64,000 nucleotides of DNA, from assembly GCA_964530725.1 (NCBI GenBank), contig CAZGYV010000002.1, positions 26,046 to 90,045 on the forward strand, written 5' to 3'. Below are positions 1-64,000 of the stretch, piece after piece (the stretch's first letter is position 1; every line of letters begins with the position of its first letter). The stretch comes from an uncultured Candidatus Saccharibacteria bacterium (GTDB lineage: Bacteria > Patescibacteriota > Saccharimonadia > CAILAD01 > CAZGYV01). The notes beneath the pieces were generated by a model that did no database searches, was not told the DNA's origin, and saw only the letters and a list, made by a program, of their open reading frames with translations. Both the position numbers and the translations under genes were made by a program.

Positions 1-953
1 GGTGCTTCGACCCGGACGTCGTGAGCACTTAGTGCTAGGGCCAGGTTGCGATCGAGCTCATTGATACGCGCCAGCTTAATGCCCGAAGGCGGCTTGAGAG
101 TGTATTGCGACACCGTTGGCCCAACATTGACAGTCCCCATCACCACATCGATCCCAAAATCGGCTAGTGTATTTTGGATCACACCGGCATTATTTTTGAC
201 ATTGCCCGCATCAGCGTGGGTAGAGGTCGACTCCAAAAGATCGAGCGATGGATATTCCCAATCCTTATCGAGCGCCTCGACAATCGGATCGATCCGCGCG
301 CTCTTGGGCTCAGCTTTGCTACCACCAATCGTACCTTTGATCGGAAGCTTGTTGTTAATTTCAAAAGCCGGCTCATTAATCTCCAGCTCGGGTTCGTCGC
401 GATGACGCTTGAATAAGGTCAGAAACTTAGTAAAAAGGTCCTTCAAACGGGCATTGGCCGCCACAATCAAGCTGACTAAAAGCAGCATGATGAGAATGAA
501 AATTGCCACCGGACGGGTCAAGATCGGCCCCATCACCATCGAGATCCCCCAGCCTATCACACCACCGTAATCACCCACTGTCATGAGGCTAATGCCGGCC
601 GGCGCTAAAACGAATTGAAAAATTCCCGCCAGACAGACAAAAAACGCCAATAGGCCCATTAGGTTGTTGGTTTTGAACTCATAATGGTCTTGGCGAAACA
701 GCATCCAAGCCACCAATAGCAAGGCCAGCGGCAGTAAATAAGCGGCCATGCCGACTACGAATTTAAAGCTCGCCAGCGTCCAAACACCAGCCACGCCGGC
801 GACATTGACCATCGCCAACACCAAAAAAACCGCCAGAAGCACAAGCAAGATAGCAATGATCTCACGCACTGCACTCCGCTCCAAAAGCGGCTTTATTTCT
901 TTATCCTTGAGATCCTTTTTGTGATTTTTAGTGGGTTTTTTGCGCTTGGCCAT
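1..953 (-). CDS. ftsK: DNA translocase FtsK/SpoIIIE, N-terminal membrane domain and start of motor domain. Partial: the 3' part lies beyond the window start.
   Basis: Reverse-strand translation from ATG (rc of 951-953) gives MAKRKKPTKNHKK..., four hydrophobic TM segments, then WEYPSLDLLE...GIDVVMGTVNVGPTVSQYTLKPPSGIKLARINELDRNLALALSAHDVRVEAP, the typical FtsK motor-domain start. Absent from the ORF track because there is no in-window stop. Confidence 0.8.
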   Translation of the reverse strand, partial: MAKRKKPTKNHKKDLKDKEIKPLLERSAVREIIAILLVLLAVFLVLAMVNVAGVAGVWTLASFKFVVGMAAYLLPLALLLVAWMLFRQDHYEFKTNNLMGLLAFFVCLAGIFQFVLAPAGISLMTVGDYGGVIGWGISMVMGPILTRPVAIFILIMLLLVSLIVAANARLKDLFTKFLTLFKRHRDEPELEINEPAFEINNKLPIKGTIGGSKAEPKSARIDPIVEALDKDWEYPSLDLLESTSTHADAGNVKNNAGVIQNTLADFGIDVVMGTVNVGPTVSQYTLKPPSGIKLARINELDRNLALALSAHDVRVEA

Positions 954-1126
954 AGCCTACATTATATCCTAGCACCAACCAGTCGGGCTAGCGCTTTTAG
1001 GGCCAAAAAACATTTGAAAAGCAAATTTCTTCATCAATCACCCTCCTAGTGATTTACTCTATTATAGCACAATCAGACCATAATTACCAGTCTTGTCAAA
1101 TCCTACCCTGACCAGATAAGATAGTT

Positions 1127-2887
1127 GTGATGAGGAATATAATTCAGATTTTCAGCCTGCTAAGAAACATGAAATGGCAGGTGGTGTATCTTTGTGCTAT
1201 AGCACTGCTATCGGCTATTTTTGGCGTACTCGTCCCCTTTATCTTCTCCCGCATCATCGATCAGATTATATCGCTCGTGAGTAGCAGCTCGAGCACTAAC
1301 AGCAGCAGTAATATTATCGGCCTGGTAATAGTTTTTGGGGCAGTCATCCTGATAAATACTAGCTTTAACACTTACAGTTATTATTTATCCGAACGATTCG
1401 AGCTCAGAGTCCAGGAAGCGCTAAGGCTCAAGGTCTACCAAAAATTATTAACGATGGATGTGCACTACTTCGAAAGCAACAAGGCCGGCGAGATACTACA
1501 AAAAATCAACAACAGCTTAAGCAGCTTTATTAACTGGCTGCTCAATGTTGTCTGGCAGTACCTGGACGCGCTTTTTATCGTTGTGGCCACCATGGTAGCT
1601 ATCATTATCATCAATCCAATTGTCGGGCTTATCTACATCGCCTTTGCAATATTTTACATCATTATTTTTTACCGAACCGCTAAGCGTGTGCGGCCGATTG
1701 ATAAGAAAATGCAAAGGCAGTCCGAGATCGCTTTCGGCCACTACACCGAATCACTGACCCACATCTCGACCACCAGAACTCTCAGCGCCGAGCAATCGAT
1801 CACCCGCAAGTACGCAACTGCCGTGCGCAAATCAAAAGAATACGGTTTTCAAACCGTCAGCATCTGGGCGCGGTCAATATTTGTCCGCAGCCATGTCATG
1901 CAGCTGGTGTACATTCTAACCTTTTCAATTTTAATATGGCAAACACTTAATCATCAGCTTAGCATTGGCCAACTAATCTTCGCGATTTTCGTCATTCAGC
2001 AATTCACCAACCGAGTCTGGCCGCTGAGCCGGTTTCTCGACCAAACTCTACGCACCGACGTGGCGGTTGGCCGGCTGGTCGACGTTTTCGCGACTACGCC
2101 GCTGATAGTAGACCGGGCGGACGCTAAAAAACTAACCCACCTTAAGTCAATCGAGTTTAAAAATGTCAGCTTTTCCTATCCCGAAAATAAAAAAGGCGCG
2201 GTTGCAAATATTTCATTTCGGATCGAAAGCGGCAAGACGATTGCCCTGGTCGGCCCATCGGGCGTCGGCAAGAGTACTATTACCAAACTGCTGCTGCGTT
2301 TTTACGCGCCTGATTCAGGGCAAATCCTGGTCAACGACGAGAATATCAGCGCCTTTACTCAAGATTCGTTGCGCACCCATATCGGTATGGTTATGCAAGA
2401 CGTCGCCCTCTTTAATACTACAGTCGAAGATAATTTAAAATTAGCCAAGCCGCAGGCGAGCAAAGAACTGATCCAAGCCGCTGCCCGCAAATCACATGCC
2501 GTCGAATTTATCGACGAGCTGCCGAAAAAATACCAAACAATCGTCGGCGAGCGCGGTGTCAAGCTGTCCGGCGGCCAAAAGCAGCGTGTTGCCATCGCTC
2601 GAGCAATTCTAAAAAATCCAGATTTGATCATCCTCGACGAAGCGACCAGCGCGCTCGATAGCGAGTCGGAGCGCTTGGTGCAAGAGGGCCTCAAAGAGCT
2701 AATGGCTGGCCGCTCAGCCCTGGTTATCGCCCACCGGCTGAGCACCGTCATGCACGCGGACGAAATATTGGTACTCAAAAAAGGCCGGATTATAGAACGC
2801 GGTGACCATAAAGAGCTTATCAAGAACGATAAGCTCTACGCACGGCTATTTCAACTCCAGTCGGCCAGCGGCAAAGTAAAACTTTAA
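1127..2887 (+). CDS. ABC transporter, fused permease/ATPase (MsbA-like exporter)
   Basis: 586 aa. N-terminal TM region. Walker A GPSGVGKST, ABC signature LSGGQKQRVAIARA, Walker B LIILDEATSALD, H-loop AHRLST. Confidence 0.9.
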   Translation: MMRNIIQIFSLLRNMKWQVVYLCAIALLSAIFGVLVPFIFSRIIDQIISLVSSSSSTNSSSNIIGLVIVFGAVILINTSFNTYSYYLSERFELRVQEALRLKVYQKLLTMDVHYFESNKAGEILQKINNSLSSFINWLLNVVWQYLDALFIVVATMVAIIIINPIVGLIYIAFAIFYIIIFYRTAKRVRPIDKKMQRQSEIAFGHYTESLTHISTTRTLSAEQSITRKYATAVRKSKEYGFQTVSIWARSIFVRSHVMQLVYILTFSILIWQTLNHQLSIGQLIFAIFVIQQFTNRVWPLSRFLDQTLRTDVAVGRLVDVFATTPLIVDRADAKKLTHLKSIEFKNVSFSYPENKKGAVANISFRIESGKTIALVGPSGVGKSTITKLLLRFYAPDSGQILVNDENISAFTQDSLRTHIGMVMQDVALFNTTVEDNLKLAKPQASKELIQAAARKSHAVEFIDELPKKYQTIVGERGVKLSGGQKQRVAIARAILKNPDLIILDEATSALDSESERLVQEGLKELMAGRSALVIAHRLSTVMHADEILVLKKGRIIERGDHKELIKNDKLYARLFQLQSASGKVKL

Positions 2888-2907
2888 CTAATTTTTCCTT
2901 ATCAAAA

Positions 2908-2937
2908 TGAAGGCTGCCCGGTTTTACCCAGGCAGCG
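2908..2937. terminator. Hairpin between the convergent ABC transporter gene and the 2941..3282 ORF; likely bidirectional terminator
   Basis: gctgcc-cggttttaccca-ggcagc inverted repeat immediately after both stops; T/A-rich flank on the minus side. Confidence 0.4.
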
Positions 2938-2940
2938 CGT

Positions 2941-3282
2941 TTAGATGACTGCTTCAAATATTTTTTCGAAACAGTTCGTCAGGACATGTTGGCTGACATT
3001 ACGAGCCGGTATTTGGTACCAAAATATATTGGTTTTCAGCTCTATTTCGGAGAATATCGCCAGGCGCAGGAGCAACAGCTCACCACAAAACTCGATCAAT
3101 GGATCACCATGTGGGCACCAGGTCTCACCCTCGGCTCCGCGATGAATGTCGATGATGTGGCGCTTGATCGCCAAACAAATCAACCATTCCGGTTGATCCG
3201 TGCCATCGACAGCCAACTGATAAGCTGCCTCTCTCGTCCTTCCTGCTCGACTAGTTAGTGACTCATCCTGCGACACCGCCAC
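2941..3282 (-). CDS. Hypothetical protein with HEPN-like RNx3H motif near the C-terminus (possible HepT/DUF86-type toxin)
   Basis: 113 aa starting at GTG directly after the TAA of the upstream ORF and in the same frame. C-terminal ...FWYQIPARNVSQHVLTNCFEKIFEAVI contains R-N-x-x-x-H, the HEPN Rx4-6H signature. Followed by the shared terminator. Confidence 0.35.
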   Translation of the reverse strand: MAVSQDESLTSRAGRTREAAYQLAVDGTDQPEWLICLAIKRHIIDIHRGAEGETWCPHGDPLIEFCGELLLLRLAIFSEIELKTNIFWYQIPARNVSQHVLTNCFEKIFEAVI

Positions 3283-3474
3283 TTAGAACATCTCCCTTCG
3301 GCTCTTGATTAAGGCTTGTACCATTGAAATCGCACTGATCGCATCGCGGTGAGGATTTTCGGCAAGTTTTGCCCCAAGCTCTGCCAGCTCACTACGATCG
3401 TAGTTAACTAGATCACCAGGATCACCCTCGCCGATAATCACCATCTGGTTGCGTAGCATTTCTTCGGTCACCAT
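3283..3474 (-). CDS. Small hypothetical protein (63 aa) upstream of and in frame with the HEPN-like ORF; possible antitoxin partner
   Basis: ATG preceded by GGAG (gacagaGGAGcttgaaATG). The track ORF 3283..3501 starts at an upstream TTG. Product MVTEEMLRNQMVIIGEGDPGDLVNYDRSELAELGAKLAENPHRDAISAISMVQALIKSRREMF. No family recognised. Confidence 0.35.
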   Translation of the reverse strand: MVTEEMLRNQMVIIGEGDPGDLVNYDRSELAELGAKLAENPHRDAISAISMVQALIKSRREMF

Positions 3475-3516
3475 TTCAAGCTCCTCTGTCGCCGTTGACA
3501 AGGTGCACGATTTGCC

Positions 3517-3545
3517 ATGATAGAGAATTTGCTAGCTGCCGTCAA
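3517..3545 (-). promoter_or_regulatory. sigma70-like promoter for the 3474->2941 two-ORF locus
   Basis: Minus strand reads TTGACG-17 nt-TATCAT, then the GGAG RBS and ATG. Confidence 0.45.
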
Positions 3546-3610
3546 GGCTTGTATGCAATAAGTTCTGCCCTGCCACAAACAAAACCATAATCAGTAAGCA
3601 AACAGTAAAA

Positions 3611-3659
3611 TCCTTTCGTCCTTTCGGACTCATCAGAATGAGTACACACTCATTGAGGA
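3611..3659 (-). ncRNA. Type III hammerhead self-cleaving ribozyme (complete catalytic core)
   Basis: Minus strand 5'-UCCUC^AAUGAGU-GUGU-ACUCAUU-CUGAUGA-GUCC-GAAA-GGAC-GAAA-GGA-3'. Helix I is a 7-bp hairpin with a GUGU loop. The core is C3-U4-G5-A6-U7-G8-A9. Helix II is GUCC/GGAC with a GAAA loop and G10.1-C11.1. G12-A13-A14 are present. A15.1-U16.1 pair and helix III is AGGA/UCCU. The cleavage triplet is C-U-C, so H17 = C. The core is almost identical to the classic sTRSV-derived CUGAUGAGUCCGUGAGGACGAAAC. Confidence 0.7.
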
Positions 3660-3717
3660 GCGGGATTTTCACCCGCCTCCCACAAGATACCCCGTGGGAT
3701 TTTTCCATCACCTCACA

Positions 3718-4257
3718 TTACCGTGCAGCAATGGTTGTCGTGGCATTCTCCGGCGGCTTATCCGCCGGAACTTCGGTCTCGTCATCAGATGCCCCTTCAG
3801 GAGCACAGGGTGGACGATAGTCCGGATTGGTATCCGGCCAAAAGTACCAGTAATACGGGCTGGCCGCATTCCACCGGTTCAACGGATTGACCGGGTCGTA
3901 CGGATCGCCGTAAACGCCATCTGACGGCCTAGGAACGTAGGTGATCCTGGAGCCGCTTGGTGGTGACAATCGATCCTGAGTCTTTGGTGCTTCCGGCATC
4001 TTTCCGGGATTGACTGGCTTCGGATTACTAGCCGAACCGGATGGTTTTCCGGTTGGCGATCCAGATGGCTTCCCACTCGATGAACCGGATGGTTTCCCAA
4101 CGGGGCTAGGTGCCGGCGATCTTACTCCGCCTGACCCCGAGCCTCCGCTCCGCGCCCCACCGCTTGATGGTGCAGCACAAGCTTGGTCGCTTGCACATGC
4201 CGCCATCAAGCCAGCGACTAATCCAGAGATGACCAGCAGAATGGTCAACCTTCTCAA
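3718..4257 (-). CDS. Secreted low-complexity lipoprotein (Pro/Ser/Gly-rich with GKPSGS repeats)
   Basis: N-terminal signal with lipobox-like LMAAC. Three GKPSGS(x) repeats reflected in DNA tandem repeats around 4030-4110. Pro-rich C-terminus. Confidence 0.6.
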   Translation of the reverse strand: MRRLTILLVISGLVAGLMAACASDQACAAPSSGGARSGGSGSGGVRSPAPSPVGKPSGSSSGKPSGSPTGKPSGSASNPKPVNPGKMPEAPKTQDRLSPPSGSRITYVPRPSDGVYGDPYDPVNPLNRWNAASPYYWYFWPDTNPDYRPPCAPEGASDDETEVPADKPPENATTTIAAR

Positions 4258-4326
4258 GGCTATCCCCTTTTTCGCTTCTCCAACTTAGCTAACCTATTAT
4301 AGAATATTTTGCTATTTTTGTCCAGT

Positions 4327-6351
4327 CTAAACTTCAATCACGACCGGCAAGACGATTGGATTGCGCTTAGTCACTTTGTAGAGGTAATTGCTTAGCTCCT
4401 CGCGCATACGAGTCTTGATGATCGGAGAATTGGCCGGCACCGAGATGTCTCGCTTTTCAAAAATATTACGGACAATTTGGCGTGATTTATTGAGCAGCTC
4501 TTCGTTGTCCTTCATATAGATAAAGCCGCGGCTGATGATGTCAGGGCTAGTTTTTAGCTTGCCGGTTTTCTTTTCAACCGTGACGATGGCCGTAAACACC
4601 CCCTCTGAAGCCATTGCCAAGCGGTCTTTCAAGACAACTTCCTGGACGTCACCAATACCAGCGCCATCAACTAATACTACGCCGGCAGCGACTTTTTTAC
4701 CTTCCTTGATGCCCTCTTTGGTGAGCTCTAGGGTTTGGCCATTTTCGATCATGAAAACATTTTTCGGATCAACAATACCGCTGCGCTTAGCGATTTCGGC
4801 ATTGTGCACCATGTGGTGGATTTCGCCGTGAATCGGCAGGTAGTATTTCGGCCGGATAATATTGATCATCTCCATCACTTCGTCGTAATAAGCGTGCCCC
4901 GAGGTGTGCATAATGCCAAGATCGTCAAAGCCACGCATACCATTTTGGTAAACATACGGGCCCCAGCGCAACAGATTATCAACCATGCTATAGACGTCTT
5001 TTTCGTTGCCTGGAATAATCGATGAGCTCAATACTACAACATCGGTCGGTTTTAATTTGATGTCTCTGTGCTCACCGCGGCCCATACGATTGAGCACCGC
5101 CATTTCCTCACCCTGCGAGCCAGTCGCCAGCACAGCTATCTCGCTGTCCTGATATTTGTTGACATCAGTGGCTTTAATCACGAGGCCAGCTGGAATTTTA
5201 ATGTAGCCAAATTTGACCGCCAGCTCAGCATTGGACAAGATACTGCGACCAACTATCACCAGCTTGCGCTTGGCTTTGGCCACCGCGTCAATAATAATCT
5301 GCATACGATTGACCTGGCTCGAGAAGGACGAGATGATAACCCGCTTGTTGTAATTGCGCACGAAGATCTCGTCGATCGTGTCAGTGATCTCCTGCTCGCG
5401 CGGGCTGTGTCCGGTCTGCTCGCAACTCGTACTATCACACATCAAAAGTGCCACTCCCTCGTCGCCGATTTCGCGCAAACGTTTGATATTACTCTCTTTA
5501 CCGTCAATCGGCTCAGGGTCGAAACGCCAATCGCCAGTATTGACGATCGTACCGACCGGCGTACGAATAACCAGCGCGCAAGAGTCCGGAATCGAGTGGG
5601 TAATGCGCACAAATTCGATCGAAAAGGCACCCAGCTGAATCTTTTGGCCTAAATCCTGATCGACAATATGCATTTCTGGCTTAAAGGGCAAGCGGTATTC
5701 AGTCAACATGCGCTCGATGAACTTAATCGTGAATTTAGCACCGTAAATCGGAGCTGGTAATTTTGGCAAAATAAATGGAATGCCGCCGATGTGGTCCAAG
5801 TGGGCATGAGTTATTAGGTGACCGCGAACCTTGTGCTTGCGCTCTTCCAAATAACTAATGTCAGGCAAAATGTAATCGATACCCGGCAAATCGGGTCCGG
5901 GGAACATGAAGCCCAAGTCCATCACGATGATGTCATCTTCGTATTCCAGGGCGCAAACGTTTTTGCCAATCTGGCCTAAGCCTCCTAGCGGGATAATTTT
6001 TAGCTTGCCGGCATCGATCTTGGATAGTCTCGGCGAGCTGGCCGGCTTAGCGGAGTCTGATTTGGAATTGAAGTTACCATCCATGTAGTTCGGCCTGGAA
6101 AAACGATTCTGGCGCTGAGAACGCGACGAGCCATTGCCTGGCTTGCCGTTTGAGCTTTGGCGGCGATTAGGCTGCCGCGCGGTATTGTTAGTTTTAGCCG
6201 AGGTCCGGCGCGAACTACCGGCTTGGTCGCCAGCTTGTCCACCAGTTTGATTGCTATTTTGGACCGCCTTTGCAGGGCGGGTTGGTTTTTTTGTGCCACT
6301 AAGGCCTAAATCTTCTTCTCTTAGCGGTCTTGATGATAATGAATCTGTCAT
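4327..6351 (-). CDS. rnj: Ribonuclease J (metallo-beta-lactamase/beta-CASP RNase) with a ~115-aa low-complexity N-terminal extension
   Basis: HxHxDH motif (ITHAHLDHIGG) and beta-CASP region. 674 aa, of which the first ~115 are S/N/Q/R/G-rich. Confidence 0.85.
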   Translation of the reverse strand: MTDSLSSRPLREEDLGLSGTKKPTRPAKAVQNSNQTGGQAGDQAGSSRRTSAKTNNTARQPNRRQSSNGKPGNGSSRSQRQNRFSRPNYMDGNFNSKSDSAKPASSPRLSKIDAGKLKIIPLGGLGQIGKNVCALEYEDDIIVMDLGFMFPGPDLPGIDYILPDISYLEERKHKVRGHLITHAHLDHIGGIPFILPKLPAPIYGAKFTIKFIERMLTEYRLPFKPEMHIVDQDLGQKIQLGAFSIEFVRITHSIPDSCALVIRTPVGTIVNTGDWRFDPEPIDGKESNIKRLREIGDEGVALLMCDSTSCEQTGHSPREQEITDTIDEIFVRNYNKRVIISSFSSQVNRMQIIIDAVAKAKRKLVIVGRSILSNAELAVKFGYIKIPAGLVIKATDVNKYQDSEIAVLATGSQGEEMAVLNRMGRGEHRDIKLKPTDVVVLSSSIIPGNEKDVYSMVDNLLRWGPYVYQNGMRGFDDLGIMHTSGHAYYDEVMEMINIIRPKYYLPIHGEIHHMVHNAEIAKRSGIVDPKNVFMIENGQTLELTKEGIKEGKKVAAGVVLVDGAGIGDVQEVVLKDRLAMASEGVFTAIVTVEKKTGKLKTSPDIISRGFIYMKDNEELLNKSRQIVRNIFEKRDISVPANSPIIKTRMREELSNYLYKVTKRNPIVLPVVIEV

Positions 6352-6492
6352 TATTGTTATTTCCTTCCTTAATAAAATGTTTTTATTTTGTCATTTAAGA
6401 ATTTATTTTAGAATCCCCGATCTCTTTTTTCGTGAGAGATCCTAAAATCAAACCTTAGGACGACGAAATGGTTTTTGTTGTTAAATCATTGC

Positions 6493-7068
6493 TTAGTTAA
6501 TTTGCTCTAATATCTTTGGGATTTTCGCGAAATCGTCTAGCAAGCTAGTGCGCATGCCACCGTTGTAAAGAGCGGCTGCCGGATGATACAGTGGTAAAAA
6601 TACCTGGCCGCCGCGACGCACGGGCCTGCCGTGAGCCGCACTGATCTTGAGCTCTGGAAAAAATACATTCATCGAGTGACGCCCCAGGAAAACAATCAGC
6701 TTAGGCTGGATAACTTTGATCTGAGCGAGTAGGAATGGCAAGCAAGCCTTGATCTCAGCCGGCAACGGATCCCGATTACCCGGCGGGCGGTATTTGACGA
6801 TATTGGTAATAAACACTTTCTCCCGCGTTAGACCGATCGATACTAGCATTTCTTCGAGAAATTTACCAGCCGCACCGACAAAAGGTCGACCGGTTTCATC
6901 TTCGCGTGCCCCCGGAGCTTCGCCAACAAACATAATATCAGACTCTGGATCACCCTCGCCCGGCACTGGATTTTTGATCGATTGGCAGAGCTCTGGGCAG
7001 GCATCACAGCTGGCGATCTCATCAGCAATTGCCGCTAGCTTTTCAATTTTTTCTTGTCTAGTTAGCAT
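6493..7068 (-). CDS. udg: Uracil-DNA glycosylase, family 4 (Fe-S type)
   Basis: Motif FVGEAPGAREDETGRPFVGAAGKFL, cysteines CDACPELC, and the HPAAAL-type C-terminal motif (LYHPAAALY). Confidence 0.8.
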   Translation of the reverse strand: MLTRQEKIEKLAAIADEIASCDACPELCQSIKNPVPGEGDPESDIMFVGEAPGAREDETGRPFVGAAGKFLEEMLVSIGLTREKVFITNIVKYRPPGNRDPLPAEIKACLPFLLAQIKVIQPKLIVFLGRHSMNVFFPELKISAAHGRPVRRGGQVFLPLYHPAAALYNGGMRTSLLDDFAKIPKILEQIN

Positions 7069-7099
7069 AACTTATAGGAATTTACTGGTGACTTTATAT

Positions 7100-7385
7100 T
7101 CGTGAAAATTAACTATTCGAGAGCAACTCAGAGGTGTTTGAAGGATTAAATATTCGCGAGTAGTTCAAGGCAAAAACGAGGAGCAGAGCGTCGCGTACTC
7201 GATGGTACGCAAAGCGAGCACCGGAGTTTTTAACGCCAAAATGCTCCGAAGATTTAATCTGCATTGCGCTCCAAGAATGAAATATATGAGCATAGTTCCA
7301 GGAAAAACTAAGTGGCGAAACGAGGCGTACTAGTTGGTACGTCGAGTGAGCAACGAAAGTTTTGACGAAGAAATATGCCATATAT
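7100..7385. repeat. Degenerate tandem repeat (about 3 units of ~90 nt) in the udg-pnp intergenic region
   Basis: Units share ...tagttc(a/c)agg(c/a)aaaaac...aacgagg...cgtac-N6-gtacg...gagca...gttttt/gacg. The hairpins GCGTAC-tcgatg-GTACGC and GCGTAC-tagttg-GTACGt are conserved. The track ORF 7109..7567 lies over these repeats and is likely spurious. Confidence 0.5.
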
Positions 7386-9524
7386 TTAATTCGAAGCGGC
7401 CTTTTTAGATAGATTGAGTCTCCCCTGCGAATCAATCTCAACCAACTTAACAGGAAATTCATCACCCACCTTAAGCTCTTTATTGATATCGTCAACGTGA
7501 TAATCAGCAATTTGGCTGATGTGCACCAGGCCTTCTTTACCAGGCAGAATCTCGACAAAAGCGCCAAAATCCATCACCCGCACCACTCGCCCGTCATAAA
7601 TCTTGCCTACTTCCGGCTCGGCCACGATAGACTCGATCCACTCTTGCGCCGCCTTGGCCTTAGCTTCATCAGTCGAAGCAATCATGACCAGACCGCTGTC
7701 TTCGATATCAATCTCAACACCAGTTTCGGCAATGATTTTTTGAATCGTCTCGCCGCCCTTGCCGATAACTTCGCGGATTTTTTCCGGATCAATCGTCATT
7801 TTGTGTATGCGCGGCGCATATTGACTGATGTCCGCTCGCGGCTTGTCGATCACTTCAAGTATTTTACCCATGATGTGCGAGCGACCTTCTTTGGCCTGGG
7901 CCAGTGCCTCCTTCATAATTTCAACCGTGATGCCCTTCACCTTGATGTCCATCTGCAGCGCGGTAATACCTTGCTCGGTACCAGCTACCTTGAAATCCAT
8001 GTCGCCGGCAAAATCCTCGGCGCCTTGAATGTCCGAGAGAATCGTAAATTGATCCGTCTTATCATGATTGATCATCAAGCCCATCGCGATACCGGCCACA
8101 GGACGTGCCAGCGGCACGCCGGCATCCATCAGTGACATGGTCGAGCCGCAAACGCTCGCCATCGAAGTCGAGCCATTGCTGGTCAGAATCTCCGAAACTA
8201 CCCGAATGGTGTAGGGAAAATCTTCGACGTCAGGAATGACGGGCAGCAAAGCGCGCTCTGCTAAGGCGCCGTGGCCGATTTCACGCCGGCCAGTCGAGCG
8301 CATTGGTCGAGCCTCGCCGGTCGAATACGGCGGAAAATTGTAATGATGCATGTAGCGCTTGCTGGTGTCTTCTTCCATCGTGTCGATCAATTGCGCGTCC
8401 GAGGTCGGACCAAGCGTCGTGATAGTCAGCGCCTGGGTAGTACCGCGAGTGAAAAGGCCGGAGCCATGAGTGCGCGGCAAAACGCCTGTCTGACCAGAAA
8501 TCGGCCGAATCTCACTATTTTTACGTCCATCAGGCCGCTTGCCTTCTTCTAAAATAGAGCGTCGGATCTCCGTGTCAATCACTTTCTCGAAGGCATTAGC
8601 TACTTCGGCGTGACTGTAGCGCTCTTTGTCGTCTTCGACTTCAGCACGCAGTGGTCCGAATTCATTCATAACCTCGAGCTTCAGACGGCCAAGTGACTCT
8701 TGGCGCTGCTGCACATCAGTCGAAATAATATTCTCACCCAGCTTACCAGTTAAAAACTTTGATACTTTTTCGTAAACTTCTGGCGATGGCGTGAACAATT
8801 CAAATTCTTTTGGCGTTACAGCAGCAGCTTTGACCATCTTTTGCTGCAACTCAATCACCGGTTGCCATGTTGCTTGCGCCAAGGCAAGAGCCTCGACCAT
8901 GGTGGATTCATCGACTTCGCTAGCAGCGGCCTCAACCATCATGATGGCGTCTTTGGTGCCGGCAACAGTCAGATTGAGCTGGCTGTTTTCTTGTTGCGAG
9001 ACAGATGGGCAAACTACCAGCTTGCCGTCGATTGAGCCAATCCGCGCCGCTGCGACTGGTCCGTCAAATGGTGCGCCAGAGAGCATCAAAGCGCTAGACG
9101 CGGCAATAATACCGATAATGTCCGGTTCGTGCTCCAAGTCAGCGCTCAAGACGGTCGTCACTATCTGAACGTCATTGCGGTAGCCTTTTGGAAAAAGCGG
9201 GCGGATCGGCCGATCGATCAAGCGGCTAGTCAAAATAGCCCTTTCACTTGGGCGGCCTTCACGCTTAATAAAGCGGCTGCCCGATATTTTACCTGAAGCG
9301 TACATACGCTCTTCGTAGTCCACCAAAAGCGGGAAAAAGTCAGTCCCCTCCTTGGGCTCCGGTGCGATTACAGCCGTACCAAGCACCACTGTATCACCGT
9401 AGCGCACCAGAACGGCGCCATCTGTTAAAAAGGCCAGGCGGCCAGTTTCAATTGTTAGTTCGCGACCAGCGAACTCAGTCTTAAACACTTCGGTTTTTCC
9501 ACCAAACGGATGGATGATTTCCAT
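7386..9524 (-). CDS. pnp: Polyribonucleotide nucleotidyltransferase (PNPase)
   Basis: 712 aa. Two RNase PH-like domains, a KH domain and a C-terminal S1 domain (GKIYDGRVVRVMDFGAFVEI). A leader hairpin aagact-gcggcgcg-agtctt lies just upstream of the RBS. Confidence 0.95.
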   Translation of the reverse strand: MEIIHPFGGKTEVFKTEFAGRELTIETGRLAFLTDGAVLVRYGDTVVLGTAVIAPEPKEGTDFFPLLVDYEERMYASGKISGSRFIKREGRPSERAILTSRLIDRPIRPLFPKGYRNDVQIVTTVLSADLEHEPDIIGIIAASSALMLSGAPFDGPVAAARIGSIDGKLVVCPSVSQQENSQLNLTVAGTKDAIMMVEAAASEVDESTMVEALALAQATWQPVIELQQKMVKAAAVTPKEFELFTPSPEVYEKVSKFLTGKLGENIISTDVQQRQESLGRLKLEVMNEFGPLRAEVEDDKERYSHAEVANAFEKVIDTEIRRSILEEGKRPDGRKNSEIRPISGQTGVLPRTHGSGLFTRGTTQALTITTLGPTSDAQLIDTMEEDTSKRYMHHYNFPPYSTGEARPMRSTGRREIGHGALAERALLPVIPDVEDFPYTIRVVSEILTSNGSTSMASVCGSTMSLMDAGVPLARPVAGIAMGLMINHDKTDQFTILSDIQGAEDFAGDMDFKVAGTEQGITALQMDIKVKGITVEIMKEALAQAKEGRSHIMGKILEVIDKPRADISQYAPRIHKMTIDPEKIREVIGKGGETIQKIIAETGVEIDIEDSGLVMIASTDEAKAKAAQEWIESIVAEPEVGKIYDGRVVRVMDFGAFVEILPGKEGLVHISQIADYHVDDINKELKVGDEFPVKLVEIDSQGRLNLSKKAASN

Positions 9525-9885
9525 CTAAATTCCTCTTGTCTTTCTTCGCCAAAGACTGCGGCGCGAGTCTTGCCAATATAAAGTGCCAGAGACGAGTGAT
9601 CAAATATTTTAATCAATCATCTCTACCACTTATCAGCGACTGAACACATTCTTTGTGCAAAATTACTAAATATATTATCAAAAATGCTATTTATTTATAC
9701 TTTTGTATCTGTAGGCTAAAGCACAAGTATTTTTTAGTTTAATTTATATTTTGTTAGATTTCTAGCGTTTTTGGCGCTTTTTTTATCAAAAAAATTAGTT
9801 TGGTAGCCTAGTACAGTTCAAGCTAGAAACACGCCTATTGGCAAGCAACTCACGAGGTACGTGAAATGTACTAGAATACAAAAAA

Positions 9886-10152
9886 TTAACGTCGAAGTGA
9901 AAGTTTCTTAATGATAGCCTGATACCGCTGATCATTCTTTTTCTGTAGGTAATCCAAAAGCCGGCGACGCTTACTGACCATCGCGAGAAGGCCGCGACGA
10001 CTGTGGTTATCACCCTTGTGACTTTTGAGATGTTCGGTCAACTGCTTAATTTTCTCAGTAAAAATTGCAATCTGAACCTCAGGCGAACCAGTATCTTTAG
10101 TGTGCTGGCTGTTACCTTTGATAATCTTTGATTTAGCGGTTTTTTCTATCAT
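9886..10152 (-). CDS. rpsO: 30S ribosomal protein S15
   Basis: 88 aa; ...[32 protein letters not shown]..., a canonical S15 sequence. Confidence 0.9.
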
Positions 10153-10184
10153 ATAACTCCTACACTTTAGCAGATTTTCGCTTA

Positions 10185-10829
10185 TTAATCAAGCTGGGTG
10201 GCCTGCTCTATCCTGTACTCACCGATTTGCGTCCGTTTTAACGCCGTCATGTACGCCCCCGTCGCCAATGCGCGTCCGATGTCTTCGACGAGACTGCGAA
10301 TATAGGTGCCGCTTGAAACTTTAGTGGTAAATTTAATGATCGGGTAATCATAAATCACTTCGTCAATCGAGTAAATCTTCACCTCCCTGGCCTTGAGCTC
10401 GGGCATCTTGCCTTGACGAGCCAGCTTGTAAGCTCGCACACCATCGACCTTGATAGCCGAATAGACCGGTGGGATCTGCTCGATCGTGCCAACGAAGCTG
10501 GCCAGCGTTTTGCGAACGTCCGCCGATGATGGCCGCGCATCTGAGACCTGACTGATAGACCCTTCCGAATCGCCGGTCGTACTAGCCTCACCCAGCCGTA
10601 GCTCGACTTCATAAACCTTGTCTTTTTTAATAAATTCATCTGCCCGCTTCGTCCATGCCTTGCCGGCCAAAAGAATCATCAAGCCACTAGCTAGCGGATC
10701 GAGCGTGCCTGTGTGGCCGACTTTTCTAATACCAGTCACTTTGCGCAAACGCGACACCATGGCAAAAGAGCTCACACCGACTGGCTTATCAACTAGCCAC
10801 AAACCCTCTTTTTCTCCTGCCGGCCGCAT
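10185..10829 (-). CDS. truB: tRNA pseudouridine(55) synthase TruB
   Basis: [21 protein letters not shown] catalytic-Asp motif. 214 aa, lacks a PUA domain. Confidence 0.85.
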
Positions 10830-11807
10830 TTAACCTCGCATGGAAGCTAGTGGTGTCTGTGGCATCGAGGGCTCTAAGTGGACTGGCGCGTTAGCGGACA
10901 GAGCGCTCGAGTTCACCGGTCGCGCCGTTGATTCTGCCGGCAAATGGTCCGATGGATTTACCTGATTCGAGACCTGTTGAGGACCGTTCAATCGTGCCGG
11001 TGGGTGGTTTATGGGCTTTTTTTTTGACCTCGAGTCGGCCTGACCATGCCCATTCTCAGATGAATAAAGCACTTTGACAATTTCTTGCTGCTTAGCGCCA
11101 GCTGCCATTAGCTGAGCTGCTACCGTCATCGCCTTGGGGGTCGTGTTGGGCGCGCTGAAGCGATTGGTGCTGGCCATAATGCCGGCTAGCATCGCCGTCG
11201 CGATGTGGGCGTCAATCAAGCCCTGGCCAAGAGATTCGGTGATCGAGACGAGTATTTCCGCAACACTAGCAGCCGACTGATCGACCAAGTTAACCGAGCC
11301 GTAGCTGTCATTAATACGATGGTAATCAATATTGATTAAATGAATGCCATCAAAGATCGTCGGATTAGCTTCGTGCAAGCGATCAAGCTTAGTCAGGCTC
11401 GGTACGCCGATCGCGATAACGAGGTCAAACTGATAAGCCCCGTAGCCATAGCTGGCGTCTTGAGCGGTAAAATTGCCTTGGTGTGGCGTCACCACGATAT
11501 TGAGCTTACCGTCCTCGATCGTGTATTTGAGCTTATCGACCGTTACCTTGCTCATATCAAGGCTGATTATAAAATCGCGCACCCCATCAAGACCCTGACT
11601 AATCTTGGTAGTATCAAGGATCGGAGCGATTTTAGGCAAGCTATCGCTCACGATCGCGTAGGCGTTCTTGCCCAGCTTAGTCAAAATCGCCTGCATGGCG
11701 ACTAGGCTGGCAAGCTGATCATTATTAGGTTCGCGGCCAGTCACGAGCAAAATCGTGCTGGCTTGGCGAATTAATTCTGTAACCTGTTGTTTAGGTGTTA
11801 ATTCCAT
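10830..11807 (-). CDS. nrnA: DHH-family phosphoesterase (NrnA-like nanoRNase / pAp phosphatase) with a low-complexity C-terminal tail
   Basis: DHH motifs (INIDYHRINDSYG) and a DHHA1-like region. The last ~80 aa are P/S/N/Q-rich. The stop abuts the truB start. Confidence 0.7.
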   Translation of the reverse strand: MELTPKQQVTELIRQASTILLVTGREPNNDQLASLVAMQAILTKLGKNAYAIVSDSLPKIAPILDTTKISQGLDGVRDFIISLDMSKVTVDKLKYTIEDGKLNIVVTPHQGNFTAQDASYGYGAYQFDLVIAIGVPSLTKLDRLHEANPTIFDGIHLINIDYHRINDSYGSVNLVDQSAASVAEILVSITESLGQGLIDAHIATAMLAGIMASTNRFSAPNTTPKAMTVAAQLMAAGAKQQEIVKVLYSSENGHGQADSRSKKKPINHPPARLNGPQQVSNQVNPSDHLPAESTARPVNSSALSANAPVHLEPSMPQTPLASMRG

Positions 11808-11881
11808 AGTTTTTTAAAATAGACAATGGGTGATTGTATCAAAAGATAAGCATTTTGTCAAGTAGGGATAGTGGTTATGTT

Positions 11882-11907
11882 AAAAGAAAAAGCCCATCTT
11901 GAGGGCT
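11882..11907 (-). terminator. Rho-independent terminator of the minus-strand structured RNA
   Basis: Minus strand: hairpin AGCCC-UCAAGAU-GGGCU followed by UUUUUCUUUU. Confidence 0.55.
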
Positions 11908-11911
11908 AAAA

Positions 11912-12490
11912 ACCTTCAAAATGGACTCAGGTGGAGTGGAAGCGGAGGGCATCAAACCTAGATGTAGGCAGGTGACGCCCTCGACGCTTCCTTCGGGCTT
12001 ACACCTCAATGCGCAAGCGCACTGAAACCCAGGAGAGAACCTCGATCTCGGACGAGGACCCCCCTTGTCTCACCAGCGATTACCAGGCACTAGTGAGATC
12101 TTACAAGAGGAGGTGGCTGCCGGAGCTTGAAAGCCCGACCCTAAAGCTTAAGCTCTAGCTCCGGCAGCCGAATCGCGCAGACTGGCGACCCTCCTCTTGG
12201 CTCTTAAGCCACCCTTGCGCAGCTACTGCCAGTGAGGCGATGATTCGCAAGCTCACCAACAGCCCACCCGCGCAAAACTCAAGAGCCTTCCTCTTACTCA
12301 GCGTCTTCCAAGGAAGGGGCAGAGCAAGGAAACCTGGCGAGGACCCCATGACTGGGAGGAAACAGGGTCCTCGCCTACAGACTTCTCCCTGGCTACGGCG
12401 ATGCGGATCGCCGCGGCGACGGGGCTGGGAGTATCCTTATGTATGAGAGAAGTCTGGCGGCTCTCCTGTCCACTAGGGAGCAGGAGAGAG
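11912..12490 (-). ncRNA. rnpB: Large structured non-coding RNA with its own promoter and terminator; candidate RNase P RNA (rnpB), assignment tentative
   Basis: There is no credible ORF. A strong sigma70 promoter lies upstream and a terminator downstream on the minus strand. Minus-strand motifs resemble RNase P: GGGAGAAGUCUGUAGGCGAGG resembles the P4 5' strand GGAGGAAAGUCCGGGCUCC. AAGGGUGGCUUAAGAGCC resembles GGGUGCGGUAAGAGCGCACC. CCUGGUAAUCGCUGG resembles CCAGGUAACGCCUGG. UGUAGGC can pair with the distal GCCUACA as a P4-like long-range helix, and the 5' GUGGA..GGAG can pair with the 3' CUCC..UCCAC as a P1-like helix. Motif order and the ~580-nt length are not fully canonical. Confidence 0.4.
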
Positions 12491-12497
12491 TGCCGCT

Positions 12498-12526
12498 ATA
12501 ATACACCCGAAACCAAGACGAGTCAA
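12498..12526 (-). promoter_or_regulatory. sigma70-like promoter of the structured RNA
   Basis: Minus strand reads TTGACT-17 nt-TATTAT. Confidence 0.55.
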
Positions 12527-12648
12527 TAGTTTTCTCGGTTTTATATCTAGAGTAAATTAGTCTGCCTTGAGCACTTAAGCTATTTACAAATCATTCATTT
12601 TCCGCTAAGATAGCCTTTGATCTAAAAAACAGGTAAAAGTAGTAAGTT

Positions 12649-13035
12649 ATGCCAATTATCAAATCTGCTATCAAAAGAGACCGGCAGCAAAAAAAGCGCC
12701 GCGATCGCAATATAATGATCAAGACCGGCGTCAAGATCAAGCAAAAAGCTGCTCGAAGCGCCATCGCCGATGATCCTAAAAAAGCGCAGGACGCGCTGAT
12801 TGCTGCTATTGCCGAAATTGACCGCGCGGTCAAAAAAGGCGCTCTGCACAAAAATACCGGCTCCCGTCGGAAAAGCCGCCTCACCCTAGCCTACAACAAA
12901 GCCGCCGAGAAACCTTTTGGCAGCGGCAAAGCTACTGCTGCCAAAAAGCCCGCAGTTGCCAAAAAAGCTACGGCCAAAAAGCCGGTAGCTAAGAAGCCAG
13001 CTACCAAAACCGCCGCCAAGAAAACGACTAAGTAA
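12649..13035 (+). CDS. rpsT: 30S ribosomal protein S20 with a Lys/Ala-rich histone-H1-like C-terminal extension
   Basis: The S20 core is MPIIKSAIKRDRQQKKRRDRN...ALHKNTGSRRKSRL. The ~45-aa tail is AKKPAVAKKATAKKPVAKKPATKTAAKKTTK. Confidence 0.85.
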   Translation: MPIIKSAIKRDRQQKKRRDRNIMIKTGVKIKQKAARSAIADDPKKAQDALIAAIAEIDRAVKKGALHKNTGSRRKSRLTLAYNKAAEKPFGSGKATAAKKPAVAKKATAKKPVAKKPATKTAAKKTTK

Positions 13036-13187
13036 GTTTCAACTAAAAAAGCCGCCAAATCAGCGGACAAAAATAATATTTAAGACCGCCTAAATTAAGA
13101 GTCGCCTTCGAAGCTCCCCTTTTGGGGGTCTTTTTAGTATAAGATAGATTCTGAAACAAGTTCAGAATGACAGAATTTAAGAGCGGT

Positions 13188-14108
13188 TTAATTAGCCAAT
13201 TGATACATCAGATCTTCCAGCGCTACCTGGCTGCTCTTGGCGCCGGATTTGATCGCAAAATCAGCCTCGACTATCAGGCGATAAGCACGCTCAATATCGG
13301 ATTTATCAACCCGTTTGGCTGCGGCGGCGGCTTTTTGAGCGGCAAAAGGCGCGACACCAAACTCACTCGCCCAAGCTGTGCCGCTATTATCATAGGCCAA
13401 GGCCAGATTGCGCCAGTACCAATTGAGCATCGCCAATATCTGCTGATCAGCCACGCCGTCGCGGATCAATTTATAATACAAATCAAAAGCCTTGGGCAGG
13501 TTTTGATCGGCCACCGCGTCTACCAACATAAAGATCGTTTGATTGGTGTTGGGCAAGGCCAGCAAATTAATCGACTCACCCGTGATCACACGATCATAAT
13601 TGAGCAATTTGATTATTTCTTGCTCAAGCTGCCACTGATCAGCACCAATCCACTCACAAAGCTGCTTAGCTGTTGCTGAATCTATCTGGCCGCCCCGCTT
13701 TTTGACCTCACTAACCACCCAGCGCGCCACCTCATCCGGCGACAGAGATTTGAATTGATGGACGTTGCGAGCCGGCAATTTGGCAAGGGTTTTAAAAAGC
13801 TTGCTGCGACGATCAATTTGTCGCTCTTCGATCACCATCACAGTTGACTGTGGTACACTTTTGAGCAATTGCTCGATTTTGTCCATTTTCGTAGCATGCC
13901 GGCCAATGCCGCGCACGATTATCAGCCGACTCGAAGCGAAAAGCGGCACAATCGCGACTGCGCGCAGCAGGTCATCGAGCGTTTTTTCGCCCAGATCAAA
14001 TACTTCCAGGCTCATATCACCGCCTGATTTTTTTACGTAGTGCTCACGCAGCCGTTCGACTTCACGACGCATCGCGAAATCATTGTCGCCATAGAAAAAT
14101 AAAATCAT
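13188..14108 (-). CDS. holA: DNA polymerase III delta subunit
   Basis: MILFFYGDNDFAMRREVERLREHY..., the delta-subunit N-terminus, and ~306 aa length. The track ORF starts at an upstream TTG (14144); the ATG at 14108 is preferred. Confidence 0.7.
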   Translation of the reverse strand: MILFFYGDNDFAMRREVERLREHYVKKSGGDMSLEVFDLGEKTLDDLLRAVAIVPLFASSRLIIVRGIGRHATKMDKIEQLLKSVPQSTVMVIEERQIDRRSKLFKTLAKLPARNVHQFKSLSPDEVARWVVSEVKKRGGQIDSATAKQLCEWIGADQWQLEQEIIKLLNYDRVITGESINLLALPNTNQTIFMLVDAVADQNLPKAFDLYYKLIRDGVADQQILAMLNWYWRNLALAYDNSGTAWASEFGVAPFAAQKAAAAAKRVDKSDIERAYRLIVEADFAIKSGAKSSQVALEDLMYQLAN

Positions 14109-14215
14109 AGGTCTATAGTATACGGAAAACCAGCTCACTCTCAAAATCCAGATTGACAGGAATAAATTTTACTATACAATTCTCCCTATCGTGACTGGCC
14201 GCTCAAGGAGGGATC

Positions 14216-14590
14216 ATGCCAGAGCCGAAGTACATCACCAGGCAGCGAGAGAGTGACGAAAAAGCCGAAAAAAGTGCGCGGAAGTACCGGAGCAAATCTA
14301 TCAGGAGAGAAGTGGGCCAGAAGCTGGGAGCTGAAGTTCAGTTCTGTGACGACACAAATCGCGCTTTTTACCTCGTCGACAGACAGGGTGAAAGACTACT
14401 TCCAGTCCCATGCGTGATAGCGTATGAGGACTTAGATCATCCAAATATTTTTGGCAAGAAGGTTCGTGTCGCTCGCATAATACCCATTGCGCGGGGAGAT
14501 CTTCAAGGCTCAGAGCTAAAAACGCCCACAGACGTGGTAGAATTTTACGACGCGCTCCAGAAAACACAGATCGAGACCGAGGAGCACTGA
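14216..14590 (+). CDS. Hypothetical small basic protein, paralog A of a tandem pair
   Basis: Lys/Arg-rich N-terminus. Shares the core FYLxDxxGExxLPxxC with the next ORF (RAFYLVDRQGERLLPVPC). Confidence 0.5.
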   Translation: MPEPKYITRQRESDEKAEKSARKYRSKSIRREVGQKLGAEVQFCDDTNRAFYLVDRQGERLLPVPCVIAYEDLDHPNIFGKKVRVARIIPIARGDLQGSELKTPTDVVEFYDALQKTQIETEEH

Positions 14591-14946
14591 TGACATCTAG
14601 GTATATCCGGAAACTCCGCAAACGGGCCATCAGGCAGCAGCGCTTAGAAGAGAGAGAGGATTCCGGTGGTCTCTACGGCGATGCAGCAATCAGACGCGAT
14701 ATCAAACACAGGTATGGTCTAAGTCTACTGCGCCTAGGCGGTAAAGGCTCTAGATTTTACCTATTCGACAAGGCGGGCGAGATGGTGCTGCCTTACAGAT
14801 GCGAATTAGTGTGCGTCGGTCAACCAATCATCGCCTATATGGGATTTGGTACCGGCGTAGAATTGCTTCATTCTAGACGTGACATCTTGCGCTTGCATGA
14901 CGATAACAGAGATTATTTGCGAGCAGAAAACTACTACGTCCCCTGA
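14590..14946 (+). CDS. Hypothetical small basic protein, paralog B of a tandem pair
   Basis: Carries SRFYLFDKAGEMVLPYRC. Start and stop overlap as TGATG with paralog A. Confidence 0.5.
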   Translation: MTSRYIRKLRKRAIRQQRLEEREDSGGLYGDAAIRRDIKHRYGLSLLRLGGKGSRFYLFDKAGEMVLPYRCELVCVGQPIIAYMGFGTGVELLHSRRDILRLHDDNRDYLRAENYYVP

Positions 14947-14980
14947 GTCTTATGAGGCCAAACTCTACACACCCCGTAGT

Positions 14981-15874
14981 CTAACGATTACGGGGTGTTT
15001 TCTTTGGCGGCTTTTGGCAGCGAGGACAAATATGGGTGCCGCGCCCGGCGACACGGGTTTTGACGATATCTGTGCCGCAATCTGGACACGGCTGGCCTTC
15101 GCGGCGAAAAACCCGGGCGAATTTCAGATAGCTGCCTTTGTAGCCCTCAGCGTCAACGTAATTGCGATCGCTCGAGCCGCCGTGCTCGAGACTGATTCGC
15201 AGACTATCGATGATGGCTTGGTGCAAGCGCCGGAGTTTGAGCGGGCTAACATCTGCTACTTTTGTCTCGGGGTGAATGCGGGCCGCGTGCAGGCTCTCGT
15301 CGGCGTAAATATTGCCAACGCCGGCTAGGACCGATTGATCGAGAATAGCCGCTTTGATGCTGGTGCGCTTTCGCCTACTTAAACGGCGACGGAATTCTTC
15401 GAAAGTAAAATCGGCCTCGAGGGGCTCCGGCCCGACGCGCTGGAAAAAATCCAGCTCAGGTATTTTTTCGTCTGGCAAAAGCTTCGCCCAGCCAAACTTA
15501 CGCTGGTCGTTGAAGTAGAGCTTGCCGCGCTCAAGCGTAAAGGTCACTCGAGTCGATCGATCGGGCAGGCTGCCGATCAGCGAATCAGTCGGGTGGCCGC
15601 CGCCCCAGCCGCGGCCGGTGTTGGGCCGGTAGACGAGCTGGCCGGTCATCTTGAGGTGGACCAGCAGTGTGTATCCGGTCGAGAGACGGATCAGCAGCAC
15701 TTTGGCACGCCGATCAACGCTTTCGATCCGCGCGCCAATCAACTGCTGCCGAACCAACTCCTGGCTATTGGGAAAAGATTTTGGATTGTCAAAATCCACC
15801 CCCAAGACCTTTTGACCAGGCAAATAGCGCGCCAGGCCAAGCCTAACTGTTTCGACTTCTGGTAGTTCTGGCAT
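14981..15874 (-). CDS. mutM: Formamidopyrimidine-DNA glycosylase (Fpg/MutM)
   Basis: MPELPEVETV N-terminus (catalytic Pro2, Glu3), H2TH region, C-terminal zinc finger CPDCGTDIVKTRVAGRGTHICPRCQ. Confidence 0.9.
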   Translation of the reverse strand: MPELPEVETVRLGLARYLPGQKVLGVDFDNPKSFPNSQELVRQQLIGARIESVDRRAKVLLIRLSTGYTLLVHLKMTGQLVYRPNTGRGWGGGHPTDSLIGSLPDRSTRVTFTLERGKLYFNDQRKFGWAKLLPDEKIPELDFFQRVGPEPLEADFTFEEFRRRLSRRKRTSIKAAILDQSVLAGVGNIYADESLHAARIHPETKVADVSPLKLRRLHQAIIDSLRISLEHGGSSDRNYVDAEGYKGSYLKFARVFRREGQPCPDCGTDIVKTRVAGRGTHICPRCQKPPKKTPRNR

Positions 15875-15934
15875 ACGAGTATTATAGCAAGCCAGCCACG
15901 CGATCGTCTCGAGCCTCTCAACACGACAAACGTC

Positions 15935-15963
15935 TTGACTTTTTATTGTATTTATAGTAGAAT
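15935..15963 (+). promoter_or_regulatory. sigma70-like promoter of a short transcript
   Basis: TTGACT-17 nt-TAGAAT. Confidence 0.45.
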
Positions 15964-15969
15964 AATCGT

Positions 15970-16067
15970 CGGTTCATTTTAGAACGCACCTTTACTTAAA
16001 TAGCGGGTAGATAGATGTGTCGCTTTCCCCCCTTTTGCGACTCATCTATCTACCCGTTTTATTTTTT
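15970..16067 (+). ncRNA. Candidate small RNA (~100 nt) ending in a strong intrinsic terminator
   Basis: No ORF with an RBS. A 14-bp stem gcgggtagatagatg/catctatctacccg (16003-16056) has an inner hairpin in the loop and is followed by TTTTATTTTTT. Confidence 0.4.
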
Positions 16068-16164
16068 GCACTTACTTTTTCTCGAAAACGCTTTTCCTTG
16101 ACGTGTCGGACGAGATGGCTATACAATATTGCCTCGAGCCGCGAAAACCCAGAGCGGAGGCAAA

Positions 16165-16569
16165 ATGGACGGCATACTCGATGGTGAGTTTACACAGCCC
16201 AAGCCCAACCGGCGCGACAAAAAGCTGGCAGCGCGAGCCCAACGCTCGCTGACCGAAGAAAACGCTGCCAAGCGTAACAGCCTTGTAAAGCTGTACATTG
16301 TCGTTGGCACCCTGATGGCAGTAATTATACTGGCCGCCGGACTGGACTGGTACATCAACGTTGAGCAACAGAAATCCTACCGTGACGGCCAGAACCACCC
16401 CAACGAACGTGTCACCCAGGAGATCTGCACGGAGGCATACAGCGTGGGCGTCGCCGGGCGCGACGAACCAACCGCGGTCGCCGGCACGCGCGGCAACAAC
16501 CTTCGGACGACCGGCGAGTGGTGCGACTACTCCAACATCCCACCGCCCTCAACCACCAAAGCTAAATGA
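16165..16569 (+). CDS. Hypothetical single-pass membrane protein
   Basis: GGAGG RBS before the ATG at 16165 and its own TTGACG/TATACA promoter. TM segment LYIVVGTLMAVIILAAGL. Followed by a terminator. Confidence 0.5.
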   Translation: MDGILDGEFTQPKPNRRDKKLAARAQRSLTEENAAKRNSLVKLYIVVGTLMAVIILAAGLDWYINVEQQKSYRDGQNHPNERVTQEICTEAYSVGVAGRDEPTAVAGTRGNNLRTTGEWCDYSNIPPPSTTKAK

Positions 16570-16602
16570 ATACTCAGAAGGCAAGCGCCTTCGGGCTACA
16601 AA

Positions 16603-16646
16603 CCACCCCATCGCTCCCTACCAGAGTCCTTGGGGTGGTTTTCTTT
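16603..16646. terminator. Intrinsic terminator between the convergent hypothetical gene and polA
   Basis: ccacccc...ggggtgg stem followed by TTTTCTTTTG. Confidence 0.5.
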
Positions 16647-16654
16647 TGCACCCC

Positions 16655-19528
16655 TTACAGCTCGCCCCAATTCTTGCCAATCCTCACCCCTACCTCGATC
16701 GGCACGCTAAACCGGTGAATATTCTCCATCACGCGGCGCATTACTTGAACTACATCATCGACTGACTTCTCGTCGCACTCGACAATTAATTCGTCGTGAA
16801 TTTGCAAAATCATCTTGGCATTTACCGGCAGCTGGGTGGCCAGCTCGATCATTGCCAGCTTCATCATATCGGCGGCCGTCCCCTGTAATGGCATGTTAAC
16901 AGCCGCTCGCTCGGCTGCCATGCGAGTTATAAAATTACTAGAATTTACATCCGGGCAAGGTCGGCGGCGGCCAAAAATCGTGGCGGTATAGCCATCCTGG
17001 CGAGCCTGCTGTTTCACGCGCTCGATGTATTCGGCGATCCCGCGGCGAATCTCAAAATAACGATCGATGAAGCTTTTGGCCTCCTCGCGGCTCATACCGG
17101 TAGCTACTGAGAGACCATGCGGATTCATCCCATATAAAATACCGAAATTAATCGTTTTAGCAGCATAGCGCTGCTGCTTGGTAACCGATGACACGTCAAC
17201 GCCAAACATCTCCGCCGCTGTCAGTGCATGAATATCAGCGCCCTCACGAAAGGCTTCGATCACCGGCTTGTCGTCGGCCATAGCGGCCGCCAGGCGCAGC
17301 TCGATCTGCGAGTAGTCAGCGCTTATCAGCACCTTACCCTCACCCGCCACAAAGGCTTGGCGAATCTCGCGTCCCAGCTCGGTCCGAACCGGGATATTTT
17401 GCAGATTAGGATTAGTGCTCGACAGCCGGCCGGTCTGAGCGATGGCTTGATTGTAGCTGGTGTGAATGCGGCCGGTACTCGGATTGACCAATTTCGGCAG
17501 CGCGTCGGCATAAGTGCTTTTGAGCTTGGCCACCTCGCGGTATTCGAACAAATGATCGACGATCGGATGGCTACCACGCAGCTTTTCCAACTCACGAGCA
17601 GCAGTCGAGAGGCCGGTTTTGTTTTTTTTCAAGTTCCCACCATCGATTTTAAGCTTGTCAAACAAAATCACCTTGAGCTGCTGAGTGGAGTTAATATTAA
17701 AATGCTCGCCAGCTTCGCGCCAAATCGCTTCCTCCAAATCAACCAGCTTAGCATTAATTCGCTTGGCGAATCGGGCTAAAAACTTCGTATCAAGCTCAAC
17801 GCCCGTGATTTCCATCTCCGCTAAGACCGATATCAGCGGCCACTCCATCGTGGTAGCTACTTTCTCGACGCTTGGCAACTGCGCGAGCTGATGGCTCAAA
17901 GTTTCATACAGCCGCCAGGTGACATCAGCGTCTTCGGCCGCGTATTTAACAGCCTCCTCGATCGGCACTTGATTGAAGCTCTGTTGCTGCTTACTTTTTG
18001 GCCCGATTAGCTCTTCGATGTCGATCATCTCTAGGCCCAGCTCGGCAAAAGCCAGATTGGAAAGCGTCTGAGCCCGCACGATCGGATTGATCAAGAAAGC
18101 CGCTACCATCGTGTCAAAACTGATTGGCCCTAGTGTTACACCATATTTTTTTAGGACCTGGTAGTCAAACTTAATATTGTGCCCCACCTTACCAATCTGG
18201 GGATTTTCCAAGAAAGGTCTGAGCTTCTGAAGTACAGTATCAAGCGGTAGCTGACCCGGTGCAAGGTTTTCTAGCCCAGAGCTAGTTCGAGGAAGATCTG
18301 AAGCTTGCAAGCGAGGCGTAGTACTGCTACGTTGAGCGCGAACTGGAGGATCTGACGCTGAAATAGCCTGGGACTGAGAACCGGGAAGCTCATGACCGAT
18401 CGGCACGTAATAAGCCTCTCCTGATCTCCAGGAGAAACTCATACCAACCAAATTTGCCGTAATGGCATTGATATCATCTGTCTCAGTGTCAAAAGCGAAT
18501 ACTCGTTGCTGGCTTAGTTTATCAGCCAATTCTTTTAGCTTTTTTTCACTATCGACACAGGTATAGTTAACGCTTTCCAGATGTGAATGGGCTTTGTGAG
18601 GAGTCGCCGAGCTATCTGAAGCCTCATCAAACAAGGCAGTTTGAACACTAAACGTGTTCGATTTTTGGTTGGGCAATTTATTGAGCAAACTTTTAAAGCC
18701 TAGCTTGTGAAACAACTCCACTACCCGGCCGCGATCATAATCATGCAGCGCCGCGTCCTTGATAGTAAACTGAAGCGGCACATCAGCCACGATCAGGGCC
18801 AATTCATAGCTCAGATCAGCTTGGACGCGGCCGGCTTCGAGCTTCGAGCGCACGGCCGGCTTAATTTCTTCGAGATGAGCGTAGATCGAGTCGAGAGTTT
18901 TGTACCTGGCCACCAAGTCAGTCGCCGTCTTATCGCCTACCCCCTTCACGCCTGGGATATTGTCGCTGGCGTCCCCCTTGAGAGCCTTGTAGACGACGAA
19001 TTCCTCGGGAGTTAAGCCGTATTTCTCTTCTACCGCGGCCCGATCGTAGGTGATCGTATCTGAAAACCCTTTGCGCAAGGTATAAACTTTGACGTGGTCA
19101 TCAACTAATTGCAGCTCGTCCATGTCACCAGTCACGATCACGACCTCGTATTCGTTTTTGTACTCAGCCGCCAGCGTACCAATCACATCATCAGCCTCAT
19201 ATCCTGCCACACCAATCAGGGGAATAGCGAAAGTTTCGACCAGCTCACGCGTCACCGGTATCTGGACGGCCAGATCATCATCCATTTTCTTGCGCGTACC
19301 TTTGTAATCTGGAAACATATCATGGCGGAAGGTTTTACCAGGTTCGTCCCAGGCTACCGCCACATACTCTGGCTTAAGCTCGCGCAGAGCGTTGAGCATC
19401 ATGCTGGTAAAGCCGTACACACCATTGGTCGGTGTACCATCACGGGCCGTCAGGGGCGGAATGGCGTGGTAACCGCGGTGCAGCAGCGCGTGACCGTCGA
19501 AAATAACAAATTTCTTGCGAGCGTTCAT
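16655..19528 (-). CDS. polA: DNA polymerase I
   Basis: 957 aa with a 5'-3' exonuclease domain, a 3'-5' exo-like region and the polymerase motifs RRxAKxxNFGxxYG and HDE. An S/T/P-rich insertion lies between the nuclease and polymerase parts. Confidence 0.95.
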   Translation of the reverse strand: MNARKKFVIFDGHALLHRGYHAIPPLTARDGTPTNGVYGFTSMMLNALRELKPEYVAVAWDEPGKTFRHDMFPDYKGTRKKMDDDLAVQIPVTRELVETFAIPLIGVAGYEADDVIGTLAAEYKNEYEVVIVTGDMDELQLVDDHVKVYTLRKGFSDTITYDRAAVEEKYGLTPEEFVVYKALKGDASDNIPGVKGVGDKTATDLVARYKTLDSIYAHLEEIKPAVRSKLEAGRVQADLSYELALIVADVPLQFTIKDAALHDYDRGRVVELFHKLGFKSLLNKLPNQKSNTFSVQTALFDEASDSSATPHKAHSHLESVNYTCVDSEKKLKELADKLSQQRVFAFDTETDDINAITANLVGMSFSWRSGEAYYVPIGHELPGSQSQAISASDPPVRAQRSSTTPRLQASDLPRTSSGLENLAPGQLPLDTVLQKLRPFLENPQIGKVGHNIKFDYQVLKKYGVTLGPISFDTMVAAFLINPIVRAQTLSNLAFAELGLEMIDIEELIGPKSKQQQSFNQVPIEEAVKYAAEDADVTWRLYETLSHQLAQLPSVEKVATTMEWPLISVLAEMEITGVELDTKFLARFAKRINAKLVDLEEAIWREAGEHFNINSTQQLKVILFDKLKIDGGNLKKNKTGLSTAARELEKLRGSHPIVDHLFEYREVAKLKSTYADALPKLVNPSTGRIHTSYNQAIAQTGRLSSTNPNLQNIPVRTELGREIRQAFVAGEGKVLISADYSQIELRLAAAMADDKPVIEAFREGADIHALTAAEMFGVDVSSVTKQQRYAAKTINFGILYGMNPHGLSVATGMSREEAKSFIDRYFEIRRGIAEYIERVKQQARQDGYTATIFGRRRPCPDVNSSNFITRMAAERAAVNMPLQGTAADMMKLAMIELATQLPVNAKMILQIHDELIVECDEKSVDDVVQVMRRVMENIHRFSVPIEVGVRIGKNWGEL

Positions 19529-19608
19529 AGATTTGATTATACAGGATCAGGCAGCGCTTTGGTCCCTAAATTTGTCTGTTCTGACCGATTGACAACACTT
19601 CTTTATCA

Positions 19609-19637
19609 TTGACTTTTTATAGTTTTTATGGTAATAT
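19609..19637 (+). promoter_or_regulatory. sigma70-like promoter of the M23 peptidase 1 gene, followed by a ~90-nt structured 5' UTR
   Basis: TTGACT-17 nt-TAATAT. The UTR contains the hairpin cgtgctt...aagcacg. Confidence 0.45.
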
Positions 19638-19729
19638 GTCACTTTCGTGCTTGAGGGCTCTTGGCGGAGTAAGCACGAGATTGTACCCTACAACACCTCC
19701 ACTGTCTACCCTCAAAGACCGGAGTAAAA

Positions 19730-22012
19730 ATGAAACGCTTTATCGTTACGTTACTGCTGCTGGGCGCACTAGGCATGGTAGCGGGAGTCGGTCACAAGCC
19801 GCCTACCGCCCAAGCTCAAAGTGCCCCGGCAGCCAGCTGCACCCTGCAGGCGGACACCTACTGGAGTGAGGAAGCGGTCGGTCGGCTATACGCCAACTAC
19901 CCGTTCTACCTCACCAGTGCGCTACGTAAGGGCGCCGACTGGAAGGTACTGGCAGTGTTCCACATGATGGAACATAGTCTAGTACTCGATAATCCAGCCA
20001 ACGGGCAGGGCTTCATGCAGCTCTACAGCTACGAGAAGGCTCATCCGGATGCTTTTCCGGCCAAAGCCGACTTGTCAGCTGAAGAGGCAGTCAATCAGCT
20101 TGATCTGGCGTATGACGAAATCCAGGGCAAGGCCAAGGGTAAACTGACGGCCACCCCAGATCTCGAAGTACTCTACCAGGCGGCAGCCGCCTACAATGGG
20201 CTTGGGTTCCACAAGCGATGGGAAAACCACCCCTATGTGGTCAACGACCCGCCCAACGGCGTCATGCTGAAAAAGCCTAGCCGTGACGGCGGTCCGGTCG
20301 ACACCGTGTCGAAGCAAAATGGCTTCAAGCCTCTCTACGAGAGCTTGAGCGCCCAATGCCCGACTGGTGCGACCCTACTCGACCCGCGACTCGATACCAA
20401 TCGAGAAGCAATCGAGCGCTGCCCGTCGCTGGGTGATCCGGCCAATGTATTCCCGCTGACGATCGACGCTGTTGGCATCGCCAATGGCTCGGACAAGGAG
20501 GGAGATTGGCTAGTCTGGACGCCGGGTGCGACCAACCAGCACCACGACTACGACGCCGGCGATGTCCACGCGCCAACTGGTACACCAGTGGTGTCGATGA
20601 CGGCCGGCCAAGTAGTCGACGTGCGTGCCGGTGAGTGGCAGGACGGTGGCTGGCAGCCAGCCAGGCTGCGAGTCCGGACTGCCGACGGCTGCGTCCTCTG
20701 GTACCAACACCTGCTCAACGGCAGCGTGGTGGTCAACGAGGGCGACGAGGTCGTGGCTGGGCAATTGCTCGGCCAGGTCGGCACGCCGCAGGACGCGATG
20801 AGTACAGCGCCGCACTTGCACTTCGATGTAACAGCGAACCTTGAAGATTCGCAAGCTACTCGGAGTCGCGACTACTGCGCCAACCATCGGGCGCGGTGCG
20901 AAGCACTAACCTTCGACATCCAGCCGGTCCTGTCCAAGCTGTTTTTGACCAAAACAGTCTCGGGCACTCCGGTTAATGCCAGCCAGGTGCCAGTTCCGGT
21001 CGTGGTCAACCAAGACCAGATTCCGGAGCTGGAGAGCCTACTCTCGCTGCCAGCCCACTCGCGCTATCTAGTGCTTGCCGGGCTGTTGGTTGCATTTGTG
21101 CTGGCCGTCAGCACGCAACTGTCACCGCGGCTTAAGTTCCGGTGGTCTGATTCCATTATCGCTCCAACCAGTGGCGGCAAAGCCATTGGCTCGGGGCGAC
21201 GTGATCAGGCTGCTTGGCTTCAAGTCAGTCAGTCCCAAACCGATGTCCACCCGCTGGTCATCATTTGGGATAAGCTCTACGCCGGCATGCATTTCTTCCT
21301 GTTGGGCGTGGCACCGGGCCTGATCGGCCTTGGTCTAGCCACCCACCCGCACTGGAAGTTCCGCGGTCTGCCACTGGGAGCAATCCTGGACTGGCAGTGG
21401 ATCGGTATGGATAGGGCCCTGACGGAAGTTCCGTTCTGGTTCGTCCTGCCGGCTCTCTTGATCGCCATTTTCACCGTGATCTATGGCTTTTTTGCCCTAG
21501 TCACACTGCTGAATGTGGCGGTCTCGCTCGCAGCCAAGAGTGGGATGTGGCACGGTGTGCGAGCTTTTTGGTCGCCCCGCAACCAGTGGTTGGTGGCCAA
21601 ACGACTACGACGCTTTCTGCCCACCCTCGGCCTGATCCAGCTCGAGCTTATGATGCTCTACTGGGTCATGGGAATGAGTGAAAATGCGGCTTGGCGGATT
21701 GGCTGGGCGATCGCGCTAATCGCGGCCCCGACCATCTTCCATTTCCACCGTCAGATCTTCACGACGATCGGCTGGCTGGCAGCACTGCCGGTGCTACTGC
21801 TGATCGCCATCGCACTGAAGATCATGATCCGGCGTGAAGTCAACGCCGCCGTCAAGCAAGCTCGCACCCATCGAGTCGATCGCCAGATCAGGCTCTATGA
21901 CTGGGCGCTGAGCAAAGCGTTTCACCCCAAACACCCAGCTCCCGCGCCCGAGCCGGCTGACGATCGTCAGACCGAACTTGAGCGCAGCTGGGATGAGGAA
22001 AGCTCCGTTTAA
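19730..22012 (+). CDS. Secreted M23-family (LytM-like) metallopeptidase with a C-terminal polytopic membrane domain
   Basis: Signal peptide MKRFIVTLLLLGALGMVAG. M23 motifs HHDYDAGD and APHLHFDV. About 7 predicted TM helices in the last 300 aa. Confidence 0.75.
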   Translation: MKRFIVTLLLLGALGMVAGVGHKPPTAQAQSAPAASCTLQADTYWSEEAVGRLYANYPFYLTSALRKGADWKVLAVFHMMEHSLVLDNPANGQGFMQLYSYEKAHPDAFPAKADLSAEEAVNQLDLAYDEIQGKAKGKLTATPDLEVLYQAAAAYNGLGFHKRWENHPYVVNDPPNGVMLKKPSRDGGPVDTVSKQNGFKPLYESLSAQCPTGATLLDPRLDTNREAIERCPSLGDPANVFPLTIDAVGIANGSDKEGDWLVWTPGATNQHHDYDAGDVHAPTGTPVVSMTAGQVVDVRAGEWQDGGWQPARLRVRTADGCVLWYQHLLNGSVVVNEGDEVVAGQLLGQVGTPQDAMSTAPHLHFDVTANLEDSQATRSRDYCANHRARCEALTFDIQPVLSKLFLTKTVSGTPVNASQVPVPVVVNQDQIPELESLLSLPAHSRYLVLAGLLVAFVLAVSTQLSPRLKFRWSDSIIAPTSGGKAIGSGRRDQAAWLQVSQSQTDVHPLVIIWDKLYAGMHFFLLGVAPGLIGLGLATHPHWKFRGLPLGAILDWQWIGMDRALTEVPFWFVLPALLIAIFTVIYGFFALVTLLNVAVSLAAKSGMWHGVRAFWSPRNQWLVAKRLRRFLPTLGLIQLELMMLYWVMGMSENAAWRIGWAIALIAAPTIFHFHRQIFTTIGWLAALPVLLLIAIALKIMIRREVNAAVKQARTHRVDRQIRLYDWALSKAFHPKHPAPAPEPADDRQTELERSWDEESSV

Positions 22013-22106
22013 ATACGGATAAACTGGCTCGACCTTATCTTTTACAGGTAAGGTCGAGCCCCCGACCTAAGAGCTGAATATTAATTACGTCAACTTTTAG
22101 GTCGAG

Positions 22107-23333
22107 CTATTTTCCGCGAAATGAATCTATAAAGAAGTCCATCAGCGAGCGCCGACGCGGCTTGTTCTTGCCCTTAGCACTCATACCGGTCGCGTATTCG
22201 GCCACATTGCTATAGCCCGAACCCCTCAAGCCATCTAGCTTTGTACGCTCCTTGGAGGCATGCTCGCTATCCTGAAATCTGACACCCTCTTCGACCGCCC
22301 GCAGCGCTTCTCGGCTAGGCCGCTCCGCCCGCCTAAGAATACCGCGCCGATTGGTTGCCGCTGCCTCGGTGGTAACGGTGCTAATACTGATAATCTCGCC
22401 GGTTTTGCGGCTGCGGCGCTCGACAAGCAAGGTGTTGCCACTCTTATCGGCGGCGCATTTATAGTAAGTTTCAAGCACTCGGCCACCAGCCGAGCTCTTG
22501 CTTTTGAGCTGGAAAAACGGCTTTGATTCTGCCTGCAAAGCAACGTATACGTCATCATACATTTTAGCAAGCTCGGCCTGACTAAGCTTGCCATCGGCAT
22601 GGTGGTCGATCACTCTCGGCGCGCCACCTTCGAAATGCGCCAGCGACTGCGACACCATGCGGGTGACTTCACTTTTAATATCTTGGTACTTTTGCTCATC
22701 CCCGGCAGCTTTGTCGCGCTCGGCTTGAACACGCGCAGATTGCAGCTCGTCAGCAGCGCCGGCCATACCCCGAGCTCGCAGGGCTTCAGCCGCCTGGGTG
22801 TGAGGATTTGGATTCTCGACTAATCGTCCACTAAAATCTTCCTGGTAATGGGTTTGTTGATCAGCGGATATTTTCTCTAGATCTTGCGCCTCACCAAATT
22901 TACCGGCCTTTTTTAGCTCGGCGATTTTTAGCTGAATATCGCGTTCGGCTAGCGACATCACCTTCCGTCCACCAGCATGCTCTTCAAAATTATCTTTGAA
23001 AGAGCCATATTTCCCGTCTGGAGTCTCGGGTGGCTTGGCGGATTCTCCTTCTTGCGGCCGTGTCGGCGCTTCAGGCTCTGGCTCTTCTTGGTTTGGCTCT
23101 GGCTTAGATTCTGATTCTGGCTGCGGTCGAGTCGGCGCTTCGGGCTTAGTCGCTGGTTCTTCTTGTTCTGGGGTAGGCTGCTCTGGGCTTCCTGGCCTTG
23201 CAGGTTGACTTTTTAGGACCTCGTCTATTTCATCGATCTGTCGTTGTGCTTGCTTTGCCAGGTCTTCGGCCAGTTCAGCATTAGCACTAGGAGTGCTACT
23301 CTCTGGTGGGTTTGGACGTTGTGCTTCCGACAT
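22107..23333 (-). CDS. Hypothetical acidic Pro/Glu-rich protein with EAPTRPQ repeats
   Basis: 408 aa with no signal peptide. N-terminal E/P-rich repeats also appear as DNA repeats at 23040-23200. C-terminal basic region. Lies between the two M23 peptidase genes. Confidence 0.5.
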   Translation of the reverse strand: MSEAQRPNPPESSTPSANAELAEDLAKQAQRQIDEIDEVLKSQPARPGSPEQPTPEQEEPATKPEAPTRPQPESESKPEPNQEEPEPEAPTRPQEGESAKPPETPDGKYGSFKDNFEEHAGGRKVMSLAERDIQLKIAELKKAGKFGEAQDLEKISADQQTHYQEDFSGRLVENPNPHTQAAEALRARGMAGAADELQSARVQAERDKAAGDEQKYQDIKSEVTRMVSQSLAHFEGGAPRVIDHHADGKLSQAELAKMYDDVYVALQAESKPFFQLKSKSSAGGRVLETYYKCAADKSGNTLLVERRSRKTGEIISISTVTTEAAATNRRGILRRAERPSREALRAVEEGVRFQDSEHASKERTKLDGLRGSGYSNVAEYATGMSAKGKNKPRRRSLMDFFIDSFRGK

Positions 23334-23413
23334 TGCTTTTGTTCCTGATTATTATCGACATTATAGCATTTATCATAATTTTGCTACAGACATAACAATT
23401 ATCTCATTGTCTA

Positions 23414-23442
23414 TTGACAAAATGGCATTTTTATACTATTAT
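23414..23442 (+). promoter_or_regulatory. sigma70-like promoter of the M23 peptidase 2 gene
   Basis: TTGACA-17 nt-TATTAT, then an AGGAG RBS and the ATG at 23485. Confidence 0.5.
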
Positions 23443-23484
23443 TACAACGTCTTGTTGTTTCGAGAGATCTACAGAGGAGTAAGG

Positions 23485-25167
23485 ATGAACGAGACAACGC
23501 TTAACGCCCCCTCGAAGCTGAAAGTGGCCAGAAAGCTGGTCGTCTTCTTCTTAATCGGGGCACTATTCGGTAGCCCGATGATCGCCATCGGCGCGCCACC
23601 AGAACCGGTCAGCCCAGACCTCATTCCAACGACGTTGGAGGTTTGGGCGCGGGACGTCTTGGTCGGCGTTGCCAATGTACGGCAACTACCGCCAGCCCAG
23701 CTGGTCACGCAAGAAAATATGGTTTTCATGCTGGCCTGGTCCAAGGGTGAAGACGGTGGAGTCGACGGTAACTGCGGGGCGTTTAACCCGCTCAACACCA
23801 AGTACATGGGTGTTGAGGCCGGAGGCCAATGGGCCTGCGGGGATGAAACTGTCAACTATCCCACCTACCCCGATGGCGTAGAGGCGGCTGTCTATACCAT
23901 CACTGGAAAGATTAAGACTTTCCAGACTCGGATGGCTGATGCGCTGTCCGCAGGGCTAACCGCCGAAGAGCTGGCTCATGTTCTGGCCACGCCGGAAGAG
24001 TTCCAGTTCAGCGAAGAACAAAGGCAAGCCTGCTGGGCCTGCCCAGGTGGAGCACGGTATGAAGCCAGTGTGGCGGGCGTGATCGCTCGCTTCAAGGGTG
24101 ACCCGGCCGCATACCGCGCCCGAGCCGACAAACGGCTCGACGGGGCAGCCGAGTTTGTACCGCTCCCAGAAGAGGAGATGATCGCTCCCAAGCCGGAGTT
24201 TGACGACTCCGTACCGGTCACGATGACCGCCGACGGTGCCTTCGCGTTCCCTTTGCGGGTGAACGCCGAAGACATCATCAACGGCATTGACGGCGGTATC
24301 AAGCGCGATCGCGCTTGGTGCAAGGGCAGCGAGCGGGCATGCCACCATGACTATCCGGCGGCCGACATCACCGTACCAACCGGTACGATGGTAGTGGCAC
24401 CGGAAGCCGGCACTATCATTGCCGCCGCCGCTTTGTCGGGCGATCGCAATGAGTACGTGAAGATCCAGCACAATGGAGATGCCTGTACTCTACTGCTCCA
24501 TATGCTTCCAGGAAGCCTAATGGTAGGCGTCGGCGACACGGTCACAACCGGTACTCCGATCGGCCGTGTCGGCACTGGCGAAGACGCAGTGGCAGCGAGT
24601 TCAGGATCGGGTACCTTCCCGCACCTGCACTTCGAAGCCACCAACTGCGCTGGCAGTCGTGCCGGACGGCAGCGGATGGATCCGCAGGCTCAACTCAAAT
24701 ATATGTTTGAGTCCCTGCCCCACCGCGGCAAGCTCGTATTGCTACCCCCACCCCACCCTCAGCAGCTAATTGCTAAGGAGCCGCCCGGACTGCACGTTAG
24801 TGCGGTCTGCTCAGAGCAGACCGCAGACGGCGAATGTCTGGGTGCACTCGGCGTCCGGCTCGCTAAGCTAGCCAATACCGCGCCTGCGGTTACGCCGGCG
24901 GCCGTCTCGCCAGACGGCGCTCTTGCGATAGCAGCGGCAGCCGCGGGCAATCCGCCCGCACTGCCGGCAGTCGCCGATGAGCAGCAAGCGGAGACGCCGG
25001 AAAGCGACGTCGGACACGATCCGCCGCCCTTCCACACTCCACCAATCGGCTGGAAACTCTATCTGATGTTTCTAGTCATCTGGACAATCGCCTGCGGCGC
25101 GCTCTACAAGCGCGACCAAAGGCGGCTGGCCGAGCTAGCACGAACACAAGCCGTGATCGTGCTCTAA
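23485..25167 (+). CDS. Secreted M23-family metallopeptidase, paralog 2, with a C-terminal TM anchor
   Basis: Start at MNETTLNAPSKLKVARKLVVFFLIGALFGSPMIAIGA (signal/TM). M23 motifs HHDYPAAD and FPHLHFEA. C-terminal TM LYLMFLVIWTIACGALY. The track ORF 23293.. includes an AT-rich leader. Confidence 0.7.
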   Translation: MNETTLNAPSKLKVARKLVVFFLIGALFGSPMIAIGAPPEPVSPDLIPTTLEVWARDVLVGVANVRQLPPAQLVTQENMVFMLAWSKGEDGGVDGNCGAFNPLNTKYMGVEAGGQWACGDETVNYPTYPDGVEAAVYTITGKIKTFQTRMADALSAGLTAEELAHVLATPEEFQFSEEQRQACWACPGGARYEASVAGVIARFKGDPAAYRARADKRLDGAAEFVPLPEEEMIAPKPEFDDSVPVTMTADGAFAFPLRVNAEDIINGIDGGIKRDRAWCKGSERACHHDYPAADITVPTGTMVVAPEAGTIIAAAALSGDRNEYVKIQHNGDACTLLLHMLPGSLMVGVGDTVTTGTPIGRVGTGEDAVAASSGSGTFPHLHFEATNCAGSRAGRQRMDPQAQLKYMFESLPHRGKLVLLPPPHPQQLIAKEPPGLHVSAVCSEQTADGECLGALGVRLAKLANTAPAVTPAAVSPDGALAIAAAAAGNPPALPAVADEQQAETPESDVGHDPPPFHTPPIGWKLYLMFLVIWTIACGALYKRDQRRLAELARTQAVIVL

Positions 25168-25176
25168 GTTCCCACC

Positions 25177-25243
25177 GGTCCGACCTCTTCACAAAAAAAG
25201 CTTTTATAAGCCGTGAGGAGGTCGGACCGTCGACCTAAGTTTT
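25177..25243 (+). terminator. Long hairpin terminator / structured 3' UTR downstream of peptidase 2
   Basis: ggtccgacctc...(30-nt loop)...gaggtcggacc, then gtCGACCTAAGttttt. Shares an architecture and the CGACCTAAG segment with the element at 22030..22070. Confidence 0.45.
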
Positions 25244-25287
25244 TAAAAAATTGAAAATTTAGCTCGGCTTTATGCTAGACTTATTTT

Positions 25288-25647
25288 ATGGAAGAAGAAA
25301 ACCCGCACAGACAAGGCAATTTTGAAGACGGCCAACCCAACCTGCCAACTGAAGAAGAGGAGGCACAACACAGAAAAGCAGTCAGACAGTGGCTGTTTCA
25401 AGAACAAATAGAAGCCAGTAGAATACGAGAAGCGAATCGTGTCGTTGATGACAACCAGGCGCGCGAAGAAGATACGGATGAAAACGTTAGTGAAGCCAGG
25501 CGCGACCAAACATCCGAAAGGTTAAACCCGGACCCGCCAAAGGCTAGCGATGAGACAGTTGCCGAAGAGGCTGCTAAGGCAAGAGAACTTATCAGAAAAG
25601 CTCAAGAAAACGCAAGGCGTCCTAAGCCTCCCGCAAATAATCAATAA
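25288..25647 (+). CDS. Hypothetical acidic protein
   Basis: 119 aa, E/D/R-rich; no recognisable domain. Confidence 0.35.
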   Translation: MEEENPHRQGNFEDGQPNLPTEEEEAQHRKAVRQWLFQEQIEASRIREANRVVDDNQAREEDTDENVSEARRDQTSERLNPDPPKASDETVAEEAAKARELIRKAQENARRPKPPANNQ

Positions 25648-25705
25648 CAAAACACTCCCTTCCTACAAGAGAGTGTTTTGACTTTTCAGCTAGCTGACCA
25701 ATTTT

Positions 25706-26821
25706 TCAAGCCAAGTAATCACGCAGACGCTTGGAATCTTTGTGTTTGCGCAGCTTCGCCAATGCCTTAGCTTCGATTTGGCGAATCCGCTCGCGGGTCA
25801 CACCAAATTCCTGACCGACTTCCTCAAGCGTATGGCCACGCCCGTCCTCTAAACCAAACCGCATCCGCAAGATTTTCTGCTCTCGCGGCGTCAAAAGCGA
25901 CAGCGTCTCGTCGATATGCTCCTTCAAAAGCTCATAAGTGGCGGCCTCCTCCGGGCTGACGCCATCCTCATCTTGGATAAAATCAGCCAGCCTCGACTCG
26001 TCATCTTCGCCGACCGTCGCGTCCAGGCTAGTAGTATCCTGGCTAATTTTTATGATGTGATTGACCTTGTCGACATCAATCTCCATCTCAGCAGCAATTT
26101 CCTCGGGCGCCGGCTCGCGGCCAAGCTCCTGAGTCAGGCGGCGTTGAGTACGAATGAGTTTATTGATCGTTTCGACCATGTGAACTGGGATACGAATTAC
26201 CCTGGCCTGGTCAGCGATCGCTCGTGTGATCGCCTGGCGAATCCACCAGGTTGCGTAGGTCGAGAATTTGAATCCCTTAGTGTAATCAAATTTCTCAACC
26301 GCTCGCAGCAGGCCGGTGTTGCCCTCCTGAATAAGGTCCAGCAGATCCAGCCCGCGACCAATGTATTTTTTAGCGATACTAACCACCAGACGCATATTGG
26401 CCTCGGCCAAAGCGTCTTTAGCCGCCTTGTCACCCTGACCAATCCGCTTAGCCAGCGCGACCTCATCTTCAGCGTTAATCAGCGGAATACGGCCGATTTC
26501 GCGCAAATACAAACGCACCGAATCATCGGCGATATCTTTGATGTAATCTTCCGAGACAGCATTCTCAATATCTTCTTCGGGCTCGGTCGCCCAAATCAGC
26601 TTGTCTTTTTGGTCGGTGATCTCGACGCCCTGATCCATCAGAGCCGTGTACAAATCATCGAGCGTCTCGACGTTCTCCTCCGCCTCGGGAACAGCCGAAA
26701 AAATTTCCTGCTGCGTGACAAAACCTTGCTCTCGACCCTTGGTGATTAGCCGTTCGACTTCGGGCGAAAATTCAACTTTTTCATCAGGCTCTGCGGCCTG
26801 ATCTTTTGCTTTTTTTGGCAT
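25706..26821 (-). CDS. rpoD: RNA polymerase primary sigma factor
   Basis: Regions 2-4 are present, including [33 protein letters not shown] and the region 4.2 [27 protein letters not shown]. Confidence 0.95.
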
Positions 26822-26829
26822 AAAAAAGC

Positions 26830-28596
26830 TTACTCCTCTCGTATTAATGCTTGATACTCATCCAATAGCGCGGTAGCTTCGGATTTTTTATCAACAGCCT
26901 CAGCTTCAGCAATTTGCTTGGCTAGACGCCGCTTATTAAGTTCTCGGTTATATTTTTGCAAATGATGGACTTGGGTGTAGGCTTCGAGCCTAATATCGTG
27001 CTCGTCGACTGACGAGTATTCTTCTTCTCCCCGTAACGATAGGATTTTAGCATCATTCCCTCGATCTTTCAAGGCTTTGGCAATCTCATTCAAGCTGGCG
27101 TTTGGCTTTTTGGTCAAAGCCGCAAAGATAGGCCGGTTCTGATCCGAGATATCGTCTAGCTTAAGATCAGCTAAAGCTTCCCTGGTGTAGGCAAAAGCCA
27201 GCACGACTTCCAGTAACTGATTCTCGATCGCGATTCTTTTTGGTGGTTTGGCCTTGGTTGAGGGTTGGCTCATCGCTGACTCATCACTCAACTCAGATCT
27301 AGCCATGCTAGGCGAGCTAACATCAACTTGACTCAGCTTACGATGAATCGACTGAGCGCTAATGATCAAACGCTCCGACAGCCGCCTGATGTAGTGATCG
27401 CGCTCGACTTCATCCTGCAACATCTTAATAATTGGCAAAAGAAAATCACTGGCCTGTTTTTTACCCGCCGCTGAACTCAGATCATAGCGTTTGCTGGCCA
27501 AATCGAAAAGATAATCAACCGCGTACTGAGCGTCTTTGACCGCCGCCGCCCAAGCCACCTTGTCCTTTTTAACCAATTCATCGGGGTCTTTGGCGCCACC
27601 TTGAGCGTAATTAATAACACTCAAGCGCACTTTGGCTTCAGCCGCCAGCTCAATCGCTCGAATAGTCGCCGCCACCCCCGCCTCATCACTATCGAGAGCC
27701 AGCTTGATATTCTTCGTTAGCCGGGAGATGATTTTCAATTGCTGAGCGGTCAACGCCGTACCTGAAACGGCCACGACGTTGCGCACATCGGCATTTGCCA
27801 AGCCGATCACGTCCATATTGCCCTCGACGATCACGACCTCATCGCTATCTCGAATCGCTTCTTTGGCCTGGCTAAGACCAAAAATCGCGGTCGACTTGTT
27901 GTAGATCGGAGTTTGCGGCGTATTGATGTATTTGGCCGCCTTGGCCTCATTATCGAGAATTCGCGCCGAAAAGCCGATCGGCCGGCCTTGCACGTCGTAG
28001 ATCGGAAAAATAACACGGCCGCGAAAAAGATCGTAAACCGTTTTTGAGCCCGGCTTGCGGCCAGCCAAGCCACAGGCCACCAGCTCATCTTGCTTAAAGC
28101 CTTTTTTAGTTAAAAAATCAGTCAAAGCCGCCCAGCTGTCCGGCCCGTAGCCAAGCTTGAAAGTCTTAATGACGCCCTTGCTCAAGCCACGCTCTGTAAG
28201 CAAATAGTCAAGTGCGTGCCGATTCCTGGCCAAACAAGCGTGGTAATAGCCGACAGCCAGCTCCATCGCCGCATAAAGCCGCTGCTTATTATCCCTCGGC
28301 ATCTCGCCTCGTCCCCGTGGCTTGAGCTCGACTCCGGCTCGGCGAGCCAAAATCTCCAGTGCTTCACGGAAATCCACCCCTTCCATCATCTGCACAAAGG
28401 TAAAAATATCTCCGCCCTGGCCACTAGAAAAATCATGCCAGATACCTTTGTCTGGACTGACCATGAAGCTGGGTGTTTTTTCCTGCTTAAACGGTGATAA
28501 ACCCTTAAAGTTGCGGCCGGCCGGCTTGAGCTGGACATAACTTCCAACCACCTCGACAACATCAAGACGTTGTTTTATCTCATCAACTTCGTTCAT
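26830..28596 (-). CDS. dnaG: DNA primase DnaG with a degenerate (non-zinc) N-terminal zinc-ribbon domain
   Basis: TOPRIM motif [12 protein letters not shown]. The N-terminus [13 protein letters not shown]...[10 protein letters not shown] aligns to CPFHNEKTPSFTV...YHCFGCGAHG but all four Zn ligands are replaced. 8-nt gap to rpoD (operon). Confidence 0.85.
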
Positions 28597-28632
28597 ATTA
28601 CTACCTCATGGTTATTATAAGGCAAAAGTTAC

Positions 28633-28680
28633 TCCTAAAGAGGAAAAGAGGCAGCGTCAGAGGTACCGCCTCTTTTCTAT
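28633..28680 (-). terminator. Intrinsic terminator after the 28711..29163 gene (upstream of dnaG)
   Basis: Minus strand: AAAAGAGGC-loop-GCCUCUUUU followed by CCUCUUU. Confidence 0.4.
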
Positions 28681-28710
28681 GGAGGCATATATCCGACACC
28701 GCCTTGCTTG

Positions 28711-29163
28711 CTAAGCCGCCGGCGGACTAACACCGGGGCCGGTGGATTTCGGGCTACTGAATTTGTCAGTAGCATCTCGGAACTGATCCAGACTACATTT
28801 GCCAATCGGCTCCAGAACCGAGAAGACCTCCTCCAGCTCGAGGGGGACCAAGCGGTCGATCACCTCCTCCAGGGCTTCGCGACCGGGCAAGCCCTCTTCG
28901 TCGAAGCTGCTATACTTCGGCAGCTGCCACAGCAAAAACCGCTTCAGCTCCACTGTGGCGCTCGCCGGGCTACCACGCTCGGATTGACCATCAAAACGCT
29001 CCCAGTCAGAAAAAGAATTAGCGATGAGAAGATCGATGTCTTGCTGGTAGTTGATCCAGCTGGGGAGTAAACCCGCCCGCTTGAACCAAGTGATCAGGCT
29101 GGTGTAGAAACGACGGCGCGCTTCTGACCCGTACTGCCGATTGATGAGATCGTAAATATCCAC
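28711..29163 (-). CDS. Hypothetical protein (GC-rich cassette)
   Basis: 150 aa, no recognised motif; local GC is markedly higher than the window average. Confidence 0.4.
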   Translation of the reverse strand: MDIYDLINRQYGSEARRRFYTSLITWFKRAGLLPSWINYQQDIDLLIANSFSDWERFDGQSERGSPASATVELKRFLLWQLPKYSSFDEEGLPGREALEEVIDRLVPLELEEVFSVLEPIGKCSLDQFRDATDKFSSPKSTGPGVSPPAA

Positions 29164-29333
29164 CCTACTCCGCCTTTTTTGTGGTACTAAGGATAGAGCT
29201 ATCCTCTTAAGAGCAGATTATACAAACAATTAGCGAAAAAAGCTACTGTAATGCCTATAAATTGGTGGCGGCCGCACCTCTTCTATTAAGGAGACTATAC
29301 CCCTTTAAAGAGATGCGACCGCTTGAGTAGCCC

Positions 29334-29675
29334 CTAGCCCGCTATTGTCACGCCTCCTCGTCGCGCGATCGGATAGGTCCCGACGTTGCGACGTGCGCGA
29401 GCAAGGTTGCGCTTGAAGTGCCGGCGCTCTTCTTCTGTCAGCTGCGCCTTCACCCCAAGGTAGGCCTTGCGATTCGCCGTCCGGCTGCACCCCGTGCTTC
29501 TGAGGTAGACCCGGCGCAAACGTTTGGCCGCCACGATCAGCTGACCGCGCCGGTCACCCTTTTTCACGCCGGACTGCCTGAGCAGCTTTGCCACATGGCC
29601 CATCAGCTCATCATGTGACTGACCGCGATAGCAGTCATCAATGGACTTGGGCTTTTTATGGTTTTTTCTCCCCAA
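29334..29675 (-). CDS. Hypothetical highly basic protein (GC-rich cassette)
   Basis: 113 aa, Arg/Lys-rich (…KRLRRVYLRSTG…EERRHFKRNLARARRN…); no family assigned. Confidence 0.4.
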   Translation of the reverse strand: MGRKNHKKPKSIDDCYRGQSHDELMGHVAKLLRQSGVKKGDRRGQLIVAAKRLRRVYLRSTGCSRTANRKAYLGVKAQLTEEERRHFKRNLARARRNVGTYPIARRGGVTIAG

Positions 29676-29800
29676 GACATCATCCTGGTTCGGTCGATCG
29701 GCCGCCCCGATCGGACTAATCTAATATTACCATATTCTAACCTGTAGGAACAACCTATGAATAGTTTCTAGCAATCAAAAAAGGCAACAGAGACAATGAT

Positions 29801-29848
29801 CTGTCGCCCCTCCAGGGGGAGCGGTGCCTGTATGACACCGCTCCCCCT
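29801..29848. repeat. Perfect 15-bp inverted repeat (strong hairpin) between GC-rich cassette genes
   Basis: ccagggggagcggtg-cctgtatga-caccgctccccctgg. A T-run follows on the minus strand after a second weak hairpin. Confidence 0.5.
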
Positions 29849-29866
29849 GGCAAAACTCCGCTTTTT

Positions 29867-30805
29867 TCAGGACACCAGGAGTGGGTTGACTCCCATGTAG
29901 TCCTGGTAGCTGGGTCGTGTGTGACTCAACGCCGCGGGGCGGCCATAGCAGCCTTCCCGAGCAGCAGTGACATCATCACCACCATCGTAGTCACTGATCA
30001 CCCCGGCCAGCACACGCGTGCCGCAACGACAGTCGCCGCTGTGACGATGGACAAAGATTGTATGAGATTCAACCTCATCCAATCCCCAAAGCTCGATCAG
30101 CTCGAGCCCTTCGTCCATCTGGTCCAGCTCATCCCGTGAAGGTTCGCGCAGTTGCCCCAGATCAACTTCTTCTTCAAAGTCGATCTCTTCTCTGGCAGCT
30201 CGTTTATCGAGCAGGATATCGTACTTCTCGTGTACGATATCATCAGCCAGATGCTCGGCGCAGAGCTTGTCCGACAGTCGCCGCAGCCGCTGTCGAGTTT
30301 GCCCGAGCCTTACCCGATGGCCAGCGATGCCCCACATCTCTTCTTGGATGTAGCACATCAGCTCGCCCGTCGGATCATCGATACCGAGCCAGGTCATGAT
30401 CTTGCCGGCATGTCTTGCGACGCGCCCAGCAAAGATCTGGCGTGGCCGATGCAGCTCCTCAGAGATCGCGCCTCTGAACGCTGCCGAGTAGACGATGTGG
30501 CGTACCTGCTCAATGGACATGCCGCGTCCACCAAGCTGACTCCACACCTTGGCCTGAATATAGGTGATAAATCCAGGCCTAGCGGCGGGTTCTCCCTGCT
30601 CGAGAAGCTCTCGATGAACACGTCTTGCGACATGATCATCGAATGTCCTTCTGTTGCAGCAATCTCCCATTATTCGACCGCCTTGGTCATTTTTGCTATG
30701 TTGTAGTGGTGCATTGGATGTCTTCCGAGCGGGTGGTCTCGGAAGTTCACTCGCGGATTTGCAAGTGAATAAGGAAACCATACCACATTCGGCAAGTTTT
30801 TTCAA
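29867..30805 (-). CDS. Hypothetical protein (GC-rich cassette); start uncertain
   Basis: Track ORF of 312 aa with a TTG start. Codon composition turns GC-rich from the internal ATG (MGDCCNRR...), which may be the true start. Acidic region EEIDFEEEVDLGQLREPSRDELDQMDEG and a Cys/His cluster HRHSGDCRCG. Confidence 0.4.
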   Translation of the reverse strand: MKKLAECGMVSLFTCKSASELPRPPARKTSNAPLQHSKNDQGGRIMGDCCNRRTFDDHVARRVHRELLEQGEPAARPGFITYIQAKVWSQLGGRGMSIEQVRHIVYSAAFRGAISEELHRPRQIFAGRVARHAGKIMTWLGIDDPTGELMCYIQEEMWGIAGHRVRLGQTRQRLRRLSDKLCAEHLADDIVHEKYDILLDKRAAREEIDFEEEVDLGQLREPSRDELDQMDEGLELIELWGLDEVESHTIFVHRHSGDCRCGTRVLAGVISDYDGGDDVTAAREGCYGRPAALSHTRPSYQDYMGVNPLLVS

Positions 30806-31022
30806 TACGTTATGAACAAATACCGTATAAAAATAACAAGGTGGAGAAAACGGTCATCCTTGACCATTCTCCCCACCTTTAAGAGGACTAGATTTTTCGA
30901 GAAATTTTCTAGCTGTGGCGCTGCACAACGAAATCACATCGACGCGCGGTAGTAACTTGGTTGATACCGCGATCAAGCTCACGCTGGGTCAATACTCGCC
31001 GGGCACAGCGATAGCATTGCTG

Positions 31023-31247
31023 TCAGCCTTCAGCGACATTCGAACCGTGCTCGATGACGCGCAGCCGCAGTTCACCAGCGTCACACACCCTATCCGCAGC
31101 CCACTCGAGCAACGACTCAATCACACCTTCCGTCTGCAAGCGAGCATAGCGTCGACCGCCTAGCCGTTCATGTACCACGCGCTCAACTTCTTCGCACAAA
31201 ATTTCTTTGATTTTCACTTTTCCCCTATCTGATAAGCTACCAGACAC
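31023..31247 (-). CDS. Small hypothetical ORF
   Basis: 74 aa; weak support, and a competing + ORF 30915..31163 exists. Confidence 0.2.
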   Translation of the reverse strand: MSGSLSDRGKVKIKEILCEEVERVVHERLGGRRYARLQTEGVIESLLEWAADRVCDAGELRLRVIEHGSNVAEG

Positions 31248-31270
31248 AGTAAGGAATTATAGTCCAAAAC

Positions 31271-31825
31271 TCAAGAATTATCAAGTATGATCTTCAGCAC
31301 GCTTGGCAGCTCGTTGACGCCTTTTAGGCCCGCGAAGTGCCCCTTTCCAGGATCGAGAATCAACTCACCGTCAAGCTGATCATTAAGCCAGCGAGTCTGA
31401 CTCGGCAGCACGACGCGATCATTGTCAGAATAAACACTGTAAATCGCCCGCGCTCTGGTCCTTATCTTGTTAAAGTCTAGCGTAGGCGCGAAGTACTGAT
31501 GGTGTTCCGGATTGGCCGGTACAGCGAAGCCGGCCACTAAAATCAGCTTGCCCAAATGGCCTTCGCCGTGGTAGCGCTCGAGAAAACGCAATAATAAAAA
31601 GCACCCCAAGCTGTGCCCCACCAGCGCGGTTTGCTCATCGATCTCGCCTGTCGCAGCCCGCACCGCCTCGAGCCAGCGCTCCAAGTTCGGCCGACGCGGG
31701 CTAGGCATGGCTGGTGCTACCACCTCCACGCCGCGGGATTTAAGCTCGGATGCCAGCCACCCCATCCAGCCGCGGGTCGGGTCGTCGCCAAAGCCGTGAA
31801 TTATAACCACTCGCTGTATTTTCAT
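31271..31825 (-). CDS. Alpha/beta-hydrolase fold serine hydrolase (YdeN/RBBP9-like)
   Basis: 184 aa; nucleophile elbow GHSLG, and the N-terminal HGFGDD loop. Confidence 0.6.
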   Translation of the reverse strand: MKIQRVVIIHGFGDDPTRGWMGWLASELKSRGVEVVAPAMPSPRRPNLERWLEAVRAATGEIDEQTALVGHSLGCFLLLRFLERYHGEGHLGKLILVAGFAVPANPEHHQYFAPTLDFNKIRTRARAIYSVYSDNDRVVLPSQTRWLNDQLDGELILDPGKGHFAGLKGVNELPSVLKIILDNS

Positions 31826-31856
31826 AAGGCTTCATTGTACCACGACCTGATTTTGG

Positions 31857-32585
31857 CTATTTCCAGCTGAAAGATTCAATGCTCTTTTCAATGTCAGATT
31901 TAGCAGCCTTATCAATCGGATTGTAAAACCAGCCAATCATAAAAAATTTACCATTACGCACCCCAAAGTAATGCGACATAACAACCTTTTGCTTATCACC
32001 TATGTCCTGCTCCGTAACAATCTTACGAGCCGCCGCACCACCAAGACTGGCCGCCTCGCTACTAATCTGACTACCCTTACCAGAGATCATCTGATTAATA
32101 ACTTTTTCAAACATAGCGTTAATCTTGCTAGTATATTCTTGTGAAGAAAGCTTGGTATCGGCTGGTTTTTTTGTAGCACTGGCAATAACGCCGCCAGACC
32201 CTTGTTTGGCCTGGTCAATCACGCAATAATCCTCTGTCTTTTGCTGTTCGACCACTTGATCAGCCAAGCCCGTTTGCTTGGTATAATTTACCGGCAAGCT
32301 GAGTTCAAAGCACTCGGTCGCGAAAACTTTTGGCGCGCTATAGACCACTTTGTAGTACCACCAGCCCAAAGCCGCAAATACGACTACGAAAACCAACCCT
32401 AACATTACAAGTAGTGCAGTCAGACGACGGCGTTTTCTGTGGCCACGGTCTACATCAGCCGCCAGATGGTCTGGGCTAACAACGTGTACGTTGCTGGTAG
32501 GATAAGACGCTTGCTCAGGAAAAGCCGCTGAAGAATCTTTTGGCTGACTAGATGCTGCTTGCGAATCTGGATTTGGCTCAGCCAT
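31857..32585 (-). CDS. Membrane-anchored hypothetical protein; paralog of the next gene
   Basis: Single TM LTALLVMLGLVFVVVFAAL. The C-terminal domain ends ...GWFYNPIDKAAKSDIEKSIESFSWK, similar to the C-terminus of 32604..34295. Confidence 0.5.
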   Translation of the reverse strand: MAEPNPDSQAASSQPKDSSAAFPEQASYPTSNVHVVSPDHLAADVDRGHRKRRRLTALLVMLGLVFVVVFAALGWWYYKVVYSAPKVFATECFELSLPVNYTKQTGLADQVVEQQKTEDYCVIDQAKQGSGGVIASATKKPADTKLSSQEYTSKINAMFEKVINQMISGKGSQISSEAASLGGAAARKIVTEQDIGDKQKVVMSHYFGVRNGKFFMIGWFYNPIDKAAKSDIEKSIESFSWK

Positions 32586-32603
32586 CGCTCGCTACAAAAG
32601 CCT

Positions 32604-34295
32604 TTATTTCCAGTTCCAATGTTCGAGTGCGTTATCGAAGTTTTTCTTCGAGAAATCGTCGTTGTAGCTACCGGCGATGATAAAGCCGCGGGCCTTCAAA
32701 TTGTCACTGCTATAACGATCACGGCCAAAGTCCACCGACACCATTACGTCTGGGAAATTCTCCATACTCGAAGCACCAGAGAAAATTAATTTTTGCGCTT
32801 CCAGCCCGCCGACCATAATTTTTGTCTCCGACTCCAGCTTGATCGTCTGATCGACACCCGATTTGAAATAGCCAATTACGTTGTCAAAATTCACTTTATC
32901 GGCCGCGGTGTAAGGCAATATTTGTAAATTACTAGCCCGCTGCGCTCCATAAACCGCCCCAAAAACACACCAATCGTTGTAAAACGGCTGGTTGTCTTTT
33001 AGTATGACCGTCTCCCAACACGGACCTTCGATGCCACTATAGTCGCTGACTATTTGACTCGTTGGGATGGAATCAAACAGCGAGCCCACCACCGACGGCG
33101 CGGCCGTAGTTGGAATATTGGTCGTCGTTAGCTTTTTCGAAGCTGTTGCCTTGGCAGGCGATTGGACGTAATTGGCTTTGCGCTTGGTGATATTAAATGA
33201 TTCCCCCGAGCTGTTGCCATTTTTTTGACCCTCCATGCCGCCTAAATAATTTTCAATGCTGTAGTCCGAGCTATTTGTTTGTTCAGTTTTTTGGTCTTCT
33301 TTTGCTGGGGTTGAATTTTTGTTCGTTTCAGACTTGCCGCTGGTGAATATTTTGACAATCTGATCTCGAGTTGGGCTGTAGGCCATCGCGCTGCCGGCAC
33401 CCAAAATCACCATCGCGACGATCGCTGCGGCGGCTATACGCACACCTTTTTTGCCTGCCTTCTTGGCTGCGGGAGTAGTTTTGTCGCCTAGCGCGTGGCC
33501 ACCCGATAAATGCTTTTCTTCTGGGAAACCAGTTTTTTTGTTGTCTGGCTCAGTATCAGCCGGCTTCCGAGCGCGCACGTCAGCTACCACTACATTGTTT
33601 AGCCGCACGGCCTTGGGCCCGTCTTCCTGCTCAGGTGTATCAGCTGCCATGTCCTCGCTGGAGCTGGGCGTTGCTTCAACCTGGACTGGCATATCCGGTA
33701 CTGTTTGCTCGCGATCAGACGAATAGCTGTCGGCCAAATCCTGCCGCAAATCATCATCAGACCTGTCCGCCTCGGACAATTTATCGGGCGTCGCATCGTC
33801 CTCATCAACTTTCGGCTCAACCTCAATTTTCGTCTCTTTGGCGTCAGATTCAGACTCGTCCTCGACTTTTATATCTTCTTCCTCGGACTGCTTTTCGTCA
33901 TCCCCACCATCGTCCTTCTTATCTTCTACCACCTCTACTTCCAAATCATCAGCATCCTGATCCACGCCAGCCTGCCCCTCGCCAAATGCCCCAGCCGCTT
34001 CGTCAACCGCCTCATTGCCCGTACGCACCGCGCTGCGAATTGGTTCATCGTGCGTCTTGGCAATAATATCATCCAGCTTACTCGATATCGTTCCAGCCTC
34101 CGGCCCGCCAGCAGCACCAGCCGAGTCCGGCCCACCTGCTTCCGGCGCCTTCTTGGTACTATCAGGCGTAAAAACGGCCCCCGGCTTGTAGCTCAAAGCT
34201 GGCGGCTCGTCGTGGGCATGCAAAGTCCGGCTGTCACCAGGTCCTTCCGACTTGCCGGCAAACAAATTTACCTTGTCTAGTGTCTCGTCATTCAT
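32604..34295 (-). CDS. Membrane-anchored hypothetical protein with a long acidic N-terminal region; paralog of the previous gene
   Basis: 563 aa with a ~280-aa D/E-rich N-terminal region and a central TM VRIAAAAIVAMVILGAGSAMA. The C-terminal domain ends ...GSYNDDFSKKNFDNALEHWNWK. Confidence 0.55.
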   Translation of the reverse strand: MNDETLDKVNLFAGKSEGPGDSRTLHAHDEPPALSYKPGAVFTPDSTKKAPEAGGPDSAGAAGGPEAGTISSKLDDIIAKTHDEPIRSAVRTGNEAVDEAAGAFGEGQAGVDQDADDLEVEVVEDKKDDGGDDEKQSEEEDIKVEDESESDAKETKIEVEPKVDEDDATPDKLSEADRSDDDLRQDLADSYSSDREQTVPDMPVQVEATPSSSEDMAADTPEQEDGPKAVRLNNVVVADVRARKPADTEPDNKKTGFPEEKHLSGGHALGDKTTPAAKKAGKKGVRIAAAAIVAMVILGAGSAMAYSPTRDQIVKIFTSGKSETNKNSTPAKEDQKTEQTNSSDYSIENYLGGMEGQKNGNSSGESFNITKRKANYVQSPAKATASKKLTTTNIPTTAAPSVVGSLFDSIPTSQIVSDYSGIEGPCWETVILKDNQPFYNDWCVFGAVYGAQRASNLQILPYTAADKVNFDNVIGYFKSGVDQTIKLESETKIMVGGLEAQKLIFSGASSMENFPDVMVSVDFGRDRYSSDNLKARGFIIAGSYNDDFSKKNFDNALEHWNWK

Positions 34296-34339
34296 AACAA
34301 CTTTAACTTTATTATATCAGCTCGAATGGCAATACAAAA

Positions 34340-35248
34340 TCACCGATGCTGGTCAGTACGGGCGGCCATGTATTTGTCATAGCTCGACCAATTCCCGCCC
34401 AGAAGCGACATAATCAGCTCAACCCCCAGATCGACCGTTTTACCATCAATATCTCGGCTCGGATTGACTTCGACCAAATCAATTGCCCGCACCTGAAGTC
34501 CTGCCAGCCGACGGGTCAGATAGCTAATCTCGCGGTAGTTCAAGCCGCCGTGATTGACAATCCCCGTACCCGGCGCGAATTGGCCGTCAATCGAGTCAAT
34601 ATCAAGGCTGACATGCACCGGCCGATGGCCAATTTTATCGACCACCTCGCCCGTCACGGCCGCTATACCGCGCTCAGTAATCTCATCCATCGTAATATAA
34701 CGAATCTTGTGCCGCGTGAGATAGCGATACTCGGCCTCATCAATATCCTTCACCCCAATAATAAAAACATCCTCATAGGCATACTTTCTGTGTTCAAACC
34801 GACCATAAAGCGCGTCACCCATAGCCGTTGAGAGCGGCATGCCGTGAATGTAGCCTGACAAGCTATCAGCCGGGCTGCTGCAATCAGGATGTGCGTCGAT
34901 GTAGACCACACAAGCCTCCGGCCAGAGCGCCTTGCTGGCGAAGAGCGAGCCAATACCGATCGAGTGATCACCACCCAGCACGACCGCGCGGCCGCGCGGA
35001 CTAACCTCACTTACCAGCTGGTGATAGAGCGCTTGATTAAATTCCACCAAGGCATCGAGGTTGTAGAGGTTTTGTTTGAGCTCATGCGTTGGCTCGTGAT
35101 CGGCGATCGGCTCCAAAATTTCAAAATCAATTTTATTACCCGCCAGCGCATCAGTCAGGCCGCCATTCAAAATAGCCATTGGCGCGAGTTCGGTGCCGTG
35201 ATTTGAGAGTGTGCCGAGGCTGGTGCCCGCCTGAATAAGCTTTAACAT
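34340..35248 (-). CDS. Arginase/agmatinase-family ureohydrolase
   Basis: Motifs GGDHSIGIG, DAHPD and SLDIDSIDGQFAPGTG, the binuclear Mn ligands. 302 aa. Confidence 0.75.
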   Translation of the reverse strand: MLKLIQAGTSLGTLSNHGTELAPMAILNGGLTDALAGNKIDFEILEPIADHEPTHELKQNLYNLDALVEFNQALYHQLVSEVSPRGRAVVLGGDHSIGIGSLFASKALWPEACVVYIDAHPDCSSPADSLSGYIHGMPLSTAMGDALYGRFEHRKYAYEDVFIIGVKDIDEAEYRYLTRHKIRYITMDEITERGIAAVTGEVVDKIGHRPVHVSLDIDSIDGQFAPGTGIVNHGGLNYREISYLTRRLAGLQVRAIDLVEVNPSRDIDGKTVDLGVELIMSLLGGNWSSYDKYMAARTDQHR

Positions 35249-35306
35249 GCTAATGATTATTATACACTTTTTGCCAACTCAAAGTCCTCGTCGTTATAAT
35301 GTAAAT

Positions 35307-36335
35307 ATGAAAATAGAAGGCATCCCCAATCACCCCGAATCAGCCACCAGCTCCGGCGAGCAACTGGCACCGTACCAGTACAAAATTCTCAACCGCGAAT
35401 ACTACGAGCAACACCTCGGCGGCCACGGCGTCGAGGCCGAGTGGCCCTCAGACGAAGCCATGCGCGCCGAATACGTCGGCTTAACCTTCGATCTGATCGA
35501 ACAAGTCATTGAGGGAAAATATGACACCGTACTATTCCTCGATAAGTCTGGCCGGCCGGTCTCGTGGCTGATGTCCGAGCTATGGGGTAGCTTCACCGAC
35601 CAAGAAAGGCCCGAGATCAAGTTTGTCAACATCGACGCCAATCGCCTGCTCGGCTACGCCGAAGACGCACCGCGGCCTACACCTGAGGAAATAAGCGCTT
35701 TCTCGCCAACGGATCAAGATATTCACGAGATTAGGCAGATTTATAGCCCCAACCAAGCTCGAGATGATACTACCTATCTGGACAATAAAAATATTCTAGT
35801 AGTTGACGAGATCAGAGTCTCGGGTGCGACGGCTGACATTACCGAAAAGCTACTCACTAGCGCCTTCCCGAGCGCCCGATTTGAGCAGTACCACTGGCTA
35901 ACTGGCGCTACCCGCACGACGGCCAGCTATGCCAAGGGCCAGGAGCAGCGCCAAACTCTTGTCACCAAATTGCCGGTTTGGTATCACTCCACCGATCCGC
36001 GCGGCCGCGGCGTTGGCGACGTTGAAGCTGGCAAGAGCAAGTTCCTCTCCAGTCCGCAAATTACCTACCAGCCTTCTAATATGGAAGAAATAACCGTCTC
36101 GGGCGCCCAAGAAGAGCTTAGCCTTGATTTACGTTCTGATATAGCCCGCCTAGCCAGTGAAGTTAAAAGCGGCCGCCAAGGTGTCCAGCCCCGCGGCGAG
36201 GACAAATATTATTATCATACGCATGCGGATGGGCGGATCGACTACGACCAGCCGCGCTTCAAGCTCATGCCAGCCGATCCGCATGCCTACGCCGAGCACG
36301 TGGCGGCAGAAAAAGCCAAGCAAGCCCAGGTCTAA
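35307..36335 (+). CDS. Hypothetical protein with a possible phosphoribosyltransferase-like nucleotide-binding loop
   Basis: ATG at 35307 (MKIEGIPNH) after a TATAAT box. NILVVDEIRVSGAT resembles the PRTase PRPP loop. Otherwise unassigned. The track start 35247 overlaps the arginase start and is unlikely. Confidence 0.4.
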   Translation: MKIEGIPNHPESATSSGEQLAPYQYKILNREYYEQHLGGHGVEAEWPSDEAMRAEYVGLTFDLIEQVIEGKYDTVLFLDKSGRPVSWLMSELWGSFTDQERPEIKFVNIDANRLLGYAEDAPRPTPEEISAFSPTDQDIHEIRQIYSPNQARDDTTYLDNKNILVVDEIRVSGATADITEKLLTSAFPSARFEQYHWLTGATRTTASYAKGQEQRQTLVTKLPVWYHSTDPRGRGVGDVEAGKSKFLSSPQITYQPSNMEEITVSGAQEELSLDLRSDIARLASEVKSGRQGVQPRGEDKYYYHTHADGRIDYDQPRFKLMPADPHAYAEHVAAEKAKQAQV

Positions 36336-36340
36336 AGCCA

Positions 36341-36369
36341 TTGACTTTTATTATGATATAGTGTATAAT
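36341..36369 (+). promoter_or_regulatory. Consensus-like sigma70 promoter followed by a ~140-nt structured leader
   Basis: TTGACT-17 nt-TATAAT. The leader has long imperfect inverted repeats (ggctcaaagacctctta...taagagaccttgagcc and ggactactggc...gctagcagtcc). Confidence 0.5.
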
Positions 36370-36518
36370 TAATAAAGCTTGAATCAGTTTCTGGTTTCGA
36401 GCACGTTTTAGAGTTGGCTCAAAGACCTCTTATCAAGGACGGACTACTGGCTTTTTATCAAGAAGCTAGCAGTCCGCTCAAGACTAAGAGACCTTGAGCC
36501 CGACCATGGGGAGAAACC

Positions 36519-36893
36519 ATGGAAGTCATCAACGATACCACCGCCGTCAGCGACCTTATCGAGATCGCTCGCCATCAGCTCGACGAGCTGGAAGCGCTCG
36601 AGGCAGAGTACGCTGGTCATGTCCGGCTCGAACTCTGGCTGGAACAGAAGCGCAAGAGCATCTCGTCGCTGCTCAGCAAGATCGACGACGAGAGCTGCAA
36701 GACCAACGAGCAGTGGGAGGCAATCACCTACCTGGCCAACCTGCTCAAGCGGCTCCGGTGTCGCCTGGAAGCCCTCCAGGCCGACAAAGAGCCAGCCTGG
36801 GCCAGAGGTTTGATCACGCCGACAAGCAGTGTGGTCACCAAAGAGGCTCTGGAGAACCTCGTGAAGACATTCTCCAAGCCACGTCGGCACTAG
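36519..36893 (+). CDS. Hypothetical protein (GC-rich cassette)
   Basis: 124 aa, coiled-coil-like. The overlapping track ORF 36494..37450 has an Arg-rich junk N-terminus in another frame. Confidence 0.4.
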   Translation: MEVINDTTAVSDLIEIARHQLDELEALEAEYAGHVRLELWLEQKRKSISSLLSKIDDESCKTNEQWEAITYLANLLKRLRCRLEALQADKEPAWARGLITPTSSVVTKEALENLVKTFSKPRRH

Positions 36894-37015
36894 CAGCAGT
36901 CATCTCCCTCGCCCCAACAATACTTGGGGCCCAACCTGAGCGCTTTTTATTAGCAAAAGCCTTCAGGCTGGGTTGTATACTGGTGTGCCCAGCACCACGA
37001 CTCCTTGAAGGAGTA

Positions 37016-37450
37016 ATGATGGGCTTGGTTCCGCCAACCGAAAAGCAGATCGCCTACGCAAATAGCTTGGGGATCAAGCACCCCGAGCTACTGACCAAGG
37101 ACGAGCTGTCTCGGGCAATCGATCAGGCGCAGTGGCGGCTCGACTCGCTCGAAAAGCACAAGGAGCTGCTTGGAATTGCCAAACGGCTAGGAGTTGAAAT
37201 CCCGCCGCGGGCAACCTCCAGGCAACTCCATTACCTCATTCGCGAGGCAGTTCCACGGGAGCTTAGCCGCAAGGGCATCATCGAGGGGCAATACGTGACC
37301 TACTCCCGACATGGCGTCTGCCTGGTCGAGAAGTATCATGCCTCCTCGCAGACGATCATCCTGCGGCCAGTCTCTGGTCGCCCCAAAGCACTGACGCTCG
37401 AGGCTCGGCTAGTGGCAATCCACGCCAAAGCCTGCGAGCCGCCGAAGTAA
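37016..37450 (+). CDS. Hypothetical protein with two ~30-aa internal repeats (GC-rich cassette)
   Basis: AAGGAG RBS then ATGATG. Repeats AYANSLGIKHPELLTKDELSRAIDQA and GIAKRLGVEIPPRATSRQLHYLIREA. This is the C-terminal part of track ORF 36494..37450. Confidence 0.4.
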   Translation: MMGLVPPTEKQIAYANSLGIKHPELLTKDELSRAIDQAQWRLDSLEKHKELLGIAKRLGVEIPPRATSRQLHYLIREAVPRELSRKGIIEGQYVTYSRHGVCLVEKYHASSQTIILRPVSGRPKALTLEARLVAIHAKACEPPK

Positions 37451-37558
37451 ACTCCCCCAGCCCCCAACTTATTCCTTTTTGGGATGGGTTGGGGCGCTCC
37501 CCTTAAGTCATCAAACTTTTGATAGTTTAAGCCGGGGCGAGCTATAATAACTATCGTA

Positions 37559-38908
37559 ATGAAGCAAATTATCACTAAGACTAAAAAGGCCATTAAGCCG
37601 ATCTTGCGGCCTTTGCTCAATCAAGACGTTGTCAATGCCCTGCACTATCCCGAGGCATTAATTGCCGCTCGCCAGGCCCAGCAACCGACCCGCGACATGA
37701 TCGTCATCGGCATTGTTGGCTCCAAGGGCAAAACGACGACGGCCAACATGCTATGGTCGATCTTGCAAGCCTCAGGCCACAAAACTGGCCTGATCGGCAC
37801 TGCCAACATCCGCGTCGGCGACCACGAGGAACTGAATAAATACCACATGACCATGCCCGAGTCATTGGCTCTACAACAAATATTCGCTCGCATGAAAAAA
37901 AGTGATTGCCGCTACGTCGTGCTCGAAGTGCCATCCGAGGGCCAGACCCAGTGGCGCCACATTGGCATTCACTTCGACCTGCTGCTTTTCACTAATGTCA
38001 CTCGCGAGCTGATGGCCAGCCACAAATATTCCCAAGACATTTTGCACCAGCACAACAGCCGGGTTTTCAAATACCTCAAGCGCACTAAAAAGAAGCGTTT
38101 TGACGGCGAGAAGATCGCCAAAACCATCGTTGCCAACGCTGACGCGGCTGATTTTAGCCGTTATTTCAGCTATCCAGCCGAGCATAAATATAGCTTTAGT
38201 ATTCGTAAAAAAAGTGACTTTCGAGCTGAGCACATAAAAAGTACAGCCAGCGGTACCAGCTTTAGCCTGCGCGGCCAAGAGTACGCGATCAACATCGCCG
38301 GGCCGATCAACGTCATCAATGCCACTGGCGCGATTGCGGCGGCGGCCAGCCTTGGCCTTGAGCCAGCCGTAATCGCCCGCGGGCTAGAAAATCTCAAATC
38401 AATCCCCGGTCGAATGGAGGTGATTGAAGCTGGACAGTCATTTAGAGTCATTGTCGATTACGCTCACGAAGAGACCAGCATGACGGCGCTGATGGAAGCG
38501 GGAAAATCGATGCGGCAGGCAGGCTCTAAAATTATCACCCTGCTGGGTGCCGAGGGCGGTGGCCGCGATGAGAAAAAGCGCCCCATTATGGGCAAGATCG
38601 CTGCTAGTACGAGCGACTACGTCGTGATTAGCAATGTCGACCCCTACGATGATGATCCAGCAACTATTATCGAAACCATTGCCGCCGGTGCACGCACTGC
38701 TGGCAAGATCGAGGACAAGAATTTATTTTGCATCGAGGATCGGCGGGCAGGAATTAACAAAGCCCTGTCGCTTGCCGCGGGCGATGATATCGTGCTCATT
38801 ACCGGCAAAGGCTCGGAGCAGTCAATGGTAATTGGCGATAAAAAACTGCCCTGGGATGATCGCCAGGTCGTGCGCGAAGAACTCGAAAAAATTGTCAAAA
38901 CGAATTAA
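37559..38908 (+). CDS. murE: Mur ligase family protein, MurE-like (UDP-MurNAc-tripeptide synthetase)
   Basis: P-loop GIVGSKGKTTT and motifs LEVPSEG, DYAHEE, GAEGGGRDEKKR and ITGKGSEQ. Own TTGATA/TATAAT promoter. Confidence 0.7.
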   Translation: MKQIITKTKKAIKPILRPLLNQDVVNALHYPEALIAARQAQQPTRDMIVIGIVGSKGKTTTANMLWSILQASGHKTGLIGTANIRVGDHEELNKYHMTMPESLALQQIFARMKKSDCRYVVLEVPSEGQTQWRHIGIHFDLLLFTNVTRELMASHKYSQDILHQHNSRVFKYLKRTKKKRFDGEKIAKTIVANADAADFSRYFSYPAEHKYSFSIRKKSDFRAEHIKSTASGTSFSLRGQEYAINIAGPINVINATGAIAAAASLGLEPAVIARGLENLKSIPGRMEVIEAGQSFRVIVDYAHEETSMTALMEAGKSMRQAGSKIITLLGAEGGGRDEKKRPIMGKIAASTSDYVVISNVDPYDDDPATIIETIAAGARTAGKIEDKNLFCIEDRRAGINKALSLAAGDDIVLITGKGSEQSMVIGDKKLPWDDRQVVREELEKIVKTN

Positions 38909-38951
38909 CAAAAATATTGATTTTAGCTCAAATTAATAGTATAATATACTC

Positions 38952-39710
38952 ATGAGAATTACCGAGCTGGCTGAGAAATTAGAGCATTTTGGCCTCAGAG
39001 AGAAAGAAGCAAAAGTCTACCTTGCTTCTTTATTTTTGGGCCCTTCGAGCGTGCAAAAAATCGCTCAAGAAGCCGGCATCAACCGCGCCACCACCTATGT
39101 CGTGCTCGATTCCCTGGCCGAAAACGGCTTAATCTCCCAGTCGCATGAGGGCAAGAAAACCGTCTTTGTCGCCGAAGAGCCGCAGGCTATCGAGAAGCTA
39201 CTGGAGCGTCAGCAAAGGCAAATCGCCGACAACCACCGAGCACTCAGAGAACTACTGCCACGACTAGACGAAATAAGTCGCGTTGCTAAGCCGGGCGCGC
39301 CAGTGGTGCGATTTTACAAGGGTGTCGAGGGAATTTTCAACTCCTTTGACCACGCCCTGCGCCACTCGCCAGCCAAATCGACCATCCTTGGCATTAGCAA
39401 TTACGACGCCGCTCAAAAATACTACGCTGGGCGGGTCTTCAAAGAAAAACCTAAGCGATTAAAGAAAAAAATTTCTTACAAACTACTCTATTCGTCAGCC
39501 AGCGAATCCTATCCGTCAGACAAAAAGAAACTGCGCGAGACTATTCGCCTGGAGACGCCATTTAAGGCCGACATCACCATCTATGATCGTCATGTCTGCT
39601 TTGTCACCTATGACGAAAACGAACCGATCGCGACCATGATCGATAATGCCGACATCGCAGGCGTGATGGCCCAGCTCTTCGAGCTGATCTGGCAAGACCG
39701 CCAAGCCTAA
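38952..39710 (+). CDS. TrmB-family transcriptional regulator
   Basis: N-terminal winged HTH LGLREKEAKVYLASLFLGPSSVQKIAQEAGINRATTYVVLDSLAENGLI and a C-terminal TrmB-type domain. Confidence 0.65.
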   Translation: MRITELAEKLEHFGLREKEAKVYLASLFLGPSSVQKIAQEAGINRATTYVVLDSLAENGLISQSHEGKKTVFVAEEPQAIEKLLERQQRQIADNHRALRELLPRLDEISRVAKPGAPVVRFYKGVEGIFNSFDHALRHSPAKSTILGISNYDAAQKYYAGRVFKEKPKRLKKKISYKLLYSSASESYPSDKKKLRETIRLETPFKADITIYDRHVCFVTYDENEPIATMIDNADIAGVMAQLFELIWQDRQA

Positions 39711-39724
39711 ACTGTCAACTTAGT

Positions 39725-39752
39725 TTGACAAAACATACGAAAATGCTATTAT
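39725..39752 (+). promoter_or_regulatory. sigma70-like promoter of the large ncRNA candidate
   Basis: TTGACA-16/17 nt-TATTAT. Confidence 0.45.
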
Positions 39753-39759
39753 TTTATTA

Positions 39760-40265
39760 TCCGCTGCCCTAGAGTAGCGGCGCCCTATCCCTACCCAAGG
39801 GAGTAAACATGAGGTTAACAAAGGTGGGTGGCGACTCGTAGTCGTCGTTTCGATCTAAGAAGCGTTAAGCTGATTTTCAAGGCATCTATCAGGCCAGAGA
39901 TGGCATGATAGCAATTATTTAGGTGGCAAGCCTTGAAGCCAGCTGCTGCCGAGTGGATGCCTTAAGCCTTCCCTGCCCCCATAAGCGTCTAATGGCGCCA
40001 GGGCAGATGTGGCGAAAAAGGAGTGGCAACCACGAGCAAAAGCTTCGATGAGTGATTGAGACACGATAGTCGTCACATCATAGAGCAGTAACTGGCGCGA
40101 TGAGCTAAAAGCGCCTGCCAACAAGATTGGCAGTGCGAAAAGCCCAAGCGCGCCGACTCCTCAAGAAAGCGAGCCACCCGCTAACAAAAGTGCTTTGACG
40201 GCAGCACTCCGAAATGCCGTCTCACTTAGCAGCCTTATCGACCTTGTTGTCGATAGGCTGTTTTT
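39760..40265 (+). ncRNA. ~500-nt structured non-coding RNA candidate of unknown class, promoter- and terminator-bounded
   Basis: No + ORF of 60 aa or more and no RBS-led ORF. Ends in the terminator ccttatcgac-cttgtt-gtcgatagg-ctgTTTTT (40233-40265). Long-range complementarity GGUGGGUGGC (~39835) / GCCACCCGCU (~40190), and the 5' GCUGCC pairs with the 3' GGCAGC. Several internal hairpins. Confidence 0.45.
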
Positions 40266-40364
40266 ACATACCCAAGTCGATATTTATGTTAATTATTTTT
40301 GACTGTTTTATAGGTGTTTTATTAAGATTATTTAACTTTTTTATGATTTTTTTGTCAATTTTAC

Positions 40365-40393
40365 TTGACAGTTTTTTGATAGTTAATTATACT
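40365..40393 (+). promoter_or_regulatory. sigma70-like promoter upstream of the small-peptide cluster
   Basis: TTGACA-17 nt-TATACT. The downstream leader has G/C-rich hairpins (ggaggggttggttg...cagccgaacccctcc). Confidence 0.45.
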
Positions 40394-40580
40394 CTTATTA
40401 TCTATCGCAAATGATAGAGTACGTTGACCGAAACGGAGGGGTTGGTTGAAAACTAAAAAACCAGCCGAACCCCTCCCCTCTCCAGGGGAGGAGGTGGATA
40501 TAGATCCGCTCACAACCGGACCGTGGTTGTGATGTTAGTAGCTCTTTAGTTAGCCACAGGCACTACGAAAGGATGCCAAA

Positions 40581-40760
40581 ATGTGTGATGACCTAGAAGA
40601 AACTCCTCCTGATACAGGCACAAACATCTGTGACCTATCAGATATTTCCACTGGCAGTCCAAGAGACTACGCCGGTGGAGATTGTAACGACGACAACGTG
40701 GGCTTCTTCGAGCCCAGACGAGCCGTAGAACGACAAGGAGCGCTCGCGAGAGCGGCGTAA
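40581..40760 (+). CDS. Small acidic Cys-containing peptide (59 aa), first of three tandem small ORFs
   Basis: MCDDLEETPPDTGTNICDLSDISTGSPRDYAGGDCNDDNVGFFEPRRAVERQGALARAA. Below the 60-aa track threshold, found by reading. Confidence 0.35.
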   Translation: MCDDLEETPPDTGTNICDLSDISTGSPRDYAGGDCNDDNVGFFEPRRAVERQGALARAA

Positions 40761-40761
40761 A

Positions 40762-40857
40762 ATGTTGCCCTGTCCAGAAGATGGGCTATGGTGCAGTCCT
40801 GGCCCAGACGACATCGAGGAATTCTTCCCGACAGAAGGAGGAAGCGATCCTCTCTAA
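40762..40857 (+). CDS. Small acidic Cys-containing peptide (31 aa)
   Basis: MLPCPEDGLWCSPGPDDIEEFFPTEGGSDPL. Starts 1 nt after the previous stop. Shares the EEFFP/GFFEP motif with the first peptide. Confidence 0.3.
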   Translation: MLPCPEDGLWCSPGPDDIEEFFPTEGGSDPL

Positions 40858-40895
40858 CCAGACATGTTAGTATCGCCTACTACAAGGAGATAAAA

Positions 40896-40985
40896 ATGGC
40901 TGACGTCGAATACGACAACGGCACCGGCGAGATGGACGAGTGGGACGGAGCCAACTGGGGCTTCGGCGGCTCTTCCCCTAAGTGA
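40896..40985 (+). CDS. Small acidic peptide (29 aa) with a strong RBS
   Basis: AAGGAG-7 nt-ATG. Product MADVEYDNGTGEMDEWDGANWGFGGSSPK. It is the C-terminal part of track ORF 40788..40985. Confidence 0.4.
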   Translation: MADVEYDNGTGEMDEWDGANWGFGGSSPK

Positions 40986-41011
40986 CCAAGTAGTCACCGG
41001 TTAATTACCAC

Positions 41012-41047
41012 GGACACGAGACAAGAACTCGTGTCCGTTTTTATTTT
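41012..41047 (+). terminator. Intrinsic terminator after the small-peptide cluster
   Basis: ggacacgag-acaagaa-ctcgtgtcc followed by GTTTTTATTTT. Confidence 0.55.
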
Positions 41048-41171
41048 CCTCTTGATACCTATAAGCATTAATGGTATAATGTGGATTGTAATATCGGCAT
41101 GTGACGTTTTGGGACAACTTCTCAAAAAACAGCACAACCGGATTGGCACCACAACCTGGGAGGTAAAGACA

Positions 41172-41390
41172 ATGGAGGGCATCCAATTGGATGTGAGTTG
41201 GCCGCTGCTCGTGACCGCCGTCGTCGGCATCATCACGCTCTGGTCGGTCTTGACGGGCCTGAAGGAGCACGAGCTGCGTAAGTACCGTGCTGCCCAGGAA
41301 GAGACCCAAGCTCGCTACGAGGAGCTCGAACGTCTCCACTTCCAACCCCATCCACCCCAACCCACCCATCGTCTCAAGTCGGTGGGGTAA
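41172..41390 (+). CDS. Small single-TM membrane protein (72 aa)
   Basis: GGGAGG RBS. Product MEGIQLDVSWPLLVTAVVGIITLWSVLTGLKEHELRKYRAAQEETQARYEELERLHFQPHPPQPTHRLKSVG. Followed by a two-hairpin terminator (41407-41503). Confidence 0.45.
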   Translation: MEGIQLDVSWPLLVTAVVGIITLWSVLTGLKEHELRKYRAAQEETQARYEELERLHFQPHPPQPTHRLKSVG

Positions 41391-41462
41391 AAAAAAGGAT
41401 CGTTTGGTAGTCGGGCATTCGCTGCAATGCCAAATAGCCGCCCGGCTACCAAGCACAAAAAA

Positions 41463-41503
41463 CCAGCCTCACAAAATCACAAGTGGCTGGTTTACTTTTT
41501 TTA
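41463..41503 (+). terminator. Intrinsic terminator after the small membrane protein gene
   Basis: ccagcc-loop-ggctgg followed by TTTACTTTTTTTATT. Preceded by a second hairpin ggtagtcggg...cccggctacc. Confidence 0.5.
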
Positions 41504-41671
41504 TTAAGATTAAGTCGGATGCCCCAGCTAATGCTTGCCTTTTAGCAAGTTATCAGCTGAGGCATCGTGCGACCCTTCAGTTTGTTTTTGTTTCTCCTTG
41601 GTTTGGGTGTTGAAACTTGTAACAATCGAAGGATCGAGGGAGTTTTTATCTTGTCACTTCACCAACCCGTG

Positions 41672-41899
41672 TTAGTCGTCTGACGACATGATGATGGCTG
41701 GTGACTTGTCTTCGGCACACGGACCGGTGTAGAAAGCCACACTCAGCCCGACGGCGCTGCTAGACATGATCATACCGTGGTGACAATGAACGTGATGGCT
41801 GACCTCGTCGTCGACCGCGCTGCGCATAGCGCGCATGGCGGACGCTTGATCGGGTAACCCTGAGGCGATATCGCCTTCGACCGTGGTGACCTTGAACAC
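41672..41899 (-). CDS. Small hypothetical His/Cys-rich ORF
   Basis: 75 aa with HHVHCHHG. GTG start, no clear RBS. Confidence 0.2.
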   Translation of the reverse strand: MFKVTTVEGDIASGLPDQASAMRAMRSAVDDEVSHHVHCHHGMIMSSSAVGLSVAFYTGPCAEDKSPAIIMSSDD

Positions 41900-42032
41900 G
41901 GGCGCGCACCCCCTTTTGGGATTTCTGAACTCCAGACTAATAGTACACCCACCAAATTATTTTGCAAGAGATAAAATTCAAAGGTATTTTAAGCCTGAAA
42001 AATCTCTCGATAGAGCGTAAGAAATATAAAAA

Positions 42033-42350
42033 TTATTGGCGATGATTTTTTTGAGTTCGCTTCGATTTTCGGCGCAGAACAAGTCGCGATCGTTCGCCGC
42101 GGCGATAGCTAACCATCACTAAAACCACCGACATAATGACGACAAACGGCAAACTAGCCAGCAGCGTCTCGGCGATCGGGCGCGAGTAGTCATCGATACT
42201 GACTACGTAGGTGATAAGAACAGTCAAACAAACCGCCACAAACAACCAGCCCCGCCAGGTCGACGGCGCAAAGCCCCAGCCAAAGCGCTTGTTCTTAAAC
42301 CAGACTTTGCGGCCAAATATATGATTTTTTGCTGTCATTCGCGCATCCAA
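42033..42350 (-). CDS. Hypothetical two-TM membrane protein
   Basis: KNHIFGRKVWFKNKRFGWGFAPSTWRGW followed by two hydrophobic helices and a basic C-terminus. Confidence 0.5.
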   Translation of the reverse strand: MDARMTAKNHIFGRKVWFKNKRFGWGFAPSTWRGWLFVAVCLTVLITYVVSIDDYSRPIAETLLASLPFVVIMSVVLVMVSYRRGERSRLVLRRKSKRTQKNHRQ

Positions 42351-42474
42351 AAGCTTATGCTTATCATTGTAACTTAGCCTATAGCGGGCTGGCTAGCCCA
42401 TCACGCTTGTCCTTGCTTTTTAGAGCCTATTTATGCCATAATTTCATATCCGTCTCAGGGAAGAAGAATAGAAA

Positions 42475-43269
42475 ATGATTCGAGCGAGTCGTGACTATTT
42501 GCTGCCGGGCGAGGTGGCCAAGCTGCTTTTCGTCAGCCCTAAAACGATTAGCCGCTGGGCAGACAAGGGATATCTGCCTTACGCCCTAACACCCGAGGGT
42601 CATCGTCGCTTCGACAGGGTTGAGATTTACAGAATTCGCGACGAACTAACTGGTGGCAAACCTAAGCAAGCTCCAAAGGGCACTGAGAGCCAGTCGTCGA
42701 ACCTGCCCATCCTGCTTCTGACCGGGCCGTCGGGCGTCGGCAAGGATACGGTGCTCAGAGCGCTCATCAAGCACCATCCATCGAGGTTGGCCGGAATGGT
42801 CTCGGCCACGACACGGCAACCAAGGAAGGGCGAATGTGACGGTAGGGACTACTTTTTTATCAAAGAGTCTGAATTTCGGCTGATGGAGGCGGCTGGCGAA
42901 TTCGTTGAAACTACCAGATTCAATGGTGTTCGCTACGGCACACCAAAAAGCGAGCTTGACCGCATCAGCAGGGACGGCAAGCAAGCCATTCTGTGCTGCG
43001 ACACGGCCGGTGTCGATAACCTGATCGCGCTCGGCGTGTCATTTCGAGCCGTTTTCCTCGATGTCACAACCCGTGTCCAGGCCCAGCGCATATGCACGCG
43101 CGATCCTCAGATCAGCGAAGCCGAGCTCAACGGACGGCTGCTGAGATCGAGTGATGAGAAAGCCTGGCTCGGACACCGTATCGGGCACCTACCAATTTGG
43201 CCGGTGACAAACAACGGCGAGCTTGAAGAAACCCTGCGGCGGGTCGAGGAGATCTTCGACTTGGCTTAA
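42475..43269 (+). CDS. gmk: Fusion protein: N-terminal excisionase/MerR-type HTH plus guanylate kinase
   Basis: Residues 10-60 LLPGEVAKLLFVSPKTISRWADKGYLPYALTPEGHRRFDRVEI form an HTH_17/excisionase-like domain. Then the Gmk P-loop LLLTGPSGVGKDT, SATTRQPRKGECDGRDYFFI and the GMP-binding region. Confidence 0.7.
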   Translation: MIRASRDYLLPGEVAKLLFVSPKTISRWADKGYLPYALTPEGHRRFDRVEIYRIRDELTGGKPKQAPKGTESQSSNLPILLLTGPSGVGKDTVLRALIKHHPSRLAGMVSATTRQPRKGECDGRDYFFIKESEFRLMEAAGEFVETTRFNGVRYGTPKSELDRISRDGKQAILCCDTAGVDNLIALGVSFRAVFLDVTTRVQAQRICTRDPQISEAELNGRLLRSSDEKAWLGHRIGHLPIWPVTNNGELEETLRRVEEIFDLA

Positions 43270-43320
43270 GGGCGAACGACCCGACAACGAGCCCTAACTG
43301 TCTTGTAATAGCATAGATGG

Positions 43321-44340
43321 TTAGGGCTCTAGCTTTTTTCGCTCTGTCATAAACCGCGTCAAAATCACCCGCGCCTGTTCGCAAGTGCTAGTTTCCATCA
43401 GTTCAGCCCGCACTTTAGCAGCACCGTCAAAGCCGTTGACATAGATTTTGAAAAATTTTTTTAATGGCTCGTAGCGCTTTATGCCCTGCCACTGCCGTTC
43501 GTGTAAATCTAGATGATTAAGGAGCAGTTCAAAGCGCGCCGTCGCCGTATGCTCACACTCGCTCGTATCAAAAATAAAAATATTATGAAATATACCGCGG
43601 CCAATCATCACGCCGTCCACTCCGGTTTGCTCGGCCAGCTCCTCCCCTTGCGCCAGGCTTGCCACATCGCCATTGCCAATAATAATCGTCTGCGGTGCGA
43701 TCTGATCACGTAATTTAACCACTTTGGCGATTTCGTCCCAATGAGCCGGTACTTTACTCATTTCCTTAGCCGTACGCCCGTGGATGGTCAGTGCGGCGAT
43801 GCCTTGCTCCAACAGCAAGCTCGCCCACTCCTCAGTAATGATTTTGTCGTAACCAAGCCTCGTTTTGACGCTAACCGGTAACTTACCAGCGCCGCGCTTG
43901 ACGGCTGCGATAATTTCCACCGCCCGCTCTGGCTGCCGGATCATACCGGCACCGCAGCCGTTCTTGACGATGTTTTTCTCCGGACAACCCATGTTGATAT
44001 CAACGCCGTCAAAGCCAAGTTGGACGACACGAGCGGCCAAAGCTTCGTAGTGCACCGGGTCTTTACCCCAAATCTGAGCTATCAATGGACGTTCGCTGCT
44101 GCCAAAGCGCAATTTGGGCTCGACCACCTCTTCGCCGCCGCGCACATAAGCATCGGCATTGATAAATTCAGTGAAAAACAAGTCGGGCTGACCGGCTTTG
44201 GCGACAATCTGGCGAAAAACCGTATCAGTCACATCATCAAGCGGCGCCAGCGCAAAAAATGGCTTTTTAGCAAGTTTTAGTGTTTGCCAAATATTACTCA
44301 TAAGTGCCATATTATAGCCAAAATTTACCGATTTTTCCAC
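43321..44340 (-). CDS. dus: tRNA-dihydrouridine synthase (Dus family)
   Basis: PLDDVTDTVFRQIVAKAG, the NMGCPEKNIVKNGCGAGM catalytic Cys loop, and TIM-barrel length of 339 aa. Confidence 0.8.
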   Translation of the reverse strand: MEKSVNFGYNMALMSNIWQTLKLAKKPFFALAPLDDVTDTVFRQIVAKAGQPDLFFTEFINADAYVRGGEEVVEPKLRFGSSERPLIAQIWGKDPVHYEALAARVVQLGFDGVDINMGCPEKNIVKNGCGAGMIRQPERAVEIIAAVKRGAGKLPVSVKTRLGYDKIITEEWASLLLEQGIAALTIHGRTAKEMSKVPAHWDEIAKVVKLRDQIAPQTIIIGNGDVASLAQGEELAEQTGVDGVMIGRGIFHNIFIFDTSECEHTATARFELLLNHLDLHERQWQGIKRYEPLKKFFKIYVNGFDGAAKVRAELMETSTCEQARVILTRFMTERKKLEP

Positions 44341-44425
44341 CCCTCATGGCATGGCTTCTTGATACCAAAAGTAATTTTTATTTTTAAGCCATTTATAAAG
44401 TTTTCACGTATAATATAAACTGCTA

Positions 44426-45865
44426 ATGAAGAAAAAAGACCTCAAAGAAGTACCGGAGCCGGACTTTGTTTACGATCCGGAAGATGACAAACCAAAGGTA
44501 AAGTCGCGCGACGTGTCAAACAAGCCAATTTTTACAGCCCCCGAAATAGTTCCCGAAAAATCACCTCGAGCTAAGCGGCGTTTTACGCGTTGGCTGAAAA
44601 TCTTGGGCGGGCTGGCCGTAGTCGCGCTAATAGTAGTCGCGGCCTACATGCTCACTCACGTCAGCAAAATCAGCTCCAACCCCTTCGCGGTTGGTAAGCT
44701 CAAGGGCGAGGCAGAGGGTAGAATTAATATCTTACTGCTTGGCATCGGCGATCCGGGGCACGCCGGCGAAACGCTCGCCGATACCAACATGGTGGTCAGC
44801 ATCAATACGCGCAGCAACGAAGTCGCTATGATTTCCATCCCGCGCGACACCAGAGTCCAAATTCCGGGCTATGGTTACAACAAAATCAATCAAGCTCACG
44901 CTGACGGTTTTCGTAATAAGGGCGATCAGGGCGGCATTGATCTTGCCCGCGAAACGGTAGAAGGTACGCTTGATTTACCAATTCACTACCACGTCAGGGC
45001 CAATTTCTCCGGCCTCAAGCAAGTTGTCGACGCGGTTGGTGGTATTGATATCAACGTCAAAGAGCCGCTCTACGATCCAGAATTCCCGTGTGACAAAAAC
45101 CAATATCTCAACTGCGGCTTCAAGCTCAAAGCTGGCCAACAGCACATGAATGGCACGACGGCGCTCAAATACGCTCGCTGCCGCAAAGGCACTTGCGGCG
45201 ATGATTTTGGCCGAGCAATGCGGCAGCAGGAAGTATTGCAGGCAGTCCGCGCCAAGGCCTTGTCAGGCGAGACGCTCGTCAACCCTGGCAAAGTTAACTC
45301 TCTGATGAACGCTGTCTCAAGCAACATTAAAACCGACCTCTCGGTCAATAACATCACTCGTCTAATCGACATGAGCAAGAAGATCGACCAGAGCAAAACT
45401 ATCAACGTCGTCTTCTCAACCAAGCCCAATGGCTTTCTCAAACAATCAACCGTCAGCTCAGACTTAGTTCCAGTCGACGGAACTTTCACAGCCATTCGAG
45501 AATTTACGAAAAATATTTTTACAGTTGGGCCTATCTGGTCAGAAGAACCAACCATCGTGATCGAGAACGGCACTACCACGGTTGGTGTCGGCAATAAATT
45601 TAGCAAGCAGCTGACCGCTTCGAGCCCCTACATCACGATCGTGACCGTCACCAACGCCCTCAAACGCGACTACAGTGTCAGTAAAATCATCGACCACACC
45701 AACGGCAAAAAACCGCGCACGGCCGCCTACCTGGAGGGGCTGCTGCACGTCAAACCGGCAGCGCCAGAAACTCCGGTCAAGTTCCCGCCAGCCGACTTTG
45801 AAATTATTCTCGGCAACGACTTCGCAGCCAGTGTCACTTCACCAAGCCCGACTCCCGCGAGATAA
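44426..45865 (+). CDS. LytR-CpsA-Psr (LCP) family cell-envelope phosphotransferase with an N-terminal TM anchor
   Basis: INILLLGIGDPGHAGETLADTNMVVSINTRSNEVAMISIPRDTRVQIPGYGYNKINQAHADG LCP core, plus a C-terminal LytR_C-like domain. Confidence 0.8.
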   Translation: MKKKDLKEVPEPDFVYDPEDDKPKVKSRDVSNKPIFTAPEIVPEKSPRAKRRFTRWLKILGGLAVVALIVVAAYMLTHVSKISSNPFAVGKLKGEAEGRINILLLGIGDPGHAGETLADTNMVVSINTRSNEVAMISIPRDTRVQIPGYGYNKINQAHADGFRNKGDQGGIDLARETVEGTLDLPIHYHVRANFSGLKQVVDAVGGIDINVKEPLYDPEFPCDKNQYLNCGFKLKAGQQHMNGTTALKYARCRKGTCGDDFGRAMRQQEVLQAVRAKALSGETLVNPGKVNSLMNAVSSNIKTDLSVNNITRLIDMSKKIDQSKTINVVFSTKPNGFLKQSTVSSDLVPVDGTFTAIREFTKNIFTVGPIWSEEPTIVIENGTTTVGVGNKFSKQLTASSPYITIVTVTNALKRDYSVSKIIDHTNGKKPRTAAYLEGLLHVKPAAPETPVKFPPADFEIILGNDFAASVTSPSPTPAR

Positions 45866-45867
45866 CT

Positions 45868-46581
45868 TTAGATAGTGCCTTTTAGGTAAGCTTGGCGGCG
45901 CTTTTCAGGAAGTCGCTCGATCGCGTAACGTAGCATTGTCCGCGACATGGTCTTATAACGCTCATTTTCGGCCAAGAAATCTTCCAAGATCTTCTGGTCG
46001 CATCTTTTACCCACTTCGCGCAACATCCAGCCGACAGCTTTGTGGATCAAATCATGCTCGTCATCAAGCAGTAGCTCGGCGAGCTTGAGCGACCATTCGG
46101 GATTACCTTTTTGGATGAAATAAAATGTCGAAATAATGGCGATCCGCCGCTCCCAGATGCTCGAAGACCGGGCCAACGCAATCAAAACGTCTTTATCACG
46201 CTCCTCCAAAAAATTGCCAACAATATAGCCGGCACTCGAGTCAACAATGTCCCAATTGTTAACATATTCGGTGTGATTTAAATAAAAGTTGTAAATTTCT
46301 TCCTTGTGATAATCATCAGTCTGCTTGTACTGCATGACCAAAATTAGCACCGCCAAGAGACGCTCTTCGTGAACCTTGCTTTTTAAGAGCGTTTCGATTT
46401 CCGCCAAGCTTAGATCGCGATGGGCTTTGGCGACTTTGCGTAAATTTGGCACGGCCACGCCGATAAACTCGTCTCCTTCGCCATACTCGCCCGGACCGGT
46501 TTTGAAAAACCAAGCCGAAGCTTTGGCGCGTTCCGGATCGATGTAAGTTTTCAGCTCCCTTCTCAAACTGGCAATAGACAT
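45868..46581 (-). CDS. DNA alkylation repair protein (AlkD/AlkC-like HEAT-repeat glycosylase family)
   Basis: 237 aa, all-helical repeats; ...NWDIVDSSAGYIVGNFL...WERRIAIISTFYF..., typical of the AlkD family. Confidence 0.6.
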   Translation of the reverse strand: MSIASLRRELKTYIDPERAKASAWFFKTGPGEYGEGDEFIGVAVPNLRKVAKAHRDLSLAEIETLLKSKVHEERLLAVLILVMQYKQTDDYHKEEIYNFYLNHTEYVNNWDIVDSSAGYIVGNFLEERDKDVLIALARSSSIWERRIAIISTFYFIQKGNPEWSLKLAELLLDDEHDLIHKAVGWMLREVGKRCDQKILEDFLAENERYKTMSRTMLRYAIERLPEKRRQAYLKGTI

Positions 46582-46710
46582 GTAATGATTTTACCATAAG
46601 GAAAAGCGCGGATTAGAAACCCGCGCTTTCGTATTTACCTAAAAAGCTGTTTGCCCTTAAGGTGATTTTAGCCCAATAATTTGTTTTGACCTGGAGTAGG
46701 GCGGGCTTAC

Positions 46711-46932
46711 TTACCACCAGCTAGGCCAGCCTGTGAAGTGACCGCTCACGAGCATGGCGACGAACAAAGCCACCGTCACCAACGCGCTTATGAAAGTAGT
46801 GCCGCCAGTGGCCTGTTCGCTGCGCGAGCTAGTGTCGTGCGACACGATTGCGATGGCCGTGACCGCAAAACCGATAAAAAACAGCCCCATGAAAATGGTT
46901 GTCAACATCAGCGCTCCCAAGCTTTTCAGCAA
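46711..46932 (-). CDS. Small two-TM membrane protein
   Basis: 73 aa, hydrophobic. A terminator hairpin lies downstream at 46597-46625. Confidence 0.35.
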   Translation of the reverse strand: MLKSLGALMLTTIFMGLFFIGFAVTAIAIVSHDTSSRSEQATGGTTFISALVTVALFVAMLVSGHFTGWPSWW

Positions 46933-47029
46933 AGACCCTATCGTTTTAGCATGCGCGTGTCACGACCGTCAAGTGCTGGCTTTAGTCCGATCTGGTGTTA
47001 TAATCAAGTCATAATTTCTTGGAAAAAGC

Positions 47030-47386
47030 ATGAACAGTAAAAGAAATCTAAGTCCCGTCTTACTCGGCCTCATCATTATTATCATCGGCATCGTACTGCT
47101 GATTGGTGTGTTCTTCAAAGGGCTCAACGCCGATGTCATCATGGCGAAATACTGGCCATTATTAATCTTCTTTGTCGGAGCTATCATGGCAGCAGCCAGC
47201 CCGAAAGCCGGCCTTATGACGATGCTTTTTGGAGGTTTGCTGTTGATGTACCAAATGAACCTACTTGGAAGCGGTGCCGGCAAAGGCATAATCGGGTTTC
47301 TGATAGTGATACTTGGATTAATTGCACTTGTTACTAGTACTAGCAAGAAGAAAGGGAGCGACCGCGATTTACCGCCGCCGCGTTAA
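47030..47386 (+). CDS. Hypothetical multi-TM small membrane protein
   Basis: 118 aa with four hydrophobic segments and a basic C-terminus. Confidence 0.45.
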   Translation: MNSKRNLSPVLLGLIIIIIGIVLLIGVFFKGLNADVIMAKYWPLLIFFVGAIMAAASPKAGLMTMLFGGLLLMYQMNLLGSGAGKGIIGFLIVILGLIALVTSTSKKKGSDRDLPPPR

Positions 47387-47395
47387 TAATAAAAA

Positions 47396-48457
47396 ATGAA
47401 AGAATCTGTACAGATTAGTAACCAAACTATTGTCCGAATATTATTTATAACTTCGATTTTTATTGGCAGCATCTTTCTGCTCTATAAAGCCTACCTACCG
47501 ATCATTTGGATAATAATCGCCTTTTTTATAGCCTTGGCCATGGAGCCATTTATCGCCTTTACTGCCAAGCTGCTGCCGGGCAAAGAATCTACCAAAAAAC
47601 GCGGGCTGGCAACTCTGATCTGTTTTTTAATAATAACAATATTTTTAGGTGGATTATTTATCGTGCTAATTCCACCCTTCGTCGGACAGATAAACAATAT
47701 GATTCGAACAATACCGAGCTGGTACGAACAGTTTATCAACTCCAACACGACATTCGCCAACTATTTTAATCAGCTCCAAATAAGCGATTTGGTCACTACT
47801 AGCCAACTATCTGCTCTGAGTAATTACGCGCTCAGCCTGGGGCGCAGTATTTTTATGACGGGTTTTGCGCTTATTATGATCGCAACTTTCACTTTTTATA
47901 TGTGCCTAGAGGGGCCGCGCTGGTTTGAAGTTTTACTCCGCTATCAACCGGCCACAGAGCGCGCAAACCGCCGCCAGATGCTAATTAAAATGCACCGAGT
48001 CGTGACTGGCTACGTCGGCGGCAATCTTTTTACTAGCTTGATCGCGTCGATCACAGCCGGTATTAGCCTGGTTATACTACAAGTCCCTTACGCTCTCGCC
48101 TTGGCAGTGACTGTCGGCGTGGTCAACCTAATACCTTTGATTGGTACCAATCTAGCCATCTTCATCGTCTGTACCATCACGCTGCTATCAAGCGGCTTCA
48201 CCAAGGCGATTATTATGCTAGTATTTTTCATTTGCTACCAAACTTTTGAGAACAGCTATTTGTCCAATCAAATTTATGCCAGAGCGGTTAATATTTCACC
48301 GCTGGTAGTTGGTATTTCATCGCTGCTCGGTGGCTTTATGGCCGGTTTCTTGGGCGCCCTAATCGCCATCCCGGTGGCGGCCAGCCTACAAATATTACTA
48401 AAATACTATCTCGATCGACACTACGCCAGCAGAAAACAAGCCCATGCCGCCAAATAA
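47396..48457 (+). CDS. AI-2E family (UPF0118/PerM-like) transporter
   Basis: 353 aa with ~8 TM. Topology and conserved C-terminal region are typical of the AI-2E family. Confidence 0.6.
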   Translation: MKESVQISNQTIVRILFITSIFIGSIFLLYKAYLPIIWIIIAFFIALAMEPFIAFTAKLLPGKESTKKRGLATLICFLIITIFLGGLFIVLIPPFVGQINNMIRTIPSWYEQFINSNTTFANYFNQLQISDLVTTSQLSALSNYALSLGRSIFMTGFALIMIATFTFYMCLEGPRWFEVLLRYQPATERANRRQMLIKMHRVVTGYVGGNLFTSLIASITAGISLVILQVPYALALAVTVGVVNLIPLIGTNLAIFIVCTITLLSSGFTKAIIMLVFFICYQTFENSYLSNQIYARAVNISPLVVGISSLLGGFMAGFLGALIAIPVAASLQILLKYYLDRHYASRKQAHAAK

Positions 48458-48767
48458 GCCGGATCCGGTACCAAATTACAATAAAATCATCGGTATGGGT
48501 GGTTTTTTCATCACCCTTGGGGTGATTTTTTATCATTTCGCAGAAGGTTTGTCGTGGCTTGATAGCGCCTATTTTACAGTTATTACGCTATCGACAGTCG
48601 GCTACGGTGACATCACGCCAAAAACTCCACCCGGCAAAATTTTCACCATCTTCTACGTTTTTGTCGGTATCGTAATCTTCGTGGCCATTGCTCGCACTGT
48701 CCTGGCGCGAGCCGCTTACAAGCAACAGACAAGAGCCCATGCTCGTAAAAAAGCACAGACAAAGTAG
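48444..48767 (+). CDS. Minimal two-TM potassium channel (KcsA-like pore only)
   Basis: 107 aa: TM1, pore helix and the selectivity filter TVGYGD (YFTVITLSTVGYGDITP), then TM2. Overlaps the previous gene by 14 nt. Confidence 0.7.
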   Translation: MPPNKPDPVPNYNKIIGMGGFFITLGVIFYHFAEGLSWLDSAYFTVITLSTVGYGDITPKTPPGKIFTIFYVFVGIVIFVAIARTVLARAAYKQQTRAHARKKAQTK

Positions 48768-48791
48768 CAGCTATAAAACACCATTCAAAAA

Positions 48792-49112
48792 CTACTCTTT
48801 GGTATTAAATTCGATACCGCCCGACAGACCTGCCACGACATTAAACAGCCAGCCATAAACCACGCCAATCAACCAGCCGATCGCAAAATAAATTAGCGGC
48901 AATAATATTACTGTCATAAGTCCTGCCGTCATGCCAAATAACATGCCCTTAATAAAGCTATCGGTCGTCTCGCCAAAGGCTATACTCCAACCAACTGCCG
49001 CGATCAAGGCAACGGTTAGTCCGATCAATCCCCAGGCCACACCGACGAACAGTGCCAGCGAAGTAGGCTTGACGCTCTTGATTGTCAATCCCTCACGTGC
49101 CATTTCCACCAC
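48792..49112 (-). CDS. Hypothetical membrane protein
   Basis: 106 aa, three hydrophobic helices. Confidence 0.35.
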   Translation of the reverse strand: MVEMAREGLTIKSVKPTSLALFVGVAWGLIGLTVALIAAVGWSIAFGETTDSFIKGMLFGMTAGLMTVILLPLIYFAIGWLIGVVYGWLFNVVAGLSGGIEFNTKE

Positions 49113-49275
49113 CCCCTCTCTTGTCCACGTTATGTCATAATTCTAATGCTTATTATTTCGGTAGCCTGTAATATTTGTTACAAAGGTCGCTGCAAAATCA
49201 AGCTCGCTATAAAGCGCTTCCGGTTGACATGAGGGGTGCTTTAGGAGTATCAATAAGCTAATAACGAGTAAAATC

Positions 49276-50460
49276 ATGGCCAAAGCAAATACCAATAAAT
49301 CATCTAAATGGCGTAGCTTCTTCGTCTGGGCTCTTATCACTCTTGGCTGCTTGATGACGGCAGCCTTTATAGCAGTCAACTGGACAGAACGCGTGCTGCT
49401 GACGACCGACAACTGGGTAGCGATCACTTCACCTCTACCCAAGGACGATCAAGTAGCCGGTGCGGTTGCGGAGCACACTGTTAGCAATTTTTTTGACTCG
49501 CTCGATGTCGAGACGAAAGTGCGCGATGCCCTGCCCGAGCGAGCGGTTTTCCTCGCCCCCACCCTAACAACCGCCCTACAGACACAATCTGAAAATATAA
49601 CTAAAAAATTTATCCAAAGCGACCAATTCCAAGGCCTCTGGGAGTCGGCCAATCGTCTAGCGCACGCTCGCCTGATTGAGGCTGCCCGATCAAACGATCA
49701 AGCTCCGGCCGAACGGACAATGCAGCTGGGAAATACCAGGTTCAACCTCAATTTAACCAATTTGCGCCAACACGTCGCTAGCCAGCTGCAAAGAAGCGAC
49801 CTAGGCGGTAACTTTGCCGACCCTAACGGTCAGAGTGAAATCGTGGCCGACCTCAAGCTAACGGCCCAGAATCTAAAACGCTTCATCCGCAGTACTGACG
49901 CTCTCTACGCCATATTGCCATATGTCACTATTACTATATTTCTGCTCGCGATCGCTATTGCCAACCGGCGCTACAAGGCGTTATTGGGTATTAGCATCGG
50001 TATTATGATTGTTACAACACTCCAAATAATTGGCTTGAAAATCCTCCGGCCTGAGGTCATCAACCAAGTCCAGAACAGTCTTTATCGGCCGGCCGCGGAC
50101 GTAGTTTGGGACTCGCTCATTATTCCCTTTAATAACATGGCGCGGAACTATTTCATCGCCGCCTTGAGTCTCGGCATTCTAACGATCTTTTTTGGTCCTT
50201 TCCGCGCTACGACGAATATCAGACGCAAGCTCAAGCTAACGGAGATAAAAAAAGCCAGTGTATTCGAATATGTTTTAGTCGGCCGAGGATGGATTGGGCA
50301 AAACAAAAAATATATCTGGATCGGCACGGGTGTATTGGTGCTAATTTATCTAGCTTTCACCAGTAGTCTTGACTGGATACAAGCTATCAAAATAATCACT
50401 CTGGGAATCTCCTGTGGCGCTGTTGTTGAAATGCTAGGCATCCGAACACGCACTTCCTAA
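49276..50460 (+). CDS. Hypothetical membrane protein (N-terminal TM, large extracytoplasmic domain, C-terminal TMs)
   Basis: 394 aa with hydrophobic segments at the N- and C-termini; no known motif. Confidence 0.5.
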   Translation: MAKANTNKSSKWRSFFVWALITLGCLMTAAFIAVNWTERVLLTTDNWVAITSPLPKDDQVAGAVAEHTVSNFFDSLDVETKVRDALPERAVFLAPTLTTALQTQSENITKKFIQSDQFQGLWESANRLAHARLIEAARSNDQAPAERTMQLGNTRFNLNLTNLRQHVASQLQRSDLGGNFADPNGQSEIVADLKLTAQNLKRFIRSTDALYAILPYVTITIFLLAIAIANRRYKALLGISIGIMIVTTLQIIGLKILRPEVINQVQNSLYRPAADVVWDSLIIPFNNMARNYFIAALSLGILTIFFGPFRATTNIRRKLKLTEIKKASVFEYVLVGRGWIGQNKKYIWIGTGVLVLIYLAFTSSLDWIQAIKIITLGISCGAVVEMLGIRTRTS

Positions 50461-52034
50461 GCTGGCTTGGTTTTTAATACCTGAGTCGAAGGCGCGCTCG
50501 CCCCATTCTCATACTTCGATAAATAGCGCAAGAATCCGCCTAAAATTATTATATTCATACCAACAAAACATGAGCTAATAATGACCAGCTCGCGGGTTTG
50601 CGAGGGCAAAGGATTTGCCAGCAACAAGCTAGCCCGCACCAAAGTAAGAACAAAAATTATCAACAGGCCATACAGTCCGTACTTGACCCAAGTCTTCTCT
50701 GTATACAAGGCTAGTTTGCGTGAAACATCAAATTTTTTTTGAATCCGAACCACCCCTTTGAGAGCCATCAGATGCGTCAACATGCTCGCCAGGCCAAATG
50801 CCTCAGTAAAAAATATATTGTACGTCCCTCGGGCCGCCAGAGCGGTTAAAAAGATAGATAAAAATAAGAATGGCAAGTAAATCGTCATGAAGCCCGTAAG
50901 ACTCATGTCGACCGGGCTGGCTAGCCAAAAAATACAGAATATCGGTATTAATACGTACAGCAAGCGTTGCACGCCAGCAAGATGGGCCAAGGTGGCACTA
51001 AGATAGTTTAGTCTTTGACCAAGCGATAAGCCGGGAATTACCAGTGGAGAGTCACCGGAGCGCAATAATAGCCCGAGCGATCCGGCGGCCCAGCGCAAGC
51101 GCTGCTTGTAAAACTCTTTGAAGCTAGCCGCTTCTAAGCCAAAGGCCAGTGGTTCATCGACGAAAATCGACCGCCACCCCAAGGCATGCAGGCGCAGTGA
51201 GCTATGAATATCTTCAGTCGCGGTTCCGGTCGCGAAACCACCAATACTATCAATCGCCGCTCGCCGCAAGACAGCGCTGGTGCCGACAAAAAACGCCGCA
51301 TTGAAAGAATTTTTTGCCGGCTGGATGCACTCATAGAACATCCCCTGCTCTGACCACAGCTTACCGAGCCGCCCCTGACAATACAAAAAACTTTTGCGAT
51401 TATAGTAAGTCTGCGGCGTCTGAACAACGCCAACTGTCGCGTCATCAAAATAGCCAATCGTGCGCTCCAAAAAATTCGGTCGTGGCATATGATCACAATC
51501 AAGCAACAGCAAGAGTTCAGCTTTTGACATAACCAAGCCTTGATTTAAATTACCGGCCTTTGCATGCTGATTATCTTTACTCGCCTGATACGAAACGCCC
51601 AGCCGCCGGCACAGGCTGGCGATATCAGCCCTATTGCCGTCATCCAAAACAATAACTTTATTAATGCCACGTACCGCTTTGGCCATTTTGATAGTCGGGC
51701 CAACCACGCCAATCGACTCATTGTAAGTCGGAATTATCGCGTCAACCGTATATCTTTTGTGCGCACAGCGGTGGATGGGGTCGTAGATGCGCCGTACTAT
51801 CAGCAAAAATAGCCACGTCGTGATAATTCCATACAAGTCAGCCGCCAGCAGCAGCGGGCCGTACCAGACACTCCAATTGACCGTGCCAGACAAGCGCCAC
51901 ACCAGATAGAGCGTGGCCGCTATGCCATAGACATAAAACAACCACGGCCGCCAGGCGGTCTCAGGCCGCTGCTTAAACTCTGCCCGCCAAGCCGACGAGG
52001 TCATTTTTTTATTTGGCTCGCCACCATTAGACAA
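50457..52034 (-). CDS. Family-2 glycosyltransferase, processive synthase type (cellulose/chitin/hyaluronan-synthase-like)
   Basis: Motifs YNESIGV, VLDDGNR, DCDH, TED and QRLRWAAG (QxxRW), with flanking TM helices. Overlaps the previous gene by 4 nt. Confidence 0.8.
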   Translation of the reverse strand: MSNGGEPNKKMTSSAWRAEFKQRPETAWRPWLFYVYGIAATLYLVWRLSGTVNWSVWYGPLLLAADLYGIITTWLFLLIVRRIYDPIHRCAHKRYTVDAIIPTYNESIGVVGPTIKMAKAVRGINKVIVLDDGNRADIASLCRRLGVSYQASKDNQHAKAGNLNQGLVMSKAELLLLLDCDHMPRPNFLERTIGYFDDATVGVVQTPQTYYNRKSFLYCQGRLGKLWSEQGMFYECIQPAKNSFNAAFFVGTSAVLRRAAIDSIGGFATGTATEDIHSSLRLHALGWRSIFVDEPLAFGLEAASFKEFYKQRLRWAAGSLGLLLRSGDSPLVIPGLSLGQRLNYLSATLAHLAGVQRLLYVLIPIFCIFWLASPVDMSLTGFMTIYLPFLFLSIFLTALAARGTYNIFFTEAFGLASMLTHLMALKGVVRIQKKFDVSRKLALYTEKTWVKYGLYGLLIIFVLTLVRASLLLANPLPSQTRELVIISSCFVGMNIIILGGFLRYLSKYENGASAPSTQVLKTKPA

Positions 52035-52197
52035 ACCTACCCCCTTTTTATCAATACTACCATCCCTGGTTCATCTACTGTCAATTAATTCGCTTTGAAA
52101 TGCCTTCAGACCCCGATGCCAGCCGATGTCAGCTTTAAAAAATAAAGCGCCGCCAACACACAGGGACGACGCTTTACTGAAATGATAATTTTGGTTT

Positions 52198-52740
52198 TTA
52201 CGATACTTCGTGATGCGCCAGAGAGCGGGCAATCGTAATCGCTCCAGTGATCAGAGCATAAACTCCAACCACCCAGGCAAATGCTATGCCGCTGCTAACC
52301 GGATAGCGCAAGACAACGATACCTGCCAAAAGCGCGATTATACCGGTCACTATCAACAAAGTACGGTCCTTTGCCTCGCCTTTATCAATAAAGGCCGCTA
52401 GCAGCTCGACTACACCCTGAACCAAGAAGGTAAAGCCGATCACCAAAATAAATGTCGCTACAGCCACCGTCGGACGGTTCAGCAAGTAAACACCGGCGGC
52501 AATCTCTATCACACCCAAAATAATACGCAATATCCAATGACTGCCTTTTCCGTGAAGTGTGATGCCCTCGATAATCTCGACCACGCCATCTACTAACAAG
52601 TAAATAGCGAACACTAGTGAGAAAATTACCAATGATAATCCTGGCCACGCGATCGCGATGAGTCCCAAGAAAAACAATGCCAAGCCTCTCACAATCATCA
52701 GCCACATGTCATTGTGCGGCTTTGTTGCTACAGCTTCCAT
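52198..52740 (-). CDS. HdeD/DUF308-family membrane protein
   Basis: 180 aa with repeated GxxxIxxGxxxL helices typical of DUF308. Confidence 0.55.
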   Translation of the reverse strand: MEAVATKPHNDMWLMIVRGLALFFLGLIAIAWPGLSLVIFSLVFAIYLLVDGVVEIIEGITLHGKGSHWILRIILGVIEIAAGVYLLNRPTVAVATFILVIGFTFLVQGVVELLAAFIDKGEAKDRTLLIVTGIIALLAGIVVLRYPVSSGIAFAWVVGVYALITGAITIARSLAHHEVS

Positions 52741-52874
52741 AACAATTCCTCTCCAAACTTAAATTTATCTGATAATTTAATTATTACTCCTTGGGGGCTT
52801 GATTTGTCAAGCAAGTTGGGCGCCGCTAGCCTCAAACTTTTTTCAAAAAAGCGATTTTGATAGTTTTTCTAAAG

Positions 52875-55361
52875 CTACCGGTAGCTGTCTTTGGGCGGCG
52901 GGATATTAGAGCTTGGAGCGGTATCGGACGAGGCATTGGCAGCCGACGGACTAGCCTGGTCTGACGGCAAGCCTTTGATTTCGTTTAAGCTTAGATTGAT
53001 AACATTTCCCGCCCCGACTTCGCCGCGCAATATTTTAGCCGCCACTACGTTTTCGACTAAGCTTTGCATAGCGCGGCGCATTGGCCGAGCCCCCAGACGA
53101 GGATCGTAGCCGGTCTCGACGATAAAGTCTTTGGCATCATCAGCTAACGCCACCTTGATGCCCTGATTCTCCATCGTTTTATTAAATTGAATTAGTAATA
53201 GGTCAACTATCTGCTTAAGCTCGGGCTTGTTGAGCGGACGGAATAACACCACCTCATCGAAACGGTTGATCAATTCCGGTCGGAAATAGTTTTTGTTGAT
53301 TATTTCGTCTTCAAACTCCTTCTCGAATTGCTCCAGGCTCTGACCGGCCTCGATCCGGCGGCGAATATCATCCGCCCCGGCATTACTGGTGCAGATAATA
53401 ATGGCTTCTTTGAAGTTAACTTTTTGGCCATTGGAGTCGCTCAAGCTGCCTTCGTCGAGCATTTGCAACAACAAATTGAGCACGTCAGGGTGGGCTTTTT
53501 CAATCTCATCAAGCAGGATTATGCTAAATGGCTTCTGGCTGACTAAGCGCAAAAAGGTCGAGCCGCCGGCCTTCTCGCTAGCAGCCGCCAGTAAGCGCGG
53601 CACGTCTGACTTGTCCTGATACTCGGTCATGTCAAGGCGGATCATATTAGCTTCGCTGCCAAAATAAATCGCCGCCAGGGACTTGGTCAGCTCGGTCTTA
53701 CCAACACCGGTGGGGCCCAAGAACAGAAAGCTGCCGACTGGCCGTTTCGGATCGCGCACGCCGGCCCGTGACCGACGCAGGGCGTTAGCCACCACGCTGA
53801 CCGCTCGGCTTTGGTTGATCATCCGCCGATGAATCGCACCCTCGAGATTGAGCAGTTGCTCCTTCTCCGCCACGTCGGCCTTGGCAACCTTGGTATTGGT
53901 GATCGCTTCGACCGCCCGGGCCACCGAATCGTCCGTCACGACATTACCGTTAGCGTAATTAAGGCTGTCTTCGAGCAAGTTCATCGCTTTAGCCGGAAAA
54001 GCCTTGCCCTGCAAAAACCGAGCCGCCAGCCGATAAGTCTCCACCAGGGCCTTGTAGGTAATCAATTTTTTGCTCGGTATTTCGTAGGCAATGGCCATAT
54101 CGCCCAGGATCGACACCGTAGTCGCCTCATCCGGCTCGTTGATATGCACCAGATTGAACATCTGCGTCAAAGCCGGATACAGCGTGCCCACGCGGTGCCA
54201 ATCAGCCGGCGTCATCGACAAAATAACTCGCACTTTGCTCTGCTGCAAAAGCGGGAAAATAATCTGCGTGATATTAAGGCCACCCGGATCGTTGGAGAAG
54301 AATATTTGCGCGTCATCTAAGAACAAAATAATATTCTGAGCATGCGCCATATCAGACATAATGCGGATCATGATTTGCTCAAGGCTTAGTCCGCGATTTA
54401 AATTGGTCGTGATGGCGGTTGATGACAGGCTGACGATCTGGTCATAGGCCAGTACGCCTTGCGTTTCGCCGCGGATCAGGCGATCGGCCAACGCGTGAAC
54501 CAGCTCGGTCTTACCGACGCCAGTCTCACCGACCAAAGCCACGCAATTGCGGTCCGGCCTGGCCAAATGCGCTTCCATTTGATCGAGCAAATTACCGCGC
54601 GCCGCCGCTGAAAAATCTAGATTGCCACTTTGTATCTCGAGGCTGATGTTGTGCGCGAAATGGTCTAGGGTCGGCGTGAAGCCAGCCGCGAAATCACGGC
54701 CAATGCCGCCAAAGACCGACTTCGGTTTGGGGCGCATATACCGACGGACGACGTTCTCCTGCCAATGAAGGCCGAGCAAAATATCCTTAGCCGTCAGATT
54801 GATTGATTGCAAATAGTGTTCGACCGGCTGGCTAGTGGTCAGAAGTGCCGTGACTACCATGCCGGCCGAGATATAGTCCTCGTTGTACGTCTCGCGCAGC
54901 ATCGAGGCTGCTCGCCAGACCGCGTCACTGTCGGTCGGTGCTTTTGAGAGCAAGCCATCGATAGTAGCCTCGTCGAGCAAAAAGCGATTGACAAAAAATC
55001 TATGCTGCCAGTTGCCCCTGATCGCCTGCCAGAGAGCCTGTGGACTGGCGGGCATTTTAAACCGATAAACGATATTGGAAGCCAGCATCTGATCAAGCCG
55101 CTTGGGATCGCGATCTTTTTTGACGGTTTTGTCCAATTCTTTCAAGTCCCACGCGAACCACGTGAGCAGCATGACGACTAGCAGCATTAAAGCAATTAGG
55201 ATGTAGCCGGCGTTAACATCGATGACAATAAGAGCAAGGCCAGATGCCGCCAGCAGTCCAGCGGCGGCTTTCAGCGCCAGCAGCAGACCTTTTTTGGTGG
55301 CGATCCGGGCAAACTTAGCCTTTTGCACTCTAGCTGTATTGATAAATTTATACTGCTCGTT
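52875..55361 (-). CDS. Clp/Hsp100-family AAA+ ATPase (ClpC/ClpB-like, two nucleotide-binding domains) with N-terminal TM helices
   Basis: NBD1 LVGETGVGKTE and NBD2 FLFLGPTGVGKTELTKSL, plus GARPMRRAMQ. Two hydrophobic helices lie near the N-terminus. The track start 55418 overlaps the upstream ORF. A GTG start at 55361, overlapping that ORF's TGA as GTGA, is proposed. Confidence 0.8.
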   Translation of the reverse strand, partial: NEQYKFINTARVQKAKFARIATKKGLLLALKAAAGLLAASGLALIVIDVNAGYILIALMLLVVMLLTWFAWDLKELDKTVKKDRDPKRLDQMLASNIVYRFKMPASPQALWQAIRGNWQHRFFVNRFLLDEATIDGLLSKAPTDSDAVWRAASMLRETYNEDYISAGMVVTALLTTSQPVEHYLQSINLTAKDILLGLHWQENVVRRYMRPKPKSVFGGIGRDFAAGFTPTLDHFAHNISLEIQSGNLDFSAAARGNLLDQMEAHLARPDRNCVALVGETGVGKTELVHALADRLIRGETQGVLAYDQIVSLSSTAITTNLNRGLSLEQIMIRIMSDMAHAQNIILFLDDAQIFFSNDPGGLNITQIIFPLLQQSKVRVILSMTPADWHRVGTLYPALTQMFNLVHINEPDEATTVSILGDMAIAYEIPSKKLITYKALVETYRLAARFLQGKAFPAKAMNLLEDSLNYANGNVVTDDSVARAVEAITNTKVAKADVAEKEQLLNLEGAIHRRMINQSRAVSVVANALRRSRAGVRDPKRPVGSFLFLGPTGVGKTELTKSLAAIYFGSEANMIRLDMTEYQDKSDVPRLLAAASEKAGGSTFLRLVSQKPFSIILLDEIEKAHPDVLNLLLQMLDEGSLSDSNGQKVNFKEAIIICTSNAGADDIRRRIEAGQSLEQFEKEFEDEIINKNYFRPELINRFDEVVLFRPLNKPELKQIVDLLLIQFNKTMENQGIKVALADDAKDFIVETGYDPRLGARPMRRAMQSLVENVVAAKILRGEVGAGNVINLSLNEIKGLPSDQASPSAANASSDTAPSSNIPPPKDSYR

Positions 55362-55729
55362 CACGGCATCACTCCGCGGATAATAAGGCCTATTATCAGC
55401 AGCGGCGCGACTGGCCACAACACGACAAATATCACTCCCAGCACGACGGTCAGGATAAAGCCGACCGTGGCGGCTAATATCACCATGACGCGGACGATAA
55501 AGCCGATTAGACGCGAGATGAGATTATCAACCATCGCCCGCATCATCGGCCCGAAGCCTTTGGCTGGATAGGTCACGATGCGCCGCCAGGGTGCAAAAAG
55601 CGTCCGCAACAAGGTCGGTACCGAAAAAACATACCAGATATTGCGCAGGCGAGCAGCCAATTTCTTGACTAAGGTGATCCAGCCTTCGGCGTACCACCAA
55701 CGAAAAAATTCGATAAATACCATAAGCAT
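55361..55729 (-). CDS. Hypothetical membrane protein co-transcribed with the Clp-like ATPase
   Basis: 122 aa with three TM helices. Confidence 0.45.
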   Translation of the reverse strand: MLMVFIEFFRWWYAEGWITLVKKLAARLRNIWYVFSVPTLLRTLFAPWRRIVTYPAKGFGPMMRAMVDNLISRLIGFIVRVMVILAATVGFILTVVLGVIFVVLWPVAPLLIIGLIIRGVMP

Positions 55730-55823
55730 ATTCTAAGCCAATGGGCTGGTTCGAACAACTAAAGAACAAAAGGAGAGGACTGCTCTCTATTATAATTTAG
55801 TTGTTAGCATGAAGGACTTTTTA

Positions 55824-56387
55824 CTATTGCAAGTTTACCTTCACGCCATTTGAAAATGCGCTATCATGCAACTCAGCACTTACCGCTGTCTGATCTTTCG
55901 GTATATCAAACACTATCGTTCCTGACACACTATTGCCTGGGTTAATATTGTTGTACCAGCTACTGCCATTCGGTGTGTTATACATGGTGGCAACATCATC
56001 CGCTGAGTATTTTTGACCCTCAGCATTAAACAAATATTGATTACTTGAAAGAATACTTTGAGCCTGATCACCAATATTCTTGATTGCTACGCTCAACAAA
56101 CAGTACTGCCCCTGGGCATCCTTGGTTAGAAAATTCGAGCCAACATTTGACTTACCACACTCTATACTACTAACCGTAAACTGAAATTTACCATCATTTG
56201 CAGCCTCTCCTATTTTTGCGACCACGGCCTTCTTCTCGGTGGACGAGCTTGTAGAAGAAGGGGTGCTAGAATTCGTAGATTTGCCACCACCAAGTGCACT
56301 CGATACGATGCCTATTACTATTAACCCTAAGATTACAGATATAACCTTATGCCTCATAAACCAATTGGTTGATTTTTCCTTGGCCAC
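55824..56387 (-). CDS. DUF4352-like membrane-anchored protein
   Basis: N-terminal TM and Ser/Thr-rich linker. The beta-rich domain has ...GTIVFDIPKD..., typical of DUF4352. Confidence 0.55.
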   Translation of the reverse strand: MAKEKSTNWFMRHKVISVILGLIVIGIVSSALGGGKSTNSSTPSSTSSSTEKKAVVAKIGEAANDGKFQFTVSSIECGKSNVGSNFLTKDAQGQYCLLSVAIKNIGDQAQSILSSNQYLFNAEGQKYSADDVATMYNTPNGSSWYNNINPGNSVSGTIVFDIPKDQTAVSAELHDSAFSNGVKVNLQ

Positions 56388-56498
56388 CTTTATTCTCCTT
56401 ATTACTTATAATCATTTGATTACAAGACAGTATCACATTATAGCTTTGTAGTCAAATGATTATGTTATTATACTCGGCTTTTTCCTAGGATTAAGGAG

Positions 56499-56723
56499 AT
56501 GTCAAATGACTACAAAGAAGAAGAATTTCTCAATAAATTAGCTACTAGAATAGCGCAGTTAAGGCATAATAAAAAGATTACCCAAGAAAGTCTAGCTGCA
56601 GAAGCTGGCCTCGATAGAGTAGCTATAGCCAATATAGAAACGGGCAGGCGGCGTCCCACCGTTACCACCTTATACCGTCTAGCAAAAGGTCTAAAAGTAG
56701 ACATTATTGAATTATTTAAATAG
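56499..56723 (+). CDS. XRE-family HTH transcriptional regulator
   Basis: LATRIAQLRHNKKITQESLAAEAGLDRVAIANIETGRRRPTVTTLYRLAKGL, a canonical HTH_3. Confidence 0.75.
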   Translation: MSNDYKEEEFLNKLATRIAQLRHNKKITQESLAAEAGLDRVAIANIETGRRRPTVTTLYRLAKGLKVDIIELFK

Positions 56724-56819
56724 AAATTGTAACGTCACCTAGATGCCGAGAGACGCTATTCAGAGCTCGGCTTCGCTTTCAACCAAAATCTCGACCTGGA
56801 CTTCTCGTCCAGATCACGA

Positions 56820-57227
56820 TTCTGGCGGGGAGAGCGGGATAGCGGCTTTCGTGCCGGGATTATGAGCGGGTAGAGTCTTAATGCGCCCTCGAAAAACAAG
56901 AAAGCCAAAGTTATACTTTGGTGCTTCTAGTTTTGAGCCCGAGGCGCGAAGAGGCTTTTGCCTACTTTTGGCCGTAATACAAAAGTAGAAGGAGAATTTG
57001 ATGAGTTTTTTGGAAAAGTTAATGAGAAGATCCTGAATCAAGTTCAGGATGACAGAAATAAAGGAGAGAGGGATAGCGGCTAACGCCTTCTCCGCTCAAT
57101 GATTCTCGATCCGCCAGCTGGCGGACTGCGAGTCATTTCGCTCCACTGAACCCTCCTGCTTCGCAGGCACGGGTTCTCATCCCTTCATATCAGCAAAAAA
57201 GCCCGAGACAAGCTCGGACTTTTTTGC
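56820..57227. repeat. Non-coding region with two degenerate direct copies of the tRNA-Ser 3' end and repeated ccgaga...gctcgg hairpins; ends in a + strand intrinsic terminator
   Basis: tggcggggagagcgggatagcgg (56823-56845) and ggagagagggatagcggct (57063-57081) resemble the tRNA 3' end tggcggagagggagggattcg (57228-57248). The terminator is gcccgagacaagctcggac-TTTTTT (57201-57227). A tiny RBS-led ORF MSFLEKLMRRS begins at ~57000. Confidence 0.45.
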
Positions 57228-57317
57228 TGGCGGAGAGGGAGGGATTCGAACCCTCGATACAGTTGCCCGTATACCGCCTTTCCAAGGCGGCGCACTAGTC
57301 CACTATGCGACCTCTCC
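57228..57317 (-). tRNA. tRNA-Ser (anticodon GGA), class II with a long variable arm, CCA encoded
   Basis: rc sequence GGAGAGG-TC-GCA-TAGTGGACTAGT-GC-G-CCGCC-TTGGAAA-GGCGG-TATACGGGCAACTGTATC-GAGGG-TTCGAAT-CCCTC-CCTCTCC-G-CCA. U33/A37 flank GGA. Confidence 0.9.
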
Positions 57318-57572
57318 GCGTCGAGAATGGCTTCAACTTTCAGCTAATCGCTCAAACGCGATTCGTCTTCAGTTTTCGCCAAACCTCTCCTTTTCAAACC
57401 AACAAACGGCTTCGCCTGGTTTGTTAGTTTGGGTTTTATTTTAACATTATCAAATTAAAAGATTACTTTTTATTAGAAGCCCTGTCTCGCGCTCGCCCCA
57501 ACTACTCATCCCTCCTGTTATGAGATACCGGACAAGATACAGTTATACCAGACCGCGAACCAAAAAACAAGC

Positions 57573-57797
57573 TTACTTCTTGCTCAGTAATAGGATAAAC
57601 ACCAGAGCCGCGAGATTAAGTACCAGGGTGATGCCAAATACCCAACCCATCGTGACCACAATATCGAGCGAGCCGCCGCAAAGCGAACTACAACCGACTT
57701 GTGACTTGGCCAAAAGATAGCCGCCCACCGCCAGCTCAATCACAACGGCCACTACCATGGCAATCGTTAGCCAGCCAAACATTTGTCTTCTCGTCAC
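57573..57797 (-). CDS. Small two-TM membrane protein
   Basis: 74 aa, hydrophobic, ends KK. Confidence 0.35.
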   Translation of the reverse strand: MTRRQMFGWLTIAMVVAVVIELAVGGYLLAKSQVGCSSLCGGSLDIVVTMGWVFGITLVLNLAALVFILLLSKK

Positions 57798-57815
57798 TAC
57801 CCCTCCTCGCCCTTG

Positions 57816-58871
57816 CTAACCCAGCTCTTGTTTAAATTTCTCAACCAGCTCGACTGGCGTCGGATCGACCCCATTAAGGATGCCCAGATAAGCCGACACG
57901 TAATCACCCAGCAACACGGTATACAATAATTGTTCCAGGTGAGTCCGACCCTCGGCGCGCACTATGATCGGCTCAAAACCGCACTTGGCCAAAACCTGCC
58001 TCGTAATTAGCTGGCGCTTCTGGACCCGCTCGCTATCCAAATTCGATTCCAGCTGCACGCAAATCAATTCTTTTTCATCCGGCAGCGGCCAGCCTTGCAT
58101 TTCATTGTGATTAAGCTCGGGATAAGTATTCCAAAACGCTAGCTGCTTGGCATTTTCATTGATATCAATTTTCCATTTATAGGCGGCTGAGCGCAAGCGT
58201 GGCCCAGCGTAAATTAGGACTGGTTTGCCGTGCAATTTAACCGCCAATTCGCGGGCCAGATTGTCATGAGTATCATCGAGCGATAAGGCACCCTTGGCGG
58301 TGTTTAAGAAATTACCGGCCTCCAGCAGTTCGCGCTCCAGGTCAACTCCCTCGCTCAAGCCCAAGTCCGCCATCAAGCACGCCAGAGCTTTTAGGCCTGC
58401 AAATACGCTCAAGCGTGGCTGACTCACCTTAGGAAGTTTTAGGGTGATGTATTTTTTAGCTTGGGCGATTTCGAGCAATTCGCCACCGGCCGTCAGGACC
58501 ACTATGCGGCAGCCCATTTTCTCAGCGCTTCTGAGTGCAGCCAGAGCTTCTTCGGTATTACCGGAGTAGCTGGAAATAATAGCCAGGGTGCGGCCATCGA
58601 TGTAGCCTGGCAGGCTATAGTCACGGGCGATCTCAAATGGCAGCCTCAATCTCTCGTGCAGCCAATCGCGCAACAATTCGCACGCCAGCGCCGAGCCGCC
58701 CATGCCGGCATAGACGATGTTCTCAATCCCCTCGCCCATCTCACGAGTTAAAGCCTGGCTCATCTCATCACCAAAGCTTAAGGCTAAATGATCAGGCTGA
58801 GCGTCAATCGCGTCGAAAATATGATGGCGGTCTAGCTCTGATAGTTTGGCGAACAAATCATTTTTTGTCAT
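57816..58871 (-). CDS. Bifunctional phosphoglucose/phosphomannose isomerase (SIS-domain PGI/PMI family)
   Basis: 351 aa with two SIS-like halves. GMGGSALACELL and IISSYSGNTEE are typical of the archaeal/bacterial PGI/PMI family. Confidence 0.65.
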   Translation of the reverse strand: MTKNDLFAKLSELDRHHIFDAIDAQPDHLALSFGDEMSQALTREMGEGIENIVYAGMGGSALACELLRDWLHERLRLPFEIARDYSLPGYIDGRTLAIISSYSGNTEEALAALRSAEKMGCRIVVLTAGGELLEIAQAKKYITLKLPKVSQPRLSVFAGLKALACLMADLGLSEGVDLERELLEAGNFLNTAKGALSLDDTHDNLARELAVKLHGKPVLIYAGPRLRSAAYKWKIDINENAKQLAFWNTYPELNHNEMQGWPLPDEKELICVQLESNLDSERVQKRQLITRQVLAKCGFEPIIVRAEGRTHLEQLLYTVLLGDYVSAYLGILNGVDPTPVELVEKFKQELG

Positions 58872-59161
58872 GAGCCCATTATCCCTCAGAAGCAGGTAAA
58901 ATTAAACTGTTGACTTGAGAGTGCGAATATTGTAATGTTTTGTCGTTCCCCGAAAAAGGAGAGGGAGTGAACATCAGGGAAGTCTTGAAGAAGAAGCTCT
59001 ACCCGGTGGGAAGCACCATCAAATCACCGGCTCCACAGTCGCACGACGAAAGTCCCACCGAGGAGATCCCAGTAGGAGAATTTCACCCGCTGGCCGACGA
59101 GCTAGCCGCTGACGAAATCGTCGGCCCGCATTACGTGGCGAAGCGGATCACCTTGCCACCA

Positions 59162-59320
59162 TGGCTGTGATCAAAAAGACCGCCAAGTGGGCGGCCCTGG
59201 CGGCGTTCTTTGCCGGCCTTGTATGGGTGGCCACCACTCTGCCGGATCGGCGACAGACACCGCAATCAGAGCGCGACCGGCTCTGGAATGAATTTCAGTC
59301 CCAGAGCCCCAAGCGCTAAC
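59162..59320 (+). CDS. Small single-TM protein (52 aa)
   Basis: MAVIKKTAKWAALAAFFAGLVWVATTLPDRRQ... The ATG lies inside the end of the overlapping ORF 58973..59170 (66 aa, GTG start after GGAG). Confidence 0.3.
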
Positions 59321-59363
59321 CCCTCCGCTGGCCGGGAGAGCACCAAGCTCTCTCGGCCTCTTT

Positions 59364-60149
59364 TTATAACAGCTTTTTGGCCAATTCAGACTGATCACGG
59401 CAACGCAGATCCCAATTGATTCTGGCTACCTCCGACCGGCCACATAAATACTTTAAAAACTTAGATACTGCTTCAACAGTCGCCTGATCACCAGTTGCAT
59501 CAGCCGCTTCCGCCTCACGCATCAGATCACGCAAGAATGCCGTCGAGACCCAATAATTTTTTGGCTCTGAATCACCGCCCATATCACCCACCCAGGCCGC
59601 AATGGTAGGTCGGTCATAAATTATCGCTTCCAAAGTACGGCGATTGCCATCTAAGAGTATGTGGCCTGTCGGAGATTTGACAAGCAAGATTGGGAATTCC
59701 CGCCTGCTAATCTTAAATCTCGCCGCCATCATATCGGCCAAATCTTTTTGTTTTTTATATTCCGCCTCACTGCTATGGATGTAGTCATACACTTGCTGAT
59801 ACGACGCCCCTTTGCCTAGTTTAGCAATAGAAGGAATACTCCAGCTCAAGGGAATATCTTTGACTGATACTTCTTGTTGACTCCACTCCACATTTTCGGC
59901 AGTGATAAAGCGAACTGGCGCTTTGAGCTTAAAGCCAGACATAATACCATGAAAGCCGTTCCAGAAATCATGTACCGGCGCTAGATCCGACCGCTTACCT
60001 TCGAACCAATCTCTGATATCCTGACCGATCCCCTGCCACTCCTTTTCGTTCAAAGATGGCGTGAGCTTGATAAACTCTTTATGCAACAACTCTGCGGCTA
60101 TTTTAATCCGGGTTTCATCATAAACATGATTTGGGTAAATTTTATCCAT
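59364..60149 (-). CDS. Hypothetical protein
   Basis: 261 aa, no recognised motifs. Confidence 0.5.
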   Translation of the reverse strand: MDKIYPNHVYDETRIKIAAELLHKEFIKLTPSLNEKEWQGIGQDIRDWFEGKRSDLAPVHDFWNGFHGIMSGFKLKAPVRFITAENVEWSQQEVSVKDIPLSWSIPSIAKLGKGASYQQVYDYIHSSEAEYKKQKDLADMMAARFKISRREFPILLVKSPTGHILLDGNRRTLEAIIYDRPTIAAWVGDMGGDSEPKNYWVSTAFLRDLMREAEAADATGDQATVEAVSKFLKYLCGRSEVARINWDLRCRDQSELAKKLL

Positions 60150-60234
60150 AGCAGCATTATACTAAATATTGACTAAATAGCTGTTATTTGGTTTAATAGC
60201 GCTTGCGTTCTTCGACAAAAGGAAGGTAACCATC

Positions 60235-60987
60235 ATGTTCGACCGGCAGAAACAGCACGACCGCTTTCTGCAACGAGCTAAGAACCTGCAGACCACGACC
60301 TACAACCAGCCGCGCATCATCACTTACTACTTGCTAGCAGCAAGCCTGGCAGGCGAGCGAGGCCGAGTGGAGATCTGGCAGCAGATCGGTGTCAACCTGA
60401 CGCGTCTAGCCAAAGGCCCGCTCCAACAACCAGTTGACTGGCTGGCCCTGAGCTTCTTTCGGCGCGCCACGCGCCACGGTGACTTGCGCCAGCGCGGCGC
60501 GATCCGGCGTGATCAAGCCGAGCTTCTGAGCAAGCTTGGCCGTTTCGACGAGGCACGTGAGCACCTCCATCTCTCGGTCAAAAACTTGATCGAGGCTGAT
60601 GACAAGGACGGGCTGAATCTGACCAGGATTGTTCGCGGCGTGGTTTACTGCCGCTGGGCCAACAACCTTTCGGCTGAAACCAGTCACCGTGAACGCTTCA
60701 GCTTGCTTAGCAACGCCCACGATAGCTTGACGAGAGCCCTGTCTGAGATTCCAATTCAATCTCAGGCGATGGACCATCAGCGGCTATTGGCGCTGTTGTG
60801 GCTGGCTGATGTCTGCTTGGCTCTTTATGAGATTGAGCCGGAACACTTCTGGCTCGAAGCGACTGATGACGCGGCTCAGCAAGCCCAGTGGCTTGCCCGC
60901 GGCACAGCCGGCTCAGCGCACCACCAAGAGCGGGCTATTCGGCAGATACAAAAGGTGGCCCACTACGAGGACGCGACCTGTGGATGA
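60235..60987 (+). CDS. Hypothetical protein (GC-rich pair, gene 1)
   Basis: 250 aa, ~60% GC; helical, no motif. Confidence 0.45.
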   Translation: MFDRQKQHDRFLQRAKNLQTTTYNQPRIITYYLLAASLAGERGRVEIWQQIGVNLTRLAKGPLQQPVDWLALSFFRRATRHGDLRQRGAIRRDQAELLSKLGRFDEAREHLHLSVKNLIEADDKDGLNLTRIVRGVVYCRWANNLSAETSHRERFSLLSNAHDSLTRALSEIPIQSQAMDHQRLLALLWLADVCLALYEIEPEHFWLEATDDAAQQAQWLARGTAGSAHHQERAIRQIQKVAHYEDATCG

Positions 60988-61345
60988 GCCGCCAACGCCC
61001 GAGCCGCCCGATGACGAGATTCGCGCCCTCAACCAAGAGGTGCGCGATCGGCTGCCAGCCCGACACGAGAATCTTCTCGCCCGGATTGAGCAGGCTATCA
61101 AGCAGCTAGCACGTGAAAACCCACAGATTATCGGGTGGGAACTGCCTGACTTGAAACAAGATCGGCCGGTTATTCGGTTGCGAGTCGAATCGGGTATCGA
61201 TCGCGATCTGATTCCCGATGACATTCACGGCATTCCGGTGGTGGTGACTTACCTGCATTCCACCAAGCCAAGCTTGCGGCTGGTGCGCGACAAGTATGAT
61301 AGCGACCACCCTGTATTCTATGAATCCCCGCCAGATGCGGGGTAG
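60980..61345 (+). CDS. Hypothetical protein (GC-rich pair, gene 2)
   Basis: GTG start overlapping the previous stop by 8 nt. Product VDEPPTPEPPDDEIRALNQEV...VVVTYLHSTKPSLRLVRDKYDSDHPVFYESPPDAG. Track ORF 60809..61345 includes an out-of-context N-terminus. Confidence 0.4.
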   Translation: MDEPPTPEPPDDEIRALNQEVRDRLPARHENLLARIEQAIKQLARENPQIIGWELPDLKQDRPVIRLRVESGIDRDLIPDDIHGIPVVVTYLHSTKPSLRLVRDKYDSDHPVFYESPPDAG

Positions 61346-61365
61346 GTCTAGCAGGGAGCTGGATT

Positions 61366-61490
61366 CACCTCTAGCTCCCTGCCCTCCCACAGTGAACGAA
61401 ATTCGCTCTTTGTGGGAGGGTCAACCACCCTAGCACTTTTCTAAAAACCAAAAAAGACCGCCTTAAAACTAGGAGGTCTTTTTTTTGTTG
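61366..61490 (+). terminator. Three consecutive hairpins, the last a canonical intrinsic terminator
   Basis: gcagggagct...agctccctgc (10 bp), cctcccaca...tgtgggagg (9 bp), and agacc...ggtct followed by TTTTTTTT. Confidence 0.5.
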
Positions 61491-61612
61491 GGTTTAATGC
61501 TGCAATGCGCGATAAGTAGCTTGCACCGACCAGAAAGTTTTATACAGACACAACCATTCGGTCGAGTTATTCATTACTTTCTTGCTATTAGTAATGAAGT
61601 TGTGCTATAGTA

Positions 61613-61876
61613 ATGAATATGAAAAACTTAATTACTATTACCAGTAAGGGTCAAACGACTATACCGGCTTCATATCGTCGTAAATTGGGCTTGAGCTCAG
61701 CAGGCGGTGCCCTGGATATACGTTTTGATGAAGCTAAAGGTGAGCTAGTGATAGCAAGGCCACTCAGTATAGATGAATTGAGCAAAAAACTAAGTGGTTA
61801 CGTAAAGCCAAGGGTAAAGCCTTTGACTGATGTTGATGCCTATTACCAGAAATACCGAGAAGACCGTAAATCATGA
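61613..61876 (+). CDS. vapB: Antitoxin, AbrB/MazE/SpoVT (swapped-hairpin) family (VapB-like)
   Basis: ITITSKGQTTIPASYRRKLGL motif. The promoter region has direct repeats tgctattagtaatgaa / tgctatagtaatgaa, operator-like. Confidence 0.65.
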   Translation: MNMKNLITITSKGQTTIPASYRRKLGLSSAGGALDIRFDEAKGELVIARPLSIDELSKKLSGYVKPRVKPLTDVDAYYQKYREDRKS

Positions 61877-62277
61877 AATTTAGCGGCTCACTGGATACTA
61901 ATGCGATACTGAGGCTATTAATTAACGATATACCATCCCAGCACGAGGCAGTAAAAGCATTGCTGGTTAGTGCGAATGGTCAATTCGCGGTTGCGGATAT
62001 CGCAATTATTGAGCTCGTGTTTGTGCTTGAAAGATACTATGGCTTTTCTCGACAGCAAGCAAGCGAGGCCCTTACTGGACTTATGCAACTAAAAGAAATC
62101 AACTGTAATCGCACATTATTTGAAAAAGCATTGCCAATCTACCTAAACCATTCCGCTCTATCTTTTGAAGATTGCTGCCTAAGCAATTATGCTGCGCTTA
62201 ATGGAGCTGAGCCTTTGTGGACATTTGATAAGAAACTAGCCACTCAAGCACCAAGTGCCAAGTTAATAACTACTTGA
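61873..62277 (+). CDS. vapC: PIN-domain toxin (VapC-like)
   Basis: N-terminal LDTNAIL (Asp), mid Glu (IIELVF) and a C-terminal TFDKKL acidic residue. Overlaps vapB by ATGA. Confidence 0.65.
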   Translation: MKFSGSLDTNAILRLLINDIPSQHEAVKALLVSANGQFAVADIAIIELVFVLERYYGFSRQQASEALTGLMQLKEINCNRTLFEKALPIYLNHSALSFEDCCLSNYAALNGAEPLWTFDKKLATQAPSAKLITT

Positions 62278-62447
62278 ACATCTCTTACTACCATGCACGA
62301 AAGAAAACTTTGGCAACCCTCTTCGCATTTATAAATATGATGTAATCCGCCATAGAAAATAGGTGCTCACCTAAAGTGCAAAATTTACGTGCGATTCAAG
62401 GAAAAGCCGAAGCCCGCAAGCGAGTCGTAGTAGAATCCCATATTCTC

Positions 62448-62571
62448 TGACTGTATTTGTACGGATGAAGTACGAGGCGCAAACGAGAAACGGAATGAGT
62501 CGTACTGTAAAACGTACGGCGAATGAGTATCGTAGTTTGTAACGAAGTAATTCGCCGTACAAATACAGTCA
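62448..62571. repeat. Structured element bounded by 17-bp perfect terminal inverted repeats, immediately 3' of groEL
   Basis: tgactgtatttgtacgg (62448-62464) and ccgtacaaatacagtca (62555-62571). Nested hairpins gtacggcgaat/attcgccgtac and agtacga/tcgtact inside. No flanking direct repeat found. Confidence 0.45.
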
Positions 62572-62573
62572 AT

Positions 62574-64000
62574 CTACATCATGCCGGGCATACCGCCACC
62601 AGCCATACCACCCATCCCGCCACCTGGCATCGGCTCTTCCTTCTCGGGCAGATCAGCCACCGCTGCTTCAGTTGTCAGCAACATTGCCGCCGCGCTAGCC
62701 GCATTAGTCAGGGCACTTTTGGTAACTTTGACCGGGTCGATAATACCACGCTCGAGCATATCGGCCTGTTCGTTTTTAGCAAAATCCCAGCCCGTCTTAG
62801 CATCACCCGGCTTGGCGACAACCTCCAGAATCAGAGCGATATCGGTAATGCCGGCATTGGCCGCAATCTGTCTGAGCGGTGATTCGAGCGCTTTAGCGAC
62901 AATCTTCACGCCAATCTGCTCTTCATCATCAAGCTCCAGCTGCTCTAGCTGGCGCGCAACCTTGGCCAGAGCCGCCCCGCCGCCGGGTACGATACCCTCA
63001 GCCACGGCCGCTTTGGTCGAATTGATAGCATCTTCAATGCGCAATTTCTTCTCTTTAAGCTCCACTTCGGTCGCCGCGCCAACCTTGATCACGGCCACAC
63101 CGCTCTCGAGCTTGGCCAGACGCTCTTGCATTTTTTCGAGCTCATACTCCGAAGTAATAGCTTTCATCTGAGCCTTAATTTGACCAACCCGCTCTTTCAA
63201 CGCCGCCGCACTACCCTTGCCCTCGACAATAGTAGTGTCTTCCTTGGTGGCAATAACTTTGCGCGCTTCACCCAGCATTTCGACCGTCGCATCCTCGAGC
63301 TTTAAGCCCAGCTCCTCGGTGATCACCTGGCCGCCAGTCAAGACAGCGATGTCCTCGAGCATGGCTTTGCGGCGGTCACCAAAGGCCGGCGCTTTAACTG
63401 CCACGGCATTAAATGTACCGCGTAATTTATTTAAAACTAGTGTCGTCAGCGCCTCACCATCGACATCCTCGGCAATAATCACCAAGTCTTTCTTGCCCTC
63501 GGCCGCCATTTTCTCAAGTAGCGGCAACAGCTCTTGAATCGAGCTGATTTTTTTATCAGTGATTAAAATCGACGCGTTATCATAAACTGCCTCCATCCGA
63601 GTCGTATCGGTCACCATATATGGACTGACGTAGCCTTTATCGAGCTGCAAGCCCTCCACGATGTCCTTTTCGAGACCCAAGGTCTGGCTCTCCTCAACCG
63701 TCACGATACCATCCTCACCAACCGCTGCCATAACTTCGGCGATCAGCTTGCCAACTTCCGGGTCGTCAGCTGATATCGAAGCCACATCGGCTATCTCGTG
63801 GCCGGCCTTGACCGGTTTAGCGATTTTATCGAGTCCCTCAACTACTTTAGCGGTCGCCTTCTCAATCCCACGGCGAATCGCCATTGGATTGGCGCCAGCG
63901 GCGACATTTTTGATGCCCTCTTCGATGATAGCCTGAGCTAATACAGTTGCTGTGGTCGTGCCGTCCCCAGCCTGATCGTTGGTCTTGCTGGCCACTTCCT
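62574..64000 (-). CDS. groL: Chaperonin GroEL (60 kDa). Partial: the N-terminal ~80 aa lie beyond the window end.
   Basis: [21 protein letters not shown]..., typical GroEL equatorial, intermediate and apical regions, and the C-terminal [15 protein letters not shown] tail. Confidence 0.9.

Follow-up and report, generated by a model that had tools for sequence, protein, structure and literature searches.

Locus and transcription unit

In the window, by which is meant the whole 64,000-nt stretch of DNA that was analysed, from a Saccharimonadia (CPR) bacterium, a regulator gene is followed on the same strand by an RNA gene with a promoter and a terminator of its own, and then by a further promoter. 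The features of this locus are the following:

38952–39710, + strand: gene for a TrmBL2-like winged-helix regulator of 252 aa (Pfam TrmB, E 5.7e-14)
39713–39730, no strand assigned: inverted repeat TGTCAA-N6-TTGACA, a putative operator read from the sequence, the right half of which is the -35 box
39725–39752, + strand: promoter P1, TTGACA-16-TGcTATTAT, of sigma-70 type with a TG-extended -10 box
39759–40265, + strand: RNA of about 505 nt, its limits set by promoter and terminator
40230–40265, + strand: intrinsic terminator, a hairpin (40230–40260) followed by TTTTT (40261–40265)
40353–40393, + strand: second promoter, P2, with the same TGTCAA-N6-TTGACA palindrome, preceding a small-ORF transcript

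A strongly folded, independently transcribed RNA gene is the well-supported prediction for this place. The TTGACA/TATTAT promoter and the hairpin-TTTTT terminator, pointed out in a sequence-only reading of this DNA, are both real; inspection of P1 showed 11 of the 12 consensus positions together with the extended -10 box, and transcription is predicted to start near 39759. In relatives an equivalent promoter lies 20–60 nt past the regulator stop codon. The proposal of an independent, unclassified structured RNA of about 500 nt was likewise borne out by the promoter, the terminator and a genuine long-range helix (see below). Its description as ORF-free holds for long ORFs, none of which is conserved in one frame or has a Pfam match, but not for a conserved SD with a 10-codon ORF at 39809–39841. 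A hidden protein gene on either strand was considered and rejected: six-frame comparisons among relatives gave matches in several frames and on both strands, with no match in Pfam, so that conservation is at the nucleotide level only.

The AlphaFold model of the regulator has a pLDDT of 85.6, and the PDB entries that it resembles best over its full length are TrmBL2 chains (E about 1e-13). An orthologue of this gene adjoins the RNA in all loci examined. A GTYR half-site at a fixed distance upstream of the -35 box was found in about 29 of 30 Saccharimonadia RNA promoters, as well as in P2, and the regulator would presumably bind the palindrome.

Fold of the RNA

The minimum free energy of the RNA was calculated as -194.5 kcal/mol (z = -5.3 on the + strand), and none of 100 shuffled sequences folded as well. 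The elements of the modelled fold, all on the + strand, are listed below.

39761–39780, +: 5' hairpin P0, CCGCU (39761–39765) with AGCGG (39776–39780)
39788–39803, +: small hairpin, UCCCU with AGGGA, half-sequestering the SD GGGAG (39799–39803)
39809–39841, +: mini-ORF AUG...UAG of 10 codons, MRLTKVGGDS*, with the SD 5 nt upstream
39823–39832, +: 5' strand of the long-range helix, GGUGGGUGGC, inside the mini-ORF and mainly over codons 6–8
39832–39844, +: hairpin P3, CGAC with GUCG, the stop codon UAG lying in the loop and closing pair
39845–40172, +: central multi-branched domain, enclosed by the long-range helix
40173–40182, +: 3' strand of the long-range helix, GCCACCCGCU
40189–40221, +: H-type pseudoknot, stem S1 40189–40194 with 40203–40208 and stem S2 40197–40202 with 40216–40221

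The 10-bp long-range pairing, already noticed in the sequence-only reading, proved to be real. In the window RNA, eight of its ten pairs have a probability of 0.90–0.93 and a ninth has one of 0.63, and the equivalent helix was predicted independently in all four members of the window clade with a probability of 0.8–1.0 and with differing partner sequences. P0 also recurs in 4/4 clade members on differing stem sequences, as does a hairpin equivalent to P3 with its stem sequence changed, and the helix analogous to P3 in the type-A domain (see below) covaries. Both stems of the modelled pseudoknot, which were found by hand, occupy the same place in the four clade RNAs, and the stem sequences of the window are wholly unlike those of its relatives. 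A closing helix of GCUGCC (39763–39768) with GGCAGC (40200–40205) had also been suggested. Both strings are present, and the pairing fails the comparative test: it has no counterpart in the clade relatives, and its bases belong to P0 and to the 3' pseudoknot, both of which recur compensatorily.

The central domain is fast-evolving, with only 43–46% identity to the clade relatives. It contains an SD-like AAGGAG (40018–40023) with a hairpin, followed by AUG-AGU-GAU-UGA at 40047–40058; it is tempting to speculate that these elements may be a decayed second module.

Comparison with catalogued RNA families

The search of all Rfam families, large non-coding RNAs included, that had been proposed as a check gave no assignment: with Rfam 15 there was no match at the gathering score in the whole window, nor at E <= 10 between 39500 and 40600. 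The same search of 34 related loci (239 kb) yielded only tRNA, tmRNA and one hammerhead, none of them overlapping the RNAs of the family described below. A resemblance to P1/P4 of RNase P RNA had been noted, with the suggestion that either this RNA or a second RNA at 11.9–12.5 kb was rnpB. The RNase P models gave no match at E <= 10 in 39500–40600 or in 11500–13000. The universally conserved strands of P4 are CR-I (GAGGAAAGUCCGGGC) and CR-V (ACAGAANCCGGCUUA); allowing up to three mismatches, the two are absent from both RNA loci, and their counts over the window equal those expected by chance. With the P1-like helix also failing comparison, the resemblance did not survive, and the suggestion that one of the two loci is rnpB is unsupported. 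The RNA at 11.9–12.5 kb was also considered as a paralogue and rejected, as it is without an SD-preceded mini-ORF.

A tmRNA combines a tRNA-like domain with a frame for the tag that has neither SD nor AUG. No match to RF00023 was obtained in the window, ARAGORN was negative, and canonical tmRNA genes lie 1.3–3 kb from the family RNA in five related loci (L013, L016, L017, L026 and L029). The possibility that the RNA is a divergent RNase P RNA, a tmRNA or a catalogued large RNA (OLE, GOLLD, ROOL, HEARO, raiA), suggested by its size and by the impression of a long-range helix with A-rich linkers on its flanks, is effectively refuted by these results. Of the label "unclassified large ncRNA" the first word stands; "non-coding" is questionable, the best-conserved 5' element being an initiation region with a tiny ORF.

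Mini-ORF and initiation region of the window RNA

The ORF has exactly 10 codons in the four clade members, the other three peptides being MRYTKVGTGI, MGMIKVGGGI and MGISRMGGDI, and synonymous ACA/ACG and AAG/AAA changes occur among them. An in-frame internal GUG at 39824 would yield VGGDS*. The duplex energy of the window SD with the anti-SD is -7.9 kcal/mol, and the mini-ORF may be translated. In all four clade RNAs, the SD GGG has an unpaired probability of about zero, with the AUG mostly unpaired, and this pairing counts against the reading preferred below. The window mini-ORF is atypical in lying at the long end of the family range and in ending in Ser, where its relatives end in Ile.

When the ribosome footprint was forced to be single-stranded, 27–39 kcal/mol of predicted structure was lost, and the terminator prediction was unaffected in 4/4 clade RNAs. 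Since occupancy of the ORF leaves the predicted terminator unchanged, it has no obvious output in cis, and self-attenuation of the RNA at its own terminator was rejected.

A family of RNAs in Patescibacteria

A previously uncatalogued RNA family, genetically linked to the TrmBL2-like gene across Patescibacteria, is well supported. At about 150 Patescibacteria loci, SD-preceded ORFs of 3–5 codons are enriched about 25-fold beside the regulator gene; under strict SD conditions there are 1.96 mini-ORFs per kb in the first 250 nt past the regulator stop codon, compared with about 0.08 per kb in the background. Relative to the regulator gene they lie downstream on the same strand, downstream and convergent, or upstream. 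The family RNAs measure 220–650 nt and have folding z-scores near -6, the median being -6.7 for 32 syntenic Saccharimonadia RNAs and -5.7 for 18 RNAs of the convergent type. The window RNA, with its own promoter and terminator and the adjoining TrmBL2-like gene, is placed here by the ORF at 39809–39841, the proposed family calling for at least one strong-SD mini-ORF of at most 12 codons near the 5' end. The locus points to conservation of the RNA gene over several CPR classes (among them Saccharimonadia, Doudnabacteria, Moranbacteria, Paceibacterota and Berkelbacteria).

Within the window clade, homology of sequence and structure is clear. Homologues of the RNA occur in L001, L005 and L169. 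L174 overlaps the RNA over its initial 266 nt, where the two sequences are the same. Searches with nhmmer from the window RNA, as a single sequence or a 3-sequence profile, recovered only this immediate clade, and a first metagenome scan with a single-protein query found nothing. In the type-A 5' domain of the sister clades, 88.9% of the alignment cells are paired, 30 of 37 pairs are changed on both sides and none of 500 shuffles reached the observed values. These figures lean to the modelled structure, since the alignment, started from a seed of five sequences and realigned with a covariance model, was itself fitted to that model; ten type-A domains aligned by MAFFT alone did not yield a consensus that could be used. 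The type-A domain model R1 matches sister clades and not the window clade, which appears to be tied to the others only by synteny, promoter and operator, and module architecture, and not by a sequence or covariance-model match.

Translation signature

The most distinctive feature of the family is the initiation region with its tiny ORF. SD-preceded mini-ORFs numbered 40, against 11.7 +/- 3.3 in shuffled sequences and 10 on the antisense strand. Their starts are exclusively AUG or GUG, all three stop codons are used, and the length has a sharp peak at 3–4 codons. The SDs are strong and often extended (AGGAGGUGA), the spacers to the AUG are 5–8 nt long and not conserved in sequence, and there are typically two ORFs of 3–5 codons per RNA. 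The information content has a three-base periodicity and is almost nil at third codon positions. Gly makes up 31% of the residues, against 8.6% in shuffles, and Gly, Asp and Asn predominate at the second codon. By their C-terminal residue the peptides form clade-specific classes (Ile/Tyr, Trp/Phe, Gly/Asp), many ORFs having a single such codon. The G-rich codons could in part reflect the composition of stems rather than selection on the peptide. That the stop codon always lies in a hairpin loop was tried as a family rule and rejected, with 19/43 cases against 36–38% in controls, which is not significant. No clear mini-ORF was seen in about 8 of 33 same-position Saccharimonadia RNAs (L010, L011/L089, L012, L019, L023, L091, L094), so that the ORF may be dispensable or those RNAs non-homologous.

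These observations bear on two readings which differ in what the ribosome would do. According to one, the RNA is purely non-coding, and SD, AUG and stop would form an initiation-region mimic or a structural motif, to which a protein such as a translational repressor would bind and on which productive translation would never take place. The partly paired SD, the family members without an ORF, the strong structural covariation and the coincidence of G-rich codons with stem strands would agree with it. A mimic, however, leaves unexplained the three-base periodicity with free third positions, the use of three stop codons, the restriction to AUG and GUG, the sharp length peak and the variability of the spacers within 5–8 nt, and we regard it as rather unlikely. 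According to the other, strong SDs, combined with ORFs too short to let a ribosome move off the SD, would keep ribosomes or 30S subunits on the RNA, so that it parks ribosomes or acts as a 30S decoy, which in ultra-small, ribosome-poor cells would titrate translational capacity under control of the regulator. CPR cells contain few ribosomes, and formation of the fMet-Gly bond is slow. Extended SDs before ORFs of 3–5 codons, usually two to an RNA and mostly with Gly, Asp or Asn second, in an RNA transcribed on its own from a strong promoter, are what such a decoy might look like. There are, however, only 1–3 sites per RNA, and a single one in the window RNA at a threshold of -8 kcal/mol, so that the capacity would be low unless the RNA were very abundant; the elaborate conserved structure, with pseudoknot and covarying domain, would be needless. 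The excess of SD-like sites (84 against 56.6 in shuffles) consists almost wholly of sites linked to a start codon, which also counts against a decoy and on which a CsrB-like sponge with many sites was rejected. A role of this kind is unlikely.

Proposed mode of action

The function, unlike the boundaries, structure, family, regulator linkage and SD/ORF signature given above as results, is something that we infer. As the best reading, held tentatively, the RNA is a regulator-linked, ribosome-engaging riboregulator or sensor gated by translation. The regulator would control the RNA promoter through the palindromic operator overlapping the -35 box, and the same operator would serve the next promoter downstream. 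The finished RNA would be a compact body with the long-range helix as its clamp, exposing near its 5' end a genuine initiation region and a mini-ORF, of 10 codons here and of 3–5 in most relatives. Because the mini-ORF overlaps both the stop-codon hairpin and the clamp helix, any ribosome that occupies it would have to open the fold. Conformation and activity of the RNA would in this way depend on ribosome occupancy, and hence on translational capacity or on how much charged tRNA is supplied.

The constant association with a regulator also admits the view that the peptides (MRLTKVGGDS in the window; MGGI, MDGY, MGW and MGD elsewhere) are the products, for instance ligands of the adjacent TrmBL2-like protein. 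The C-terminal alpha/beta domain of that protein is without an assigned ligand, genes for signalling peptides likewise adjoin those of their receptors, and the peptides fall into clade-specific classes with coding-like conservation. As the peptide class tracks phylogeny, its co-variation with the regulator is inseparable from descent. Against a micro-peptide gene stand the small information content of peptides of 3–5 residues without an export signal and the 250–600 nt of conserved structure that would be left unexplained, and it appears quite improbable.

It may further be asked whether the RNA is a cis-acting leader of the downstream small-ORF operon, in which translation of the ORF would decide on read-through at 40230–40265. 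Such an attenuator would account for the co-orientation of the RNA with the following transcription unit, invariable in Saccharimonadia, and a short ORF with alternative pairings is attenuator-like (L036). The downstream unit has, however, its own strong promoter with the same operator; the ORF lies about 390 nt from a terminator that the footprint leaves intact in the clade RNAs; and elsewhere in the Patescibacteria the RNA and the regulator gene converge, with no gene downstream of the RNA. An attenuator is accordingly very improbable.

A more far-reaching reading, which we consider doubtful, is a dedicated two-gene CPR module of the TrmBL2-like regulator and the RNA, in which ORFs of 3–5 codons (10 here) would make the RNA a direct sensor or buffer of ribosome availability and of the supply of charged tRNA. 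If this were true, the RNA would be a translation-gated switch or ribosome-parking device with no counterpart in known RNA classes, and the module might replace stress-response circuitry missing from reduced CPR genomes.

Significance

The CPR/Patescibacteria comprise a large share of bacterial diversity. A single RNA here has both a covarying fold and ORFs close to the lower length limit of translation, and is always paired with one transcription factor; should these ORFs be translated, nature would here offer an example where reading a few codons, and not the resulting peptide, appears to be what matters. The finding provides an annotation rule applicable to thousands of CPR genomes, namely to inspect the flank of the TrmBL2-like gene. 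Some Saccharibacteria can now be cultivated and genetically manipulated, so that the idea is directly testable. A literature search on small RNAs, leader peptides and large non-coding RNAs in Patescibacteria or Saccharibacteria found nothing, and for TM7x one transcriptome paper states that no small RNA has been validated.

Comparison with known systems

The RNA resembles RNase P RNA in size and in a long-range helix that closes a multi-domain fold, and differs from it in the lack of a covariance-model match, of CR-I/CR-V and of a supported P1, and in carrying an SD with an ORF. With the CsrB/RsmZ sponges it shares SD-like GGA or GGAGG motifs on a structured RNA; unlike in those, the motifs number only 1–3 and almost all have a start codon at SD spacing.

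In SgrS/SgrT-SgrR, OxyS-OxyR and GcvB-GcvA an RNA gene adjoins a regulator gene in variable orientation. SgrS/SgrT, with an Hfq-dependent RNA of 227 nt and a peptide of 43 aa, is a dual-function, regulator-adjacent RNA that also carries an ORF; the ORFs described here are far shorter. In the Salmonella mgtA leader, the conformation of the RNA and the translation of a short ORF within it, mgtL, are read out together. Riboswitch leaders of this type form the 5' leader of one specific gene, with an ORF of about 17 codons, whereas the present RNA has a gene of its own, linked to that of a transcription factor.

Leader-peptide attenuators likewise place a short SD-preceded ORF within competing helices, the position of the ribosome deciding the fold. 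The released attenuator RNA can act in trans as a small RNA, as for the trpL attenuator of Sinorhizobium, which gives the stand-alone products rnTrpL RNA and peTrpL peptide (PMC7298713). Unlike attenuators, the window RNA does not precede a regulated operon and its terminator is predicted to be unresponsive; the ORFs have 3–10 codons with no clear run of regulatory codons, and the RNA around them, of 250–650 nt, has a body of several covarying helices together with a pseudoknot.

Minimal ORFs are known to cause ribosome retention and peptidyl-tRNA drop-off, an example being the bar minigene of phage lambda, AUG-AUA-UAA. Start-stop sites have been seen in E. coli by retapamulin profiling (bioRxiv 10.1101/520783). 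The family shares with minigenes an SD followed by very few codons; those minigenes are isolated, whereas the ORFs described here occur phylum-wide within a dedicated, structured and regulator-linked RNA.

Gene boundaries and fold

The RNA gene lies directly after the gene of a TrmBL2-like regulator (38952-39710, + strand). The promoter and the terminator placed here by the sequence-only reading were both recovered; the transcript that they bound on the + strand is about 505 nt long and has the following features.

39725-39752, + strand: promoter P1, TTGACA, 16 nt, TG-extended TATTAT; 11 of 12 consensus positions matched
39759-40265, + strand: the transcribed RNA
39809-39841, + strand: mini-ORF (a very short SD-preceded reading frame), ~40 nt into the RNA; GGGAG, 5 nt, AUG, 10 codons
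39823-39832 with 40173-40182: 10-bp long-range helix (the clamp)
40230-40260, + strand: GC-rich terminator hairpin, then TTTTT

The MFE of the transcript is -194.5 kcal/mol (z = -5.3), and its folding was equalled by none of 100 dinucleotide shuffles. The antisense strand gave z = -4.8, close to the + strand, and the RNA was assigned to the + strand on the basis of the promoter, the terminator and other features of the locus. The clamp, also described in the earlier reading, is present in the MFE structure, with base-pair probabilities of 0.90-0.93 for eight pairs and 0.63 for the ninth. The 5'-3' closing helix GCUGCC/GGCAGC had to be abandoned: the same bases sit in a local 5' hairpin and a 3' pseudoknot, which recur in relatives. 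The description of the region as ORF-free holds for longer frames, none of which is conserved in a single frame or matched by Pfam, and fails for the SD-preceded mini-ORF. Within the RNA, at 40015-40058, a strong SD-like AAGGAG precedes a hairpin, GUGG-CAA-CCAC, and AUG-AGU-GAU-UGA (MSD*) lies 24 nt past the SD-like site. These elements may represent a second mini-ORF module (SD plus mini-ORF), either decayed or hairpin-spaced, comparable to those that come second in sister clades.

Comparison with known RNA families

At the gathering score, Rfam 15 found only a tRNA in the whole 64-kb window; at E <= 10 nothing overlapped the RNA locus, in keeping with its earlier description as an orphan RNA. 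The homologous RNAs of 34 related loci had no Rfam match either. A resemblance to RNase P had been suggested, with either this locus or that at 11.9-12.5 kb taken as rnpB. Both lack the conserved P4 sequences, and the second locus gave only noise at E <= 10; neither part of the proposal is supported. ARAGORN reported no tmRNA.

The second locus encodes another orphan RNA of ~600 nt (11880-12488, minus strand; z = -9.45, MFE -311.5 kcal/mol), whose promoter, TTGACT-17-TATTAT, spans about 12525 to 12495 and whose terminator is at about 11905-11880. It contains no SD-preceded mini-ORF and is flanked by a 325-aa gene and, judging from the ORF sequence, a putative rpsT. By no test run in this analysis is it rnpB.

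Conserved structure and mini-ORF in the immediate clade

In three related loci (L001, L005 and L169), whose regulators are 60-62% identical to that of the window, a homologous stretch without long ORFs directly follows the regulator gene; L174 overlaps the RNA over its 5'-most 266 nt, where it does not differ from the window. The RNAs of the three distinct relatives are 43-46% identical to the window RNA. All four clade members, the window included, share the following elements, each with changed sequence: the P0 5' hairpin, a CCC:GGG hairpin that covers the SD, hairpin P3, an H-type pseudoknot immediately 5' of the terminator, and the long-range helix, which every fold, computed independently, gives at probability 0.8-1.0.

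The mini-ORF has exactly 10 codons in all four members (MRLTKVGGDS, MRYTKVGTGI, MGMIKVGGGI and MGISRMGGDI), and ACA/ACG and AAG/AAA are synonymous differences among them. The 5' strand of the long-range helix is made up mostly of codons 6-8, and the stop codon lies inside P3, so that translation and the clamp would, on the modelled fold, be mutually exclusive. Forcing the ribosome footprint to be single-stranded carried a predicted cost of 27-39 kcal/mol and left the pseudoknot region and terminator unaffected. It is proposed that a ribosome on the mini-ORF would open the clamp and so gate the activity of the RNA.

The Saccharimonadia family and its 5' domain

Alignment of the regulator protein yielded 160 loci. 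Wherever the regulator was at least about 39% identical to that of the window, the same layout followed its stop codon: a TTGACA-17-TAnnnT promoter after 20-60 nt, a GC-rich RNA of 250-650 nt and a terminator. The median folding z was -6.7 (n = 32 Saccharimonadia RNAs). SD-preceded ORFs of 2-12 codons numbered 40, against 11.7 +/- 3.3 in shuffles (maximum 21) and 10 on the antisense strand; typical peptides are MDGI, MGGI, MGGY, MGGV, MGEGL and MGNGI, glycine making up 31% of residues versus 8.6 +/- 3.9% in shuffles. About eight of these RNAs have no clear mini-ORF.

One large subgroup carries its mini-ORF within a ~130-nt 5' domain composed of helices P1 and P2, a stop hairpin, a C4/G4 hairpin and P4. 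With five sequences as its seed, a covariance model picked up additional members, all of them where the syntenic RNA begins; it did not match the window clade, and among 90 more distant loci gave nothing convincing, the single weak match being L152 (E = 0.13). Covariation, proposed earlier as a check, was borne out in this subgroup domain: 88.9% of cells were paired and 30 of 37 pairs had changed on both sides, in an alignment fitted to the model and hence biased towards that structure. The observed values were reached by none of 500 shuffles, and slid controls reached ~50% paired. A putative SD-sequestering helix was weak (64.5% paired).

Other RNAs were seen in the related loci. In five Saccharimonadia loci the regulator-RNA pair is followed, 1.3-3 kb further downstream, by a canonical tmRNA gene, a recurrent RNA-gene cluster (L013 7444-7789, L016 6993-7358, L017 7743-8090, L026 4758-5112, L029 6068-6424). 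The full-length tmRNA model (model positions 1-374) also gave very short matches of 81-127 nt at 53-75 bits (L159 5087-5167, L051 7604-7730, L021 3681-3761), which resemble a tRNA-like domain that lacks the mRNA-like part; ARAGORN found nothing at these sites and likewise missed the full-length Rfam tmRNA of L013. A Saccharibacteria contig (L024 6095-6149) has a match to the type III hammerhead ribozyme that barely exceeds the gathering score (49.6 against 48.5 bits). The second-promoter transcripts of L016 (about 5420-5545) and L018 (about 5335-5470) are near-identical (GUCAAAGGUU..CAGUCAAGGCGCUGGGUUCUGUAAAUAUUUACA...), and appear to be a further structured RNA, not a protein gene.

Related RNAs beyond Saccharimonadia

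A similar RNA adjoins the regulator gene in Doudnabacteria, Moranbacteria, Paceibacterota, Berkelbacteria and others. Most have two modules, about 100-130 nt apart, encoding MGW, MHW, MNW, MTSW, MAF and MSF, or MGD, MDG, MGG, MNG and MDD. The density of strict modules (SD <= -8 kcal/mol, 3-5 codons; about 150 non-redundant loci) is 1.96 per kb over the 250 nt that follow the regulator stop and 0.66 per kb over the 250 nt after that, with a second peak of 0.55 per kb upstream of the regulator start codon and a background of about 0.08 per kb. The RNA was downstream on the same strand in 30 loci, convergent downstream in 30 and upstream on the same strand in about 15-20; convergent RNAs were strongly structured (median z = -5.7, n = 18).

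ORF lengths among 136 non-redundant modules peak at 3 codons (44) and 4 codons (33). The information content is 0.8-0.9 bits at +4, 0.4 at +5 and 0.1 at +6, and in the next codon 0.2-0.7 at +7, 0.3 at +8 and about 0 at +9. Such periodicity is the pattern of codons under selection and would not be expected of a fixed RNA motif. A mere initiation-region mimic that is never translated is held to be quite improbable. It is likely that the family mini-ORFs engage ribosomes. As a rival to the gating mechanism, the RNA might be a parking site for ribosomes or 30S, which we regard as unlikely. A many-site sponge was also considered and is unsupported, since the excess of SD-like sites is almost wholly linked to start codons.

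The regulator and the downstream unit

Upstream of the RNA lie murE and the gene of the regulator, a 252-aa TrmB-family winged-helix protein. Its AlphaFold model (pLDDT 85.6) matches over its full length TrmBL2 (E about 1e-13), an archaeal chromatin protein and repressor; its homologues are annotated Saccharimonadales or Patescibacteria. The inverted repeat TGTCAA-N6-TTGACA occurs at promoter P1 (39713-39730) and again at promoter P2, the next one downstream (40353-40370). With the spacing seen there, a GTYR half-site precedes the -35 box of about 29 of 30 family promoters and of many P2 promoters. This pattern and the invariant adjacency of the two genes suggest that the TrmBL2-like protein controls transcription of the RNA. 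That the micro-peptides are ligands of this regulator seems a distant prospect.

The P2 unit (40353-41045) comprises a structured leader, small acidic ORFs (40446-40532, 40581-40760, 40896-40985) and a terminator (41010-41038), and is probably co-regulated with the RNA. The RNA is very unlikely to be a cis-acting attenuator of this operon, which has its own promoter: the terminator is insensitive to the predicted ribosome footprint, and convergent arrangements have no downstream gene. Further on, at 42475-43269, a guanylate kinase is fused to an N-terminal MerR/HTH_17 DNA-binding domain; in the related loci L006 and L007 this domain is a separate 68-aa gene directly upstream of the kinase.

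Relation to known systems

A structured RNA family, independently transcribed and linked to the regulator, is well supported. No Rfam family was found for such RNAs, nor any account in the literature on Patescibacteria, and according to a TM7x transcriptome paper this organism has no validated small RNAs. It is tempting to regard the mini-ORF RNA as a categorically new, translation-gated class, a view that is possible though doubtful. The nearest concepts include leaders with embedded ORFs, dual-function small RNAs whose genes adjoin that of their regulator, minigenes or start-stop sites (bioRxiv 10.1101/520783), and leader-peptide attenuators with their released RNAs (PMC7298713), a class whose defining features the mini-ORF RNA shares only in part.

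Follow-up and report, generated by a model that had tools for sequence, protein, structure and literature searches.

The window, the whole 64-kb stretch of DNA that was analysed, belongs to an uncultivated Saccharibacteria (CPR) chromosome and carries a conserved and previously unannotated operon for acidic proteins of very small size, four or five in number, with a gene for a small membrane protein adjoining it. The members of the operon are pepA (28 aa), pepB, which in this genome is probably rearranged and split into ORFs of 59 aa and 31 aa (ORF1 and ORF2), and pepC (29 aa). Comparison with relatives has shown that pepA, ORF2, pepC and the 72-aa membrane protein are conserved as coding sequence. 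In the fuller reading, to which about even weight is given, the operon of four to five acidic small proteins is clade-restricted and vertically inherited, the 72-aa single-pass membrane protein encoded after it is transcribed separately, and the peptides act as cytoplasmic docking microproteins under TrmB-like repression. Annotation systematically overlooks small proteins, most of all those of uncultivated CPR bacteria, in whose tiny genomes there is not much space for genes of no use. The locus is a compact example of lineage-specific microprotein biology in Saccharibacteria, in which a set of conserved 28-59-codon genes is apparently controlled, together with a structured RNA and a small membrane protein, by one regulator.

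Organization of the Locus

The peptide operon and the membrane-protein gene are transcribed as separate modules each with its own promoter and terminator, in keeping with the initial annotation, and the features of the two units are as follows.

40365-40393, forward strand: peptide-operon promoter, TTGACA-17-TATACT, 11/12 match to consensus
40401-40418, forward strand: conserved 5′-terminal stem-loop of the peptide transcript, TCTATC-N6-GATAGA
40435-40476, forward strand: GC-rich hairpin pairing the pepA Shine-Dalgarno (GGAGGGG) and TTG start with pepA codons 6-11 (-23.4 kcal/mol, z -5.0)
40446-40532, forward strand: pepA, 28 aa, TTG start, MKTKKPAEPLPSPGEEVDIDPLTTGPWL, homologues in L001, L005, L089, L093 and L035
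40581-40760, forward strand: ORF1, putative gene, 59 aa, acidic, three Cys, own Shine-Dalgarno AAAGGA
40762-40857, forward strand: ORF2, 31 aa, ATG 1 nt past the ORF1 TAA, pepB core with permuted motif order
40896-40985, forward strand: pepC, 29 aa, MADVEYDNGTGEMDEWDGANWGFGGSSPK, strong Shine-Dalgarno AAGGAG
41010-41047, forward strand: peptide-operon intrinsic terminator (-18.9 kcal/mol, z -6.0)
41052-41080, forward strand: membrane-protein-unit promoter, TTGATA-17-TATAAT, TG-extended
41172-41390, forward strand: 72-aa protein, single-pass with the transmembrane helix at the N-terminal end and a C-terminal tail that is charged; L001, L005 and L089 have positional homologues
41461-41502, forward strand: membrane-protein-unit terminator (-13.8 kcal/mol, z -3.7)

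The initial annotation had described peptide ORFs of 59, 31 and 29 aa, ribosome-binding sites on the first and last of these, the 31-aa ORF starting 1 nt after the preceding stop and a 72-aa protein with one hydrophobic span, all of which were found at the positions given above. The three ORFs are thus present but the count was too low, there being four or five peptides once pepA is included. Likewise, the GC-rich hairpin leader that had been described is real but not purely non-coding, as it also encodes the conserved pepA, and translation of pepA in this genome is probably damped by this predicted hairpin over its ribosome-binding site. The 5′ 186 nt of the peptide transcript as a whole folds far better than shuffled sequences (z -4.6). 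The hexamers of the peptide-operon promoter are identical in the related loci L001 (17-nt spacer) and L089 (16-nt spacer). A 151-aa antisense ORF at 41001-41456 was rejected as a true gene, crossing as it does a terminator and a promoter, with the conserved ORF being the sense one. Rfam searches of the window, L001 and L005 gave no match apart from one below threshold to an sRNA and, away from the locus in the window, one to a tRNA.

Conservation in Related Loci

Since the 3 kb around the locus contain 57 ORFs of at least 20 aa, the case for real genes rests on conservation in relatives and not on the ORFs per se. Syntenic loci come from the only relatives found, with about 60% protein identity, and the loci compared include L001, L005, L089, L093 and L035; they represent only about four independent lineages and estimates of selection rest on few substitutions. 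In L001-L007 and L089 the cluster occupies this position too, lying between the TrmB-like and Gmk (guanylate kinase) genes, with L001 and L089 having the same gene order and promoter and terminator architecture as the window. The initial annotation had taken a higher GC content than the flanks to suggest acquisition. The GC content of the locus (0.52-0.55) is the ordinary coding GC of the genome, with only the AT-rich promoter spacers being lower (0.37-0.43), and together with the shared position between the TrmB-like and Gmk genes this argues for vertical descent.

Profiles built from the relatives only, when run against the 2826 six-frame ORFs of the window, ranked pepA (E=2.5e-4), pepC (E=2.1e-8) and the 72-aa membrane protein (E=7e-3) first. 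In-frame matches were obtained with tblastx and the starts, stops and Shine-Dalgarno sites are retained in all lineages, while the nucleotide sequence is scarcely alignable between lineages and the peptides are alignable. Conservation of reading frames across relatives, the check set beforehand, was found for pepC, the 31-aa ORF and the transmembrane protein. Changes are enriched at third codon positions, with pN/pS values of 0.18-0.52 for pepC and pepA compared to 0.19-0.33 for TrmB. For pepC, the amino acid identity with L005 is 74% with a pN/pS of 0.18 (range across comparisons 0.18-0.37), while for pepA, the dN/dS between L005 and L093 is 0.29. Between L005 and L089 (98% identity), pepA-C differ by four nonsynonymous and one synonymous substitutions, too few to gauge selection. 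The codon usage of both pepC and the 72-aa membrane protein is gene-like.

The peptide family is confined to a small clade. An exhaustive search of 1.84 billion representative proteins with a pepB profile found two clusters only, both in the known clade, and a word-indexed search of 5.8e9 proteins likewise recovered the known clade only. Scanning 80 GTDB loci, obtained via a TrmB-like profile, with peptide profiles and motifs revealed related genes only in L035. No relatives had come up when genomes were first scanned using the TrmB-like protein alone as query. In JGI metagenomes a conserved 105-aa membrane protein used as a handle led to 12 distant loci in which the peptides are absent, and a scan of IMG/VR for pepB gave no match. 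The homologous peptide families that the initial annotation proposed to search for were sought in Pfam, NCBIfam, PADLOC and PHROGs with no match at E<=0.5-1. An exact look-up of the TrmB-like and 72-aa proteins of the window returned no recorded match, and nothing specific was found in the literature on UCP032817 and Saccharibacteria small proteins.

Calcium loops of the EF-hand or DxDxDG type follow the pattern D-x-[DN]-x-[DNST]-G-x-[ILVM]-x-x-x-[DE] with Asp at position 1. The pepC segment xD[ND]G[TD]G[EQ]MDxxD fits positions 3-12 of such a loop, with Tyr at position 1 in three of four sequences and no Pfam match. In the case of pepA, a PqqA-type cofactor precursor was considered, the hallmarks of which are a conserved E-x-x-x-Y core and accompanying pqq genes. 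This was rejected, KKPA...GEEV being present in pepA but the conserved Tyr being absent along with any pqq genes nearby.

Probable Rearrangement of pepB

Relatives carry a single pepB, encoding a "CFPEP" protein of 69-79 aa, with a start that overlaps the pepA stop. The N-terminal 46 aa have a dN/dS of 0.27 and 83% identity between L005 and L093, as against 35% identity in the tail. In the window, pepA and ORF1 are separated by a 48-nt gap containing stops, unlike the pepA/pepB overlap in relatives, and from ORF1 to ORF2 there is a +1 frame change, with motif Cys and Pro codons deleted relative to pepB.

ORF1 is probably a rearranged copy of pepB, judging by its composition, in which a tail ending in GGDCNDD is joined to NVGFFEP (NVDCFPEP in L001), and by an exact 12-nt stretch TGTAACGACGAC shared with the end of pepB in L093. 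It has no significant homologue and was not retrieved by the relatives-only profiles, and its codon score lies at the 4th percentile of real genes yet is the best of the six frames. In ORF2 two motifs of the relatives' pepB are present in permuted order, CSPGPDDIEE preceding FFPTEGGSDPL. The relatives-only pepB profile ranks ORF2 first, though only at E=0.47, and both nucleotide and protein local alignments of ORF2 exceed those of shuffled sequences. Over 18 motif codons compared with L093, in an alignment picked by eye post hoc, five are identical, 12 synonymous (including an AGC/TCA serine) and one nonsynonymous, such that identical 7-aa and 5-aa motifs are written in different codons. The initial annotation regarded GFFEP, EEFFPTEGG and NWGFGG as motifs common to all three peptides; the window peptides have no significant pairwise similarity. 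Instead, GFFEP and EFFPTEGG are versions of the CFPEP(TEEGG) unit of the relatives, to which the NWGFGG of pepC bears no relation.

The split pepB could be decaying. In its strongest form ORF1 and ORF2 would be the wreck of a single pepB, a pseudogene, leaving only pepA, pepC and the membrane protein functional here, which is considered somewhat unlikely. The single intact pepB of relatives starting over the pepA stop, the 48-nt gap with stops, the frame change, the lost motif codons and the poor codon scores of both ORFs all fit such a wreck. Against it, neither ORF is disrupted, a Shine-Dalgarno of its own precedes ORF1 and the junction at which ORF2 begins is typical of translational coupling, by which ORF2 would be translated following ORF1; the 12:1 ratio of synonymous to nonsynonymous differences in the ORF2 motifs likewise argues for a coding sequence that has been kept.

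Proposed Regulation by a TrmB-Like Protein

Upstream of the peptide operon lie a gene for a TrmB-like regulator, homologues of which are present throughout Patescibacteria, and a further transcription unit, U1.

38893-38910, strand not assigned: palindrome-like site TGTCAAAACGAATTAACA, one mismatch, 59 nt 5′ of the TrmB-like start, candidate autoregulatory operator
38952-39710, forward strand: TrmB-like winged-helix regulator, 252 aa (Pfam PF01978, 5.7e-14)
39713-39730, strand not assigned: perfect palindrome TGTCAA-N6-TTGACA over the U1 -35
39755-40265, forward strand: U1, a neighboring unit with the same operator type (promoter 39725-39752, terminator 40229-40265)
40353-40370, strand not assigned: perfect palindrome TGTCAATTTTACTTGACA over the peptide-operon -35, conserved in L001, L005 and L089

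The TGTCAA-N6-TTGACA palindrome is likely to be an operator because it overlaps the -35 of both the peptide promoter and U1 and also precedes the TrmB-like gene. The peptide operon and the neighboring TrmB-like gene thus probably have in common a control site that overlaps the promoter. There are three such sites in the 64 kb, all at the TrmB-like locus, as against 0.11 expected, and in L001, L005 and L035 equivalents of the 38893 site with one or two mismatches occur 40-58 nt upstream of that gene. As the palindrome includes the -35 hexamer, part of its conservation is promoter conservation. In 829 kb from 80 other Patescibacteria loci, 18 of the 23 perfect sites fall 16-1310 nt past the TrmB-like stop codon. 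The finding of broader scope may be that in many Patescibacteria the palindrome lies beside the TrmB-like gene, from which an operator and a local regulon are predicted for a regulator conserved across the phylum. In the proposed mechanism the TrmB-like protein would bind the palindrome and repress both the peptide operon and U1 until a signal relieves repression. The palindrome is absent from the membrane-protein-unit promoter (41052-41080).

U1 appears to be a structured RNA. Its transcript of about 500 nt is predicted to fold stably (z -5.6), contains a mini-ORF of 10 codons (39809-39841) and has a 5′ domain that is conserved; beyond the clade, no copy of this domain was detected with a covariance model. 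Identification of U1 as tmRNA or RNase P RNA was rejected, with no match from ARAGORN or Rfam and the conserved motifs absent.

Possible Functions of the Peptides

The best guess from their sequences is that the peptides are cytoplasmic motif-bearing microproteins. They have a pI of 4.0-4.5 with 5-13 acidic vs 0-5 basic residues and negative hydropathy, and on reading the sequences no signal peptide, double-glycine leader, leader-cleavage motif or hydrophobic N-region was found, the sole GG pairs being close to the C-termini of pepC and ORF2. In the alignments of pepA, pepB and pepC the N-terminal region of each family is conserved and the C-terminus changes quickly. The peptides would remain in the cytoplasm as disordered microproteins, with short conserved motifs, proposed to be KPAEP[LI]P, repeated C[FY]PEP units and GxGxMDxxDxANWGxG, docking onto larger partner proteins.

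One likely partner would be the PF27765 protein. In L005, L089 and L093 the operon itself includes a gene with a PF27765 domain and Cys-rich tail, and in L035 such a gene adjoins the operon, divergent from the same palindromic promoter; it is absent from the 64-kb window and from the 18 kb of L001 examined. The AF2 model of PF27765 is all-helical and weak (pLDDT 61), with no PDB match by sequence or fold and no detectable enzyme relative. Only three clusters of the family were retrievable, and in the gene contexts of two distant members the peptides are absent. Both the docking role and the partnership with PF27765 come from composition and gene neighborhood only.

A different fate, in line with the resemblance to RiPP-precursor loci raised in the initial annotation, is that the peptides are RiPP-like precursors with N-terminal leaders and variable Cys/Asp/Gly-rich cores, the maturases being encoded elsewhere and PF27765 possibly being one of them. 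This is kept as an improbable alternative, positive support for it in the window being nil. The conserved N-terminus and hypervariable tail of each peptide are compatible with it but are not RiPP-specific, fitting microproteins and RiPPs equally, while the repeated C[FY]PEP units are reminiscent of multi-core precursors and the gene with the PF27765 domain and Cys-rich tail accompanies the operon in L005, L089, L093 and L035. However, Pfam analysis of 20 neighboring ORFs (29.8-52.0 kb, within 10 kb either side) detected no radical-SAM, YcaO, lanthipeptide, ATP-grasp, peptidase or ABC exporter, in agreement with the earlier statement that no modification enzyme is nearby, the 64-kb window covering only part of the genome. 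Furthermore, PF27765 is missing from the window and lacks an enzyme relative or PDB match, and no peptide matches the precursor families of NCBIfam or Pfam. CPR genomes are in general very small and poor in secondary metabolism. An elaborated form, in which a multi-precursor peptide system of a small Saccharibacteria clade is controlled by a sugar-sensing TrmB-like repressor and processed or assembled by PF27765 to give a modified product or complex for episymbiosis, is something of a long shot; if true, it would provide a new peptide class and the first function for PF27765.

The suggestion, after the analogy drawn in the initial annotation, that this is a bacteriocin or signaling-peptide locus, with exported peptides and the 72-aa membrane protein serving in immunity or sensing, drew on layout only, with small peptide genes and then a small membrane-protein gene each followed by a terminator. 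It is now very hard to sustain, as the peptides are acidic and hydrophilic with no signal, double-glycine leader, hydrophobic segment or amphipathic or cationic region. In addition, no exporter, protease, kinase or response regulator was found within 10 kb either side (Pfam, 29.8-52.0 kb), PADLOC, PHROGs, Pfam and NCBIfam gave no match and the membrane protein has its own palindrome-free promoter. That the small ORFs are incidental to a non-coding or regulatory RNA, as the folded 5′ region of the transcript, the pepA start buried in a hairpin, the apparently structured U1 alongside and the weak codon scores of ORF1 and ORF2 might suggest, is scarcely credible given peptides that align between lineages where nucleotides barely do, changes concentrated at third codon positions, identical motifs in different codons, starts, stops and Shine-Dalgarno sites kept across all lineages and no Rfam match.

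Comparison With Known Systems

In class II bacteriocin and immunity loci, too, a small membrane-protein gene comes after genes for small peptides. Class II bacteriocins are cationic or amphipathic, bear a leader of the double-glycine or Sec type and are encoded alongside an ABC exporter, features that are absent from this locus. The 72-aa protein is like type I toxin-like small membrane proteins in being small and single-pass with its own promoter and terminator. It differs in its long charged cytoplasmic tail, its positional conservation with the peptide operon and its lack of a family match, and no antisense RNA promoter was found at the gene. RiPP precursor clusters resemble the operon in having tiny ORFs in series, conserved N-termini, hypervariable Cys-containing C-termini and a repeated motif unit. 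In contrast, here there is no maturase, protease or exporter nearby, no precursor-family match and, as the sole associated larger gene, PF27765 in sister lineages with no recognizable enzyme fold.

Operators of the TrmB family, for example the Thermococcales TGM, are inverted repeats near promoters. As in TrmB-family regulons, a TrmB-type gene here adjoins promoters with an inverted repeat over core elements, its own promoter included. The repeat itself is different, being TGTCAA-N6-TTGACA, and in place of sugar-metabolism genes the predicted targets comprise tiny ORFs and an RNA.

Cytosolic microproteins that regulate larger proteins are known in bacteria, among them Sda, MciZ and SgrT and the cyanobacterial NblD and AcnSP. 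The window peptides have no sequence relation to these, are encoded by four to five genes in one operon and are all strongly acidic and rich in Pro, Gly and aromatic residues. In common with them, they are of 28-60 aa with no export signal, have their own ribosome-binding sites, were missed by annotation and are predicted to be expressed from a regulated promoter.

Organization of the gene cluster

A cluster of very small, unannotated genes, real and conserved but confined to one clade, occupies the interval that separates the TrmB-like gene (38952-39710) from the Gmk gene (42475-43269). The DNA of the window is chromosomal and belongs to an uncultivated Saccharibacteria/Saccharimonadia bacterium (Patescibacteria, CPR), the closest protein relatives being labelled Saccharimonadales or Saccharibacteria by source databases, and the neighbouring genes are ordinary, with Pfam identifying Mur ligase, TrmB-like regulator, HTH-guanylate kinase, Dus and LytR-CpsA-Psr genes and further genes encoding arginase, serine hydrolase, a DNA-alkylation repair protein, an AI-2E transporter and a glycosyltransferase. 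The peptides lie in a 2.7-kb gap devoid of long ORFs and organised as three promoter-to-terminator units: U1, the peptide operon and a membrane-protein unit.

Features of the gap (window coordinates)
39725-39752, + strand: promoter of U1
40229-40265, + strand: terminator of U1
40365-40393, + strand: peptide-operon promoter, TTGACA-17-TATACT
40446-40532, + strand: pepA, TTG start 4 nt after GGAGGGG
40581-40760, + strand: ORF1, 59 aa, from ORF reading
40762-40857, + strand: ORF2, 31 aa, from ORF reading
40896-40985, + strand: pepC, 29 aa, from ORF reading
41010-41047, + strand: strong peptide-operon terminator
41052-41080, + strand: second promoter, membrane-protein unit
41172-41390, + strand: 72-aa ORF with one hydrophobic span
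41461-41502, + strand: terminator of the 72-aa ORF unit

Every feature of the initial annotation (three ORFs of 59, 31 and 29 aa, promoters, terminators and a 72-aa single-TM ORF) was found in the sequence; U1 lies upstream of the interval it covered. Its count of three peptides overlooked a fourth, pepA, which sits within the GC-rich leader regarded as non-coding. Acquisition had been proposed from a higher GC content but is not supported: the peptide region (0.52-0.55) falls within the GC range of the genes around it (0.50-0.61), and AT-rich sequence is confined to the promoter spacers.

A MerR-type (HTH_17) DNA-binding domain and guanylate kinase form a single 264-aa ORF in the window (42475-43269, + strand) and are encoded by a pair of neighbouring genes (67-68 aa and 190-194 aa) in L001, L003 and L005. 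A 75-aa ORF (41672-41899, - strand) with a His/Cys cluster, HHVHCHHG, lies where relatives have 83-91-aa genes, with 8-25% identity and no usable alignment. A 105-aa two-helix membrane protein (42033-42350, - strand) with a Trp/Gly/Lys-rich N-terminus, GRKxWFKxKRxGWG, has 50-53% identity within the clade and 31-40% in JGI metagenomes, with no family match. Several other Patescibacteria encode a tmRNA 2-5 kb downstream of the TrmB-like gene (L013 9444-9789; L048 8915-8985; L051 9604-9730; L077 11616-11774); none was found across the 64-kb window.

Conservation and coding evidence

Exact look-up found no recorded copies of the local proteins, and a 2.6-kb ENA contig from the same organism (L008) ends before the peptides. 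A search with the TrmB-like protein gave three clusters at ~60% identity, the contigs of which represent two syntenic lineages, L001-L004 (including GCA_041906885.1) and L005-L007 with L089; a pepB search added a third, partial lineage of 630 nt (L093). In all these lineages the TrmB-like-to-Gmk interval has the same three units, which have terminators and near-identical promoter hexamers and inside which the same small ORFs recur.

Small gene families in the conserved interval
pepA, relatives and window: 28-34 aa, M-x-K-x-x-KPAEP[LI]P-x-x-G[DE]
pepB, relatives: 69-79 aa, C[FY]PEP present twice, with GPD[DE] after the second copy; the ATG overlaps the pepA stop
pepC: 29-36 aa, [DN]G[TD]G[EQ]MDxxDxAN[WQ]GxG
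Membrane protein: 45-73 aa, past a terminator and new promoter; one transmembrane helix, then E[KR]ER-x-x-RK

Between lineages nucleotide similarity is almost nil except in the promoter/leader and pepC, and the peptides can still be aligned, with differences between window and relatives clustering at codon position 3. The initial annotation had suggested Ka/Ks in relatives as a check on coding, and pN/pS was 0.18-0.37 for pepC, 0.34-0.52 for pepA, 0.40-0.83 for the pepB core and ~0.6 for the membrane protein, compared with 0.19-0.33 for the equally diverged (saturated) TrmB-like gene. Between L005 and L093 (79% nucleotide identity) dN/dS was 0.29 for pepA and 0.27 for codons 1-46 of pepB, with 0.24 for the gene that follows. 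Profiles made from relatives alone and run on the complete set of 2826 window ORFs (stop to stop) ranked the expected ORF top each time (pepC 2.1e-8, pepA 2.5e-4, membrane protein 7e-3), the pepB profile placing the 31-aa ORF first at E=0.47. Under a codon-usage model trained on the long genes of the window, pepC and the 72-aa ORF were gene-like, pepA was acceptable and the 59-aa and 31-aa ORFs were poor, yet top among six frames. Very probably pepA, pepC and the ORFs of 31 and 72 aa are coding.

The two pepB-like ORFs

The 31-aa ORF (ML-PCPED-GLW-CSPGPDDIEE-FFPTEGGSDPL) carries two pepB motifs in inverse order to relatives, CSPGPDDI resembling C[FY]PEPGPD[DE][IT] and FFP-TEGGSDPL resembling CFPEP-TEEGGSDPL of L093, and its local alignments score above shuffled controls. 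No significant homologue of the 59-aa ORF was found; 12 nt of its GGDCNDD are identical to the YGCNDD-stop end of L093 pepB and are followed directly by NVGFFEP, similar to NVDCFPEP near the L001 pepB start. Most simply, pepB would have been duplicated in tandem, after which fusion, deletions and a TAAaATG stop/restart junction would leave two ORFs in different frames. That both ORFs are a pepB pseudogene is rather unlikely. Over 18 motif codons, in an alignment picked after inspection, the 31-aa ORF and L093 have 5 identical, 12 synonymous (including Ser AGC vs TCA) and 1 nonsynonymous, a pattern hard to explain unless the 31-aa frame has been translated. Given the putative origin from pepB copies, GFFEP and EFFPTEGG would be two versions of one ancestral unit, with NWGFGG of pepC being unrelated; pairwise comparison detected no paralogy among the window peptides.

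Distribution

The family is extremely narrow in distribution. The pepB profile retrieved three clusters among 5.8 billion proteins and, with every sequence scored, two in a set of 1.84 billion cluster representatives. Of 80 species-level Patescibacteria loci that have a TrmB-like gene, L035 alone has related peptide genes, a pepA-like ORF (…LAEPLPSP…EDIPWK) and a weak pepC-like ORF. Scans of JGI metagenomes and IMG/VR gave no further members, and Pfam, NCBIfam, PADLOC and PHROG models matched none of the peptides or the membrane protein.

Regulation and RNA structure

U1 and the peptide operon each have a perfect palindrome, TGTCAA-N6-TTGACA (39713 and 40353), whose right half is the -35 box; a one-mismatch copy lies at 38893, 59 nt upstream of the TrmB-like start codon. 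With 0.11 sites expected, the 64 kb contain these three and no others; the membrane-protein promoter has none. The arrangement is repeated in L001, L005 and L035. Across 80 other Patescibacteria (829 kb) there are 23 perfect palindromes, of which 18 follow the TrmB-like gene at a distance of 16-1310 nt. The palindrome is thus inferred to be a candidate operator of the TrmB-like protein, which by binding over the -35 box would repress U1 and the peptide operon. In many distant Patescibacteria it occurs right after the TrmB-like gene and again 350-700 nt after it, often extended (TTTTGTCAA...TTGACAAAA) and ahead of stretches without obvious genes (L013, L041, L048-L052, L058, L069, L072, L077, L082, L086, L087).

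A conserved stem-loop marks the operon 5′ end (40401-40418). In the window a hairpin of -23.4 kcal/mol forms between codons 6-11 of pepA and the Shine-Dalgarno and start codon of that gene, and should limit or condition pepA translation; in relatives the pepA ribosome-binding site is separate, unpaired and further downstream.

U1 (39725-40265, + strand) has a near-consensus TG-extended promoter, a strong terminator and no plausible protein gene, and its folding is far more stable than that of shuffled sequences (z -5.6). Conservation in L001, L005 and L089/L090 covers the initial ~120 nt, where the first hairpin shows compensatory changes; Rfam gave no match and a covariance model found copies in this clade only. 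A conserved 10-codon mini-ORF (39809-39841, + strand; MRLTKVGGDS*, in relatives MGMIKVGGGI*, MGISRMGGDI* and MRYTKVGTGI*) has a GGGAG-type ribosome-binding site in the 3′ arm of a CCC/GGG hairpin, with ORFs of 3-8 codons at the equivalent position behind the TrmB-like gene in other Patescibacteria (e.g., L077 MKKSGGNW*, L051 MNW*, L013 MDGI*). L005 and L089 are ~98% identical from the U1 terminator on, with unrelated ~400-nt U1 interiors (L005 10840-11224, L089 3805-4134); that of L005 shares 80% identity with the interior in L001, a more distant relative, and a third version, unrelated to these, occurs in the window. This looks like cassette-like replacement between conserved ends.

Possible function of the peptides

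Pro, Gly, Asp/Glu and single aromatic residues abound in the peptides, which are acidic (pI 4.0-4.5) and hydrophilic and have no signal peptide, leader-cleavage motif or hydrophobic segment. In the 10 kb to each side Pfam found no exporter, protease or maturase, in agreement with the earlier observation that no modification enzyme is nearby. Together these features argue for intracellular microproteins and against the bacteriocin/immunity or signalling analogy first drawn. As a tentative proposal, the peptides would be intracellular, probably disordered microproteins with short conserved motifs acting on larger partners. Two leads are D[ND]G[TD]G[EQ]MDxxD in pepC, which may be calcium-loop-like, and the acidic-[IP]W end of pepA, which may be SSB-tail-like.

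From gene neighbourhood the sole partner candidate would be a 229-aa protein encoded between pepB and pepC in L005 (11826-12515), L089 (4736-5425) and L093, with a PF27765 "UCP032817-like" domain (GWHTF…FC…AGR.IHH.P) and a Cys/Asp-rich tail; its L035 homologue (7325-7990, - strand) is divergently transcribed, sharing a palindromic promoter with the pepA-like ORF. The gene is absent from the window and from the L001 sequence examined. Its protein search retrieved just three clusters, and the AlphaFold model is all-helical and weak (pLDDT 61), with no PDB match by sequence or fold. GWHTF...FC.R is invariant, and IHH.P is kept in all members long enough to include it; the C-terminal tails are low-complexity and Cys/Asp/Gly-rich (e.g., CDCDSGNGPDFNCTCC; GCGKCSNCNNGWCNGH), and shorter members of 154-155 aa occur in other genomic contexts.

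That the peptides are RiPP precursors with enzymes encoded elsewhere is improbable, even with a conserved N-terminal part, a hypervariable Cys-containing tail and a repeated C[FY]PEP unit in its favour. Microprotein families as such are already known; what is new here is an orphan microprotein family with a notable regulatory setting.
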